The translations under genes were made by a program, and so were the position numbers. The notes below the pieces were generated by a model that saw nothing but the letters and a program-made list of their open reading frames with translations, was not told where the DNA came from and did no database searches. This document shows, piece after piece, positions 1-64,000 of a stretch of DNA of 64,000 bases. This DNA comes from Marsupella aquatica (lineage: Eukaryota; Plantae; Marchantiophyta), in NCBI GenBank assembly GCA_973895155.1, contig OZ316898.1:9685761-9749760 (forward strand), in the 5' to 3' direction. The stretch's first letter is position 1. Each line of letters starts with the position of its first letter.

Positions 1-306
1 GCGGGAGGGCAGTCTGCACAATGGGAGGGTGCCCAACAAATGGGACAACTCCATCCTGCCCCTGTTCGTAAGGAAGTGCCTAAGCTTGCACCAGTGATGG
101 CACATCGGGTGCATGCTGAGCCACTGGCGGGGTTAATTTTTACTAAAGAGGCCATTTTGACATCGTGCCACGAAGGGCATGTAAAGATTTGGGAGAGGCC
201 AGGACCGCAAGGGGATAGCCCTGCTAGCAATTCAGATAATTCTGTTGCAATCTCTAAAGAGAAGCAGCAGCCGGTCAAGAGTGGTCTTTCACAATTTAAA
301 CAATGA
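1..306 (+). CDS. 3' end (last coding exon, 5'-partial) of a WDR20/DMWD/CreC-like WD40-repeat protein
   Basis: Frame 1 is open from base 1 to TGA at 304-306. ...GQLHPAPVRKEVPKLAPVMAHRVHAEPLAGLIFTKEAILTSCHEGHVKIWERPG matches the recalled C-terminal WD repeat of plant CreC/WDR20-like proteins (PAP..+VPK+.P++AHRVH.EPL.GLIFT.E.+LT.C.EGH+KIW.RPG). Confidence 0.85.
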   Translation, partial: AGGQSAQWEGAQQMGQLHPAPVRKEVPKLAPVMAHRVHAEPLAGLIFTKEAILTSCHEGHVKIWERPGPQGDSPASNSDNSVAISKEKQQPVKSGLSQFKQ

Positions 307-1759
307 TGGTTGCTTTGCTTGAGAGGCGGTTTTCTCAGAATCTCCTCTCCTTTCCTCTGTAGCATATTGCTGGACTGGAAGTGGGTAAACTTGCACCATG
401 AGTGGGAAGGTTTGTCTCCATTCTTCGTCTCTGAAGCTGGAATCTCGTCGTTAAGTAGACATCATAACACGGTCTAAATGAGGAGTAAAAAAAGCGGCAC
501 GTCACTATTCTTCTAATTTTGTTAATTGCCTCGACGTAGATCATATCCTGAACACAGGTTCCATTGCTTACTGCGGTGTCTTTACTGCAGCTCATGTAAT
601 CAAAAGGTAACATGGCACGTTTGTCATCAGTATACTCTGTTCTGAGATGTTGGGCCTGTTGATGGTTGTTGTCGGACAAGGCTGCCAGTAGGTAAAATTT
701 TGTAGGTAAGCCTTTCAGCTGCTATTCCAGGTATTTCATTCTGTCGTTCCTTTGAGTGAAAAGTCTTCAGGATTATGTGTTCCAGCTTTTAACAATCAGA
801 TTAGTATGGAGCAAATAGAATTGAGATTTTTTATGGCAAGGGTTCACTTGCGAGATATATTCGCTGTTGGCCTCATGATACTGCTTTGATCAAGGACAGC
901 ATTGTAATAATCACGAATGATTGCGAGTATCTGTGTGAAGTTCTTCATTTTCGTTTTTCATAGTCTCTGCGAGTATACGTGTCAAGTTGTTGATTTTTGC
1001 TTTCCATGGTCTCTGGCTTCAAACTCGGTTCTCTGATTGGTTTTGCTGTCAACCAAGCGATGGAACTGACTTTCTCTTCAGGGTTCTGCAGCATAAAGTA
1101 CACAATACAACCTCAAATTTGTATTCGAAGGACAGTGTAAAGTCGGCTTTAGGATACTACAGCATTCTAAAAATTTGCTATGTGCTATTGGATAAATAGA
1201 CAAAGCAGGGATCTGTCTGTTTATCCAATACATATTTTCTGTTTAATTCTCAAGGCAGAGTTCCTGACCTCAACGGTCACAAAGCCCTTGGCTCTCCACA
1301 TTAGATACCACTCTCCACATGGGATGCCAGCAGGCCTGTCTGAGGAGGGCCTTTAAGGCATGAAAATCTCAATTCAGAGGGCCTTAAGGCATGAAAATCT
1401 CACTGAACTGATAGCATGACATCAGTTATCTTGAGGGCAGCAAAGCAAGGGGTCAATCAAATGTGAGTTGGCTCTAAGTAAACCCAGCTTGACCCATGAG
1501 GAAGTGATGCATCACTGAATGCACCCAAGTTGGTCAGCATGAGTTACTCCTTACCCCATTGGAGATGGTTGTACTACATTCCACACGCTTTGAATAAATT
1601 GTTATGAGCATGGGTTGAATATTTATATGCAACGACCTGTATATAGGTATCATAAAGTTCTGTACAATTTCGCTCATAAATGTGAATAGTTAAATAGGTC
1701 AAACCTAGCATAACTGTGAGGAGACTAAAATTATGTACAGAATTTTACATCTTTGACAA

Positions 1760-2900
1760 TCATGCCTTCCCACCAAAACCCCTACGCGTCTGCAAAATTT
1801 AGGCAACCTTGGTAGAGTTGCATCATGAACTTCTCTCAAGTTGTATTCATAAACCTGAGTACCACACTCAAATCCATACCAGAGTCTTGTGACGAGTGAA
1901 ATGGTTTCTTTGGAATTCCTCATTTCGTGTGATCGATGTCTAGACACCAAATTTCCGTGCCCTTGCAAAATTTAAGCAGCCATGTGTTAGTGATGCAACC
2001 TTCTTTACAGTGCTGTTCACGAACCCTTATTCTGCTTAGAAGGCCATCACCACTACTCCAGATTCTTATGAGAAGAGTTAACCCATTTACTCGATTTCTG
2101 ATTTTGGTATCAGCACTTATTGACAAGAAAATACAGTAGCTGACACTCCTCCAAAATTTAGGCAACACGTTCATCGAAATTTTCTTTATAATGCTCTTCA
2201 TGAACCTGAGTAAAGTGTTCTACTTAGAACGCAATCCTCATCATACCGGACTCTTGTGAGAAGGGTTATCCCATTTATTTATTTCTACTCTGGTGTCAGC
2301 ACGTATTGACGAGAAACCCCTGATGCTGTTCAGGAATTTCAGCAATGTCGAGATTTATCGTAAGAAGCTTTAGAATGCTGGTCGTGAACGTGAGTAGAGT
2401 GTTATACTTAGAAGACCATCCTCGCTATACCGGATTCTTGTGAAAAGGGTTATCCATCTGCTGTATTTATCATTTGGCATCACCACGAAGTCACAAGAAA
2501 CCCCTGATGCTCATCGCGAATTTCAGCAATGTAGAGATTTATCGTACGCTTCTTTAGAATGCCAGTAGCGAAATTGAGTACAGTGTTTTACCTAGAAGGC
2601 CATCCTCGCTATACCGGATTTTTGTGAGAAGGGTTTCCCATGTACTGTACTTCTCATTTGGCATCACCACGAAGTCACAAGAAACCCCTGATGCTCATCG
2701 CGAATTTCAGCAATGTAGAGATTTATCGTAAGCTTCTTTAGAATGCTGGTAGCGAAATTGAGTACAGTGTTTTACCTAGAAGGACATCCTCGCTATACCG
2801 GATTCTTGTGAGAAGGGTTATCCCATCTATTGTATTTCTCATTTGGCATCACCACAAATTGACAAGAAACCCCTGATGCCCTTCCAGAAATTAGGCATTC
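1760..2900. repeat. Tandem array of ~184-bp units (about 6 copies, more degenerate toward the 5' side)
   Basis: GAAACCCCTGATGC recurs at ~2313, ~2497, ~2681 and ~2866 with near-identical intervening sequence. Diverged units (CAAAATTTAGGCAAC-like) lie near 1790, 1965 and 2150. Confidence 0.9.
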
Positions 2901-4719
2901 ATCGAAAGAAGCATCCCAAAGTGATGCGCAACGAGATAGAGACACAGACGGAACCATCGTACAGGGGAAGTTGTGATTATCCTCACTTGGTACGGAACTT
3001 ACCTAGTGGAGGATGGGGGTCAGATAAACACGAGAGCAGCTGAACGGCAGGAGGCAGGTGGCAGCAAGCATGTGCATGAGATCGTCCCCGCATTATAGTG
3101 CTCCTGCTGCCGCTCATGAACCTGATTACTCTAACCTGGTCATCACGCCTTCTTAGCATTGAGCTCTATCCTGCTCAGAGTTGTCATGTGGGCCTTGTGG
3201 TGACTGCTTTTTCAAAGTTCGTGCCTATGTTCCACTCCCGACTGAAGGCCATGCGCAATTCAGGTGAACAGTATTCGCGCTCTCGTGCAGCTCCAAAGTT
3301 TGAATATTGGTCTAGATTCCATTCTCTCGCCTTTACAGATATGGAAAGGGAACACTTTAGAACCACATAGAAGCCACGAGGTGTGTAGCCTTGGAATGAT
3401 ATCTCACTCTTGGTATTCTAGGTGGAGCTTACCGGCATCACCCTTTAGCACATACTTTGGCATGATTCGTAAATATCCTTTGCCAAAGTTTCCCCGGCCC
3501 ACATCCTGTCGGGCTCCAGCTTACTTTCGTTTCAAGGGACCCTTTACAGTTTAGACAAGAGAGTGGACGAACACGAATGAGTGGGCCAACACAAATAATG
3601 CCCACTTTTGAGGGGGACCAACTTTTACATTGTAGTGGTCTGCCTTCGACCCCTCTCTTTGGAGTCCGCTCTCCCTCCCAGTGTACCTTTTGAATTCCGT
3701 GTGGGACGAAAATGCTTGCGAGCTTGTGGAGGTAACGCTAAGAGACGCGCACAATTTTTACTTTATGTGCTGGAGGTTGTACCCGTTGTATACCACAGCC
3801 ATGTGTGAAGCAATGATTGTTGGATCGTCCTTTTGGACTTATTTATATGTTAGGCACTCTACTGACAGTGAAACTCCCAAATCCTTTCTCGCATAGACCA
3901 TAGGGTTGCAAATTCCCGGGACAGCTTGCCGCCTTTTGTGCTGACCACTGCGACCAATTTCACACTGTACCATTTGCGGATGATTGTGTGCATGCATTGC
4001 AGTTTTTCGCTTTGGTTCTTTTTACTTCTCTCTGTGTGCACAATCATCCAACTCGTGCATCGCAAGCAAATTGTCCATATCTACAATAATTACAGTTGGA
4101 GGCAGCCCACATTTACTTGCCTTGACCCATTTGGGTGCAGAAATGCATCATTCTTCTTCGCTGCGCATAACTAGATCACATGCATGCTTAGCGCATACCC
4201 AGATTAGGCTTTGGTGTCTCTTGCAATGGCAGGGATCTTTGTCATGTTGAGTGGGCCAAGGTTAATGCATAACTTGAGTGCCCTCCAGTGGATGAATTAC
4301 TGTGCACAGGTAGGAGCATGCACCTACTAGATGGTTGTGTTGGTTGCAACGACAAATTGTGCTTGTGAGCTCAACAACTTCTCCATGAATGAGCAGCGAA
4401 CATCCAGCAGCTCTAAACGAACAAAGGACCCAACTAACGACACCACAAGCTATGGTTGCTGAATGGATTTGGGAGCGAAATGACACCCTCTAAAAACAGA
4501 AGCAGAAGCACTGGACACCAAATTAAACTTTTCTGACTGACCTGACTGATCATTTAAAGAAGGGAGCATGTGGGGAAAGGTTGGATCACCTGAAAAATCA
4601 TCGTCTTCATGTTATACAACTGAAAGAGAAAGGAACAAAATAGAGTGCCACCAAGGCCTCTGTTTGATGCCCAGGGGCTTGGGCATATCCAGATCATCAT
4701 CTTGGTGCATTCGAGTCTG

Positions 4720-4956
4720 GGCAAAGTAAGGTGAAGTCTAGACAACAATTCTGCAGACTTGCTTGTCGATTCTAGGCAAAGGAAAGTGAAGTCTAGGCAA
4801 CAATTCTTCAGTAGGAAGACTTGCGTGTCGATTCTAGGCAAAGGAAAGTGAAAATCTAGGCAACAATTCTGCAGTAGGAAGACTTGCTTGTCGATTCTAG
4901 GCAAAAGGAAAGTGAAGTCTAAGCAACAATTCTGCAGTAGGAAGACTTGCTTGTCA
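4720..4956. repeat. Tandem repeat, ~60-bp unit, about 4 copies
   Basis: AAAGTGAAGTCTAGGCAACAATTCTGCAGTAGGAAGACTTGCTTGTCGATTCTAGGCAAAGG repeats with small indels. Confidence 0.9.
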
Positions 4957-7129
4957 GAGGTAAAGGCGTGAACTCTCAAGTTCAAGAAATAAGTTAAGAC
5001 TGTATCAGCTAACATTGGCCTCATCACTCCAGGCCCCATCACTACGTTAGCGAGTAAATGCAAGATTGCCAATGTTGCACTTATCTTGGGAACTCTGCAG
5101 ATCTCATCCTCTCCAAATTTTATATTTATTTTTTCTTCTCTCCAGAAGTTAGAAGCTTTCGAGGATTCGTTATTCTGTCGCTTCTCGCTTTAGATTTTAG
5201 ATCCAATGGAGCACAATCATTGCCACTTCTATGAAAGGAAAGGGTTATATTTGGGTTTCACATATACCAATATCTCAATGTCAGAGGGGGCTCAATGCAG
5301 CTACTCCAGATTGTTCGGATTGGTGATCTAGATCTTATTCTACACTAGCCTGACTGCCCCCTTTCTGAATCTAATAGAGGCCAGTACAAAAACGACCTTG
5401 CCGAGAATTAGATTCCTTAGCGTTAACCCTTCAAGTTTAAATGTTTTCATTTGACTTGCCCCCATCCTTTCCTCTGGCACTTTGATATATATGTGACTTT
5501 AATTATCAAAAGAAAAAACTTTAAGACGATGTGGTACTAGGCATTGGACCCTATTCAGACCAATCCTTTAGGAGTTCATGCCCTTGGGGAAGTGATCATT
5601 GCAAAACCTATTGGTGAGAAAATGTTACAATTGTTGCCCATGTACCAGGCCATGCTGCAGGCAAGGTAGCTCAGATCAAAGAGTGGGCATATGTTACTTG
5701 TTACCCCAGGGATTGGTAACTTTTGGAGGTCTGTGGGGCACTTCACCTATATCTTACTTATAAAGTCCACAGGGAAGCTAGAGTTGGGGTCTAGGCTTCT
5801 AGAGTGAAGCCTCTAGATAATGACTCTAGGGCCCCATCAAAAATGTATGTGCATGGAGAGAATAGTAGGGCCCCACCAAAATTCATGTGCATGGAAAAAA
5901 TGATGTGTATAAAGAGAATGATGTATGTTAAAATGATGACATGTACCATGGTTTCTATCATCAAAGCTCACAATGACTCCATAGTGACTCTTAGTAAACA
6001 CAAAATTGAAAGTATGGTGGACAAAAAGATGGGGCAAAAATGAAAGGGAAACAGAATAGAATTATGTTGTTAGCAAAGTTTTTGGGGTTTTCATCTATCT
6101 AAGGGGGCAGGAATCAAAATCTACGGTGAGAGTGAAAAGGACTGGGTGGGGTGAGTTTTTGGAGGTTTTATGATGCAGCTAAACTATGGCTCATGTGTGC
6201 AGCAACATAACTTATAATACAAGGAAAATCCTAATTTCTTTTCTTACAAATTATCAAAAGAAGAAATGGACATAACAACAGTACGAGCCAGAGGAAATGA
6301 GAATAGAGGCACAAAGAAACTATAAGTGTTTGGTGCATTGCACTGCAATTTGGTTTAATTTTCAGCTGTTTCCATTTCCTGACCCTTGCTCCACTAAGTT
6401 TTAACCATGAAACTTTGTATCCTGGACCTTCCTCTTGATGGAGAAATCTCTCAAGTGGAGTTTCCTTTTCTATTTTGATACATTATGCTTCTTACACTCT
6501 AGAATATATTTTGTTGACACTTTATTGTCCTCACCCCGGTCCTCACCTCTATTCACGTTTGAGAACGGGTAGTGGGGCTAGTTTGACCTATTCTTTTGGG
6601 CTTCTGTAGTTTATTCTGCAAGGCAGAGCGCCAGTTCTGGTCCTCATTGGCTACTTTGAGTAGAGGGTGTCAATTGAAATACAAAGGGCTCAAGCATTCA
6701 CTAGTTTTTGGGGGCCTAGGCAGTTGGTTGTAGGGCCTCTGGTCAAATTCCTTGTCTTCACCTTCTATGCAATTCACTCCCACCGAGACTCCCACACTCT
6801 AACAAACTCATTAGTTTGTTGCTCAAGAGGGCTTTAGTTTGTTTGTTGTTGTTGGGGATTTTGGGGCATTTGGCTCTGTGGTCTTCCAAGGTTTCTCCCT
6901 TGTTTTTCCCCCTTTATTTGGTCTCTTGCCTTTGGGATTGTGTCTCCCAGTATGGCAATATTTATTCTTTAGCAGTGTTATATGTATTAAACATAGATAT
7001 ACATCTGATCAAATGTGTTTGGTCTCTTTAGTTGAGCGCCCTTACGCAAGATGGATTTTGGATGAGTTCCTTGGAAACTCATTTCTTGTTGCCTATTGGG
7101 TCCCCCCATTCAGTCTTGTTTGCTAAACC

Positions 7130-7420
7130 TTGTTGTCCATCACTTATAGAAGGTGAAGGCAAGAAGATGTTTTCTTCATATTTTTAGTGCTACCTACTGC
7201 ATGTGTGAGGATTTAAATAAGGGCAGAGTTTGCTTGATACCGGTCATCGATCCCAGCAAGTGTAGCCAAACAGTAGCAGTCTATTGCAGTAAGTGTGGTT
7301 CCAAGTTGAAGCTTCATCAGTAGACTAGCGTTTGCACAAACCTCGATTTCAAAGTGGGGTTCAGCAAAACTATTTGCACACAAAAGACTTGACACTTGGA
7401 AATTTGGAGGTCCCTCCCTT
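7130..7420 (-). repeat. Dispersed repeat fragment, homologous in inverted orientation to 48820-49105
   Basis: The minus strand reads TTTCCAAGTGTCAAGTCTTTTGTG...TGAACCCCACTTTG...TAGTCTACTGATGA...AACTTGGAACCACACTTACTGCAAT...TGCCTTCACCT, collinear with the plus strand at 48.8-49.1 kb. Confidence 0.75.
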
Positions 7421-7843
7421 ATCACCTAAATGGAAACAAGCAAGCAGCATCTACTAGTGAGACCCAACGGGTTGTATAAATGAGTTTCCTTTGAACAATC
7501 ACCTGAATCAAGAAAGGTTAATTTTACCTTTCACCAAGAAAAGCACGGCAACTACCCTGGGCTACATGGTCCATCATGATTCATTCAGTGCCCTTTAGCG
7601 AAAGGATAGTCCACCCATAGTTTGGAGAAGCTGTGTCCTCTGAATTTTGAGATTGATACACTACACGGGCGGAGGGACTCTGGTCAAAATCTAGAAAGAT
7701 TAGTGTCTCCACACCGAATCCTTTAGACAACCACATGGATGGGCAATCTGGTTATTTAACTTAAACAAACCTGCCTGTTAAGTTTGACAATGGATTGATC
7801 TTATCTGTAATGCTACATAAACACAAGTATGAACCATTTGAAC

Positions 7844-7945
7844 GGGGTCTGGTTGTCAGCTCAAGTAGCTAGTGAGGGTGACTTGTGACCAGCAGGTCTC
7901 AAGTTCAATCCCTGAGTAAGTGTTTTACTCCAGTTTAGCTTAGAG
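7844..7945 (+). mobile_element. tRNA-derived SINE-like head (degenerate)
   Basis: A-box-like CAGCTCAAGTAG, anticodon-like ACTTGTGACC, then GGTC and a T-arm/B-box AGTTCAATCCCTG. There is no proper acceptor stem. Related copies lie at 46452-46650. Confidence 0.5.
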
Positions 7946-10140
7946 CTCGAAACCATCTCGTGCACATTTAATGGCGTCTGCCTTAAGCACTTATGGGAGT
8001 TGTAGGAATTTACATGAAAAATGCAAAGATATAAAATGGGGTTTTCTCCACCTGCAAGCCAGTCGCACAGCTTGCTATGGGGGTGTGCATTTTCCCTTTA
8101 ATTAAAAAACTTAACACTAATATGACTTTCCTGAGTTGACAGACTATCGACTCCCATCGTGATCGATCCCACGCTCGTCTTGTACCTTTGCAAATATGTT
8201 ATTTTTCTTATTTGTAGTGAAAGCCTCACACCCTTTGGAATAAAGATCTTCTATACCATAAATTAAAGAGAACAGAGAAGATAGGATCTTATGCCCATCT
8301 TGGTAGACTAGGGGTGGCAGTCACCTGCACCAATACACTAAAAGGTGTTTGCATGGCAGGCGAAGAGGTGCAATATATTGTCATAAATTGGTCCATGGCT
8401 TGGGTCCCAAACTCCTGCCCCACACATGGGCTGCTGTGCGAGTGGAATGTACCTGTGTGCCCGATTGAAAAAGGAAGAAGAAGAAAGTAGTAGCTCACAT
8501 GGCATAATGGAAGCAAGGTGACCAAATTTTGAAAAGAAGAGGCATATTAGAACATGGTGACGACATTTTGGAAAGCAAAGGCATATTGTACACCCTTTCA
8601 AATTTGGCGTATTACAGACCAAAAAGTGACAATGGCAGGCTTTGATTATTCCTCCAAAGTGTGAGAGTGGAGCACTTCCTTGTATTTACAAAAAGTGCCA
8701 ACCACAGTACAATGTGGCAAAATCAAGAGAGGTCCAAAGCGGACAAATGCCAAACTCAAAATAATGGGCAATGCAAACCTAAGAACCTAGAAAGGTGAAA
8801 AAGAAAAAATGGGAAAAGATTTACCACTGTGTCCGTGGGGAATCACTCCCAGTAAAAAAACCAATGGTCCACATTTAGTGCAATAGTGTGTTGAGCTTCA
8901 GATGTTGTCCTTTAGATGACATAAACCAAGCGGTCCTCAAATAGAAAAGTTATTTTTTAATAAGAATTTTGCCTAGACTTAAGTGTATGGATAAACTTAG
9001 GTGTAGATTAGCTTGCTGTGGTAATTCTGGGGTTTGGTTTTTGTGTTCACAGCCCAGCTTCTGTAGTCTGATCCTACATGGATTCCCTAACCCCTTTTTC
9101 AGGATGAAAACCATTTTGTGCTGTAACTTTTGTTTGGCACCAGTTCATAAGCAGGCTATGTGAGTTCTTGAGTTTCGGCTTGTCTCCCACTGAGCGAAAC
9201 AGTAGATGTTGCTTCTATAGTCCGATACTAGATGGAACTACTAGCTAAACAAAATCATTCTAAACAGGGTGCATGTGTAGGCCTGGACTTTGTGCTCTAG
9301 TGTGAGTTCTCTCTGTCTTACTCAATGGGCTGAAAAGTGTGGTACCATAGTAGTAATTGGGTTTGTGCAAAAATGATTCAATTGAAAAAATTACTACCCA
9401 GCCCAGAAATATGAAATTAACAATTGGGCTGGAAAAAGATGTGGGCCAGTGGGGGAAATGGGGAGTCAATTAGGGTTTGACACAGCCATTGAACACAGTT
9501 TGGCTACATGTCAGCAACATACTGCACAAAGTAGACTAAGGAAAAAATTGGCAAATTGGCTGGGAAATTTTTTAAGGCCACCTGTGAGAGTCTGGAAGCA
9601 ATTTTAAATAAATTTTTTGCAATCAAATATTGCAAACCAAGTTAAGACTACTGTACAAAGGGTCCCAGAAAGGGCAAACATGTCATGCTGCCCAGGGCCA
9701 CAAAAGGATCTCTCCCCTGGCCCAAGTCTTGCGGTCTAGCTGAGAGAATGTAACAAGTGTCCAGTCTTTACTTGTGAATCAACTTTGATGAAAATAGTCT
9801 TGTTTTACACCAAAGCATGGCTCAAAGTAAAGTTTGCACCATTAGTCTCAGATGTTCAGGTGATTGTGACCTCTATTGGAATACTTTCTAAGGCCTCTAT
9901 GTGCCTTGAATTTAGAGCAATGAGTTCAGTCAGGGTGGAGAAGTGTGTAAGTCAATGTAACTCTTGTGATTTAAGGTAGTGCTTCATTTGAATGATCTTC
10001 TTCCGTGGATTCCAGCCCAATTAAGTACTTGTGGGTATACACACTCACTATTCCCGGTCATTGTTATTCACAAGCAGAGTCTAAATATCAAGATTGTTCA
10101 CAAGCATAGTCTAAATTTCAAAATTTGTTAGTAGACAAAA

Positions 10141-10291
10141 GATTTGCTTGATCAGACCCCAAAATGAAACCTATTATTTGGTATGATCCCTAAGTGATCC
10201 ATACTGTTGATTGACCTTGAATCAATGTACCCAAAACTTCAGGGGTCCTATCAAGTAAAGCAATTCCTTTTGGGGTCTTATCAAGCAAATC
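10141..10291. mobile_element. MITE-like fold-back element
   Basis: GATTTGCTTGATCAGACCCCAAAA (10141-10164) and TTTTGGGGTCTTATCAAGCAAATC (10268-10291) form a 24-bp inverted repeat with 1 mismatch, with weaker inverted similarity further inside. No TSD was resolved. Confidence 0.6.
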
Positions 10292-13261
10292 ACTCCAAAT
10301 TATGACTTATGATTTCGCATAAATACCTGGTAATGGCAGCAGACAAATTATGGCTTATGATTTTGCATTAAATACCTGGTCATGGCAGTAGAATTTGGTG
10401 GCAAATATAGCATTGATGATTATTTTGCTGTGACCAGTTTTTCACTGCTATTCCAGTTTACAGGGTGGGTTAGCGTAATTTGAAAAAGATTTGTTTATGA
10501 GATTTTCCCAAGGTACCTCCAATTCTGCACCCACTGCGGCAGTAATGTCAAGTTGCAATGTGTCAAGTTTATTTTAAATGTATGCTTTAAGGCCTTAGAA
10601 AAGTATTTGACTTTCCAGATTTGGCTCGACCAAATAGAAGTCAATGCATGTCAGGGACTATTCTGCATCCAATGAGATCTGAAAATTTGTGATTGATTCG
10701 AATGATCTTTTATATATGTTTATTTAGTACTTCTTCTTTTCTACAGTAGTATGTTGCCAATTTTTGAAGTGAATGCACATTTCAGATTCTGTCTTATTCA
10801 GATTTTTGTGTCATGTATTTTCATTTCAATCTGCCTTATCAAGGGGCAGCCTTTGTATTCTATACATTTTTAATTAATTTTTAGATCCCTTTAGTTTTAG
10901 GTATTCTAGAGTGTTTTGAACTTATTTTGGCAGCCCCCTTTCACAGTATGGGTTTTCTTAGAGATGAAACCAAAGGCTCCACCACCACGAGTGAGAGAAA
11001 TGATGCTGAAGAACATGAATGCATAGCCTCTTAAGTTCTTCTAATGTTTTTCTTTCCTAGGTTTATGGTTTTTATTGAAAGGAGTGTCATTCATAAGGCA
11101 CCCTGAGTTAAGTGCACACATTGTAGCATCTTTTGACTGTACCTTTTCTTGGTCACTGTGCTTTTCTTGGCAAACACTTTACTTATATAACAGCACTTCT
11201 ATGCTCTCATAATTTATTTACTTTCAGATCACTACAAGACAAAAAATAAAGCATGTTCCAAGATGAGCATGCTATATGCTCGCGAGGGCTTTAATTCTTT
11301 TGTCTTGTAGGGACTCCTTGGGCTTTGGCTCTTTAGTAGTTGGGGATTTTCTTTGATGATTGTCATTAAAGATGTTCGTACTTATAGCAGTGTCACTATT
11401 GCACTGTTTTCTTATATCGGGGTTTCACTGTTGAAGTTGGTGAACCAGTTATACATATACTGAACCACGTTATATTTGTAAAAATACACAAATAACCGCT
11501 ACATTTGTAAATACAAAAAGCACAATAGCAATATTGTTGATGAAAACATCGTTAGTGCCAACGTATTTAAAAGTTGTTTCTTTATTTTGTCATTTTGTTG
11601 GGTCTTGCATTAGTATATTATTTCCCTTTGCACTTTTTGTTCTTTTGCACTGTGATATGTATGGCACTACACTACCACCACCACAGTCTGACAGGCAACT
11701 ACTTCCACATCTTCACTAAGTGATGAAGATCAATGGAGAAAGGACCAAAATTCATTAACAAGGAACAAACAAATTGCAATAAATAGAAACCACACACTAA
11801 ACAAGAGGCAATATGCAACCCCAAAAACCAGGAAGAAGAAGGGAAAAAGTGAAAAAACTGTGGCTTTACTAATTTGATGAAAAATCGTTCAGAGCTAAAG
11901 CAAGTGTGTCAAGAGCTAATGGTGTACATCTAGTGTCTTAACTAAATCTGCAATTGGGACAGGGATGTCCTCAAAGGGGCCAAGCCTCCGAGGAGGCACA
12001 CTAGCACACACGGTGAGAGATTAATGGTAATTCTCTCAAGCTTAAGCACATTGTAATATCATTGAATTCCGCTTCCAAAAGTGTGTGGTCAAAACACATA
12101 GCAGGCGTCCAATGGGACCCATCTGTTTGAGAGTATCGCAAGTTGCATGTCCAAGAAGCCCATCAAATTGATGATGGAGTTGCCCAAACATCTCAAGACC
12201 AAGGGGGATGAACTGCATGCAACACATTTTGCCTCTTTTGTAATTGCCGCTTGTGTTGTTGCTGTCCTACCATTGTTGTTGTTGCCGTTGTGCCAATGAT
12301 GTCGTGGTGCAGAGGGTTGACCACCACAACATCAGTCAAGGTACATCACTCATCACGGGCCATGTGGGGGGCCATGGTAAGATCAATCCATAATCATCAT
12401 GATGGAGGACCAGGACAATCCAGGCAATCAAGCACCACTGCTTACCACACCTGTACCAAAGTCTTGGAGACAACCTGTGCAGTAGCATTATGAACAAGTA
12501 AGGTCTTGCTGCCCAAACTGCACCAAAGAAGATGGACCCCTGTGCAGGCTTCCCGTAGGTGTAGGAAGTAGGTAAGCGTACAAGAAGTGGGTTATGTAAG
12601 ACAACGACGCATAGTTGTTGAGAACTCCTCTAAAGACATCCACAATGAGGAATGAGTTGGCCTGAAGCCACCCCTTGCACCCTTCCCTTTGGAAGAAAGA
12701 ATTCAAGCTCGGTCTGTGTCAGTAGCCTCAACATGGATGCTAGAGAGGATAAAAGCATGGAAATGATCACCTAGGCCACTTTGAAGACAGACAGGATCCA
12801 AGGACAAGAACTCTTGAAATGAAGGTAGCGGAGCTTGAAATAGAATCTGGTAGTGAGGATCACACCTCTCACAAAAAGCCTCAAATGGTAAGGAGCCCTC
12901 CTCAACCTCTATAAGAGATGAAAGTAAACAATGTCAATCCTTGGTTGGGTCCTCACTATGGAATCAATCACCCAGAAATGAGTTCTAATGTTGTTGCCCA
13001 TGATGCTTGCCAAAAGGCTAAAGTTGCTATGCTCTGAAAGGAAGTAAGCCCTAAACCACCCCAAGAAAATACGAAGAATGAGTTGTAGATGATGCCACAG
13101 AGATGATCGAGACAAAGAACCACGAACTAAGAGGGAGACAAAAATGTCTCAAATGCATGTAGATGTAGACGGAGATTTTGGTAAGGGCATATGTCCTAAC
13201 TGTATAAGATGCTCTATGGCCAAGGCATCGCAACAAGATCCAAATGCGGTCTGAATATCAA

Positions 13262-13624
13262 CTAACTTAGGGAGCAAAGAGCTGGGGCTAATGTAGGATC
13301 AAACTGGACAGCATGACCTCTCAAAATAACCACTTATATAACACACAAATACACCAACACAAAGACACATGGTTCACCCCGTCCGGGCTACGTCCATGGC
13401 CACACCAAGAGCTTCACTATGAACACATATAAAGTACATATATCCCCATAGCTCAATAATCCAAGTTTTATCTCTCTCACACAAAATTCTCAACTAAGTG
13501 CTAGCTCTCTCCATGGGATACAAGGAGGGTTATCCCTTCATGAAGAGTCTAGTATGTCAACTAATGTTAAACCCAGTTAACTTAATCTAGTTAACCTAAC
13601 CAAGGTTGAGTCAAAACCCTAACA
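13262..13624 (-). mobile_element. Decayed LTR of an LTR retrotransposon, with possible degenerate PBS and internal remnant to its left
   Basis: The minus strand starts TGTTAGGG and carries the plant LTR motif CATGGACGTAGCCC...GAACCATGTGTCTTTGTGT. It is followed by TGATATTCAGACC, resembling a decayed tRNA-Met PBS (TGGTATCAGAGC). No intact ORF or partner LTR was found. Confidence 0.5.
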
Positions 13625-14959
13625 CTATAGCCGTTTATAGAGCATCAGCAATAAGAGACAAGCAAAAGGTAATTGTATCGACTGGTGAGCCAAGGATCCA
13701 AAGACCTCCCATTGGACATAAGAACCCGGGTGGAAGCGCAAAATCCACCCTTTTCTTGTATAACCTATTTGCTCCATTGTACTTTGTTTGGCCTTATCTC
13801 AGTAAATTGATCCTATTCAAGGGTTTCCTTGGATATTGCTTGCATACAATTTAGACAGGTTACCACAATTGACAAGGTAGATAGAGTGACTAGAAATTGC
13901 TTTATTTGGGTGCCAGATGAGTTGATGAACGTTGTGGTCCATGCAAAACATCAACTTCCAAATAATATTAATATTCCAAATATCATGCACATGCGCAGGA
14001 ATTGGAGGGCTCCCCATATCTAGACTCCCATGCACGTCCCTATTCACAAGCTTGAGTATGAATATCACAAGTTGTTGTTGCCAGAGAAATTAAGGCCTAT
14101 GGCTTCACATATGGAGTAGGTCATGAATGGTAGACTTCAATCACAAATTATCATATAGATTGAGCACGCAAAGATCACATCTCTCTCCACAAAAACCACA
14201 TCTCTATAATAAACCTCTATGGGCACCAATTCACTATGTAGACTACAGCAACCCTCAATCAAAATTACAAAACCCTCACCATGGAAGATGGCAGTAGTGA
14301 ACAATTAGAATGGCACACTATCGGGCATTTACTGATAGCCCTAGGATTAGAGAATTTCATAGGGATGAGCAGGTTTGCACATGCACAGTGCAAAACGATA
14401 ATATTTTGTCCCCGGATTTTGTCTTTTCAAGTATAGAATAAGCCATATATAATGTCTCTTGATTTCATCTTACTTTAACAAATGTAAATGTAAACACTGC
14501 TAAATATTGTTTAAGTCAATATGTCCATAGTACTCCTAAATTATGCATTGGAAATTGTTTCCAAGTGTCGCAAACATGACCTAAATTTCTATCCAAGGGG
14601 TCCAAAGTTTTACTAATTAATAATTTTTGGTGAAACCTGATTCCTATGGTAGAGAATTAGTTAAGTGCTGTATCTAGAATACATATTTTCTTCAACTTCT
14701 AAGTGTATAACATTCATCTGTAATCTTGTTTTAAATTTGGTATTTGCTGTCTGAGCCACCTGGCGAGTTGCACAGTTCTTTTGCTCATGCGGGAAACCCC
14801 TTCTTTCATAAAGAAAAAACACTTGCTGGTAATGCTATTGAAAGCACATAGACTTCTCGTCAACACTACCTAAATTTTAGTCCATGGGGTTCAATCAAAT
14901 TTCAATGATTAATTATTTTTGCCTGAACCCGATTACTATGGTAGAGAATTAGTCAAGTC

Positions 14960-17900
14960 TGTTGAGGAATGATGCAGGAAATGATAATGAGATTCCTCTC
15001 TATAGAATGAATGGGTGCATCTCTTTATATAGTCTCCGTCCGAGTTATCCTATACGGTAACTATGATTAAGGTAACCATGGAGTCTAGTTAGGGTATAAC
15101 ACTCCCCCTTGGCTATATAGTGATAACTATGTAGACAAAAAGTCTTCTAACTAGATTATCATGCTTATAAACATGGCATGATTTGAGTACAAATGAGGAA
15201 GGTATTGCCTCGTTAAAACCTTTAACAGCTCTAAAAAACTCTATCAGGGTAACAGAGAAGAAAAAAATAAAATATCTCGGCTCTAAAGGAAAAAGAGTAC
15301 AGCCCTGTCGGTCCTCAAGTGAATCCGGTGGTATGTGGAGTTAGCAGCAACAACTCCACTTCGTCAAAATGAACAAGTTGTCGTATGCTCAACGACTCAA
15401 CAACAACGCGACATGTCTCCAAATCGCTCACCATCGCGCATACATCCGCACATACATCCTCGCATCAAATACAAATTAAAACATATATGAAAAAATGATT
15501 AGTAATTAAGTTATTATCATAAAATCACTTGTCCGTGGCTCATCTGCGCAAAGTGTAATTAAAAGTATAATAATAAATAATGTCATCTCGTGCAACTGAG
15601 TGCGTAAAGTATGGGATGTAAAAAGTCCAAAAAATATGATCTCCCCTTCAAAACAAGGTTTCGAGGAATATATTATTCTCGTAAAACTCAAATATCGAAA
15701 ATCTCCCTTAGAGTTCAAGGACTCCTAATTAGATTCTTAAATAGAGGGTTCTTGTGCAAAATGCACAATTTGCAAGCGTGTGTAGTCGACACACAAAGAA
15801 ATCTCTCAATCTTAGATTTCAAAAACATGTAGTATCAAATAGTTTTTATGTGAAAAATAATCTGCAGCACCAAAGGGTGTGCATTCACAACACCAGCGGG
15901 TGTGTGTATAATATGGCACGTCTGCCCTACACGTCTGCAGTTCTCATATTTTGACAAAAAGTGTCAAGTCAATATAACTTCACAAATAATCCTGTGGAAT
16001 CCAAATATTTAGTCGAACGTCCATGTGTGTCATAGCACAGAGAAATGCTAGCTCAAAATGATTTGCTATCTTGCGGAGGTAAAGTGATATTCATAAACGT
16101 CAAACAACTCCGCATAAAAATAGTTTAGAGCTAGTGATAGTCAAAAGATCCCACTTAATGACCAAGTACCAAAATGTGCTCGTAGTGGGTAAATCAAGTG
16201 TGATTGGGGTTTGGGAAAATAAACTTTCTCCCCCTAAATATGCATTTTATGCATATATTATAGTTGAAAGCTAGAATTAAGTTGGACCGGACAAAGTTAT
16301 GGGGTTTGCCCATATTAACCCCTCATTACTCATTCTGATTTGAGTTTACTTCGGGTTTCTAAATATTCGCAGTTAAACCCCTAAAGGGTTATTGATTATC
16401 CGCTTTTGGATATGGCCGGAAACTAAGGTCATGGAACTAACCTGAAGTATTGTACCTTAGATTATTCTGGATCTTTCGTGAGAAACATATTTGTCATCGA
16501 TCACTGGATCTCAGAAAATCTATACCTTACCAAAATACCTCAAAAACTAGGTCATAGAGCATGGTTAAAGGTATGGTATTAGTTCCATACTTAAAAACTA
16601 TCATCCCACCGAACAATGGCTATAAAAGCTCTTGTTTGAGTTGTTTATGGTGTAAAGACCACGAGGATAAGACCCTTAAGTAAGATATTGCCCTAATGTA
16701 GGGTGTAAATGGGTGTAAACCCATGTCAATTGGTGTAAAAGTTGTAAATGGTCAATTTGCACACAAAAAGTGTATGGACCAAAGTTTATTCCCCCTGATG
16801 GTGTAAATTGGTATAAACCAGTGTAAATGCTATAAGGAAGTGTAATCTGGTGTAACCAGTGTAAACAAGTATAAACCCAATGTAAAGCATGGGATTATAC
16901 AATGGTAAGACATACACTAGTGTAAACTGGTGTCATGAGGTATAATCTAGGATGGTATCATTAGGTGTAAACTAGGGGTGTAAAATGGTGTAAAAATCAT
17001 TTTGTGATTGAAATGGGTGTAATAACCAGTTTGTAAATGGAAAGTAGAGGTATTTGGTATAAAACCATTATTTCCAATGTGCAAAGTCAAGTAAGGGTGG
17101 TATGACATGTAAATATGTCAAATGCATGTAAAGCATGTGTTGCACATGTAAGGCATGTTAATGTATGCAAATTCAACAAGTGACATGTAATTTCCCTAAA
17201 CCAGTTGATGTGTTTACATGTGTAAACTGTGTAAATTGCTGTGTAAATTTGCAATGTGCACTTATCATTTTCCATTTCATTTGTTTATCCATAAGTGCAA
17301 AACATCCATTGTCAACAAGATTTTCTTTGTTAATATGTGCATATATGGATAGTTTTTCAAAAATGAAGATTTTTCACTGAAACACATGGGATTCTCTTGT
17401 CTTTGGATAAGTGCACCCAAGCATTTGTATTTCAGAAACTCTTTACTATACTGTGCATTTAATGAGGGTTGCACTTATCTGGTGTTCGAGTTTTTCTCGA
17501 GGATTTTGAGATCGAATGTTGCATGTTTAAGTCACTCATGTGTGTCTCTTGAAATCTCACTTGTCGCTTTGGCTCATGCTTTGATTGCGATCAGCTTCTC
17601 AGGCTCATTCTTGGACAAGCACAACATTCCATATTTAGGATTCAGAAAATGCTATCAGATCTAGACCCCACAACGATGACTCGTTTCTTTCGCTGGATGC
17701 CATCTCCCGTACGTTCACGACCAAAGCCAAGATGTTCTTCCTCCACGACATTTGCTTCTATCTTCTCCAATTTGATACGACTGTATCAAATGGCTCTTAT
17801 TGGAATCTTCATTGAATCAGCAAACGACCAATTCAACATCCATGTTTGGCCTCTTGTAATGCCTATACTTCACTCGATCGTGTGTAATGGGCATTTCCTT

Positions 17901-18547
17901 TCATCCTTTATGGCTCGCAGATCGACCAACAAGAAACTGTCAGCGGTTGAGCAACATTGTGAACTTCAGGGAAAGAGAAGGCGCCTGCGTTCATCCCTTA
18001 TGAGGTTAGGGTTTTGAAAATTTTTCTTATGATCCCGATCGGGTCCTGATTTGCTCTCGATCCACCCGGCTTCATTCAAGGCTGTCTCTGTTTGGCTTCC
18101 GGTCTCTGTTCTTCTCTTTCTGCCTCTTGTTAAGGTTGTCAACTCATCGCCACGAGTGATTTAGGTTGATCTGGCCTGGTTGGGTAGAAGGAAGCAGCGC
18201 GGCTGAACTCGATCTCTCTCCTGTCGTTGCTTCAACGTGACTTATGTTCTCTTGGTGGTTCAAACTACTAGCCTTCTCACTCCCAATTCAATTCTCCTCC
18301 ATAACTTGGAAATCCTTAAGAGAACATTCATTCATCATAGCCATAGGGAAATTCCTAAAAAAATTCATGATCAAGCTTAGTTGGTCTAGAGTCGTGCTGA
18401 TAACGTGTTGAGGAATGATGCGGGAAATGATAATGAGATTCCTCTCTATAGAATGAATGGGTGCATCTCTTTATATAGTCTCCGTCCAAGTTATCCTATA
18501 CGGTAACTATGGTTAAGGTAACCATGGAGTCTAGTTAGGGTATAACA
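14960..18547 (-). mobile_element. Full-length non-autonomous LTR retrotransposon (Ty1/copia, Bianca-like priming)
   Basis: Two 142-bp TG...CA LTRs (14960-15101, 18406-18547) differ by 3 A/G transitions. A 5-bp TSD AAGTC sits at 14955-14959 and 18548-18552. PPT (minus strand AAGGGGGAG, 15102-15110) and PBS (minus strand CGTTATCAGCACGAC) abut the LTRs, and there is a TATA box CTATATAAAG in the LTR on the minus strand. The 3.3-kb interior has no gag/pol ORF. Confidence 0.95.
16690..17260. repeat. Degenerate (G)GTGTAAA / ATGTAAA motif array inside the LTR element
   Basis: Many TGTAAA/TATAAA variants at short irregular spacing. Confidence 0.75.
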
Positions 18548-18824
18548 AAGTCCTTTATCTCGTCCGCTCATGTATACAATATAACTTTTCCTCAACTTTT
18601 TCATGTATAACACTCATCAGTAATCTTATTTTAAGTGCGGGTTTATATATGCTGCTCGAGCCACCCGGCCAGTTGCAAAGTTCTTTTGCTCATTTGGGAA
18701 AACCCCTTCCTTCACCAAAGAAAAACTACTTGCAGGCAATACTGCAGAAAGCACATTTTCTCTTCCATACTTTTTGTGTGTAAAAGAAAGGGAACAGCCA
18801 TTTGACACAACAATTGAATCCAAG

Positions 18825-20379
18825 CCGTGCCCTGGGAGGTGGCAGCTCGGTGGGGTTCGTGGCTCCCTCACAACAATCTTCTCGCCTCTGTCCCAACTCT
18901 GTTTCTAGTGTGGTGTGGTGGATCCACCCGGGTCCCGGCGCCTGCTCCTTGTCAACCGCTACATTTATCCGGATATGTACTCTCGTTCGGAGCTGGCAGT
19001 AGACTCCCACTAGCTGCTGCCAGTCGCTCTTTTCACTATTGGTTCCTGCTCGTGTCCTTGTGTGTGGGCTAGCTGCTTCATTAGGTGTAGAATTTTGTCC
19101 AGGATATTCAGTTTATAGGTCACTCCCCCCGCCTCTTCCATTAATGCCATGTTGGCTCCCTTCACTCTATATCTTTCTGACCTCCCTGCTTTGACTTCGC
19201 TCCAGCTGCTCTGGGTTTGCCATGCTCATCTATCTACCAGGATGTATCCACAGGACCGGTCGTGGATGTTGGTTGATTCCTCTCTCTGCTGGGCCAGTTC
19301 TCGCTGTTCACCAGCAGTCATATTTGATGAAGGGTGAGACCTTCCTGTGGACCTATATCAGCATGGGTTCTGTTGGAGATGTCGGTCTCCTATGGTGTTT
19401 TGACGGAGTTGGGCCCCCTCCATGGCTGCTGCTCCCCGCCCCCATGGACCTGTTGCCTCCCTCCTCCCTTTGGATAGTTCTTTGGCCATTCTGGCCTGTT
19501 TCCACCGGACCCGGGTCCAGCGTCAACCGATTGTCAAGGCGGGATTTTTTGCCTCTTTTTGGAGTCTGATTTGGGAGGGCTGTAGCAGTTCGGCGCTTGA
19601 ATCCTCATATCTGCCTTTCACCCGGTCTGGCATGCTGGAGGCCTTTGGCAGGGTGGTTGGTGGGGGAGGTTGGTGTTTTCCAGGTGCTCCTTTTTCGATA
19701 ATGGGTTCTTTTACCTGGTTGATGATCTGCTGGCCAACTCTCGCCCTCCTCCAGGCTGCATGCCTCGGGATCAGGCATACGACGGGTGGAGTGGGATGTA
19801 GGCATGTGCTGGGGGCAGTTACAGAAGTTTCATACAAGCTCGAAGACTATGGGCTATGATTGCTGAGCTTCTGCTGGCCTACTCGATGGGTTCCACCGGT
19901 CCCCCCGGGGAGTTTGTGGTGGCATCCATGATTTGTTGGAGGCATTCCGGTGGCTGGATGCTGCAGAGGTCCTCTATCAGATGGAGCTTTGGGGGTGTCA
20001 GGTTTCTTGGCCGGCAGAGAGTGGCATCGGCGGTGTTCTCCTCTAGTTCCTTGGGTTCGTTCTAGTTCTCGGTGCAGTATTGGTAGGATCTTGGTTGGCT
20101 TGCCTTTCTGTGTCTTATGCTAGTAGTTGGTTATGGGGTTCTTTCCCCTCTGGATCGCCTCCCCTTTTCAGGCGATATGTGGTGGCGCTCGTTCCCGAGG
20201 TCGCCTTCTTTCGGGTTTTGGTGCGCTGGCCCTTCCCCATTTCTGGGTGTGCTCCTCCTTTTATCCCCCTTAATTGTTTCTTTTGCCCTCCTGCCCCCTT
20301 CTCCCGGGCGGAGCTTGTTCTTGCCGTTGCTCAATACAGTTGCCGGGGTTCTCCCGTTTTAAAAATTAAAAATTAAAAA
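18825..20379 (+). mobile_element. Non-LTR retroposon insertion (LINE-derived or LINE-mobilised, apparently non-coding)
   Basis: 13-bp TSD AATTGAATCCAAG at 18812-18824 and 20380-20392. A-rich 3' tail TTTTAAAAATTAAAAATTAAAAAA follows a pyrimidine-rich 3' region. The body is GC-richer than the flanks and shows no recognisable RT/EN motifs. Confidence 0.85.
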
Positions 20380-20442
20380 AATTGAATCCAAGACCTAAGA
20401 GTCAGTACTCAAGTCAGTTACCACCACAGAGCCAGGCCTCTA
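20380..20442 (-). mobile_element. tRNA-derived SINE-like head interrupted by the retroposon
   Basis: The minus strand reads GGCCTGGCTCTGTGGTGGTAACTGACTTGAGTACTGACTCTTAGGTCTTGGATTCAATT, with A-box-like TGGCTCTGTGG and B-box-like GGATTCAATT. It continues at 18811 and leftward once the insertion is removed. Confidence 0.4.
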
Positions 20443-22640
20443 TGGTCTTCCATATTCTAATTTGCCATGGAATGCTACCATTCATGACCGACTCAGTCCA
20501 GTGAATTCAAAGGCAGTAATTTACTGGCAAAAAAATGATATTCTACTATGGTAACGTAGGGACTCACATTGAGGAGTCTGGGTAGAGAGGAGCCCTGCTT
20601 GCTCATAGGCATTGGTGTTTGGGCTAGTATGACCATATTAATGCGTCAACCCAAGATCTCCAGTTCTAGGGAAAACAAATAAAAAGTATGCTAAAGATTT
20701 GGACTGACAAGATCTCACAAGTTTACATAATTGGAAACAGTTTTTGGAAGTCACGTACTCTCAGATTTTCTGGCAACCAAATCATTTGCCCATATATTCT
20801 AAATGACCTTTTGAAGCTCAGAGTTTTACCTTTAGCGAATTGTCACTTCTCAACACAGACCAAGAAACTTACAATTGACGTTGATCGTTCTGGCACAATG
20901 AACAAATCATTATTGACATTTTGGACCTGATAAAATTTTGGCCACTTATTGCTCTTATGGATCATGGATTTTCCCCCCTATGTAATTTCAGTACATTCTT
21001 GGACAAGAATGTCTGGTCAAGATCAGATCACTACCCAGGAAGATTCTCCTCTACTTTAACTAAAACTAAAAATACAAATCTCTCAAGCCTTTGAGTGTAT
21101 TATAGTCCTGTCTCCAGAGCATTATGCGCAACAATAGCCCCCAAAACTTAAGTGGAAGCTCTCATGTTTCAGGGCACTATACCCCACAATGTTCTCTAAA
21201 CTGGACATTACTGTGTACTAGAAAATGGACGGAATTCCTTCCGTCTCGCCAGACAGATAGAAAAGGGCTTCCTTGGACCTCCAAGACCAATGGCAGGGTA
21301 GGAAGAGAAGGGCTGTTGATATAGTCGCAATGAAAGCTACAAGGGTTTAGGGGTTAGGGTGCAGTTACAGTAGGAAGCTGTAACTATGGTCGGAGGGAGA
21401 AATTGATGGGTAGGATTTCATGGTAAGGTTTGCTGCATGACAATTTGCACAGGTCACCGTGGGAGAGAGCTGGGAGAGAGCTTACCGAGGCTTTAGGATG
21501 AGGCACAATTTGCACAGGCAACTCAAGTCTTTTGGTCCAGGACACTTTACCGTCTCCATGAGTATTTCTGTGATGTAGTGAAGGTTTAGGCTGAGGATTT
21601 CATGACTGGAGCCAAAGCAAAGTGGCATTGCCCATGGAGGCATCAAGCAAGGCAGCTTTGATTTAGTGGCACAAATTCTCTAGATTCTACCTCTCTAAAA
21701 TGTGTCTGTCATGTTTGGCAAAGTTTTGCTAATTTTTCTGTCTTCCATTAATTACCCAGTTTCTGCTCCCCGTTGCCAAAGTTTCTGCCTACTAGCTAAA
21801 ACAATAGAGCACCATGTGCAACTGAAAGGCTGGTGCTTAGAGTTGAATTTTGCTCTATTGTTTTAGTAGGCAGAATGTGAGGGACCTGGAAGCATTGGCC
21901 CTGCCAACAGTCCTGGGGTCACACGAAGTCTTGTTTCAACTTCGGCAACGGACTCGAGTACTTTTGTTTGTAGGGGGCCATAAAGTCTTTCTTTCTGTAC
22001 AAAAATTGACCCATGCAACACTTTATTCCAACCCCTCTTTTCCCAAAGAAAGAGCATTTTATTCCAATGTTTAAAGGAATGTGGGTAAGAGTTGGAGTGA
22101 TGAAATGAACAAACCTCATCATTATATAGCATGGAAGACGTTGGGTCCGTTGCTTCATTTTATTCCCTCCTAAAATATAATTCCTATAATGAGTGTACAG
22201 GTTAGAGTTGGCTTTACAACAACTCAAGGACCCATTCAGATTCGGTGTGTACTAATCCAATCTGGCAAGCAATCGCCCAAGGAAATGTTTATGTCTAGTG
22301 CTTGTTTTGTATATAATCTTAGGCCACCTCGAGAGATGGTCCAAATATTTCCAGAGTCAAGGGATTTGGATTTATTAAAGTTCATTTCAAAGATGGTTTG
22401 GTCTGAAGTTTATATTTAGGACAAGAAATGACCCTCCAATTCTGCTTTGGTGGAAAAACAGTCTCAAATGCCCACAATTCTGTACGGTAGCCCTAACCCT
22501 TCTTTGTTTAAACAAAAGTCCACATCCCCTTGCTTGCATTGAACAGCTCCCCCATATTCCAATTTTCAACAACCATTTAATACCATCTTATCCCCCTACC
22601 TGGTCAAAATTACTAATTTTCTCCCAAACTAGTTTTGTTA

Positions 22641-22972
22641 TCAGGTTGCCCTATTTGCATACGGGTTGATTCCACTAACCTGAGATGTCATGCAATGGTG
22701 TGTGGACACATATTGGCTCTTGAATTGCCTGACCTAACAGCTGCCAACTAGACCTTCACCCTTTACCCATTCCCCATCCAAAACTCATCGGAAGGCAAGT
22801 GTCAACTACTCTCTGGGAAAATTATTTGTTGGGTTCTACTCATTTTCCTCACATTTACGGCCAAAGGGGGTTTGCTTGGACAAACTACGAGCCTCCATGT
22901 GTCAATAGACCAGTTCTTGGGTTAGTCTAGACAAGTTAAGCCAACCCGTATCTCAAATGGGGGGCAACGTGA
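22641..22972. mobile_element. MITE with ~30-bp imperfect TIRs flanked by TA (Tc1/mariner-like)
   Basis: Left end TA|TCAGGTTGCCCTATTTGCATACGGGTTG; right end reverse-complemented TA|TCACGTTGCCCCCCATTTGAGATACGGGTTG. Confidence 0.7.
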
Positions 22973-23384
22973 TACTAAATCAATGTGGGGAACAAGCTTG
23001 TATCTTCAACCACTTTGGTGGACAAGAAAATAAAAAATAGTTTTGCTAAAAATTGGGGCCCAAACGCAATTGTGTTAAGAATAATAATCTTCATGCTTGA
23101 TGACGACCTTCCACCCTACAAAACGCATCCTGCATTCCATAGTTCTCAGGCTTTTTTGGTGCACCTTCTAGGGAACATTTGTGGGACCCCTACACACACA
23201 TCTCTTCATGGTAATGATTCTCCTAAGGTGATGCTTTCATGAGAGGGGGATAAATCCAGTGGAACAACTCACCCATCCAGCAAAGGCGGACAATTATTTC
23301 GCCTGGTATGACATATTATAATGTGCACATTGGGTAAACAGGTGGACACTCAGGGTGACTAAAGGATGTCATGCTCCTTGACAT

Positions 23385-23650
23385 AAGAAATGCCACACTG
23401 CATGTTAGTGTCATGTTGTATGCTCTGGGAATGAAAGAAATGCGACACTGCATGATGGTGTCATGGTGGACGCACCTATGAAGTGGGGTTTGGGAAACGT
23501 ATAGGGGTCTGACCTCAGCTCTTTCCATGGCTGTGACCAAAGAATTGACTGAATAAAAAATGCCACACTGCATGATGGTGTCATGTTTACACAACCGTGA
23601 AATGGGGTTTGGGAAACAGGCAGAGGTGTGACCTCAGCGCTTCCCATGGT
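23385..23650. repeat. Tandem repeat, ~120-bp unit (2 copies plus a partial)
   Basis: AAATGCCACACTGCATGATGGTGTCATG...GGGGTTTGGGAAAC...TGACCTCAGC is repeated. Confidence 0.8.
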
Positions 23651-23825
23651 CTCAAGATTGACTGTGAGTTGTTCAGTCAACAAAATAATGAGGATCATTG
23701 TCTGGTCAAGGACCTAATCTACGGAGCTAACCAAGATCATAAGTGGATAATGATTTTTAAGTTTGATCCTTAGCACTTATGTTGGATGTGTTTTTGTTGT
23801 TTACTGAGTTACCCCTGGTCCCTGA

Positions 23826-23951
23826 TAACTGCACATCAAAATATGACACATAAAATGATGTACAATATCATTTCAATTATAATAAATATCATTATTATTT
23901 TTAAATCAATGAATACACATCTTTCTATTTTCACATTTTGATGTATGATTA
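23826..23951. mobile_element. AT-rich ~125-bp fold-back MITE (Tourist-like, tentative)
   Basis: TAACTGCACATCAAAATATGACACATAAAATGATGTA pairs imperfectly with TACACATCTTTCTATTTTCACATTTTGATGTATGATTA; the ends are TAA/TTA. Confidence 0.5.
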
Positions 23952-24574
23952 CGGGCAGGATATCCCACTATTTTCTTAAGTTTCCCTCAAAGTTACAAAG
24001 CTGCCCACATGGATTAATCTTACCTGAGCATTTCAATTACTTGAGTTACAAATGGCTGCCCATTCCTTGGCAGGGGGCAATACAGAAATTAAATTAGTTT
24101 AGGGGATTTTGCTCAATTTTGGGTGTGATATGGGGAAAAAATATTTTCTAATGAAGGGTGATGGCTCCAAACATATGTGGTGAGAGTCAGAAGGGCCAAA
24201 GATAATAAAACCTGAAGGGCCAGAGGATACAAAACTGCTGCAGCCCGCCAATCAGAGAAAATATCAGGCCACGAAGGCTAGACCTTGGAACATATGATGT
24301 GGTTAAAATGGACAACTAACATTATTTTCCCTATCCGGTCTAATAGAATTCCCCCTCCTCCTACCATATTAGTCTTTTGAGTAGGGGAGCAATTGACTCA
24401 TGTGAATTCCATAACTGTTGTGGCGATTACAGCCATTCCTGAGCTATGAATGTCATCACATTGATCCTCTCCCAAACTTGGCTTTTTGATGCAAAAGCCT
24501 GGCTTGTAACCTTTGGCCAAAGGTTCTCATATTGACACCTCTAGTGCCAAGAAAGGAAAAGAAGGAGAAGGAGA

Positions 24575-25825
24575 AAAGTTACTGTCCATGACCACAAATT
24601 TGATCCAACTTGGCAGAGGACACAAAGTCCATGATTCTACTTTAGTTGGGCAGCTTGCTCCAAGGTGGTTTCCCTTCAACAAATAAAGTATGGTTTAATG
24701 AAGAGGGATGGAGGGCAGACTCCAGAACTTTGTAAGACTAAGATACACACGAGACACTGTGGAGAGGAAAGCCTGTAGGAGGAGAGAACTCAGAATCATT
24801 CTAAGAAAGTTACTGTCCATGACCACAATTTGACAAACTTGGGAGTGGACATAAAGTCCATGATTCCATTCTAGTTGTCCAGCGTGCTCAAAGGTGCTTT
24901 CACTTTGACCAAATAAAATCCATGCGAGGTTTAATGAAGAGGGATTGGCACAAACAGTGAAGGTCTTATAAGTGCACACTCAGGAACTTTGTTCCATAAA
25001 TTAAGATACACATGGGACAATGTGAAGAGGAATGCCTGGAGGGGAAAGAGAACTCCAGAGTTATTTGAAAAATGGTTCATGACCACAATTTTGATAAACT
25101 TGGGAACATAAAGTCCACGATTGCATTCTGGTTGTCCAACTTGCTCGAAGGTGGGTTCCCTTTGACCAAATAAAGCCCATGAGAGGTTTAATGAAGTGGG
25201 ATGGAAAACAGTGAAAGGTCCAATGAATCCAAAAAAAAAAGACACATACGCTACAATGTGGAGAAGAAAGCCTGGAGGAGGAAGAGAACTCCAGAAGCAT
25301 CCTGAAAGGAGGTCCATGACCACAATTTTGATAAACTTGGGACTGGACTCCATGATTGAAATATAGTTGGGCAGCTTGCTCAAAGGTGGATTCCCTTTCA
25401 CTGAACAAATAAAGTCAATGAGGTTTAATGGGGAGGGAGGGACACAAACAGTGAAAGGTCTTATGAGTCCAATCAAATAAGATACACATGAGGCAATGTG
25501 GAGAGGAAAGGCTGGAGGAGGAAGAGAACTCGAGAATCATCCTGAAAGAAGGTTCATGACCACAATTTTGACAAATTGGGGAGTGGACTGCATTAAATTA
25601 TAGTTAGGCAGCTTGCTCAAAGGTGGTTTCAAAGGGAGGGGGGGGGGGGGGGGGAAGAAGGTGGTTTCACCTTTCATTGAACAAACAAAGCCTTGAGGCT
25701 TAATGGGGAGGGATAGACACAAAGGGTGAAAGGTCTTCAGAGCTTTGTTCCAATCAAATAAGACACACATGGGACAATGGGGAGAGGAAAGCCCGGAGGA
25801 GGAAAGAGAATTCTAGAATCATCTG
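24575..25825. repeat. Tandem array of ~230-260-bp units, 5 copies
   Basis: CATGACCACAATTTTGA(T/C)AAACTTGGG recurs at ~24588, 24818, 25078, 25315 and 25556, and each unit also carries GGCAGCTTGCTCAAAGGTGG and GGAGGAGGAAGAGAACTC variants. Confidence 0.9.
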
Positions 25826-28277
25826 GAACGACTGGAATCTGAAATCAAGAGCCTTTATTGACAGCATTTCCATGTGTGTGTGTTTGTTTTTGCTTCTTTT
25901 CGTTGGGACATCTCTATCTTGGATTTTCTGCTCTCCATGATTTGATCTTTTGCTTTGCCTTGACTTGCAAAGAAGATCCGCTCATCGTAGAAAATCCATG
26001 TTTCCCCTTTTTTTTCTTTGGCTTTTGAGTTGTGTCCCTCCCTTTACCCAAAAGGGGGAAAATACTACTTATAGATCTCTTCTTTTATTAAAGTTTTCCG
26101 TAAACTCTGGCATCAAGGGCAAGTGGACTTCAGTTCCCCTAAAAGTGAAGGGAAAACTCATAATTCTCCCCTCACTCTACACAGGGTGAGATGGAGGTAA
26201 AACCTTTTTTTGCTGCTGGCAAGGTCATTGCGCGCATGTCACCTTAAGTTTTATGAGGGACTCAATATGCCCGCATGAGGGCCAGGCTAGTGCACGGATA
26301 ATCTTCTCAATAAAGTACCTATATAGAACATAAGTATAGGTTTTTTTTATTAAGTTTAGTGGAAAAATTATTAGGGCCACAGTGAGTGCAGCGTGCATTT
26401 CATGGTCAAAATTTGAGCATTTATGTTTGTGGAGGAGGCTCTATATGAAACTCATCAATGTGCCCCAAAAGGGATTTTGAGTGTCCTTTTGGCCCCAGAA
26501 TTTACAGAAAACTCTATTGTGTCTTACACCCCATCTATGACTTGCATCTACCCCTTACTTGGGCTCTTACCAGACTACCATAGTACCATCTTGGTCAGTG
26601 GGTTAATTAACTATTAAAAGAATTATTCTGGCTAACAAAATACTTTGCGGTCCTTGTGAGACCAGGAAAGAATTTTAGATTATAGTGATGGTCATGCTGT
26701 AGACAGTGACTTTTCAATATATACATTGTTTTGAGAATTACAAAATGAAAACTAATTAATATTCCCGTCTTCCTTGGACGAGGATGACAGTAGGGTAACT
26801 AATAAATAGAAGACCTGCCGAGAAAGAAAAGCCATGAACAACGCGAATCTCTGACGGTTTTCCAAACAATAAATTAAATAGGTTTTATTATCGGGAAAGA
26901 AAACGTTTCCTTCAAGGGGAAAAAGAATCAAGAGGAATGCGGGTCTTTGCGGCTTTGGGCAGACTTCGTTGCCCGCACGACAGATCGTTTTTCTGTTCAG
27001 GTACCCACACCGTACTTTCGTAGAGGTACGATTGTCAGTACTCCGTACCCGGTCAGGGCCTGCACGGATGTACCCCCTACCTGCATGACTGCACCCCCCT
27101 GCCCTGCCCTGCCCAGAGTTTTCAGTGACGGACCCGGTGACGGCTGCACCTAAACCCTACCCTGCCCTGCATAAAGCTTTCCTGGGCTGGCCCGGTGACC
27201 CATCTAAAGTGTTCACGCAGATGGTGTTAACTAGTGCAATAAGCGTAAGTATCATTATTGGTGTTATTTGAGGCCCAAATACTCAGCACTCGCAAATTAG
27301 TGTAATTGAGACCCAAATCAGTAGCACTAGCAAATTAGTGTTACTTAGAGTAGTGGTCTCGGCCCTGCCATTGACCAGAGCATTTAAATACTTCCCAATT
27401 TCGAGCAATCAGATGATTCTTTGAGTGTGTGGAAGGATTTTTCATTCAAAGAATCATGTTACATTCAAAAGAATGCCACTTAAACACTATTTGGGTGGTA
27501 ACAGAGTATTTCAGGAGTACAATTTTCACTGCGATTAGTCTTGGTAGCACTGTTTATGTAAGTTGCATTAGTTTAGTAATAATTCTGTTCATGCATATCA
27601 CTATTTTGGAGAGCAACAAGTAGTACTAATTCCATTTGTGCATAACAATATTTGGAGAGTTACATAGCCCCATAGCAATCAAGGGATCAAAGACTAGTGT
27701 TTCATTCAAGCAATGGAGTGTTCCAATGCACAGATATGAAGGCTAATAATGGGGTCTCAAACCTCAAAACTTGATAGACCCTCACTAGTTGGAGCTATGG
27801 GAAAACAGTGATGGACTACCAAATCCATGATCCATAACTTTTTGCCATAAAGATTGGTCATATGCCATGACTGCAAGTCACTTTAAATTCTAGTAAAAAA
27901 ATATTGTTTTAAATATAACCCTTTGAAAAACCCATGGCCAAAAGTCATCATCTGTAATCTAAAGCTGTGAGATGCCTTATTCGAACACCTTTGACAGCCA
28001 TGGAACACAGCCTGTTTCACTCTCTTTGAACCACTAGAAAAATAAGTAATACAGAGCCTCAACAAGGCTCACTAATTGCCAAACAATGGTAGCACAAATC
28101 AAGAGCAGGACTTGACAAATATGAATTGCTCTCTTTCATGGACTTCCAATCCCAAATATTCAGCCCCAAAACCGACCACAATTAGAATTATTTTGTATTC
28201 AAACCTGCCGCACTCTTAAAATACTATAACCAACATTTACTAGGGATTTTAACTAATTCTGAGGTGCAGACTAATTA

Positions 28278-28540
28278 TGGTGAATAGTGTAGAGTTGGAC
28301 TTCGAGTCAATCTGCTCTTAAATTAGCATTGCCAACATTAACAAGGGATAAACATTAACTCAACAATAAAGACCAATTACAATGAACAGTATAGAGAATT
28401 TGCTCTTTGGGTCTATCCGCTCTTAAGTTAATGTTGCCAACATCATTTAGAGATAAGCACTAACTCATAGATATAGATCAATTACATGAATAGTGGAGAG
28501 AGTTTGCTCTTCGAGTTTATTAGCTCTGATTAACTAAATT
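28278..28540. repeat. Degenerate tandem repeat, ~103-bp unit, about 3 copies
   Basis: TGAA(T/C)AGT..AGAG...TTGCTCTT(C/T)G.GT....GCTCT starts at ~28281, 28383 and 28487. Confidence 0.6.
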
Positions 28541-30300
28541 AGAGTCAAGTACACTAATTACTCTAAAGTCAAATTCAAGTCTAATTGTGAATTGAAGACC
28601 GATTACACTATTACAGTGACAAGTGCAAGGAGTTTGTCCTTCAGGTCTATCCGGTCCGCTTTTGGAAACCCGTGCAACCCTAGCAAGGGAATTTTATCAG
28701 AAGTGGGCACAACAGACGGGATAACTAATCGAGACAGGGAAAAGGGATCAGGGACTGTTGATTGTTTTTGTTTCTGCCCGCGGGCAGGGGTGCAGGACTG
28801 AGCAGGACCTATACCTGCTGTACGGGAGAGGATCTAGACTAACTGCAGTTTACAGTACGGGGTGAAATGGAGTATGATCCATACGACTCGACAAGTTTTT
28901 TCAACAGTTTTTTGCTTTCGTATTGACCGTGGTGGGTGCCCACTGCCCAGGGAGGACTCGACAAGTTTTTGCTCAGTTCTTCCTCTTCTTTTTCGTTTGT
29001 GACCGGGGTGGGTGCCCAGTGCCCAGAGAGGACGAGTCGACGACGTGCTGTTCGGACTACACTTTGTTTTGTTGCTGTAAAGGGCAGACAGAGTGGGCAC
29101 TGGGCAGGTAGGCGGGTATCCCGGTCAGGGGGCGGGGCAGGCAGGCACGCCAGCATGTTCGAGCGAATGGTTGCGAGGGGAACGACGGACAGCTAGACAG
29201 GTGGAGCTACTTGGCAGCTCGTCATTCGTGACGTGATCAGCCCTTTGTTTTCTCTTTTACCGTACTCTCGGTTTACGCAACAACAAATACTTATTAAATT
29301 TTGGAAAGTGAGATAGACACTGACGTTTCAGACTTTCAGTGTAAGCATTATTTCTAAATTAAAAGTAGAATCATCATTTGGACTTGGGTTAAGGGATTAA
29401 TTTGTTTTTTAATGTTTTTGAGAAAATCTAGAAACTCACTTAGGCAAATATTCAGCTGGGCATGGCGCGGTTTGTTCTTCCTATCCTCATGGACACAGTA
29501 GGTCACTTTTGTTAAGGACCCCACAAATGGTTATGCACCCCAACGACCCATAAATTATTGGTCTTTGTCAAACTTGTGCATGTATTATCTCCAACTCTCT
29601 AAATTATTCTACATATCTATATATATTTGACTTTTGACTGTATTCTTTATTTCTAAAATTGCAAAAAAGAAACAAGAGAATGATGGTGGCCTTGTGGAAA
29701 GGGTTGAATTAATTCACTTTTAAAGATATAGGAAAATTTATGATTTCCCTATGCTATAATTTGAAATGTAAGAATATAAGGGTTTGGCATGGGGCCTGCA
29801 TGAACCTGGTTGTCCTTATTTGTACTACCATCGGGGCTTGAGTGGACCTATATCTATTTGCAATCTAACAGTAGGGGGACTAGATTTTGCAACTTCAAGT
29901 GAAAAGCAGGTCCATGACCAAAGAACAATTGTAGACTGACGGACAGTCTCCCCTGTATTTTATACTATCACTTGCTCTTATTTTCTTGTACATTTGTAAA
30001 TATTCCAGACAACCTTACCCTATGATACCAGACCAAATTTTGGAATCCCACCCCTATTACTTCACTTCCTTCAGTCAATCTTTGTCTGTGTTCAACTTGG
30101 GCACAGGAAAAATCGGGGGGCAAAAATTGGCTGGAACTGGGGGCCAGGCCTGCGCAATTGCCGTGGGTAATTGCAAAGTGTATAACTTTACTGCATTTTG
30201 GAAGCAATGCCATAAGTAGGGTGGGTAAATTCTACCAATTGGTCATGACTGGGACTGCCCATATGGCCATCAGCCTATTCTTAAGTTTCCCCTTTGTTTC

Positions 30301-30670
30301 TGTTAGGTATTTACTATTATGTCTAGGGTTACAACATGTAACCGTAGTTAGGTTAACTGTGGTCAAAGATGTGATTAGGTTAACAAAGTTGCACACTATA
30401 TCCTAAACAATGCTTGCTAGGATAAGTGGAACTTACTAAGGCTCATTGTTACGGAGCCACTTGAGATATGAGGAAAGCTTACACTATGGAGACTTGGTAT
30501 AGCCGACGGACTTACCGTTTAGTAAAGGTCTCTTGTGTGTTCCCGTGGACGTAACCTTGAGGAGTTGAACCACGTATCTCGTGTGTCGACTATTTGCACG
30601 TCGGATGTGTCATGTGCTTACAGTTGCGATTATCATCTATGCTCAAGAGTTCCCATATTTTAGCCTTCAA
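30301..30670 (+). mobile_element. Probable solo LTR, related in type to 13262-13624
   Basis: Starts TGTTAGG and contains TTAGGTTAAC motifs plus the LTR motif CCGTGGACGTAACC...GAACCACGTATCTCGTGTGT. The 3' end and TSD were not resolved. Confidence 0.5.
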
Positions 30671-31883
30671 TAAGAAATGTAACCCTGGGTGAGTTGATCA
30701 TGGTTATGGCACCTGCTTAAGGTCAACTTCATTTCAATTTTAGGGTCAACTAGTCAGGGTTCAAAGGGAGGATAATTACCCCGCTTTGCCCAAGGGCAAT
30801 GGGCATCCAGCTTTGACAAGGGGACAATCTTTCCAATATTTAAAAGTAAAACTAAACCCAGTCTTACCTCCCCTCCTGTACCCTTCATTTGGTTCACCGT
30901 TTTAGTGAAATATGTTTAACACATAAAACATGTGTAAAGTTTAATGGACATACCCTTTAATTCAAGTCTTGTGTAAGACATCTGGTAAAATTTGCCAACA
31001 TTAGAGTTGTCCCTGTGGGCACTCTCTTTTTGGCACCCCTTTTGTAACCTGAATTGTGATATAATGTCTTGTCTGCAGCGCTGTTGTAATGAAAACTCAC
31101 TTGAGACAACAAAAAATGGGAGAGATCTGGGGAGAGATTAGGGATGAATATCGTGATTGTCACTTTCAAAGTTTTGTTACCACTTTAGTTTCAAGAAGAG
31201 GTGGGAGCAGCATATCTTGTAAGTGCAAAAATTGCCAAATCCCACCGCACTGAAAATTACCTTTGTTTTTGGTCTTCATTAGCCAGTCTCCCACCAAGCC
31301 ACAGACCCCTTTGGCCCAGAATCTGACAATTACCCTTAAAGCACAGGAGATCTAACGGTCAGAATCTTCTATTGCACACCAACTGACATCCTCCACTGTG
31401 GCACCTCTTACAAGACTACACTGGGTGAGAGGGCTCAAAGGAACTCTTATTAACTCAGTCTTATCATCGGGGCATTTGTTCATTCTTGGACCCAAGTGCT
31501 TAACCCTGGTTACTTTTAGTTTGGTTTCTCTCTACACTATTCAGAGAAAAAAAAAGTTAAAAGAAAGGAAACGAAGGAAGAAAAAAAAATACTTATTCCC
31601 ACACCAGACTCGAGTTTTTTTTTGCTCCTTTCATGTGCACCCGGGCAGGAGGTGGGTGCCCCTACCCAAAGAGTGGATAGAGCAAACCCCAAACAAAACA
31701 CATCCCCCATGCTATGTGTCTGGCATACCGACTACTCGGTTCGAACCCCGCCGTCTACCAGACTACTGACTGCGGTACAGTTCGTTACCTCTGGTTGAGA
31801 GGTTGGGCCTCGTTGGCAGGTGACCCAACTGCCGTTGGTGCCAGCGGTAGCAGGCGGGCCCGCGGGCAGGCGGCTGCTCTAGG

Positions 31884-32651
31884 GGCAGCCGCACCCGGAA
31901 GGTAGGACCTCGGGCAGCCTGCGGAATAAATATGCCGGCCAGGTTTAATTTTATGCGAGGCTGTTTTTCCTGTTCTGTTTTTGTTCTTTTTGTTTTTATT
32001 TGATTCCATTCGAGGTCAGGGTTTCTTTTGGGTTTTCTCTTATTTTGCAAATGAGTCCGTCAAGGCTGGACCTGAACGACAAAAGTGCCCGGGTCTCCAG
32101 GTACTACAGTACTAATAACATGTTACCCACTTATAATTGCCTCAAGTCTACTCTTATAGCCCCCTAAAAAGACTAAAAAGGACAACATATTCCAACCCCA
32201 ACAGACCTTCCCCTCTGCCCCAAATAGATTTTTGACGGATACAGACCGGAGTGTTTTTACGTTCTCGCCAGGCAGCCCCACGTGGAAGGTAGGACATCGG
32301 GCAGCCTGCATAATAACGATACCGGTCAGGTTTAATTTTATGTGAGGCTGATTTTTCTGTTTTTGTTCTTTTTGTTCTTTTTGTTTTTACTTGATTCCAT
32401 TAGAGGTGGGTTTCTTTTGGGTTTCTCTTATTTTGCAAATGAGCCCGTCAGGGCAGGGGCCGAACGAACAAAAGTGCCCGGGTCTCCAGGTACTACAGTA
32501 CTAATAACATGTATTCGATTTTAATGGCCTAAAGTCTACTCTTGTAGCCCCCTAAAAAGGACAACATATTCCATCCCAACAGACTTTTCCCTCTGTCCCC
32601 AAATAGATTTTGACTGATACAGACCGGAGTGGTTTTTTCTTTCTCGCCAGG
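31884..32651. repeat. ~385-bp tandem duplication (2 copies)
   Basis: GGAAGGTAGGAC.TCGGGCAGCCTGC...CAAAAGTGCCCGGGTCTCCAGGTACTACAGTACTAATAACATG...ATACAGACCGGAGTG...TTCTCGCCAGG occurs twice back to back. Confidence 0.9.
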
Positions 32652-33429
32652 GTGGCGAATGCGACTTTGTGTCCAGGAGAAGATGCGAAGATTTTTTTTC
32701 TTCTACTTTTCTTCGATTAATTTTCGACCACAAGATCTCCCTAGCTTTATGGCTGACCATCAGATTCAGGCTAATGGGGTGCGTGCCCAGCTTGGAATCT
32801 GGATAATAGAAGATACAACACGTGGCTATTTTTTTGGTCAAAAGTGGGCGAAGACTTTCATTGAAAGGAATTTGACCAAAAAAAAATGTCACTAGAAAAA
32901 CAGCGGATCTAGACTTCTATGGTCTAGGGTTATAGTCTGCACTACAATACAACCCTGGTTGACAACTTGGTCAATTATTGGAGTCACCTTAAAGTGTAAG
33001 TTGAAATACTTTTACTGTTTTATAAACCAAAGTCAACTTTGATGTCATTTGAAGTTGATCTCGAATAGCTTTTGGTGGGAGACTGGGGAGTCTTAAGCTT
33101 GGTCAATGGTATTGATCTTGGAAATTCTAGATTCCCAAGCATAACCGCATACAAAAATTGCCTCCCAGTCATGGAACTATTTTTTGCTATAACAACAAGA
33201 TTTTGAGAAAAGAGAGGCCAATAGTCATTGGATCACTCATGTCATGTAAGTACCTGTTAGTTTTTGCTCTGAAAGCCTAAAGTAGACCCATCCAACAGAA
33301 GCTAGACGTTTTACTTTGGAGTACGCACCATGTAAGCAAATGTTCAGGTAACGAGCAATGAGAGTGGATGGTAGCAGCTGTTCACATATATTTGGCCTGG
33401 CAATGGATGTTCTGTTAGACCATCTACAC

Positions 33430-33715
33430 CAACCACAACCAAAACCACAATGGGCACCCAAGAGCTATTTTCTTATGGGCTTTGGCACTTGGTAATGACC
33501 AACTTAATTTGTACATTTTCTTTACTAACCACCACCAAAACAAGAAAGGGCACCCAAGGGGCTAGTGTCTTCTTATGGGCTTGGGGCACTTGCACATGAC
33601 CAGCGTAATTTGTACACTCTATACTAACCCACTCCCCGCCCCCCCTTACACAAAAAGAAGCACCCAAGGGGATACATTCTTATGGGTTTGGGCAGTTGCT
33701 AATGACTAACGTACT
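33430..33715. repeat. Tandem repeat, ~95-110-bp unit, 3 copies
   Basis: GCACCCAAG....TTCTTATGGG.TT.GGCA.TTG...ATGAC recurs three times. Confidence 0.75.
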
Positions 33716-33855
33716 AACTAAGGATGATGGTGGAGTATCTCTACACTGCCAAAATTAAACTAGCAACGATTTGCTATTAAAATTGGCCAAGTACCTGTTG
33801 CCTGCTGAAAGCATGAGTTCGCTTCCCATCCTTGCCCAACAGATGCTTCTAGCTA

Positions 33856-35110
33856 CACTCTTTACAATATTTAGTCTCACACACTCTAATTACTGTGAGG
33901 TTATATTTGAGGTAAGTGACGGTAATTAGGGTGTGTGACACTAATATGGTATGACATTAATTGTGGTCACAAGTCAAATAGTGTCACACACACTTAAGTT
34001 ACAAATAGAATGGACAATAGTCAAAATTTGCTTATAATGCTTTTTAAAATGTGCACAATATTTTATTACATTTTACAAAATTTACTACCCAAACATTGAG
34101 AAAACTTCAGGAACTTATAACTCCTTCCATATACCACTCAAACATTGAGAAAACTTCAGAAATTTATAACTCCTCACATAGCACAAAATTGCAGTTTGGG
34201 GTACTTAACCACATTGAACAAACAAGATTTGTTTGAGTCACTTTTATCAACTATAAATAACACATGCTCTCTCACATAAGCTACAAACTAACATCCATTT
34301 CACTCTCCTACAACCTGCCCCCTGTATCTCATCATTGCAAGAAGGCATACAGTCCCAAGAGAAGTGGGTTGAGCTGACTCTTCACCTGGTTCACCAACAT
34401 CAGGAGCCACTTCAACAGTAGCATCAATGTCAAGGCCAACTCCACTCCCTTCAATACTTCGCTATGATATTCTGAAGCTCAGGTGTAAGTTTATTTTCAC
34501 ACTATACACCATTGACATTAAGAGACACGCCGGTGTTTATTATTGTATTTTGTGCATAAGACATGCCATGTTTGTCAACAGAATTGTTCACCTCAGCTAC
34601 AGAGTCACTTGCCAATGTCAAAAACCAATGTTTTCCTGGATTTATCAATTTCCTAGATATGCCCCATGTCCCAGTCCCCACATTTTTTGAAATGCAGCGA
34701 GGATAAGCCAAAGATGCAGATTAATTACCAGTGACATTTTGACAAAGTCTTGATTCTCTTTCCCTTGCTCTAGCAAATCCAGCCATGATGGCCAATCCAT
34801 TCCCGCCATGTTATCAATCTGTGAACCTCCTTTCACAAAGACGGACAAACTAAAACACAAAGAAACTTTCTAAGAACATACACACAAAGAGATATCATTG
34901 GTAATCTGGATAACTTTGGAGTGGGTCCAGTTTAGGTTACCACCAATAACGTTGTCACCCCTACTTATCAATATAATTCAATATGTTAATTAATTTTTTT
35001 AAAAATTAGGGGTGGCAGTAAATAGTGTCACTTGGCTGAAAATCAAGCGTTACCCCTAATTAGTGTTTGTGACACTAATTGTTTCGTGACACAAAATACT
35101 GTAAAGAGTG
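33856..35110. mobile_element. Non-autonomous TIR DNA transposon with CACTC termini (CMC/EnSpm-like)
   Basis: Left CACTCTTTACAATATTTAGTCTCAC versus right end reverse-complemented CACTCTTTACAGTATTTTGTGTCAC (25 bp, 3 mismatches). Subterminal GTGACACTAAT motifs lie near both ends. Flanks are TA and TC. Confidence 0.75.
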
Positions 35111-35804
35111 TCCGTGGTTAGCATGTACAAAAGTTTGGGCCTTCAATATCTTTTTACTTCATCTTAGCGATATACAGGGCAATGATTGACTTGATCAATC
35201 GTCACCATTTTTCATGCTTTTTATAATTTTGTTTGCATTGCATAAGAGACGAGCTTAAAGCCCTCCATTCTCAGGGAACCAACACCTTGGATGCAAAGGG
35301 TGAACTTTCTCAGGATCCCTCAATTTAATTGTATGGACTACTTCTAAATTGAGCTGAGCGTGGACCCAGCCATGGACCCATGCTAAAAGTAGCCAAGCAT
35401 TCACAGATGGTCATTACAGCAATTTTCTAGTGGGAAAATTTTGCTAGATTCCTCCTCTCTGAAATGTTTTTGCAAGTTTGATTTCGTAAAGAATTACTAT
35501 GTGTTTTTGTCATCCATTAGCCAGTTTTCCCACCTAGCCACAGACCCCAGTAACTAGAATATAATGGCTATCTTTAAATCTTGGGATCTGACAATCATAA
35601 ATAAATTTAGTAAAGTTGAATGAAGAATATACCAGCATCTTCTCCTTCACGTTAGGTGACATTTGCCATCCTGGCAAGAATGAAAAAAACTTGGCTAATT
35701 TAGCATGTACCCTAAATTGCCACAGCTGAACATTGAAGTGATCATGATCAGGTTGAGCCATGTGGGTCGAGTGGAGGAGGACAAACTGTTGTGTCTATGC
35801 CGAA

Positions 35805-36225
35805 GGCATGGGTTATAAGCTATTCAAGATTATCTCAATCCGTCCAAATTGGTCCTTCCAATTTGGGCTAAGGGGCTTCTTATCTTCATATTTGTCCTTG
35901 CCAATCTTTGCATGGTATGGGTTAAGGCTTTCAATCTTCATATTAGTCCATGCCAATTTTTGCCTGGGTATGGGGTAAAGGCTTCCAATCTTCATATTGG
36001 TCCGCGTCAATTTTGCATGGGTATGGGTTAAGGGCTTCCAATCTATACATTGGTCTGTGCCAATCTTTGCATGGGTATCGGGCTAAGGCTTCCAGTCTTT
36101 ATATTAGTCCATGCTAATTTTTGCCTGAGTATGGGCTGAAGTCTTCCAAATCTACAAAATTGGTCTTTGCCAATTTTGCCTGCTCATGGGTTAAGGGGCT
36201 CCAATCTCCATATAAATTGGTCCGT
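35805..36225. repeat. Tandem repeat, ~53-55-bp unit, about 7 copies
   Basis: Consensus GGGTATGGGTTAAGGGCTTCCAATCTTCATATTGGTCCGTGCCAATTTTTGCAT. Confidence 0.9.
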
Positions 36226-36569
36226 TGCAAGGTTTGGGTGGACGTGTGAACTAAGGACACCAGACTGCGCTAATTTCTATTGGCACAAAATTGTTCGATT
36301 CCACCTTGCCAAAAAGAATCTGCCACTTGGCAAAAACTCGTTGTCTTTCAATAGTCAGTTTCACACCTGGCCACAGACCCCGTTAGCTGGAATCTATGGG
36401 TCATCTTAAATCCAGAGAGATCTGAGGGTCAAAAAATAATATAAGAAATACAGATAAAGAATATCCTTAACATTTGTCTTTCACAAAAGCTTACATAATG
36501 GCGAAAAAGGGGCAACCTTCAAGATTACGCTGACGCCATTAATGGGAGCGACCGGAGTACGCCTTTGGC

Positions 36570-37200
36570 AGTTCGTTCCCGCGGGCACGACATGGGGTGG
36601 CCCATGATCAGAAACCTCCAAATTGCGGACAACAGAAGTGGACCAGACGTTTTTTTTTCTGCCCGGAAACCAGGAATTGGAGGGACGGCTTTGCTTTCCC
36701 GTGCCCGCGGGCAGGACATGGGTGCCCACTGTGCCCGAATGAGCAGAAACCTCAAAGGTGCGACGAACGGGACGGGACCCATTTTTTCTATTATTATTGC
36801 TGCCCCGGCGCCAGGAAAGGGAGCGACGACCCCTTTGTTTTGCGGTGCCCGCGGGCCGGACATGGGTGCCCGCAGCCCACGAATGAGGAGAAACCTCCAA
36901 AGTTGAGACGAACGGGACGGGGCCAGACTTTTCTCTTTCTGCCCGGACGCCAGGAATGGGAGCGACGACCATTTGTTTTGCGGTGCCCGCGGGCAGGACA
37001 GGGGTGCCCGCAGCCCACGAATGAGCAGAAACCTCAAAAGTTGAGACGAACGGGACGGGACAAGACTTTTCGATTGCTGCCCGGACGCCAAGAATGGGAG
37101 CGACGCCTTTGCTTTGCGATGCCCGCGGGTAGAACATGGGTGCCCGCAGCCCACGAATGAGCAGGCTCCTCAAAAGTTGAGACGAACGGGAGTACGGGAC
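36570..37200. repeat. GC/CpG-rich tandem array, ~138-bp unit, 5 copies
   Basis: GTGCCCGCGGGCAGGACATGGGTGCCCGCAGCCCACGAATGAGCAGAAACCTCAAAAGTTGAGACGAACGGGACGGG variants start at ~36576, 36701, 36845, 36983 and 37119. Confidence 0.9.
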
Positions 37201-38178
37201 GGGGCCATTCCATGTTTCTCTCTTGCTGCCCGGGCTGAGTAGGCTTTCGGCCTACATGGCCCGCAAGCTGAGTAGGCCGAAAGCATCGGGAGCAAGCTGG
37301 GTGCTTATTTCCGGTGCCCGGGTGAGGAGAGCATAAATAAGAGGGCGAAGGACGGAGAAAAAGGGTAAAGTACGAAAGACAGCATTTCGCCAGTACTTTG
37401 TACAGGACCACTCTCTGTAGCGGAGGCGTAATCGTAGTAAAACACGGCGAGTCCGTCAAAATCCCGATCCATCTGCAAAGACGCGGACGACAAGAGTCCG
37501 TGTTGATGATGATGCTCTTCGGCGTGGTGCTGAATGAACACTAGTAATAGAGGAAGACTCCGACGTTGAAAAATTCAGAACGAGCTCTCTCTCGCTCTCT
37601 GTGTTGAAGTCTGCCTTCTGCTCTTCGTCAATCATCACCCTTGCCTCGTCAATCTTCCTCCAGCTTCGCTTCACTTGCGGTGGCATTTTTGTTTGGCTTT
37701 GGTTATTTTTGGGCTGTGATTGATCGATGGATGGATGATTATTGACTTCGCTGCTCTCTGCCGGGGGAAGGAAGTATCTGGGTGAGGTGAGTTGAGAAGC
37801 AGCAAAGGCATCATCTGGCGAGAGTAGTATTGGTGGCAGCGGCAGGAGGGAATCCGGTTTGAGTGTGGCCCTGTGGGGTATTGGGGATGACTTCGCTGCG
37901 GAGGTACGAAGCTAGAAGAGAGTTGAGAGGGAAAGGAGTGCAGTAGTAGTGGACTGGACGCGGCACGAGGGGATCGCGTGAGAGAGGAGGGGAGGGAGGG
38001 AGGGAGGGAGGGAGAGGCGGAGAGAGGGGAGTTGACAAAGTAGTAGGAGCAGTGGTGTGTGTTGTGGGCGAGTAGAGAGAGTGGAAGACAGTCAAAGGTC
38101 GGTAGTCAGGGCACAGGACAACAGACGAGTGACCAGAGTGAGCTACACGCTCTCGTGTGAGATGTGCACACAGTAGAT

Positions 38179-38181
<3 letters not shown>

Positions 38182-38222
<41 letters not shown>
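38182..38222. repeat. (GA)n microsatellite upstream of RRT1
   Basis: About 20 perfect GA units in a purine-rich promoter/5'UTR region; a possible BPC/GAGA-factor element. Confidence 0.9.
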
Positions 38223-38224
<2 letters not shown>

Positions 38225-39284
38225 GTGGCATTCCGGAGGTTTCAGTGAAGAGACCTGAAGAGAAGAAAATTGAATTGAATTAGGATTTGGATTGAAGTGC
38301 AGTGGAGTGGAGGAGAGGGGACGAGATTCAGCGGAAGAGAGCAATGTAGAATTCTTTGCCTTGTTTGGTACTGTATTTGTCGTTTTGGTGGCATGATCAG
38401 TAGATGAGGCACCTGTCGTGATTCGACGACCACGAGGTGGGAGGAGAGAAGCGGTAGAAGTAGACGCTGCTAGGTGACTTCGTCAAAGGCGAGGCCCGTC
38501 CCTGGCGGAGTTTCGGGGCCCGTTGTATGAGAAGAGTTAGACGGGGCCAGCTGGGAGGCGGTCAGTGTTGCGGAGAGAGAAAGAGGAGGGCCTGGAATGT
38601 GGAGCTGGACTGAAAGGTCGTGAGGATAGGGAAAGAGGAAAGCAAGTGCATTGCCGGACATCTGATGTGGATGAAGCTGATGCCGACAGGACGGCGACGA
38701 CAATTGGACTAGGCTAGTCGAAACTAGCAGGGCAGCAACTCGGAGGCGGTCGAGGAGATGAAATGTCGGGAATAGTAGGAAAGGAATGCACACAGGATGA
38801 TGATAGGATGTGGAGGAGGGTCCATAGTTCCTCGATAACATTTTGAGTTTTAGGAGGCAGGGGCCATTAGTTTGAGCATTCCCTCGATTCGGATCCCATC
38901 CATTCATCCATTCTTTCCGTCCAAGCAATTGGTGTGTGAGTAAATTGTATGACTGCCTGCCAGAGCCGGAGGATTCTGAAAGCCAAGCACCATCGTCAGC
39001 CTGCTTACTGCAACAGGTCCTCATCCGGCAGTCTCCTAGTCTGGTTTCCGGTAGGGTGCAGGCCAGGTGACTGATAAGTTGCACAAGGAAGGCTGCACCT
39101 TAGGTTCACACGGAGTTTCCGAGTTGACGTCGTCCTCTTCCGTGGACTTCGGCAGATTTCATGGTTTTGCACCATTTCCAGACTCGACGAAAAAAATTCT
39201 GCACAGGTCCATTTGGCCGGTGTTCTAAACATTGGACTGAGATTGGACTGAGATTGATCTCAGGAAGACGAGGGAGAGGAAACC

Positions 39285-42200
39285 ATGCACACAAAAGGGA
39301 CCTTGCCGACGTATAACGGCGGCGTCAATGGGAAATCGAAGGATTGGTGGTATGAGATTGACTTGAAGGCAATAGCGGGTCAAATGAAAGCCAGCCGAAT
39401 GAGGCCGTCAATGTGGTCGAGATCGCGGTTGCAGGTGTGGCTTATCCGTGCCTGCACCACCATCTTGCTCTGGACATGCGTTATTCAACTCACTACAGTC
39501 AAAGAGTTGTGGCAGCCGCAGATGCTGCGATCCTGCTTTGACCAGTTCTCTCCTCTGGGCCAACAAAAATTCCTCTCCACGAACTATGTGTCCTCCTCAA
39601 GTAAGCCTACCCGCCTCCCCTTTTAATCTTCTATCCCTCGGGATTCCTCTGCAGTAGAGTGACTTTTGGGGGAATCCGGGACGATTTTCCGGAGCTTCAA
39701 TGTGTCTGTCTGTCTTTCTACATGTTCTTTTTGAATCCTGAATTCCTTTCTCCTTTTGAACTGCGAATACTCTCTAATTCTCCGCGGTGTCTTTGATTCA
39801 TTCAATCATATTTCTCCACAGCATCGAGATTGAGTGGACTATGGCATTTCCCAGCCCATCTTACTCCCCTTGCGTTTCATCCCCTCTCCTTAAACCTCAG
39901 TTATCATTCATCTCTTTCTTCCAAAACAGGTCCCTGAGTTGACCTACTGTTACTCGTCGAATGGGGAATGTTAATCCTCTGTAGAGGCTTTCCTCCATTC
40001 TTGACCACCGTTCAAAATAATCTTAGCTGGTGTATGTTCAGAAAGCCGTCGTAGTGGCTGTGTCCATTGTATGCCTTCTTGTTGAATTGTCTTCGGTGGA
40101 TCCTTCTATCATAAAATATCTGCCGGTCTGGACGGTGTCCATTCACCGGACCCATTTCACATCATTTCGGTTCAATCTTTAACTGAAGTCCTCGGTAAGA
40201 AATCGGCCGTCAGGGTACGGGAAGTGTATTGAAGCAAAGAGTGTTGACCTCCACTCCCTGCAAACTATGGGCTGCGGGGTTGAGTAGGATGGAGTAGGCA
40301 CTCGATGGTGAGGATATGGCGAATTTGAGAATAACATCCAGGACCCACTGACCCTGGGTCAAAGCTAGTGGAGATGCCCTGTAGCAAGGCACATTTCATT
40401 CTCATCATGATGTCTATTCACAGATGGTGAGTGCTGGCAATCCGTAGGTCATGTCCACGATAGATACCCCAATGTCAAGGTGGTCCCGTGGACAACTGTC
40501 TTTAGTCCCTGCCGCTCGAAAGCATTATCATCATTGGACTGACGTTTTAGTTGTGGTTGTGTCTGTGGCCAACTCCCTCGAATTGAACTTAACAGGAGGT
40601 CCAGAGTACAAAAGCAACGGCTACCTCATTGTATCTTGTAACGGCGGACTCAATCAAATGCGCGCTGCCGTAAGACTCCCTTCCTCATCTTCTTCGTCCC
40701 GCCCTTGCAAATTTCGTGTCCACTTTGCACTTGCTCCCGCCAATCGTTGTCTTTCCCGACCGTGCTGCCTGAGCATTCCTGTTGGCGTCCTTTGCTCTGA
40801 TTTAGGTTGGCTTCACGAAAGTAGGAGGTGACCCACAGTTTCCTTGACGATTCCTGAAATTTGCTCATTCCTCTCTACTGATTGAATTGCAGATTTGTGA
40901 CATGGTGGCAATCTCGAAGTACATGAATGTGACGTTGGTCATCCCACAGCTAGACAAGACCTCATTCTGGCAAGATCCAAGGTGAGATGGCTCATGATTC
41001 TGGCGTGATTGATTGAGTGAATGTCACCATTGGTTGGTTGGTGATGGTACGTAGCAGTTGTGATAGTTGGGTGCTGTCCTTGTGCTACTGCCTGCCACCT
41101 AGGAGTAACTCACAGACATAGTAGTAACTCACAGACAGCCCAGTCATGACTACTACCTCGTTCTTTGGCCGACCGTTTGTGTTGTCAATGATGCCATTTT
41201 TGGAGTCTCACGCGCTCTTTGTTTCCAATCCGCTGAGGTGGATGTCCCCTTCTTCCTCTTTTCCGTTCGTGCAAAGCGTTTGAGAACTTTTTAATGATGG
41301 GCATTTCGTTGCCATTGTACGTTCCGTTCATTGGTCTTGCGTGCTGGTAGGTGATGAGTCTGTACCGCCTCTCGTTCTCTCTCTCTCTAGCTCCGGTGTC
41401 CATGATCCGACTCAAGTTGCAGTGCCGGAATTTGTGGTCAGTTGCTGGGGAATTCGCGGCCTGTCTCCTGAATCTAGTAGGTCATTCGTCAAGTTTGTTT
41501 CACTCCTGTGTCAGTCAGATTCTCTCAAACCTCATCCTGACAAGAAGGGTGTAAAGGACTGATCTCCAGACTTATGATTTCTTTGAGGTCCTGTCCTTCC
41601 GGCTCAATCCCTATGCTATGCTCGTCCTCATGTTGGCTGTTCCGACTGCTTGATTGTTTGAGAGTGCAATTCTGCGACGTGCCAACGCAAATCTTGCTTC
41701 ATGCTCGAGTGAGTAATCACTCTGTATAGAACTCTTCTGAGCATTTTATGGGTGTGTCAACGGCAGTGACTTCGGAGACATTTTCGATGTGGATTATTTC
41801 ATATCGTCCCTGAAAGAAGACGTGCGCATTGTGAGGGAGCTTCCCAACGAGCACGCAACGCCGGGATATGACCAATACTTTGGACTGCCCCCAAAGAGCT
41901 GGTCGAATGAGATATACTATTCTAATCAGGTACCCATCGTACATATTCAAATGTCAACTCTGCGCATTTGGTGAGGAAACCTAAAAGCATACTATACACA
42001 CTATACGGCAGACATGGAGTTTGTTGCAGAGATTTAAAGGTGTTGCGTTTGAATCACTGTGGTGGAAGTCCGACTCACTTGTATCCTCAGAAAGCTCATG
42101 GACTGTTTGTTTGGAGTATTGCAGATTTTGCCCTTAATTAAAGAGCATGAAGTTCTGCGACTCAATAAGACGGATTCCCGGCTGGCCAATAATGGCCTGC

Positions 42201-43753
42201 CCCTGGCCATGCAGAAGATGCGGTGCCGTGTGAATTACCATTCACTTCGGTTCACTCCTCGCATTGAGGAATTAGGGCAACGCTTAGTACAGATTTTGCG
42301 CGCAAAAGGCCCTTTTCTTGTGCTCCACCTTAGGTATGAGATGGACATGTTGGCATTCTCTGGGTGCACGCACGGCTGCACTGAAGACGAAGCTGACGAC
42401 CTCACGCGAATGAGGTAAGAGTCCAATATACCCACTGATTAACTCTTGTCTATTATAGCTACAGCTACGATCCATATGATTGAGCTACCAGCTATACCTC
42501 GACAGTAGGGATTATCTACTTACATGAGTATCGAGAGATCCTTCTTCACTTAATTCTTCAGTTTGAGAGTCCTTCGTATGACATGTTTGGGGTATTTTGC
42601 AGGTATGCTTATCCGTGGTGGAAAGAAAAGGTGATTGGGTCGGATAAGAAGAGGAGAGATGGCCATTGCCCACTTACCCCTGAAGAAACAGCCTTGGTCT
42701 TAAGGGCGTTGGGTTATGAACGGGAAACGCAAATCTACATTGCCGCCGGAGAAATTTATGGGAATGATAGAAGAATGGCATCCCTGTACGAAGCCTTTCC
42801 TAATGTGGTAAGTACTACTGTGCATCTTGACGACCTCTGTTGATCCAGATTGTTTGGACAGAGTTGTGTTTCTTTGTAAACCCTTTGGCTCACTTTCACA
42901 AGCATATGTCGATACGTTGCCTTCCCCTTTTGTAGTGATTTCTCAGGGGCCCCCTTGCCTTGCACTGTCCATGAAAAGAATTCTCCTTGTATGCATTTCA
43001 GATTTTGAAACCAAAGTTGTGATTTCTTTTCAACAGGTACGGAAGGAAATGCTTTTAAGTAAGGAAGAGTTGAGACCGTTTGTGAATCGATCATCCCAAA
43101 TGGCAGCACTTGATTATTTGGTGTCACTGGCAAGTGATGTCTTTGTCCCTACATATGATGGTAACATGGCCAAGGTTGTGGAAGGTCATCGCAGGTCAGC
43201 GCCCTCTCTCGTCATATGTCCTATGGCAAGATTTATTTTGTGTCACTGATCTGAGTAGCTTCTAGTTCTGCAATGTAGGTAGCAAAGATCCAACACCTTT
43301 GGTACATGAATTAAAAATCTCAAAAACTAGTTGAAATGATTGAAGAATCGCGATCGAATGGAAGAAACCATCGATAAGATTGTAAGTATGCCTCTCTGGG
43401 AGGACCACCAAGATCACTGGTCTCATTGATTTTTGTCCGCGGCTCAATTTGAATCCAATCTGATCGAATATTTGTTGCGACTTCTCAGATATCTGGGTTT
43501 TCGGACAACAGTCCTCTTAGATCGCAGAAGACTGGTGGAGCTGCTTGACCAGTATGAGAGCGGCCTTTTACATTGGGATGAGTTTGCTCTTGCCGTAAGA
43601 CATGCGCATGAGGGTCGAATGGGTACACCTATGAAGAGGCGGGTTGTTACTGGAAAACCCAAGGAGGAAGACTATTTCTATTCCAATCCTGAGGAATGTA
43701 TATGTGAAGAGAGTTCAGCCGAAAGCACTGATACTCCTAGTTTGTCTTTGTAA
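39285..43753 (+). CDS. RRT1: Rhamnogalacturonan-I rhamnosyltransferase 1-like (GT106, O-fucosyltransferase family), about 519 aa, 8 coding exons
   Basis: Exons 39285-39600, 40596-40669 (alternative in-frame acceptor 40605), 40893-40981, 41767-41929, 42125-42414, 42603-42807, 43037-43194 and 43489-43753; all introns GT-AG, phases consistent, total 1560 nt. Motifs: N-terminal [122 protein letters not shown]. Confidence 0.93.
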
Positions 43754-45172
43754 GCAGTGACCACTCTGATGACATATAATTCTTCTTTCGCATCCATTCC
43801 TGGCCTTTTTGGCCATGAAATTCTTCTCTGAAGGACGCCGAACATCCTCACCTTCATCGCCATTTTAGACCCATCAATGTGTCGGCTGATTCATTGACCA
43901 AGCCTGCGAGATTTCTCTTGCCTATTCTTTGTACAGGCTGATTGATATAACCAATCAGCAACCATGGGAAGAAACAAATGGAAACTACTGTGTGGTATTT
44001 GCTTCGTTCAGTCCTCCTGGTGCTGGTCTCCAATCAAGATGTGAGGCAGTTATTGGAACAGGTGGAATATTCATCGAATATGGGTTCTCAAAGTGAACTA
44101 CATGTGGATCAGGAGGGCTTGGGTAGCTACGCCTGACAAAGATCACGAGCCCTAACAGGTTAAAGTGGAGCTTGCCCTTCCAATAGCTGGAGTTGAAGAA
44201 GGTATACATTTAAGATATACTACAACAGTGCCAGTCTGTAAGTAGCAGTGATCATGCGGCAGAAGCTTCACCATTCTTGCCAGGGTATTTTCAAAATGTT
44301 GATAAAAATGATGAGCACCTAGCAAATGTCGCGCATCAAGGAAGTCAGCAAGGAGGTGCTTTTCCTTACCACGTGGTAGTGATGTATTGGAGGCAACTAC
44401 ATTATCAGTATCCGGAGAGCACTTCCTAGCGGTTTGTGATTCCGTCACCAATCAAATTTCCTCACCTGAATCTGCTTCAAGCTGTGGTGCTAGATCAGAA
44501 CTTCTATTAGCAGTGAGTTCTAGGCATTTGGACAAAATAGCATTATTATTCTGGGAGGCCTTTCAGCCAGCCTCCCCTCAGAAGTCTTTCCATTCTAGGC
44601 ATGTCAGATTTCTCTGTACTTCTTTCAACTAGTAAGAAAATTCGTTAAAGGAATTTCTTTCTGATTTGAGAGAGGTTTACAGAGATGGGCCTTGGTAGAT
44701 CATAATTACTGAAGCCTGCTATATCTCTGTACACTAACGAAGCTTGCATATAGACCTCCAGCTAGCTTGGCAGTAGATTTGCCTACTTGCCACTTGCCAC
44801 TTGCCACAGAGGAGTTGTTCTGAGGAGCTTGCTAGGAAGAAGCAAGTAGCAAAATAATCACCGGAGGCAGAGAGAGAATGTTTCAGGAGTGGATATTTAT
44901 CCAACCATTCCTGTAAGCGAAAGGTTTTCTCATTATGTTTGTACTACCGGATCATGTCCAAGTTTTGGTTTGGAATGACGGACACGTTTCCACACAGCAA
45001 AATGTCGTGGAGTATTCTTTGCACCTTGCCTCGTATCAGACTATTGTCTGTCTTGGATCTTATGGAATTCCTCAACTTATTGCCGGTCTCCTGTTGTATG
45101 TCAAACCTAGTTACTCGCATGAGGTTCTTACCAGATGGATCGAATGCTGTTGAATTTGTACACGCAGTTGTG

Positions 45173-45233
45173 AGCGTTAGAATCTTTTGAGTTGACATGG
45201 GTCGCGTTAGAATCTTTTGAGTTGACATGGGTC
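45173..45233. repeat. Perfect ~30-bp tandem duplication
   Basis: GCGTTAGAATCTTTTGAGTTGACATGGGTC occurs twice in tandem. Confidence 0.9.
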
Positions 45234-45949
45234 AGGATTGATGAGAAATCAGACAAGAAAGCGTAACGTTCCAGGCACTTCCAGCACTAGTGGATACATT
45301 GCATTGTGATCTCACATCAGGAGAGGCATGACAAAGCAACGTTCCAAGCACTCGAAAACATATTGTCCAATCTCGAAGAATGGAAGTCGTGACCTGGAGA
45401 GCGGATTTACCGTCCCCAGATTCACTACTGCAGGATTCCCGCTGCAGCGCATGCTCCACACTATAGCACGGCGACCTGTAATTACGTAATTGAATTGCGG
45501 GGGCCGCTGGTGGGGGTTGGACCGCGGATCTTCAGTGGCATGATTCACTGTTCAAGATTTCACTGCAGCTTTTGGAACAGGTTGGATTCAGAAAGTATCC
45601 CTCTGCATCTGGAGGATTTCAAGGAAAAGTCACGAACCCAAGTCACTTGTATGTCGATAGAATGACGTGAATCGATTAATTGATTTTGGCGTGTACCTGT
45701 AGAGCGTGCATGGTGGACAGCCTGGACTTTGTCCCCCATGTCCGTGCATTTAGTGAACCTCGAGGAGGTGACGCGACTACACCGAATAAAGTATGAAAAC
45801 AGACCCCCAAAAGTGGACACTACAGTAGTAGACCCGGAAGGCTCGACATGATTGTCGCAAAAACAGGAGCACACTGTGAATAGTGGGAAACCTCGCAGAA
45901 AACATACTGTCAAAAAAACCTGTGCTGAGGGCTTTCTCCTACAGTAGAT

Positions 45950-46305
45950 TCCACGAGTGAGCAATCCGATGAAATTGGTCAAATTCTACAAACATTTGGA
46001 AACATCGGATTCCCAAAGGGCTTGCTTCCACAATTTCATGAGAGAGCAATCCGATTAAATTGGTCGAATTTTACAAACAATTGGAAACCTTGGACCTCAA
46101 AGGGACTTGCTTGTACATTGGATTCGATGAGTTCAACACAAGGAAAATTGGTCAAATTCTACAAACCACTTGAGTGGGAGTCAGCTCAGGTCAGGGTACA
46201 GCTTACAGAGAACATACTAACTGTCAAAAGGAGCCTATGGTGAGGACTTGCCAAGTTCCATAACATTGGTCAAATTTTATCATCAATTGGGTACCTTGGA
46301 CCTTA
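45950..46305. repeat. Degenerate ~87-bp tandem repeat, 3-4 copies
   Basis: ATTGGTCAAATTCTACAAAC variants lie at ~45974, 46060, 46147 and 46266. Confidence 0.65.
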
Positions 46306-46451
46306 AATACACAATGCAAACCACTGAGTGGGGCCTGGTGCTCAGCCCAGATAAGCGTTAACGTTTTCAATTTTTGGCTAGTGTCACCTTGAGTAGACAT
46401 TGAGTAAAATTTTCTTACACTAGCCAAAGTTCAATCCTGAATTAGACAGTT

Positions 46452-46655
46452 TTGCCGCTCAAGTGGCTTGAGGTGAGTTGTGACAAGCATGTCTCAAGTT
46501 GAATGTCCGCAGACCAGACAACTCTGCTCCACCTTCAACTGTGACCAGTAGGTCTCAAGTCCAATCCCTGGACGGTTTTGCTCTAGTTTAATCTGTGATC
46601 AAAAGGTCTCGGGTTTAATCCGCAACCGGGCAGTTCTGCTCTAGCTTCAGCTTTA
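46452..46655 (+). mobile_element. Cluster of about three partial tRNA-derived SINE-like heads (same family as 7844-7945)
   Basis: GCTCAAGTGGCTTGAGGTGAGTTGTGACAAGCATGTCTCAAGTTGAAT; ACTGTGACCAGTAGGTCTCAAGTCCAATCCCTG; CTGTGATCAAAAGGTCTCGGGTTTAATCC. Confidence 0.5.
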
Positions 46656-47729
46656 GTTGACAATGGATTCTGCTCCACATGACTGGTTTAATCTGTTGTG
46701 AGTCACACGGGCTTGTAGTGCTTTATATGAAAAAAATACAGAAATGTTATTCCAGTGGCTTTCCCATCTAGCGGTTTTTCCTTACTTACAACGAAGCATG
46801 TGGCTGATACCTTTATCATTGGTTTCTTCAAAAATTCAATTCACCTTTGAGAATATCATGGTTTGTTCCAATTCTATCTTCATAAACTACAGGGATCCGC
46901 TGGGACATAAAAGCCTGTCCAGATTTATCCATGTGATCAAAACAACCTCATCTCACTAGTTAAAGAACTAGAATTATGACATTGTGTTGTGCAAACAAAC
47001 CGCGGTTCAAAAGAGCAATGGATAAACAACACATTTTACAATCTGGCCCATGTTTGGGTACTGTTAGCAGTGGACCCGTGCTCTTTTATCTTTGCTCAAC
47101 TAATTTGGGTAGTGTACTCATGCTCAGCTAATTTTAGGATCGGACCCATGCTAGACTGATTTTAGCAATGGACCAATGCTCGATCAGCTAGTTTAGGAGA
47201 GGACCCATGCTTCACTGTTCAATTCATGGATGACAGTTTTCCCAATGGCAGGGCTATTTTGGTGTGCACTGGTGGGAGGTGCTCTTACTACACTTAATGC
47301 TCTTACTGATTTTTTTGTTTCTGCAATTTTCAGGACATTTCCAAAAAGAATACATAGTCAAGGGTTTTATTTTATCAACTCATTACAAAAATTCTCCTTT
47401 ACCTTTGCTTAAACTAGTAAAAATAAGAATTTCTTAGGTCTTTTAGTGTGTTAAGATCCAGCTACCAGAGGATTACGTACAATAATTGCCCCTCATAACT
47501 CGAGCTATCTTCTATCACAATGTCCCTGTAAACACCATCACCTTACTATATACATATCCATCCCGCCCTCACTTGCCTTTAAACATTCGCCACCGGGGCG
47601 CATTTTAAAGAATGCCTTTAAAAACTACCCTGGCCTGCCCACTTCCTTGCCCCACCAATTATCACTCTCACGAAGCCCCTCGTGCCCGGCACTTCCTCAT
47701 GTATTGGGACCAATCACACTGGGTCACCT

Positions 47730-48110
47730 GTCTCACTCTCAGCTGCAGCTCTGTCCGCCCCTTCCCTGCCCGAGTATAAGTCCCCCCCTCCCTTCCTCCC
47801 TGTCCCTGCCCGTCCACTTTCACCTCTGCCGTTCCCCTGCCCGCCCATTCCCTGCCACGCGTCGCCCCCGCCATAGCTCCTATCCTTGCCCGTCGCCTTT
47901 CAGCTCTGCCCGCCATGTCCCTGCCCGAGTAAGTCCCTCCCTTTCTCCATAATTATCCCCTCCCGTTCCCATCTCAGCTCTGCCCGCCCCTTCCCTGCCC
48001 CGCGTCACTCCCGCCATAGCTCCCCTCCTTGCCCGTGGCCTCTCAGCTCTGCCCGCCGCTTCCCTGCCCGAGTCTGTTCCCGTCCCTTCTCCCTTCTCCC
48101 GTCCCGGTAA
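47730..48110. repeat. C-rich degenerate tandem repeat (CAGCTCTGCCCG..TTCCCTGCCCG units)
   Basis: Repeated CTCTGCCCG / CCCTGCCCG / CCCGCCATAGCTCC blocks. Confidence 0.75.
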
Positions 48111-48819
48111 TATCCCTCGATTCGTTTGTGGTTGCGGCCCTGGAAGCGAATATATAATTATATTATTATTGTGGAGAAATGGCGAGTCAGAACAGGAGGA
48201 CACGGTGGGCAGCGGACACGTTGGAGCCCTTATTTTTTTTCCACCTCTGTGGAGCGATATGGACCTCAAAATGATGGTCTTCTCCGTCCCTGGGTGTAGC
48301 TTGCTGGAAAATTCATCTTTTAACAATCACTAGGGTCCTACCCCCAAAAGTGATGGTTCCTGGGCTAAAAATCATGGTTCCCTCCCTCCCTCCCTTGGTG
48401 TAGCTTGCTGGAAAAAATCATTTATTAGGGAGTCCCAATCTTTTTACTTCTCCTTCGTAGTCAGGGCTATTGACCCCCAAAAATTGCGGCCGAAACTACA
48501 GCCGGGACGTGGTTTATGGCCATGTGTAAACAATGGAGGTTGAACTTTGACAGGGCTTGCAACGAGTTGGCCTGCCGTGTGTGAAAACACCCGGGCAAAA
48601 AAGTGTGGTAGCCAACTCTGTGTCCCACACCACAATGTCTCGGCCTGACCGAAGTCCTGCATTGTTCAACGTTTGAGAAGCCCTATTACAATCACTGGAG
48701 TCCTACTCTAAAAATCATGGTTCTCTCTGGAAAATCATTTATTGCAATCACCGGAGTCCTCTCAAAATCATGGTATTCTCCCTCCTTGGGTGTAGCTTGC
48801 TTGATTCATTTATTTGGGG

Positions 48820-49105
48820 TGAACTGCAATTTTTCCAAGTGTCAAATCTTTTGTGCCCAAGTCTTAGGTGAACCCCACTTTGGGATGGGGTTTGTAGAAA
48901 AATTAGTCTACTAATGACACTTGAACTTGGAACCTCACTTGCTGCAATGAGTATTACTACTGCTGGGGCACTAGGCTATGCTAGTTGGGATGACTATTGT
49001 TGAACCAATACTGCACTTATCTGTATCCATGCTGACAGGTAGTGTAGGAAAATGTGATGACATAAACCTTTATGCCTTCACCTCCTTTGGGAAATGACAA
49101 AGCTT
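48820..49105 (+). repeat. Dispersed repeat fragment, homologous to 7130-7420
   Basis: TTTCCAAGTGTCAAATCTTTTGTG...TGAACCCCACTTTG...TAGTCTACTAATGA...AACTTGGAACCTCACTTGCTGCAAT...TGCCTTCACCT. Confidence 0.75.
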
Positions 49106-51229
49106 AAGTCATACTCTTTTACACTTGGCATCCAACATCATCCATCCAGGAGCATTGATCCAGCAGCAGCAGGGGATCCAACATCAGCAGCAGCAAGGTG
49201 GCAGCAGCAAGCATATGGAGAGGCTCAACTTTAAGCTTCAATTTGCAGCATTGAGCTCAAGTAGCAGCATTAATAAGAGCTTTTGGCAGTAGTCAGCAGC
49301 AGCATCTAGCAGCATTGATCAAGAGCATTTTACTGGAGTCACAGTGATTTTTATTTTTTGACTAAAAGGTTTTTTCAAACACTACTTTTAAGGTAACTCA
49401 AAATTTAAAGCTACAAGGCTAATTGGCCTTTCTTTTTTTCATATGATGCTTACATGGCAAGCTCTAATAGGTAAAAAAAAATGGGTTTCTTAGAAACAAA
49501 AGCGTGGATGGACCGAGACATTGTCCCTGCCCATCCCCGTGGACTGTGTAAGCCAATCCTTGCTTTTACACCGAAAAGAAAAAGGAACCTATTGCAGATC
49601 ACAGTTAACTACTTTGATTACCTTGGGGAGAAAGTAGTCAAGACATCATGGTGATCTTGAGTAATGACATGACGTCTTCAAGGTTGTCCAGTTACCAAGG
49701 AAACCGGCTAGGTATTGTAATTGAAACCTGTTGCAAATGATAAGGAGACAGTTTACAGGTCACATTTAAATCAAAAGTGTAAACAATGTTATCTAAATCC
49801 AGTTTAAATAATTAAAGATTCCAAGCAGGTCCATCCAAGCTTTGCCAGTGCATCTGGGCTTCAGTTTAGGGTTTCTCGAGACTGCAAGTTACTGTGTAAC
49901 ATGCATTGCATGACATTCATTGCACTGTAAAGGTCGGCGCAGGGGAGGGCAACACTTGGGGGAAGTGCCTGAAAAGCTGCGCTGACTTTCAACAAGGGCT
50001 GCTGTGATCTGTGGGACCATTAATAATATTTCGGTTGTCCACAGCTCAGGACTTGCATTCTGAATGAGACCCACAATGCGCAACAGAACGATGGTGTCGC
50101 TCAGGGCAGGGCTGACTGGCTGATGAGTGAGCTGCAAGGAAAGTATTACGAAAGAAGGTGGCTGGAGCGGATGAGATCGTTAATTACGGAATAACATCGC
50201 AGCCTTCTGTCATGATTGTTCTGCACTTCAGCTGCTGACGTACCTTGGCACCTTGCTGTGGACATCAGAAGTGTGTGTCATGGTCTGGAGCGGAGAGAGT
50301 GACTGCGATTTGAGTGGTGGCCTGGTTCTCAGAGCGGAGTCTCCTGTCCAGCTTAATTAACGGAATTGAAGAAGGAAGAGAGGAGGTGAGGACAGTTGGA
50401 AACAGAAGGAAGGAACAACGGAAGTGAGGAACGCGAGGGAGACAACTGGACCGTGCTTCTCTCCAGTCGGGCACAGCGCATTGTAGGTAAATTGTCAGCT
50501 TGGTGCCATTTCATTCCTGTTTCTGGGAGTGAGCTCACGGATTTGGCTCCCAAGTACATCTATGGTGGAATGAATCAGGACATTGAAGAGGAAACTGGGT
50601 TTGCAGAGTTTCTTAATTGTAAATGATTATGATTCATCTGCGGTCGAAGGTCAGCACATCGACTACGGACTGATTTGCTGGGTGGTTTTGCAAGCAGGGC
50701 CGTGAACGTTGTACGCTGTGGTGCTTTCCGGGGTTGCTGGGAAGGAAGGCATTGGGAATTGGAGCATGAAGGGTTTCAGTGCTGGGTTCAGGTGGGGCAA
50801 CTCAGAAATGGAGCAAGGTTGGGAGCAGGGTAGCTCATCTATGATTATCATTGTACGACTAGAAGGCTCTACTGGATAGGCTTTTGGCGTGGAATATATG
50901 GAACATGTACGAAGGAGCACATTTATATCTCATTTGGGCTGCGTTGCTAGATTGGATTTTCATCGGTCTGTTGCCTGAATCGGCCTGTGGATTCGTAAAG
51001 CGGGGAGGTTCTGGGGAGTCCAACACAGCATGATAGTGGCTCGGGGATTTAGTGAATCGACAAAGATATTTGGATCTGCAGGTTGTGTTTGGGAACTGGA
51101 AATGTGCTTCTCCACCAGTTCTGAAGGTGTGGGCGTCAGCTCCCGTTGGTATTGTCATGATTGCCGAGGATCTCGTCTGTCGAGATCTTGTTGTTCGCCT
51201 GGGATTGTGAAGCATTATTGGAGACAAAG

Positions 51230-54200
51230 ATGACCATTGAAAGTTTTGAAGTTGAGAAGCCGTGGGAGGAGCAAGGGTACGTCGACGTCGAGGATGAAAA
51301 CATAGACGGCCGTCCTCCGACTTGTGCTGGGCACTCATATTGCTTATGCCAGCAGCTCACGCAGAGTGGATTCTTGCGCAAGCTGGAACGAGCTGCTAGC
51401 ATTCATTTCGACTGGTGGGCTTAAAATATCTACGATTTGTTTAGCATTTTTATTGTCTGTAATTATTTCTGAATCCGGTTTTAGATAGTGTGGTACCTCT
51501 CCTGAAGCTGTAATTTGGTGACAGCACCGCCTAATCTTTATTAAGGAAACGACAGTTGGTACTTGTGTGTGGCGAGCTCAAGAAGTTCAATTTAAATGCT
51601 TCTCCGAGACGGTTTTTTAATTGAATTTTGAAAGATGTGGTGCCATTGTGAGTAACGAAGCTGAAAAATAACATTTGGCCGCGAGAGGGGAGAAAATATT
51701 AGTAACATTAGAGGGAGAGTAGAATTGCGGTTTTCATGTCAAAGGCATGCTCTGGCGACTGACGAGAGGCCTTTTTCAATGATTTGTTCCGTGTGTGGCA
51801 CAACTTGTTTCCGTTCAGGCTCACGTTCTGTAAAGAATTTGTGTACCACACATTTTTTCCATTCTCTCTCCCACTTATGATCCGTTTGGAGGGCGGTACG
51901 AATGGCATAATCAACCGTCAGTTTTGGGGAAGTCGCATGAGTGGCGTACAATGGTTTCTTTCAACATGCTGTGAGTACATTTCTATCTGCAAGTCGCCGT
52001 CATAAAACATTTTCCTGTCCTGTGACGTTGAATTATCAGATAAAGTAAACTTAGGGCATTCCTGAAATGTTGGAATTGGAATGGCACTAAAAGTCAACCC
52101 TCTTGTGAACTCTGATCAGTTGGCGTTGAACCTATCAGATGGAAACATGAGAGTCATTGACTGGTCCGATTGGTGTTGACTAATCACTGAACACGCGTGT
52201 CCTTGCGTTTGTGTCGTGCAGTTTTTATGTTGAACTGCCTCACTTTTCTCTATGTAAGTCCCGACATCGTCATTGTAGACATCCTCTGGGTTCTGCGCAA
52301 TATGGTAGGGTGATAACTCTACTGTAATTCTTCTCTATTTGACAAAGTGCAGCAACTGGTCATGCAGTTTCTGTTAGTCTAGTAGTACTGCTTGTCACGA
52401 TGGATCCAACTTTTGCTTTTTCTATTCGGACTCGCAGTAGTTTGCTCTTTTTCTTGGAAGGAAGCAAGAGTTTTGTTGTTTGGAGTCCTTGACGAGCATA
52501 TGTAGTAACCTCCTTTATTGATGTTAAACTCAAAACAGATCCTTGCAACCAAATATGGGTTTATCAACAGGGGAGAGATGCAGGAGATGAGACGACGAGT
52601 ACTTCCATTGCAAGTTCATATGGATCGCACGGTGTGACCGCTCTTCCTATGTGACTTCTAGATTCCTCTGAGTAGAATTCTAGAACTCGTGCATTTGGTT
52701 TGATGCTGGTCGTGGACTGCTTTTTATCAGAAGCAAGTGGTGCTGACGTTTTGTGTGTTGTACAGCTTGTATTAGCGTGGACAAACCCAATTCCTTTACG
52801 AGTCATAAAGAGGGAGCTGCTTCTTTCTGCTGCCCGTAAAGATCAGATTCGATGCACCGCTACACTACATCTCATTCCAGGAGCCTCAAATAAGACAGTG
52901 CAGACGATTATGGACCAACTTTCATCAATTTCAGAAAGGGTACGCTACTTTTCAAGAGTTCATGCATGAAACCCCATGACTTCAAGTTCTTTCCTTTTTC
53001 CAAATCTGTGTGTACCTTGGATAGAGCTTCTGAGTACCTTTGCATGTTTTGCTCAGCAAGACCAGCTCGACGACAGCATACCAAGCCCAACTCCTGGGGA
53101 AGGATCAGGATGGGGGAGATTTCTGGATGCAGAATTCGGTTTCAATCAAAACTTCCGTCCTTGTCCAGATTGTATACGACACGGTTGCACCAAGAGCCTA
53201 TTTGAAGATAGATGGATTGATATATCCATCTCCAAAATTTCTTCCGAGCCAGGAATGTTTGTCCCTAAGGAGGCATCTAGTGTAGCAACCCATGAATCAG
53301 CTCATGCCTCCCAACGAAGTGATACAACAGACGATAAAGCTTGCGTGGCTCTTGACCTTCCAGCTCTGTTGGTAGCAGCGTATATCGTTCAGCGGGCGGG
53401 TGACCTATTAAAGTGAGTTCTGAAAATGTCCTTTGTGCGATTTTGGCCCTGAAGTTCAGTCTTTGTTCTCTGATAAAGAAATGTTCTGAAGTCTAATACC
53501 CTATAGGAAGACTTTGGTCAATTGATGTATCCGTGACTTCGTCGAGTCCATCAAACAAACATATCTTGGTTCCCGATAACAACCAATCTAGTTTTTGCTG
53601 GCTCTGATTTTCAGGAAGAAGAACTTTCTGCATCAGATTTTCTCCAGTCCTTGGAGAGTGTATTGGACGTCAGCAGCAGTTGCTTTTGTGCGAAGCATAA
53701 TACCTTTTGCAACTCGTGCAATAACCGGTATGACATTTATGGCCCTGCAGTATGATATCATTTGAGACTATGAATGTCGGTAATTCTAATCTGCTTACAA
53801 TAGATCTTGTTTCCTGAATATAAGCACATTACTCCCTCCAAAACAATTGTGTTTAACTTGTCCTCTGAGTCTTAGGAACTTCTGACCGAAGCCATCATAA
53901 CTAGCAAATTCTGTCGTTTATTTCCTTGCATTTATTATTTGTTCAACCACGTCTGTAAGATAGACACAACTCCTTCAAGTCGTTTACTCTCAATATGTAT
54001 AAAGCAACCATAATAGTAACCTACAATAAAGTAGCTCTAAAGGACATTTGTTTTTCTATGTAGGTAAACCTTCAACATTTGGAGGGGGCAAGTGGTACCA
54101 TTTTGTTATCTCGATCAGCAGTTTTTGTATCAGCTATTCAGCAATGTGAGTTTAAGTAGTCTGGATGTGTTCAAGAAAATGTTTCCTGGCCTTGTCCTTT

Positions 54201-56714
54201 GCACTTCTTTATTGTCTTCAAGTGCTGTCCAGTTTTGGTGATTGTTCCAACTAGTCTCTGTCAGTAATAATTGGCTTTATTGTGAAAAATTCCCGATCAA
54301 CAGTGTCAAGAAGGCAATTGACAAACTTATTTAGATTCTCGTGTCTTCTGGCAACAATGAAGATTTTGAGTTCGTGAGTTATCTGCTGAACAGGTCAGCG
54401 AGTGTCATGTTTATGCTAGCAGGATCGGCTGATTTTCGTAGGAAATACTTTACTGCACGGCTGCTGAACACAATGCTAAAGGATGGCTGGTACGGGGACG
54501 AGAAACTCCATCCTCAAAAACGCGAGAAACTAAGGCAGCTGAACCTTCTTCAGCAAAAGTCTGTCTATCATCTGGGACTCACTGTTGACTTCACAGATCC
54601 CCGATCTATTGCTGGATGGTGGGCTGCTAGAGTGTTAGTTCAGGACTTTGGTACGGTGTTCTACATGAGGGTGAAGGTAAGGAGCCCCATTTTCGAGTCT
54701 AGGAAGCTATCTTTGTAGCAACTCTAGGTTTCTGGTCTGTGTGTTTGGTAGAGCATGTCTGGATTTAGTGGAGAATCTTCTTTTCCAAAATATTTTTTCA
54801 TAGTTTACTACTTCAGTGCATAGTAAGTCTGCAGGTAAGAAAATGCACTGTGACGAATGGTCAGATGGATCTTTTAAACTAACTTTGAAAAGTTATTGAA
54901 TGTTGAAATAGCAACTGTGTTAGATTTGTAACCGATTTTTTTCCGACCCTGTTGTTCCAGTTCCTGTAGGTATCTTGAAGAGTGAACTTCGGGAAAAAAA
55001 AAATCTAGGGGAAAGGTCTGTTTGACTAATATCATTTGCTGCTGAGTGGGATTTCTGATGTCCTTTCTCCCTGTGATGCAGCAATATGCCAGTTATTTTG
55101 CCATGTACTGTGCTCTGCTCATGGGTTTTCTGATCGTGGAGCTTTTTGCAACGGGTGCACGTACGAACATATATATCCTGTGAGTACCTCTTGTTTTTAG
55201 TTACTCATGGGAACGAGAATATTGGTGATCCAAGAGTCTAGACAAATTATTGCATGATCCGTTAAACTATTAAAGCAAATCATGTTTCCTTACTGCGCAC
55301 CCGGACTGTCGGCTCTTCTTATTTGTCGTGGTCTGTACAGACTCTGTCCACGTAGGGGGAAAATGATACTATGCTAGATTATTCTTTGCTTATGTGACCT
55401 GGTTTGGTGGGCTGAGGACATAAGAGTCATGCGTTTATCCCAAATAGGGGAGCACCGATCTGCCGGCCATTCTGATTTATTAATTTTAATTTTGGTTGAA
55501 CAGGGCGATTGTCGTTTATGACCTGTTCGTCTTTGTATTCCTGCTGTGTCTCATGGTCTTCCCCGGTGGAGAGGCAAATGATATGAATCATCAACATGGA
55601 GCAACTCTTGTCCGTAAGAAGGTGATTTGTTTTAACCCTGCTATCCTTCACCTTCCCCCGAGCAATCCCTCGGCTACTTCTTTTCCCATCCCTTCTCCTT
55701 TGTGGTCGCAATGAATATGTATGCCTCATTGCCAACGCTGGATCGTTATTACGCTCCTGGAAGAAGACACGCTGGCCCGACGTGCTTTCCGAAAAATATA
55801 GGCAAGAACAGTGCATTCGGGGCCAAGATGAAAAACTTATGTGGAGCAGGTACTTGAGGGTCTTTGCCGGTACGAAGGATCTAAAGGTCGAAAATAGCTT
55901 GTAGATTCCCGTACTCTAACGGGTGAGAGAACTCAGGCCAATAGGTCGTTTTGGTCTTTATCATTGATAGCACCTTTAGAAAGGGGAGAATATTCGTACC
56001 CAAATTTCTGATTACGTTCTATTTCGAGCACTACTTCAATGAAAAATGTTTGAAGTATCTAAACCATTCACGTTTTGCAAACCTCAAAGAGGTGTATTTT
56101 CGGAATACTTTTATCGAATGCTTTTGGCTCCAGAAGTTTGGAGGATGAAGTTTGGAGGATGGTTTTCTTTTTCAATCATGCTACTCATAAAGCGACTGAG
56201 AGGGTATGTCTGATGGGTGCCTGACTAGAATTTGGTTTGAACGACAGATGGTGATATCCAACAAAGTACACTGCACTGTGGAGGATATGCATCCGCGAGA
56301 TCGAAAAATACTGGCTATATCGCTTGAAGTGTTGCAGTCTATTTCTCAAGCTGTTTATTGGGAGAATATCACGAATAAGGTACTGGGCTTTCACTCTGCA
56401 ATGTTGACAGTGGTTGGGGTATCTATGCCCTTCATGTGGTAGTTAGACACAACCTGCTTTTTGCATACATCAAAACAGTTACATTAGGCTGAATCATTAT
56501 GACAGCACAATGCTTAGTTTAGCAACTCCTTGTAAGCTCACAGATCGTGACTAGTGTCCCGCTCAAATCGGACCGTGACTGTGTAACATTGGAATTGCAG
56601 GTAACTATTCTTGGTATCACTGCTGGGGGTGAGTTGATCGCACTTTTAGTTGGTTTTGGAAGTGCCGCCATTGGCATTGCAGCTCAACAACTAACTTCCA
56701 AAATAAACAATTAA
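51230..56714 (+). CDS. Multi-pass membrane protein, about 660 aa, 13 exons; PHTF-like candidate member of the 7TM ion channel (insect OR/GR-like) superfamily
   Basis: Exons 51230-51414, 51819-51970, 52222-52304, 52539-52631, 52766-52939, 53057-53412, 53615-53727, 54064-54145, 54394-54676, 55082-55179, 55504-55621, 56248-56379 and 56601-56714. All 12 introns are GT-AG and phase-compatible, total 1983 nt with no internal stop, and an in-frame stop (51158-51160) precedes the ATG. Seven hydrophobic segments have a long loop between TM2 and TM3. The gene model is well supported; the family call is inference from recalled motifs. Confidence 0.85.
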
Positions 56715-59367
56715 CTTCCAGAATATGCCCTCTAAAAACTACCGGCACATTTGTTTTAAGTAGGTGAGATTGATGGTCTCTCTGCTCGTCCATAATTGTG
56801 GATCATCCTCGCTGATGTTTGATCCATTCGAGCTGTTGTCAATGACAATGGCAGCAAAGTCTGGCATTTGTGTATCGATTGGAAACAAGCTTAAGCAAGT
56901 TTGGAAACAGGGGAGCTTCCTATAACATGGAAAGACGAGTAGCGAGCACTTAGGATGAGGAATTGGCTGAACCGTTTAGTTTTGAGGAACAAGGGACTCA
57001 TGTAAAGACAGCGGACTTAGACGTGAGCTCTCAAATATTTTGTAGGATAGAAAGAAGAACATCTCAACTCAATTAAAAATCGATTGAGCATCAATGAAAT
57101 CCTTACAATTAGGGGATGGTGAGATGCTTCTTCGCAAGAGGTGGTCAACCTGAGCATATATTTGATCGAGTAATGTTGGCGTTTGATGTGCTTGAGCTTG
57201 TGTAGTTGCATATTATGGAACCTTTGTTCAATGCTTTACTTGCAGGAGAACTCAGGGATTCGCCAAATGAGCCATAATCACAAAAGCATCCCTTCAAAGT
57301 TTCACTTAATAACCTTTCAATTGTAATGGATTGGGATCACTGAGTAACCATTGTCGATTGTGATGACTGTTTACGTGCATACGGTGGGGGATTTTGAATG
57401 AGAATGTGTACCCCATGTGTTGCATTACTGCCACAGGTGGATGAGAAGATGTTCTACTGCCGTCGTGGATCTGAGTATTATACGTGCCTGGTTATGAAAG
57501 ACGTCATATCAAGATCACACATTAGTGACTGGGTATCCTAGTGGACTTGGTGGGAGTCACTGCAATGACATATCAATTTAGAGGGGAGGATGTGTTACGC
57601 GAGCACGGCTTTGAAACCCAGGGTTAAGTAAGGTTTTGAGGTTGCTTTGGCCTCCCAATCGCAAAGTAACCCAACATGTTGCTCTCACAGTTCCATGACG
57701 GTCTAAAATTGCATACAGCAAGTTGACCACTGGAAGTCTCCTGCTTACAGGATGTTCACAGCTTAGCACAAAAACAGGAACAATCAGAAGCTACTGTGCT
57801 GTTCTCTTTGAGCACATGATTAAGATTGTGCATTTGGACATCGTCACTCTGTAAATAATATCGCGGATGGTGGATATTGTGAAGGTACTTTACATTCGCA
57901 TGGTCTACGCATTGCCTCGCAGAAGGGACAGTATCTGCCTGAATGCCTTGGCACAATTCTTAATTAAGGCAAACGACCTTCTGTTACAAATCACTTGCAA
58001 GTTCTTGCTGATCACTCTACCTCGTGGATCAAAAAATTTGAGAGTATGGTTAAGGTATTTAAAACCTAGCATATGGTGCATTAAAGGCTTCTCCAGTTGG
58101 CCACAAGTCAAAGGTATGGTGCACTGCTGTAAACCTTACAACTGACCCAAAGAGGTGACCAAAAAAGGTTGTCCAACATCTAAGAAACTCTTTCCCCAGG
58201 TCCATACTCTACCTACCGATCTATAAACCTGTACTTACAGAGGATGGCGCAACATGCAACACTTCTTTCGTAGGTTAGAACTCCACCACGAACGATCTAT
58301 ACTTGGTTTTAAAGACCCGACCCAAGAAGAGCATGACAATCGTAAGCCCGAAGCGGTTCACACGGACGTCTCCCTCGGGGCACTTCCGGCTTAAAAACCG
58401 TTACGCCTGCAAAAAACCTACGCTAAATCCTAACCTCCCAATCGTTTTTCAGACAAGATTCATTGTTCCCCACATATACCGTAGAGTGAGATTTAAGCTT
58501 TCGTTATGCACTATATAGCGTTTTTGATTTGGTCATGCGTTGTGCATTAGTCCAATCCTTCAATTAAGGAAGCGTGGGCAAAGTATCGCCGTGGCAGCTC
58601 GCAATTAATAAAGAGCCAAGCCTGCAAGTAGAGAAGAACAAGAAAACAAGTGGCATTGTTCATTCTTGTCATTTTTGAGTTTTCAAACGGATTAAGAAAT
58701 CTCCTCCGCTAAGAGTTATCTGCAGGCCCTTCATGCTAATATGTAAAGTTCAGAGCTGCAGAATCTCCACCGAAGGTAGCCTCCACGGGGAGAAAATGGC
58801 ACACCAGTAACGTGGTAGTGTGGATAGTCCACAATCACGTCATTAGTATGATTGTCTGAGCGTCAGTGGTGGGATCCTATATCCTACACACACCGTCAGG
58901 ACATTCCACACCAGTATGAGCTCTCTGGGTCAATTACCTGTTTAATTCAAAAGTTTCAATGGTCCTTACATCCACAAACCCCTTTCCATTAGGAGCTTTT
59001 GAGCCACTTACTGTTGAAGGCATGCCATAATAGCATGAACTTGTCTGAAAAGGTTTCCAGGCTTCCGCTTGTTCAGATGCAATTTGGGTTCTCGCACTCA
59101 AATGATTTCCATCTCAAAATCAGTATCCCTCCCGGTCTGAACGTAGCAGGGGCATTACGTTTCGGTAGCCCCACATCAAGGTATGAGGCATCCTTCTCAA
59201 TGTTCAGCCAACTCCGTGGACATCAACTTAGGGGGCGTCAAAATGAATCCGGAGGTCTAGTTGGTTGCTTCTCGTGACACCAACCCGTGTTGTACCATTG
59301 TAGTGTGAACGCATCTGACCAGGAAACTTGACAGCTTGCTGATGCATGAAACATCTCCATACTCAGC

Positions 59368-62300
59368 TTATACATTTGATGACCCTCCCTTTTCCTCCGG
59401 TGGCTCACCAGGAAGAGCCTCATATTGGCCATTTGTCTGTGCCTGGGAATCGTTGATCTTCTCTGCTGGAACGGGGATGAATTTTACAACCACAGCCACG
59501 AGCATACTCACTGCTCCGATGCCCACCGTAATCAACCACTGATACTTAGTCAACGGAACCGTGTGAGCGAGCTTGCCCAAGAAAGTGACCATTATCCACT
59601 GGAAAACCACTGTAAAAGAAATGATAAGCACGAACACCCAGTTGTCGAATGTATGCGCAAACACGTTCACTTTCTCCATTTCACGTGCATTGATTTCATT
59701 GAAGACCTGCACAAACACCACAGATTGGTCTCAGTTGTAGAGTAGCTCTCTAAAATCACTTCCATTGCCAGGCCTCTCTCTGATTTCCGTGTGAGAAGAC
59801 CAGGATTACTGTTAAATCCAAATATCCAGACACCACAAATTCGTATCTGTTATAAATTTCTCTCTCCAAAATCACTTCCAATGATGAGTCTCTCTATAAT
59901 TTCCACTCCTGTTGAGAAGACCACTAGTATGTTCAATTAAAGTTACCCAATTCAGTTATCACTTAAACAATAGCTGACACAAGGAGGTATCCAGATGGGT
60001 GCTTACCTGGCAGAAAACGAAGGCATTGAATATCATTGTATTCAGCTGATCCTCAGTGTCCAAACCTTGTAGGTCTAGGATGTCGATACCTTTGTACTGT
60101 AGTATTCCCAAAACAGTAAGTTGGTAAATAACCTGTCCAATTATGTTGCGCCACATAATATTGCTGATAAATTTCCCCTTTTTCCCTATTGCCTTCTTCG
60201 TCATGAGATCATCATGCGGTGGTTCTGTGGCCAACGCCAGGGCCCCAAGAGTGTCCATAATCAAGTTGACCCACAATAGTTGGACGGCAGTGAGCGGTGC
60301 CTCCCCTGTGACCATAACAAATATTCAGAGCATAGACTTTGTACTCTGAAGCACTACAAAGCAGGGCGGCATGTAATGTTCTGAGAAAGGCAATGGAAAA
60401 ACAACCCCTTGCTTCCAGAGACATGACGAATAAATTTCACCAACATCATGAAGAGAATCCTTCCATCGTTCTAATTTATGCCAGAAATTATTTGATCGCT
60501 CAGACCACATAAACATTTTGCAAAAGGGATTCAAAGTGAACCGACCAGTGAGACAAGCAGAGGTGAAATTGATGACCAAAGCAACCAGGTTCACAGTCAA
60601 CTGGAACTGGACAAATTTTTGAATATTTGCATAAACAGCACGACCCCATTTGGCGACAACCACAATCGTGCCAAAATTATCGTCCAAGATAATCACGTCA
60701 GCACTCTCCTTCGCCACCTGCTCACAAGCATCCTCTTGTGAGAACTGTCCCATACTCACTCCCGGAATGTAATTTACGAATGCTCTATTGAGAAGGTCCT
60801 AAGGAGTCCTCACGTGCGATCCCAATACAGACCAACGAATGCTTGCTTGACAGCCAGTGCAAAAGTTATGGTTTGGCCCGATTCGAGACATGAATATCAT
60901 TTGTTACTTCCACTTTAGCTGGGCCAAAATCATCCTCGCAAAGTGCTTGAAACCAAGATGTAATGTATACCTCAGTGCCGGCAATTCCCATCGCCAACCC
61001 GATGTCCGCTTCATGCAGTGCAGGGGCGTCATTTGTTCCATCACCTGTTACTGCAACTACTTCTCCGAGTTTTCGTAGATGTTTCACCAAAGTGAGCTTG
61101 TCGGATGGAGAGGATCTTGCCATAACCTGGCATCGCCACACAGTCAAACCAACGTAAGTGGGGACAAAACGAAAAGTAAGAAAGAAGTTGCTTAATTTCT
61201 TGATAAGCTAAGCTAATGTTTGGGTAAAATAGCCCACGTTGTACGAAGCACTATCAATAGTTTTGAAAAACGCACGAATTTAGCCAATACCATTCACTTC
61301 CGCTCACTAATTAGCTAGTATTTTTATTCCACAAGCAGGAGAGTGGATAGTTCATTAACTTCATCAAGACCTGGACGTAGAGTTTTGCCAACCTTCCCTG
61401 ATATTCACTCGGATAAACTTTGCCCTTCAGGATTGCTGGTGTTTTGCTCATCCTGTAAAGTTTGAGCCGGACTTCTCTCATTTAATTTAAATTTTTACTC
61501 AATCGCTTTCGTGCCTAACTGACCACCACAGAAATTCCTTCACTTTCCTCGGGTCCCACCGTTTGGCTCGCCTTAATGGGTCTCGATTACTTTCAACATC
61601 CTGATTCTTTCACTTCAATAAGTCTCGCCCTGTGACTAAGACTTAGGAATGCCATGCACTTGGTCTCAGGGTCCGAATCCGTCAACATGGACTGGTACGC
61701 TGGCCAAATTTAATTTAATGTGAGTTAAGTTTGAATCACAGAGATAGGTGAAGGTTGTCTGACTTGGAATGGCATAAGCGGTCCGGAAGGCAATATTGAT
61801 TATTCAAGGACGTGTCCCCAAAATAATGTCTTTCACACGGTATGACCAGGTTGAGTAATGCTGACAGTAACACTCCATCTAGTTTTAAGGGAGGCCAGAC
61901 AATTAGAGAAGCTTTCGCTCGGCGTCGCTGATAGTAGTACAGTACACGTGACGTTACCTGTATGTTTGGAATTCTCTTGCACATTTCCTCCTCGCTCCAT
62001 CTCCGAAAATCTGGCCCTTCTACAGCTTCACCATCTTCCGTAAGAATCCCGCATTCCCGTGCAATAGCTCTGGCCGTATCAACGTTGTCTCCGGTGACCA
62101 TTCTCACCTTGATTCCTGCTGAGAAACAAAGCTTGACGGCCTCAGGCACACCTGCGCGGACGGGATCTTTGATGCCCACAATAGCCAGGCACACGAGATG
62201 GCTCTCGGGAACCTCTTGGCAGTGATCCTGGTGCACATCAACATATGCCAAACAGAGCGTTCTAAGAGCTTGGTCGGCGAATTCGCATATGGTTGCCTTC

Positions 62301-63858
62301 AGGTGTTTCTGTTTCTCCTCGGTCATAGAAGATACGTTTCCTTCGGCATCAACGACTTTGTCACACATCCCCAACACTATCTCAGAAGCACCTTTCCAGT
62401 GGGCACGGAGCTGCCCATCGGGATGCCTCACTGCCACTCCCATTCTCTTCCGTTTTGAATTGAAAGGGTTCATTTTCACGATTTCGAACTTTTCTCTAGT
62501 GGACCGAAAATCTCCTCCAAGAGCAACTCCAAGTCCCAAAACCGCCGTCTCCGTCGGTGTGCCGATCAGAGCGGGCTTTCCGTCCGGGCCCATATCGCCA
62601 ACGTCTCCACTTGTGTTTTTGAATACGTGTTCGATAAGTAACTCTCGTACTCTTGGGGATATTTGGGACTTCACCTCGCTAACAGTTCCAACAGAGCCAC
62701 CTACCCACGCTTTCGTGACTGTCATCTCGTTGGTGGTCAATGTGCCAGTTTTATCACTGCAGATCGCTGTAGCTGATCCCATGGTTTCACAAGCTGCCAG
62801 GTGACGTACCAGAGCCTTATCGAGCATCATTTTCTTCATTGCAAAAGCAAGAGTGAGAGTCACGGCCAGAGGAAGGCCTTCAGGGACAGCCACAACAATG
62901 ATGGTGACGGCAATAGCGAAATAGTTGACAATGGCTACCGCATCGTCCCCACTCCATGTTGTGGCGCCCTCTGCGCTGAACTTCCCGAAGAGGAACCTCG
63001 CTAGGAGCACCAAGAAGGTGGCCAATGCGAATCCCAGCCCAAGTTTGCCTATGAACGTTGCCAGGCCGCTGAGCTTGACCTGGAGGGGGGTCTCTGAATC
63101 ATCGTCCCCACCAAGGGTTGCCATCAAATGTCCCCACTCCGTATGCATTCCTACCCCAGTTATCAACATAAGGCCACCGCCATCCTGCACCTTGGTCCCG
63201 GAAAGAAGAAAGGGGTTGCGCTCCGGAGATTTATGTTGAGGATTACTCTCCCCAGTCATTGTGGATTCATCGACTGTCAATTCGTAGCCTTCAAGGAGGA
63301 GCCCATCACCTGGGATTTGATCTCCAATTGACAAATGCACGATGTCACCCACAACGAGATCAAAAATGGAAACTTTCTTCCGACACCCACCTCGAGTGAC
63401 TTGAATATCAATCTTTTTCTTCTCTTTGTCCAGATCTCGGAATTGCAGAGACTGCTGATAATCGCTAAAGGCAGTGACAAGTACCACCAGAATAATGCTG
63501 AAGAGAATTCCAGTTCCATCATACCAACCTTCCTGGATGCCTTCAGAGGCTATCCCTACTCCAAAAGAGACTATAGCACAAACAAACAGGATTTGCAGGG
63601 TCAAGTCTTGCATAGCATCCCAGACGAACCTCAAAAATCCCTTTTGCTCTTTCTCCGGATAAGTGTTGGGTCCAAAATCCTGCCGCTGTTTCTCACATCT
63701 TTCTTCATCAAGTCCAATCTTCGGATCAACGCTCAACTTCTGACATAGCTGTTTGATGCCTCCATGTTTCTTTAAAGCTTGCAGATCCCTAGTTTCGGCC
63801 AACGAAGCGAGCGTATCCGCATTGAGTTCGGTGCCACCATCAATATGAACGGAATGAT
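59368..63858 (-). CDS. ACA: P2B-type autoinhibited Ca2+-ATPase (ACA), 5'-partial
   Basis: Exons 63858-61958, 61126-60971, 60717-60546, 60305-60007 and 59706-59368, with GT-AG introns. Motifs: [20 protein letters not shown], phosphorylation site [83 protein letters not shown]. The exon layout (large exon, then 156/172/299 bp) resembles the ACA1/2/4/11 type. The N-terminal regulatory exons lie beyond the window. Confidence 0.96.
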
Positions 63859-64000
63859 CTGAAAATGACAGCAATACGTAGGGATGAGAAATTGGCTTCG
63901 GATGAAAACTTGGCTTCGGAATCTGTGCAAGAAATTGGGAGTCGGGGCACAGCAATCGCAGGCACAACTGGACCAGGACACTCTAGTCCCCATTGGTAAG

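Follow-up and report, generated by a model that had tools for sequence, protein, structure and literature searches.

An intact leafy liverwort gene encoding a seven-transmembrane protein with a probable 7TMIC fold

We analysed a locus on the + strand of Marsupella aquatica, at positions 51230-56714 of a 64,000-nucleotide stretch of DNA that we refer to as the window. Thirteen exons at this locus join into a 1983-nt frame with a single terminal stop, which encodes a 660-aa product. AG and GT flank every exon, and all introns of the gene are GT-AG. An earlier note on this DNA had described an intact 660-aa, 13-exon product, and the peptides that it quoted were all recovered in our translation in the order stated. 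A search for Rfam families across 50500-57500 gave no matches. The exons, the parts of the protein that they encode and the evidence for each are as follows.

51230..51414, + strand: exon 1; ATG and aa 1-61 plus 2 nt, a variable acidic N-terminus (first ATG downstream of a stop, and a GT donor; maps to the annotated Calypogeia start)
51819..51970, + strand: exon 2; conserved S0-like helices (aa 62-98) ahead of TM1, and the first part of TM1 (AG/GT; pLDDT 81-93 in the orthologue model; strongly conserved among 17 relatives)
52222..52304, + strand: exon 3; end of TM1, short outer loop, TM2 (splice flanks, orthologue model, hydrophobic cores)
52539..52631, + strand: exon 4; end of TM2 and start of intracellular loop 1, IL1 (splice flanks; 94.6% nucleotide identity to Calypogeia)
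52766..52939, + strand: exon 5; conserved helical segment of IL1 (splice flanks, conservation, orthologue model)
53057..53412, + strand: exon 6; variable IL1 with a conserved Cys pair, then a strand and a hydrophobic helix before TM3 (pLDDT mostly under 50 across the variable region)
53615..53727, + strand: exon 7; TM3 (hydrophobic core 361-379 in Calypogeia orthologue numbering)
54064..54145, + strand: exon 8; the short second outer loop and the first part of TM4 (splice flanks, orthologue model, hydrophobic cores)
54394..54676, + strand: exon 9; membrane part of TM4 and its cytoplasmic extension (DFRR motif), IL2, then a strand and W-W-x-x-R helix leading into TM5 (splice flanks, exon-alone search, conservation)
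55082..55179, + strand: exon 10; TM5 (splice flanks, orthologue model, hydrophobic cores)
55504..55621, + strand: exon 11; TM6 and its cytoplasmic extension, invariant P-G-G-x-x-N (splice flanks, orthologue model, conservation)
56248..56379, + strand: exon 12; TM7a, a cytoplasmic amphipathic helix, W-(D/E)-N motif (splice flanks, orthologue model, conservation)
56601..56714, + strand: exon 13; hinge with invariant Gly, TM7b with invariant Gln near its outer end, stop codon (splice flanks, orthologue model, conservation)

A genomic alignment was used to transfer the 13 exon coordinates to the locus in Calypogeia fissa. The resulting coding sequence corresponded exactly to the annotated 658-aa protein (P0017), and 12 of 12 introns were GT-AG. 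The two proteins are 84% identical. Nucleotide identity was 87.7% over the exons, where the sole indel is a 6-nt, in-frame difference within exon 1, versus 69.9% over the introns, which contained 956 gap columns. The dN/dS ratio between the two genes was 0.226 overall and 0.28 in IL1; the TM3-7 core, at 0.16, was the most constrained part. A Sphagnum transcript contig aligned to the Sphagnum genome in 13 blocks, and 10 of its 12 junctions fell at the positions seen in the window; the other two were displaced by 3-5 residues, at places where the alignment was imprecise or the HSPs overlapped. Moreover, the window product retains 70 of the 72 columns that are invariant among 17 relatives. The locus carries an intact gene on which purifying selection acts. 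Its host is a leafy liverwort, with Calypogeia fissa as the closest relative sequenced so far, which agrees with the early-diverging land plant proposed in the earlier note. Four public runs contained the Marsupella locus, all as DNA contigs, and no splice joints for it were present among them. Two of these runs resemble Hi-C libraries, with GATC ends.

The gene had also been called hidden. It is a real gene, but that description is overstated because orthologues are already annotated in several mosses and liverworts (Marchantia, Riccia, Calypogeia, Physcomitrium, Ceratodon and Sphagnum), where they are labelled hypothetical proteins; three Riccia orthologues carry the automatic UniRef name 'Odorant receptor'. 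A phmmer search of 1.84 billion representatives with exon 9 returned 14 matches, and all those with a named source were bryophyte. Unnamed Logan fragments aligned to the same family, and the weakest match was a low-complexity repeat protein. An alignment-based homologue search recovered known members and no new ones. As far as these sequence searches reach, the family appears to be restricted to mosses and liverworts. It comprises two paralogue clades that predate the moss-liverwort split and are both present in Marchantia polymorpha (orthologue MARPO_0001s0433, paralogue Mp4g16350) and in mosses; the window gene groups with clade A. One weakly matching fragment (P0013) was considered as a non-bryophyte member and rejected, being a moss clade-B gene. 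Ac45-VOA1, VID27 and Raf1, the genes next to the orthologue in Marchantia, had no tblastx match in the window. Pfam searches at E values up to 10 returned nothing for 10 of the 13 exons (1-7 and 9-11) or for 17 full-length members. A literature search yielded no paper that connects either these genes or bryophytes with PHTF or 7TMIC and no named bryophyte-specific family, and the eLife supplements held no bryophyte names. The family has no Pfam model and, by literature search, no published description.

The 7TMIC superfamily is ancient and brings together the smell and taste receptors of insects, plant DUF3537 proteins and animal PHTF; function has been established for the insect receptors only. 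We took the criteria for 7TMIC membership from Benton & Himmel 2023 (PMC9998090) and applied them to structure models of the Calypogeia orthologue (clade A) and of a paralogue, while searches with the window gene itself were made exon by exon. The orthologue model contains seven hydrophobic helix cores (100-118, 126-144, 361-379, 401-419, 509-527, 537-555 and 631-649); the paralogue model has the same set, and the hydropathy of the window product agrees. Outer loops in the orthologue model measure 4, 13 and 7 aa, as against 215, 88 and 74 aa for the inner loops, and Lys and Arg total 59 on the proposed inner side versus 4 on the outer, which by the positive-inside rule predicts an N-in/C-out orientation. 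TM4-6 are long in both the orthologue model (393-440, 48 aa; 480-527, 48 aa with one kink; 535-586, 52 aa) and the paralogue model (336-384, 443-491 and 495-551). Their hydrophobic cores span only about 19 residues each, and the remainder reaches into the cytoplasm in the manner of the anchor domain. TM7 is split: in the orthologue model, helices 593-619 and 630-657 are separated by a break at 620-629 around an invariant Gly, and in the paralogue model helices 557-583 and 595-621 flank a break with a short hairpin. The N-terminal region measures about 95 aa. Between TM2 and TM3 lies a long IL1, counted as residues 146-329 to the pre-TM3 helix or 146-360 to the TM3 core; the loop of about 200 aa previously noticed after TM2 accordingly measures 185-215 aa in the orthologue model.

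When the PDB was searched by structure with both paralogue models, all eight insect odorant and gustatory receptor (OR/GR) representatives, and nothing else, rose above the short-fragment background. These matches covered 76-93% of target residues (289-334 aligned), and the alignments to BmGr9 terminated at the invariant TM7b Gln in both models. A sequence-profile search of the PDB gave no match. The insect OR/GR fold that the earlier note had proposed is thus borne out in the predicted models by seven TMs, a split TM7 and whole-domain PDB matches to OR/GR only. We conclude that this intact liverwort gene most probably encodes a seven-TM protein with the 7TMIC fold.

Where the family belongs within the superfamily is answered less firmly. 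It may plausibly be a divergent Class-A member that either arose from DUF3537 or is its sister, and in which the long IL1 and extended N-terminus were gained in the bryophyte ancestor. Whether the whole protein or its core was compared, DUF3537 was the nearest named protein-language-model family, with scores of 0.92 that serve as leads only, and it belongs to the same kingdom. Compared by eye, ungapped and unscored, the TM7a-hinge segment shares 6 identical and 5 similar residues of 18 with DUF3537, and the TM7b tail is 32 residues long versus 30. However, the PF12056 profile had no match even at E 10 among ten exons of the window gene and 17 members, and the architecture differs, with 660 aa and an IL1 of about 185-215 aa compared with about 430 aa in DUF3537.

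By analogy with insect ORs and GRs, four subunits would assemble through the TM4-6 and TM7a extensions. TM7b would line a central cation pore; this helix has a high content of Gly, Ala and Ser, and at its outer end the invariant Gln precedes a hydrophobic residue. A ligand in an outer TM2-4/6 pocket would open the pore, and the 185-215-aa IL1 would serve regulation or partner binding. We offer this tetrameric, ligand-gated channel as a tentative candidate mechanism. It may also be that the protein has the 7TMIC fold and is no ligand-gated channel; its large cytoplasmic loop could, for example, let it act as an ER or endomembrane scaffold or regulator, a role discussed for rat PHTF1. Demonstrated channel activity among 7TMICs is confined to insect ORs and GRs, PHTF1 is predominantly ER-localised, and IL1 has strongly conserved segments under purifying selection (dN/dS 0.28). 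On the other hand, the putative pore-lining helix, hinge Gly and outer Gln are invariant in both clades, and the strongest constraint falls on the TM3-7 core rather than on the loop. A conserved pore and anchor would leave such a pattern, which does not in itself prove conduction.

The earlier note had assigned the gene to the PHTF rather than the DUF3537 lineage. Part of this stands, in that a long IL1 is a hallmark of Class B (Himmel et al., bioRxiv 10.1101/2023.08.30.555482), whereas Pfam, the language-model neighbours and the TM7 hinge do not fit. That the family is a land-plant branch of the PHTF-like, Class-B lineage, unrelated to DUF3537, is in our view doubtful. The long IL1 is the sole PHTF-like feature tested that was found, and a long loop could come from an independent insertion. 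None of the 17 members matched Pfam PHTF, and PHTF was absent from the 30 nearest named language-model clusters, which included seven of DUF3537 and several of 7tm_7. Judged by eye, DUF3537 is the better fit both in its TM7a-hinge motif and in how far the hinge lies from the C-terminus, and the published PHTF tree is without plants. It is improbable that mosses and liverworts keep a PHTF-like Class-B lineage absent from the other plants searched, with the two paralogues as ligand-gated cation channels in a motile-sperm or other chemosensory pathway. Least probable is that the OR/GR likeness reflects chance or convergent packing of long helices in an unrelated membrane family, given that two independently predicted paralogue models single out the same eight receptors with high coverage, that topology, anchor-type extensions and split TM7 all agree, and that DUF3537 and Gr are indicated independently by language-model features.

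DUF3537 is the only 7TMIC described so far in plants, and the present finding adds a second, well-conserved family with a probable 7TMIC fold and two paralogues. Since both paralogues occur in Marchantia polymorpha and in genetically tractable mosses, the role of a non-insect 7TMIC becomes directly testable. If the family is PHTF-like, the PHTF lineage would extend into land plants; if these proteins are indeed PHTF-branch channels, they would be the first plant members of that branch, and Marchantia knockouts could offer a tractable model for human PHTF1/2 function.

Among known systems, insect ORs and GRs (Orco, MhOr5, BmGr9, Gr43a and Gr64a; Pfam 7tm_6/7tm_7) provide the sole whole-domain PDB matches to the liverwort models, at 6-11% sequence identity in structural alignments and with no Pfam match. 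The liverwort protein differs from them in its extra TM2-TM3 loop of 185-215 aa and its N-terminus of about 95 aa, and it lacks the T-Y part of the GR signature. PHTF and Class B (PMC9998090; bioRxiv 10.1101/2023.08.30.555482) have in common with it a 7TMIC core, a long IL1 and an extended N-terminus. PHTF also lies at a similar structural distance from Orco, and some of its short motifs after TM4 and before TM5 resemble those of the liverwort protein by eye. However, PHTF has no detectable sequence or Pfam relation to it and is not a language-model neighbour; IL1 exceeds 300 aa in PHTF compared with about 200 aa, the TM7 hinge and C-terminal tail are unlike, and the published PHTF set is without plants. 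DUF3537 (PF12056; Class A) is about 430 aa long, lacks the long IL1 and occurs in angiosperms, whereas the present family was found in mosses and liverworts only. DUF3537 is likewise a plant 7TMIC, and its TM7a-hinge-TM7b motif and tail length are, by eye, like those of the liverwort protein.

Re-splicing of the window sequence from coordinates rebuilt a gene of 13 exons at 51230-56714 on the + strand, flanked by AG acceptors and GT donors, whose joined exons total 1983 nt, contain no stop codon but the terminal one and encode the intact 660-aa protein that the earlier note had described. Each peptide landmark quoted there was recovered in the order claimed, namely W-L-T-F-C-K ahead of TM1, the junction between R-N-M and I-L-A-T-K-Y, TM3, D-F-R-R-K after TM4, the W-W-A-A-R segment, G-G-E-A-N and the split last helix. 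The window sequence was searched exon by exon, and the joined translation was used in local comparisons only. Projection of the 13 exons onto the aligned locus of Calypogeia fissa gave a coding sequence that translates exactly to the annotated orthologue P0017, with GT-AG at every intron; this protein is 84% identical to the window product end to end, while other annotated orthologues are 42-53% identical. Exons of the two loci are 87.7% identical with one in-frame indel of 6 nt, as compared with 69.9% identity and 956 gap columns in the introns, and dN/dS, 0.226 for the whole coding sequence, falls to 0.159 for the TM3-7 core. No splice joints for Marsupella aquatica were found in the four public runs containing the locus, all of which are DNA contigs. 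A 2.9-kb Sphagnum contig, however, carries an uninterrupted 683-aa ORF and aligns to the 4.8-kb genomic gene in 13 blocks; 10 of the 12 junctions fall at window junction positions, and two are displaced by 3-5 residues, one inside the variable loop, the other where HSPs overlap by 17 nt. The exon architecture therefore has RNA-level support from a relative.

The locus and its surroundings contain several further features. Upstream of the start codon, 49941-50415 and 50731-51229 are 68-75% identical to the Calypogeia locus, suggesting that a 5' UTR or promoter is conserved there, and similarity ends at 57128, about 400 nt past the stop codon. Intron 11 contains a high-copy repeat of 100 bp (55740-55839), where contig depth is approximately 360-770 in all of the four runs but X2, where it is 94, versus 14-100 alongside; contigs break on either side, and Rfam returned nothing at this position. 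In both runs labelled organism B, 45 bases of intron 7 (53903-53949) are swapped for a different 10-base string, and many single-base differences are spread across the locus, exons 1, 2 and 13 included; these runs derive either from another accession or from a closely related sister taxon. Direct repeats of 142 nt (14960-15101 and 18406-18547; 98% identical, 3446 nt apart), adjoined by a second, weaker pair (14741-14800 and 18646-18705), may be the termini of a small mobile element. Tandem arrays are also present.

Tandem repeat arrays in the window
2170-2897, period about 184 nt
4727-4977, period about 63 nt
24620-25816, period about 240-280 nt
35919-36149, period about 54 nt
36684-37241, period about 138 nt

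A phmmer search of 1.84 billion representatives with exon 9 alone (94 residues) returned 14 matches, several of them full-length proteins, and a word-indexed search with the first of these recovered annotated orthologues of 603-699 aa.

Orthologues recovered by word-indexed search
Riccia sorocarpa
Marchantia paleacea
Marchantia polymorpha, MARPO_0001s0433, 660 aa
Calypogeia fissa, P0017, 658 aa
Sphagnum, Physcomitrium and Ceratodon

The claim that the gene is hidden thus fails, since related genomes already annotate it as a hypothetical protein. Three otherwise hypothetical Riccia homologues (P0002, P0053 and P0054), with no recorded Pfam domain, carry the automatic UniRef name "Odorant receptor", so a naming pipeline had already caught the resemblance. 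A maximum-likelihood tree of 17 relatives and the window product resolved two clades with 100/100 support, and since each contains both mosses and liverworts, the duplication is older than the moss-liverwort split. The window product is sister to the Calypogeia protein in clade A, and it carries conservative substitutions at two positions that do not otherwise vary (Lys for Arg in D-F-R-R-R, Glu for Asp in W-D-N); after the hinge Gly it has Ile where Phe is near-invariant in the family alignment. Sequence searches, including the 94-residue phmmer query, identified no non-bryophyte member; every match with a named source came from a moss or a liverwort, and a weakly matching fragment was traced to a moss clade-B gene. 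By current searches, whose phmmer query was short, the family appears bryophyte-restricted, and members may yet occur elsewhere, hornworts and other flagellate-sperm plants included. An F-box/FBA gene (6374-7528 of moss contig L008, from SRR10916128) lies about 1 kb downstream of the clade-B paralogue there and is encoded on the other strand.

With E allowed up to 10, Pfam still returned no family for the ten window exons scanned and 17 full-length relatives, and no PDB sequence was matched by the family profile. Structures were predicted independently for the two clades.

Predicted structures
Clade A, Calypogeia orthologue P0017, alignment A2: mean pLDDT 69, pTM 0.72
Clade B, Marchantia paralogue Mp4g16350, alignment A3: mean pLDDT 74, pTM 0.74

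In both models pLDDT in the helical core was mostly 75-93. Foldseek matches with probability of about 0.7-1.0 were exclusively insect GRs and ORs, albeit with weak E-values (0.002-0.3), and interspersed rows from other families had probabilities of about 0.5 or less. Under the qualitative 7TMIC criteria of Benton & Himmel 2023 (PMC9998090), we counted seven hydrophobic cores, with outer loops of 4, 13 and 7 residues versus inner loops of 215, 88 and 74, and 59 Lys+Arg on the inner side versus 4 on the outer. The TM4, TM5 and TM6 helices span 48-57 residues each, about 19 of them hydrophobic, and both models and the family alignment place a break at an invariant glycine between cytoplasmic TM7a and membrane TM7b. 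By protein-language-model features, DUF3537 clusters, which make up 7 of the 30 best named ones, lie nearest to the TM3-7 core (score 0.92), with insect 7tm_7 clusters also near at 0.87-0.88. Because of the Foldseek matches, topology, language-model neighbours and "Odorant receptor" names, we accept the predicted 7TMIC fold as well supported, in agreement with the earlier note; the first three make chance helical packing unlikely.

The proposal of a PHTF rather than a DUF3537 lineage was not confirmed: the long TM2-TM3 loop is present, but neither a PHTF Pfam domain nor a PHTF language-model neighbour was found. PHTF and DUF3537 motifs from published supplements were set by eye against the family alignment, unscored, and serve as leads, not tests. 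A relationship to Class A (DUF3537) is plausible, if somewhat short of an even chance. At the TM7a-hinge the family has Y-W-D-N, four residues and V-T-I-L-G-F-T, where DUF3537 has Y-F-E-N, four residues and I-T-V-F-G-F-T; by eye, ungapped, 6 of 18 positions are identical and 5 of 18 similar, a much better fit than to PHTF, and hinge to C-terminus is 32 residues in the family, 30 in DUF3537 and more than 40 in PHTF. Membership of Class B, defined as 7TMICs with an added long TM2-TM3 loop (Himmel et al. 2023, bioRxiv 10.1101/2023.08.30.555482), seems to us doubtful. The loop at residues 146-329 fits that definition, an N-terminal region of about 95 residues also speaks for it, and by eye the motif F-R-R-R-Y-F-x-A-R following TM4 and the spacing W-x3-R-x6-G ahead of TM5 are PHTF-like; however, the PHTF Pfam domain was undetected in 17 full-length relatives, PHTF clusters were absent among the 30 best named clusters for the TM3-7 core, and the published PHTF tree comprises animals, Capsaspora, Guillardia and oomycetes, with no plant. 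A separate lineage takes up whatever probability these two readings leave.

The fold and superfamily are already known. The apparent novelty lies in a second 7TMIC-fold family in plants, one whose architecture is Class-B-like and which no paper found by literature search names.

To our knowledge, conduction has been proven for no 7TMIC outside insects. In the models, conserved parts of intracellular loop 1 (IL1) appear to make up, with a short strand ahead of TM5, a small cytoplasmic element that may have a role in gating regulation or partner binding. By analogy with ORs and GRs, cytoplasmic extensions of TM4-6 together with TM7a would form an anchor joining four subunits, TM7b would line a central cation pore, and, seven residues from the C-terminus, an invariant Gln with a hydrophobic residue after it would act at the outer gate. 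In both models this Gln is the last residue aligned to BmGr9, opposite BmGr9 residue 444, within one residue of the GR Q-F gate.
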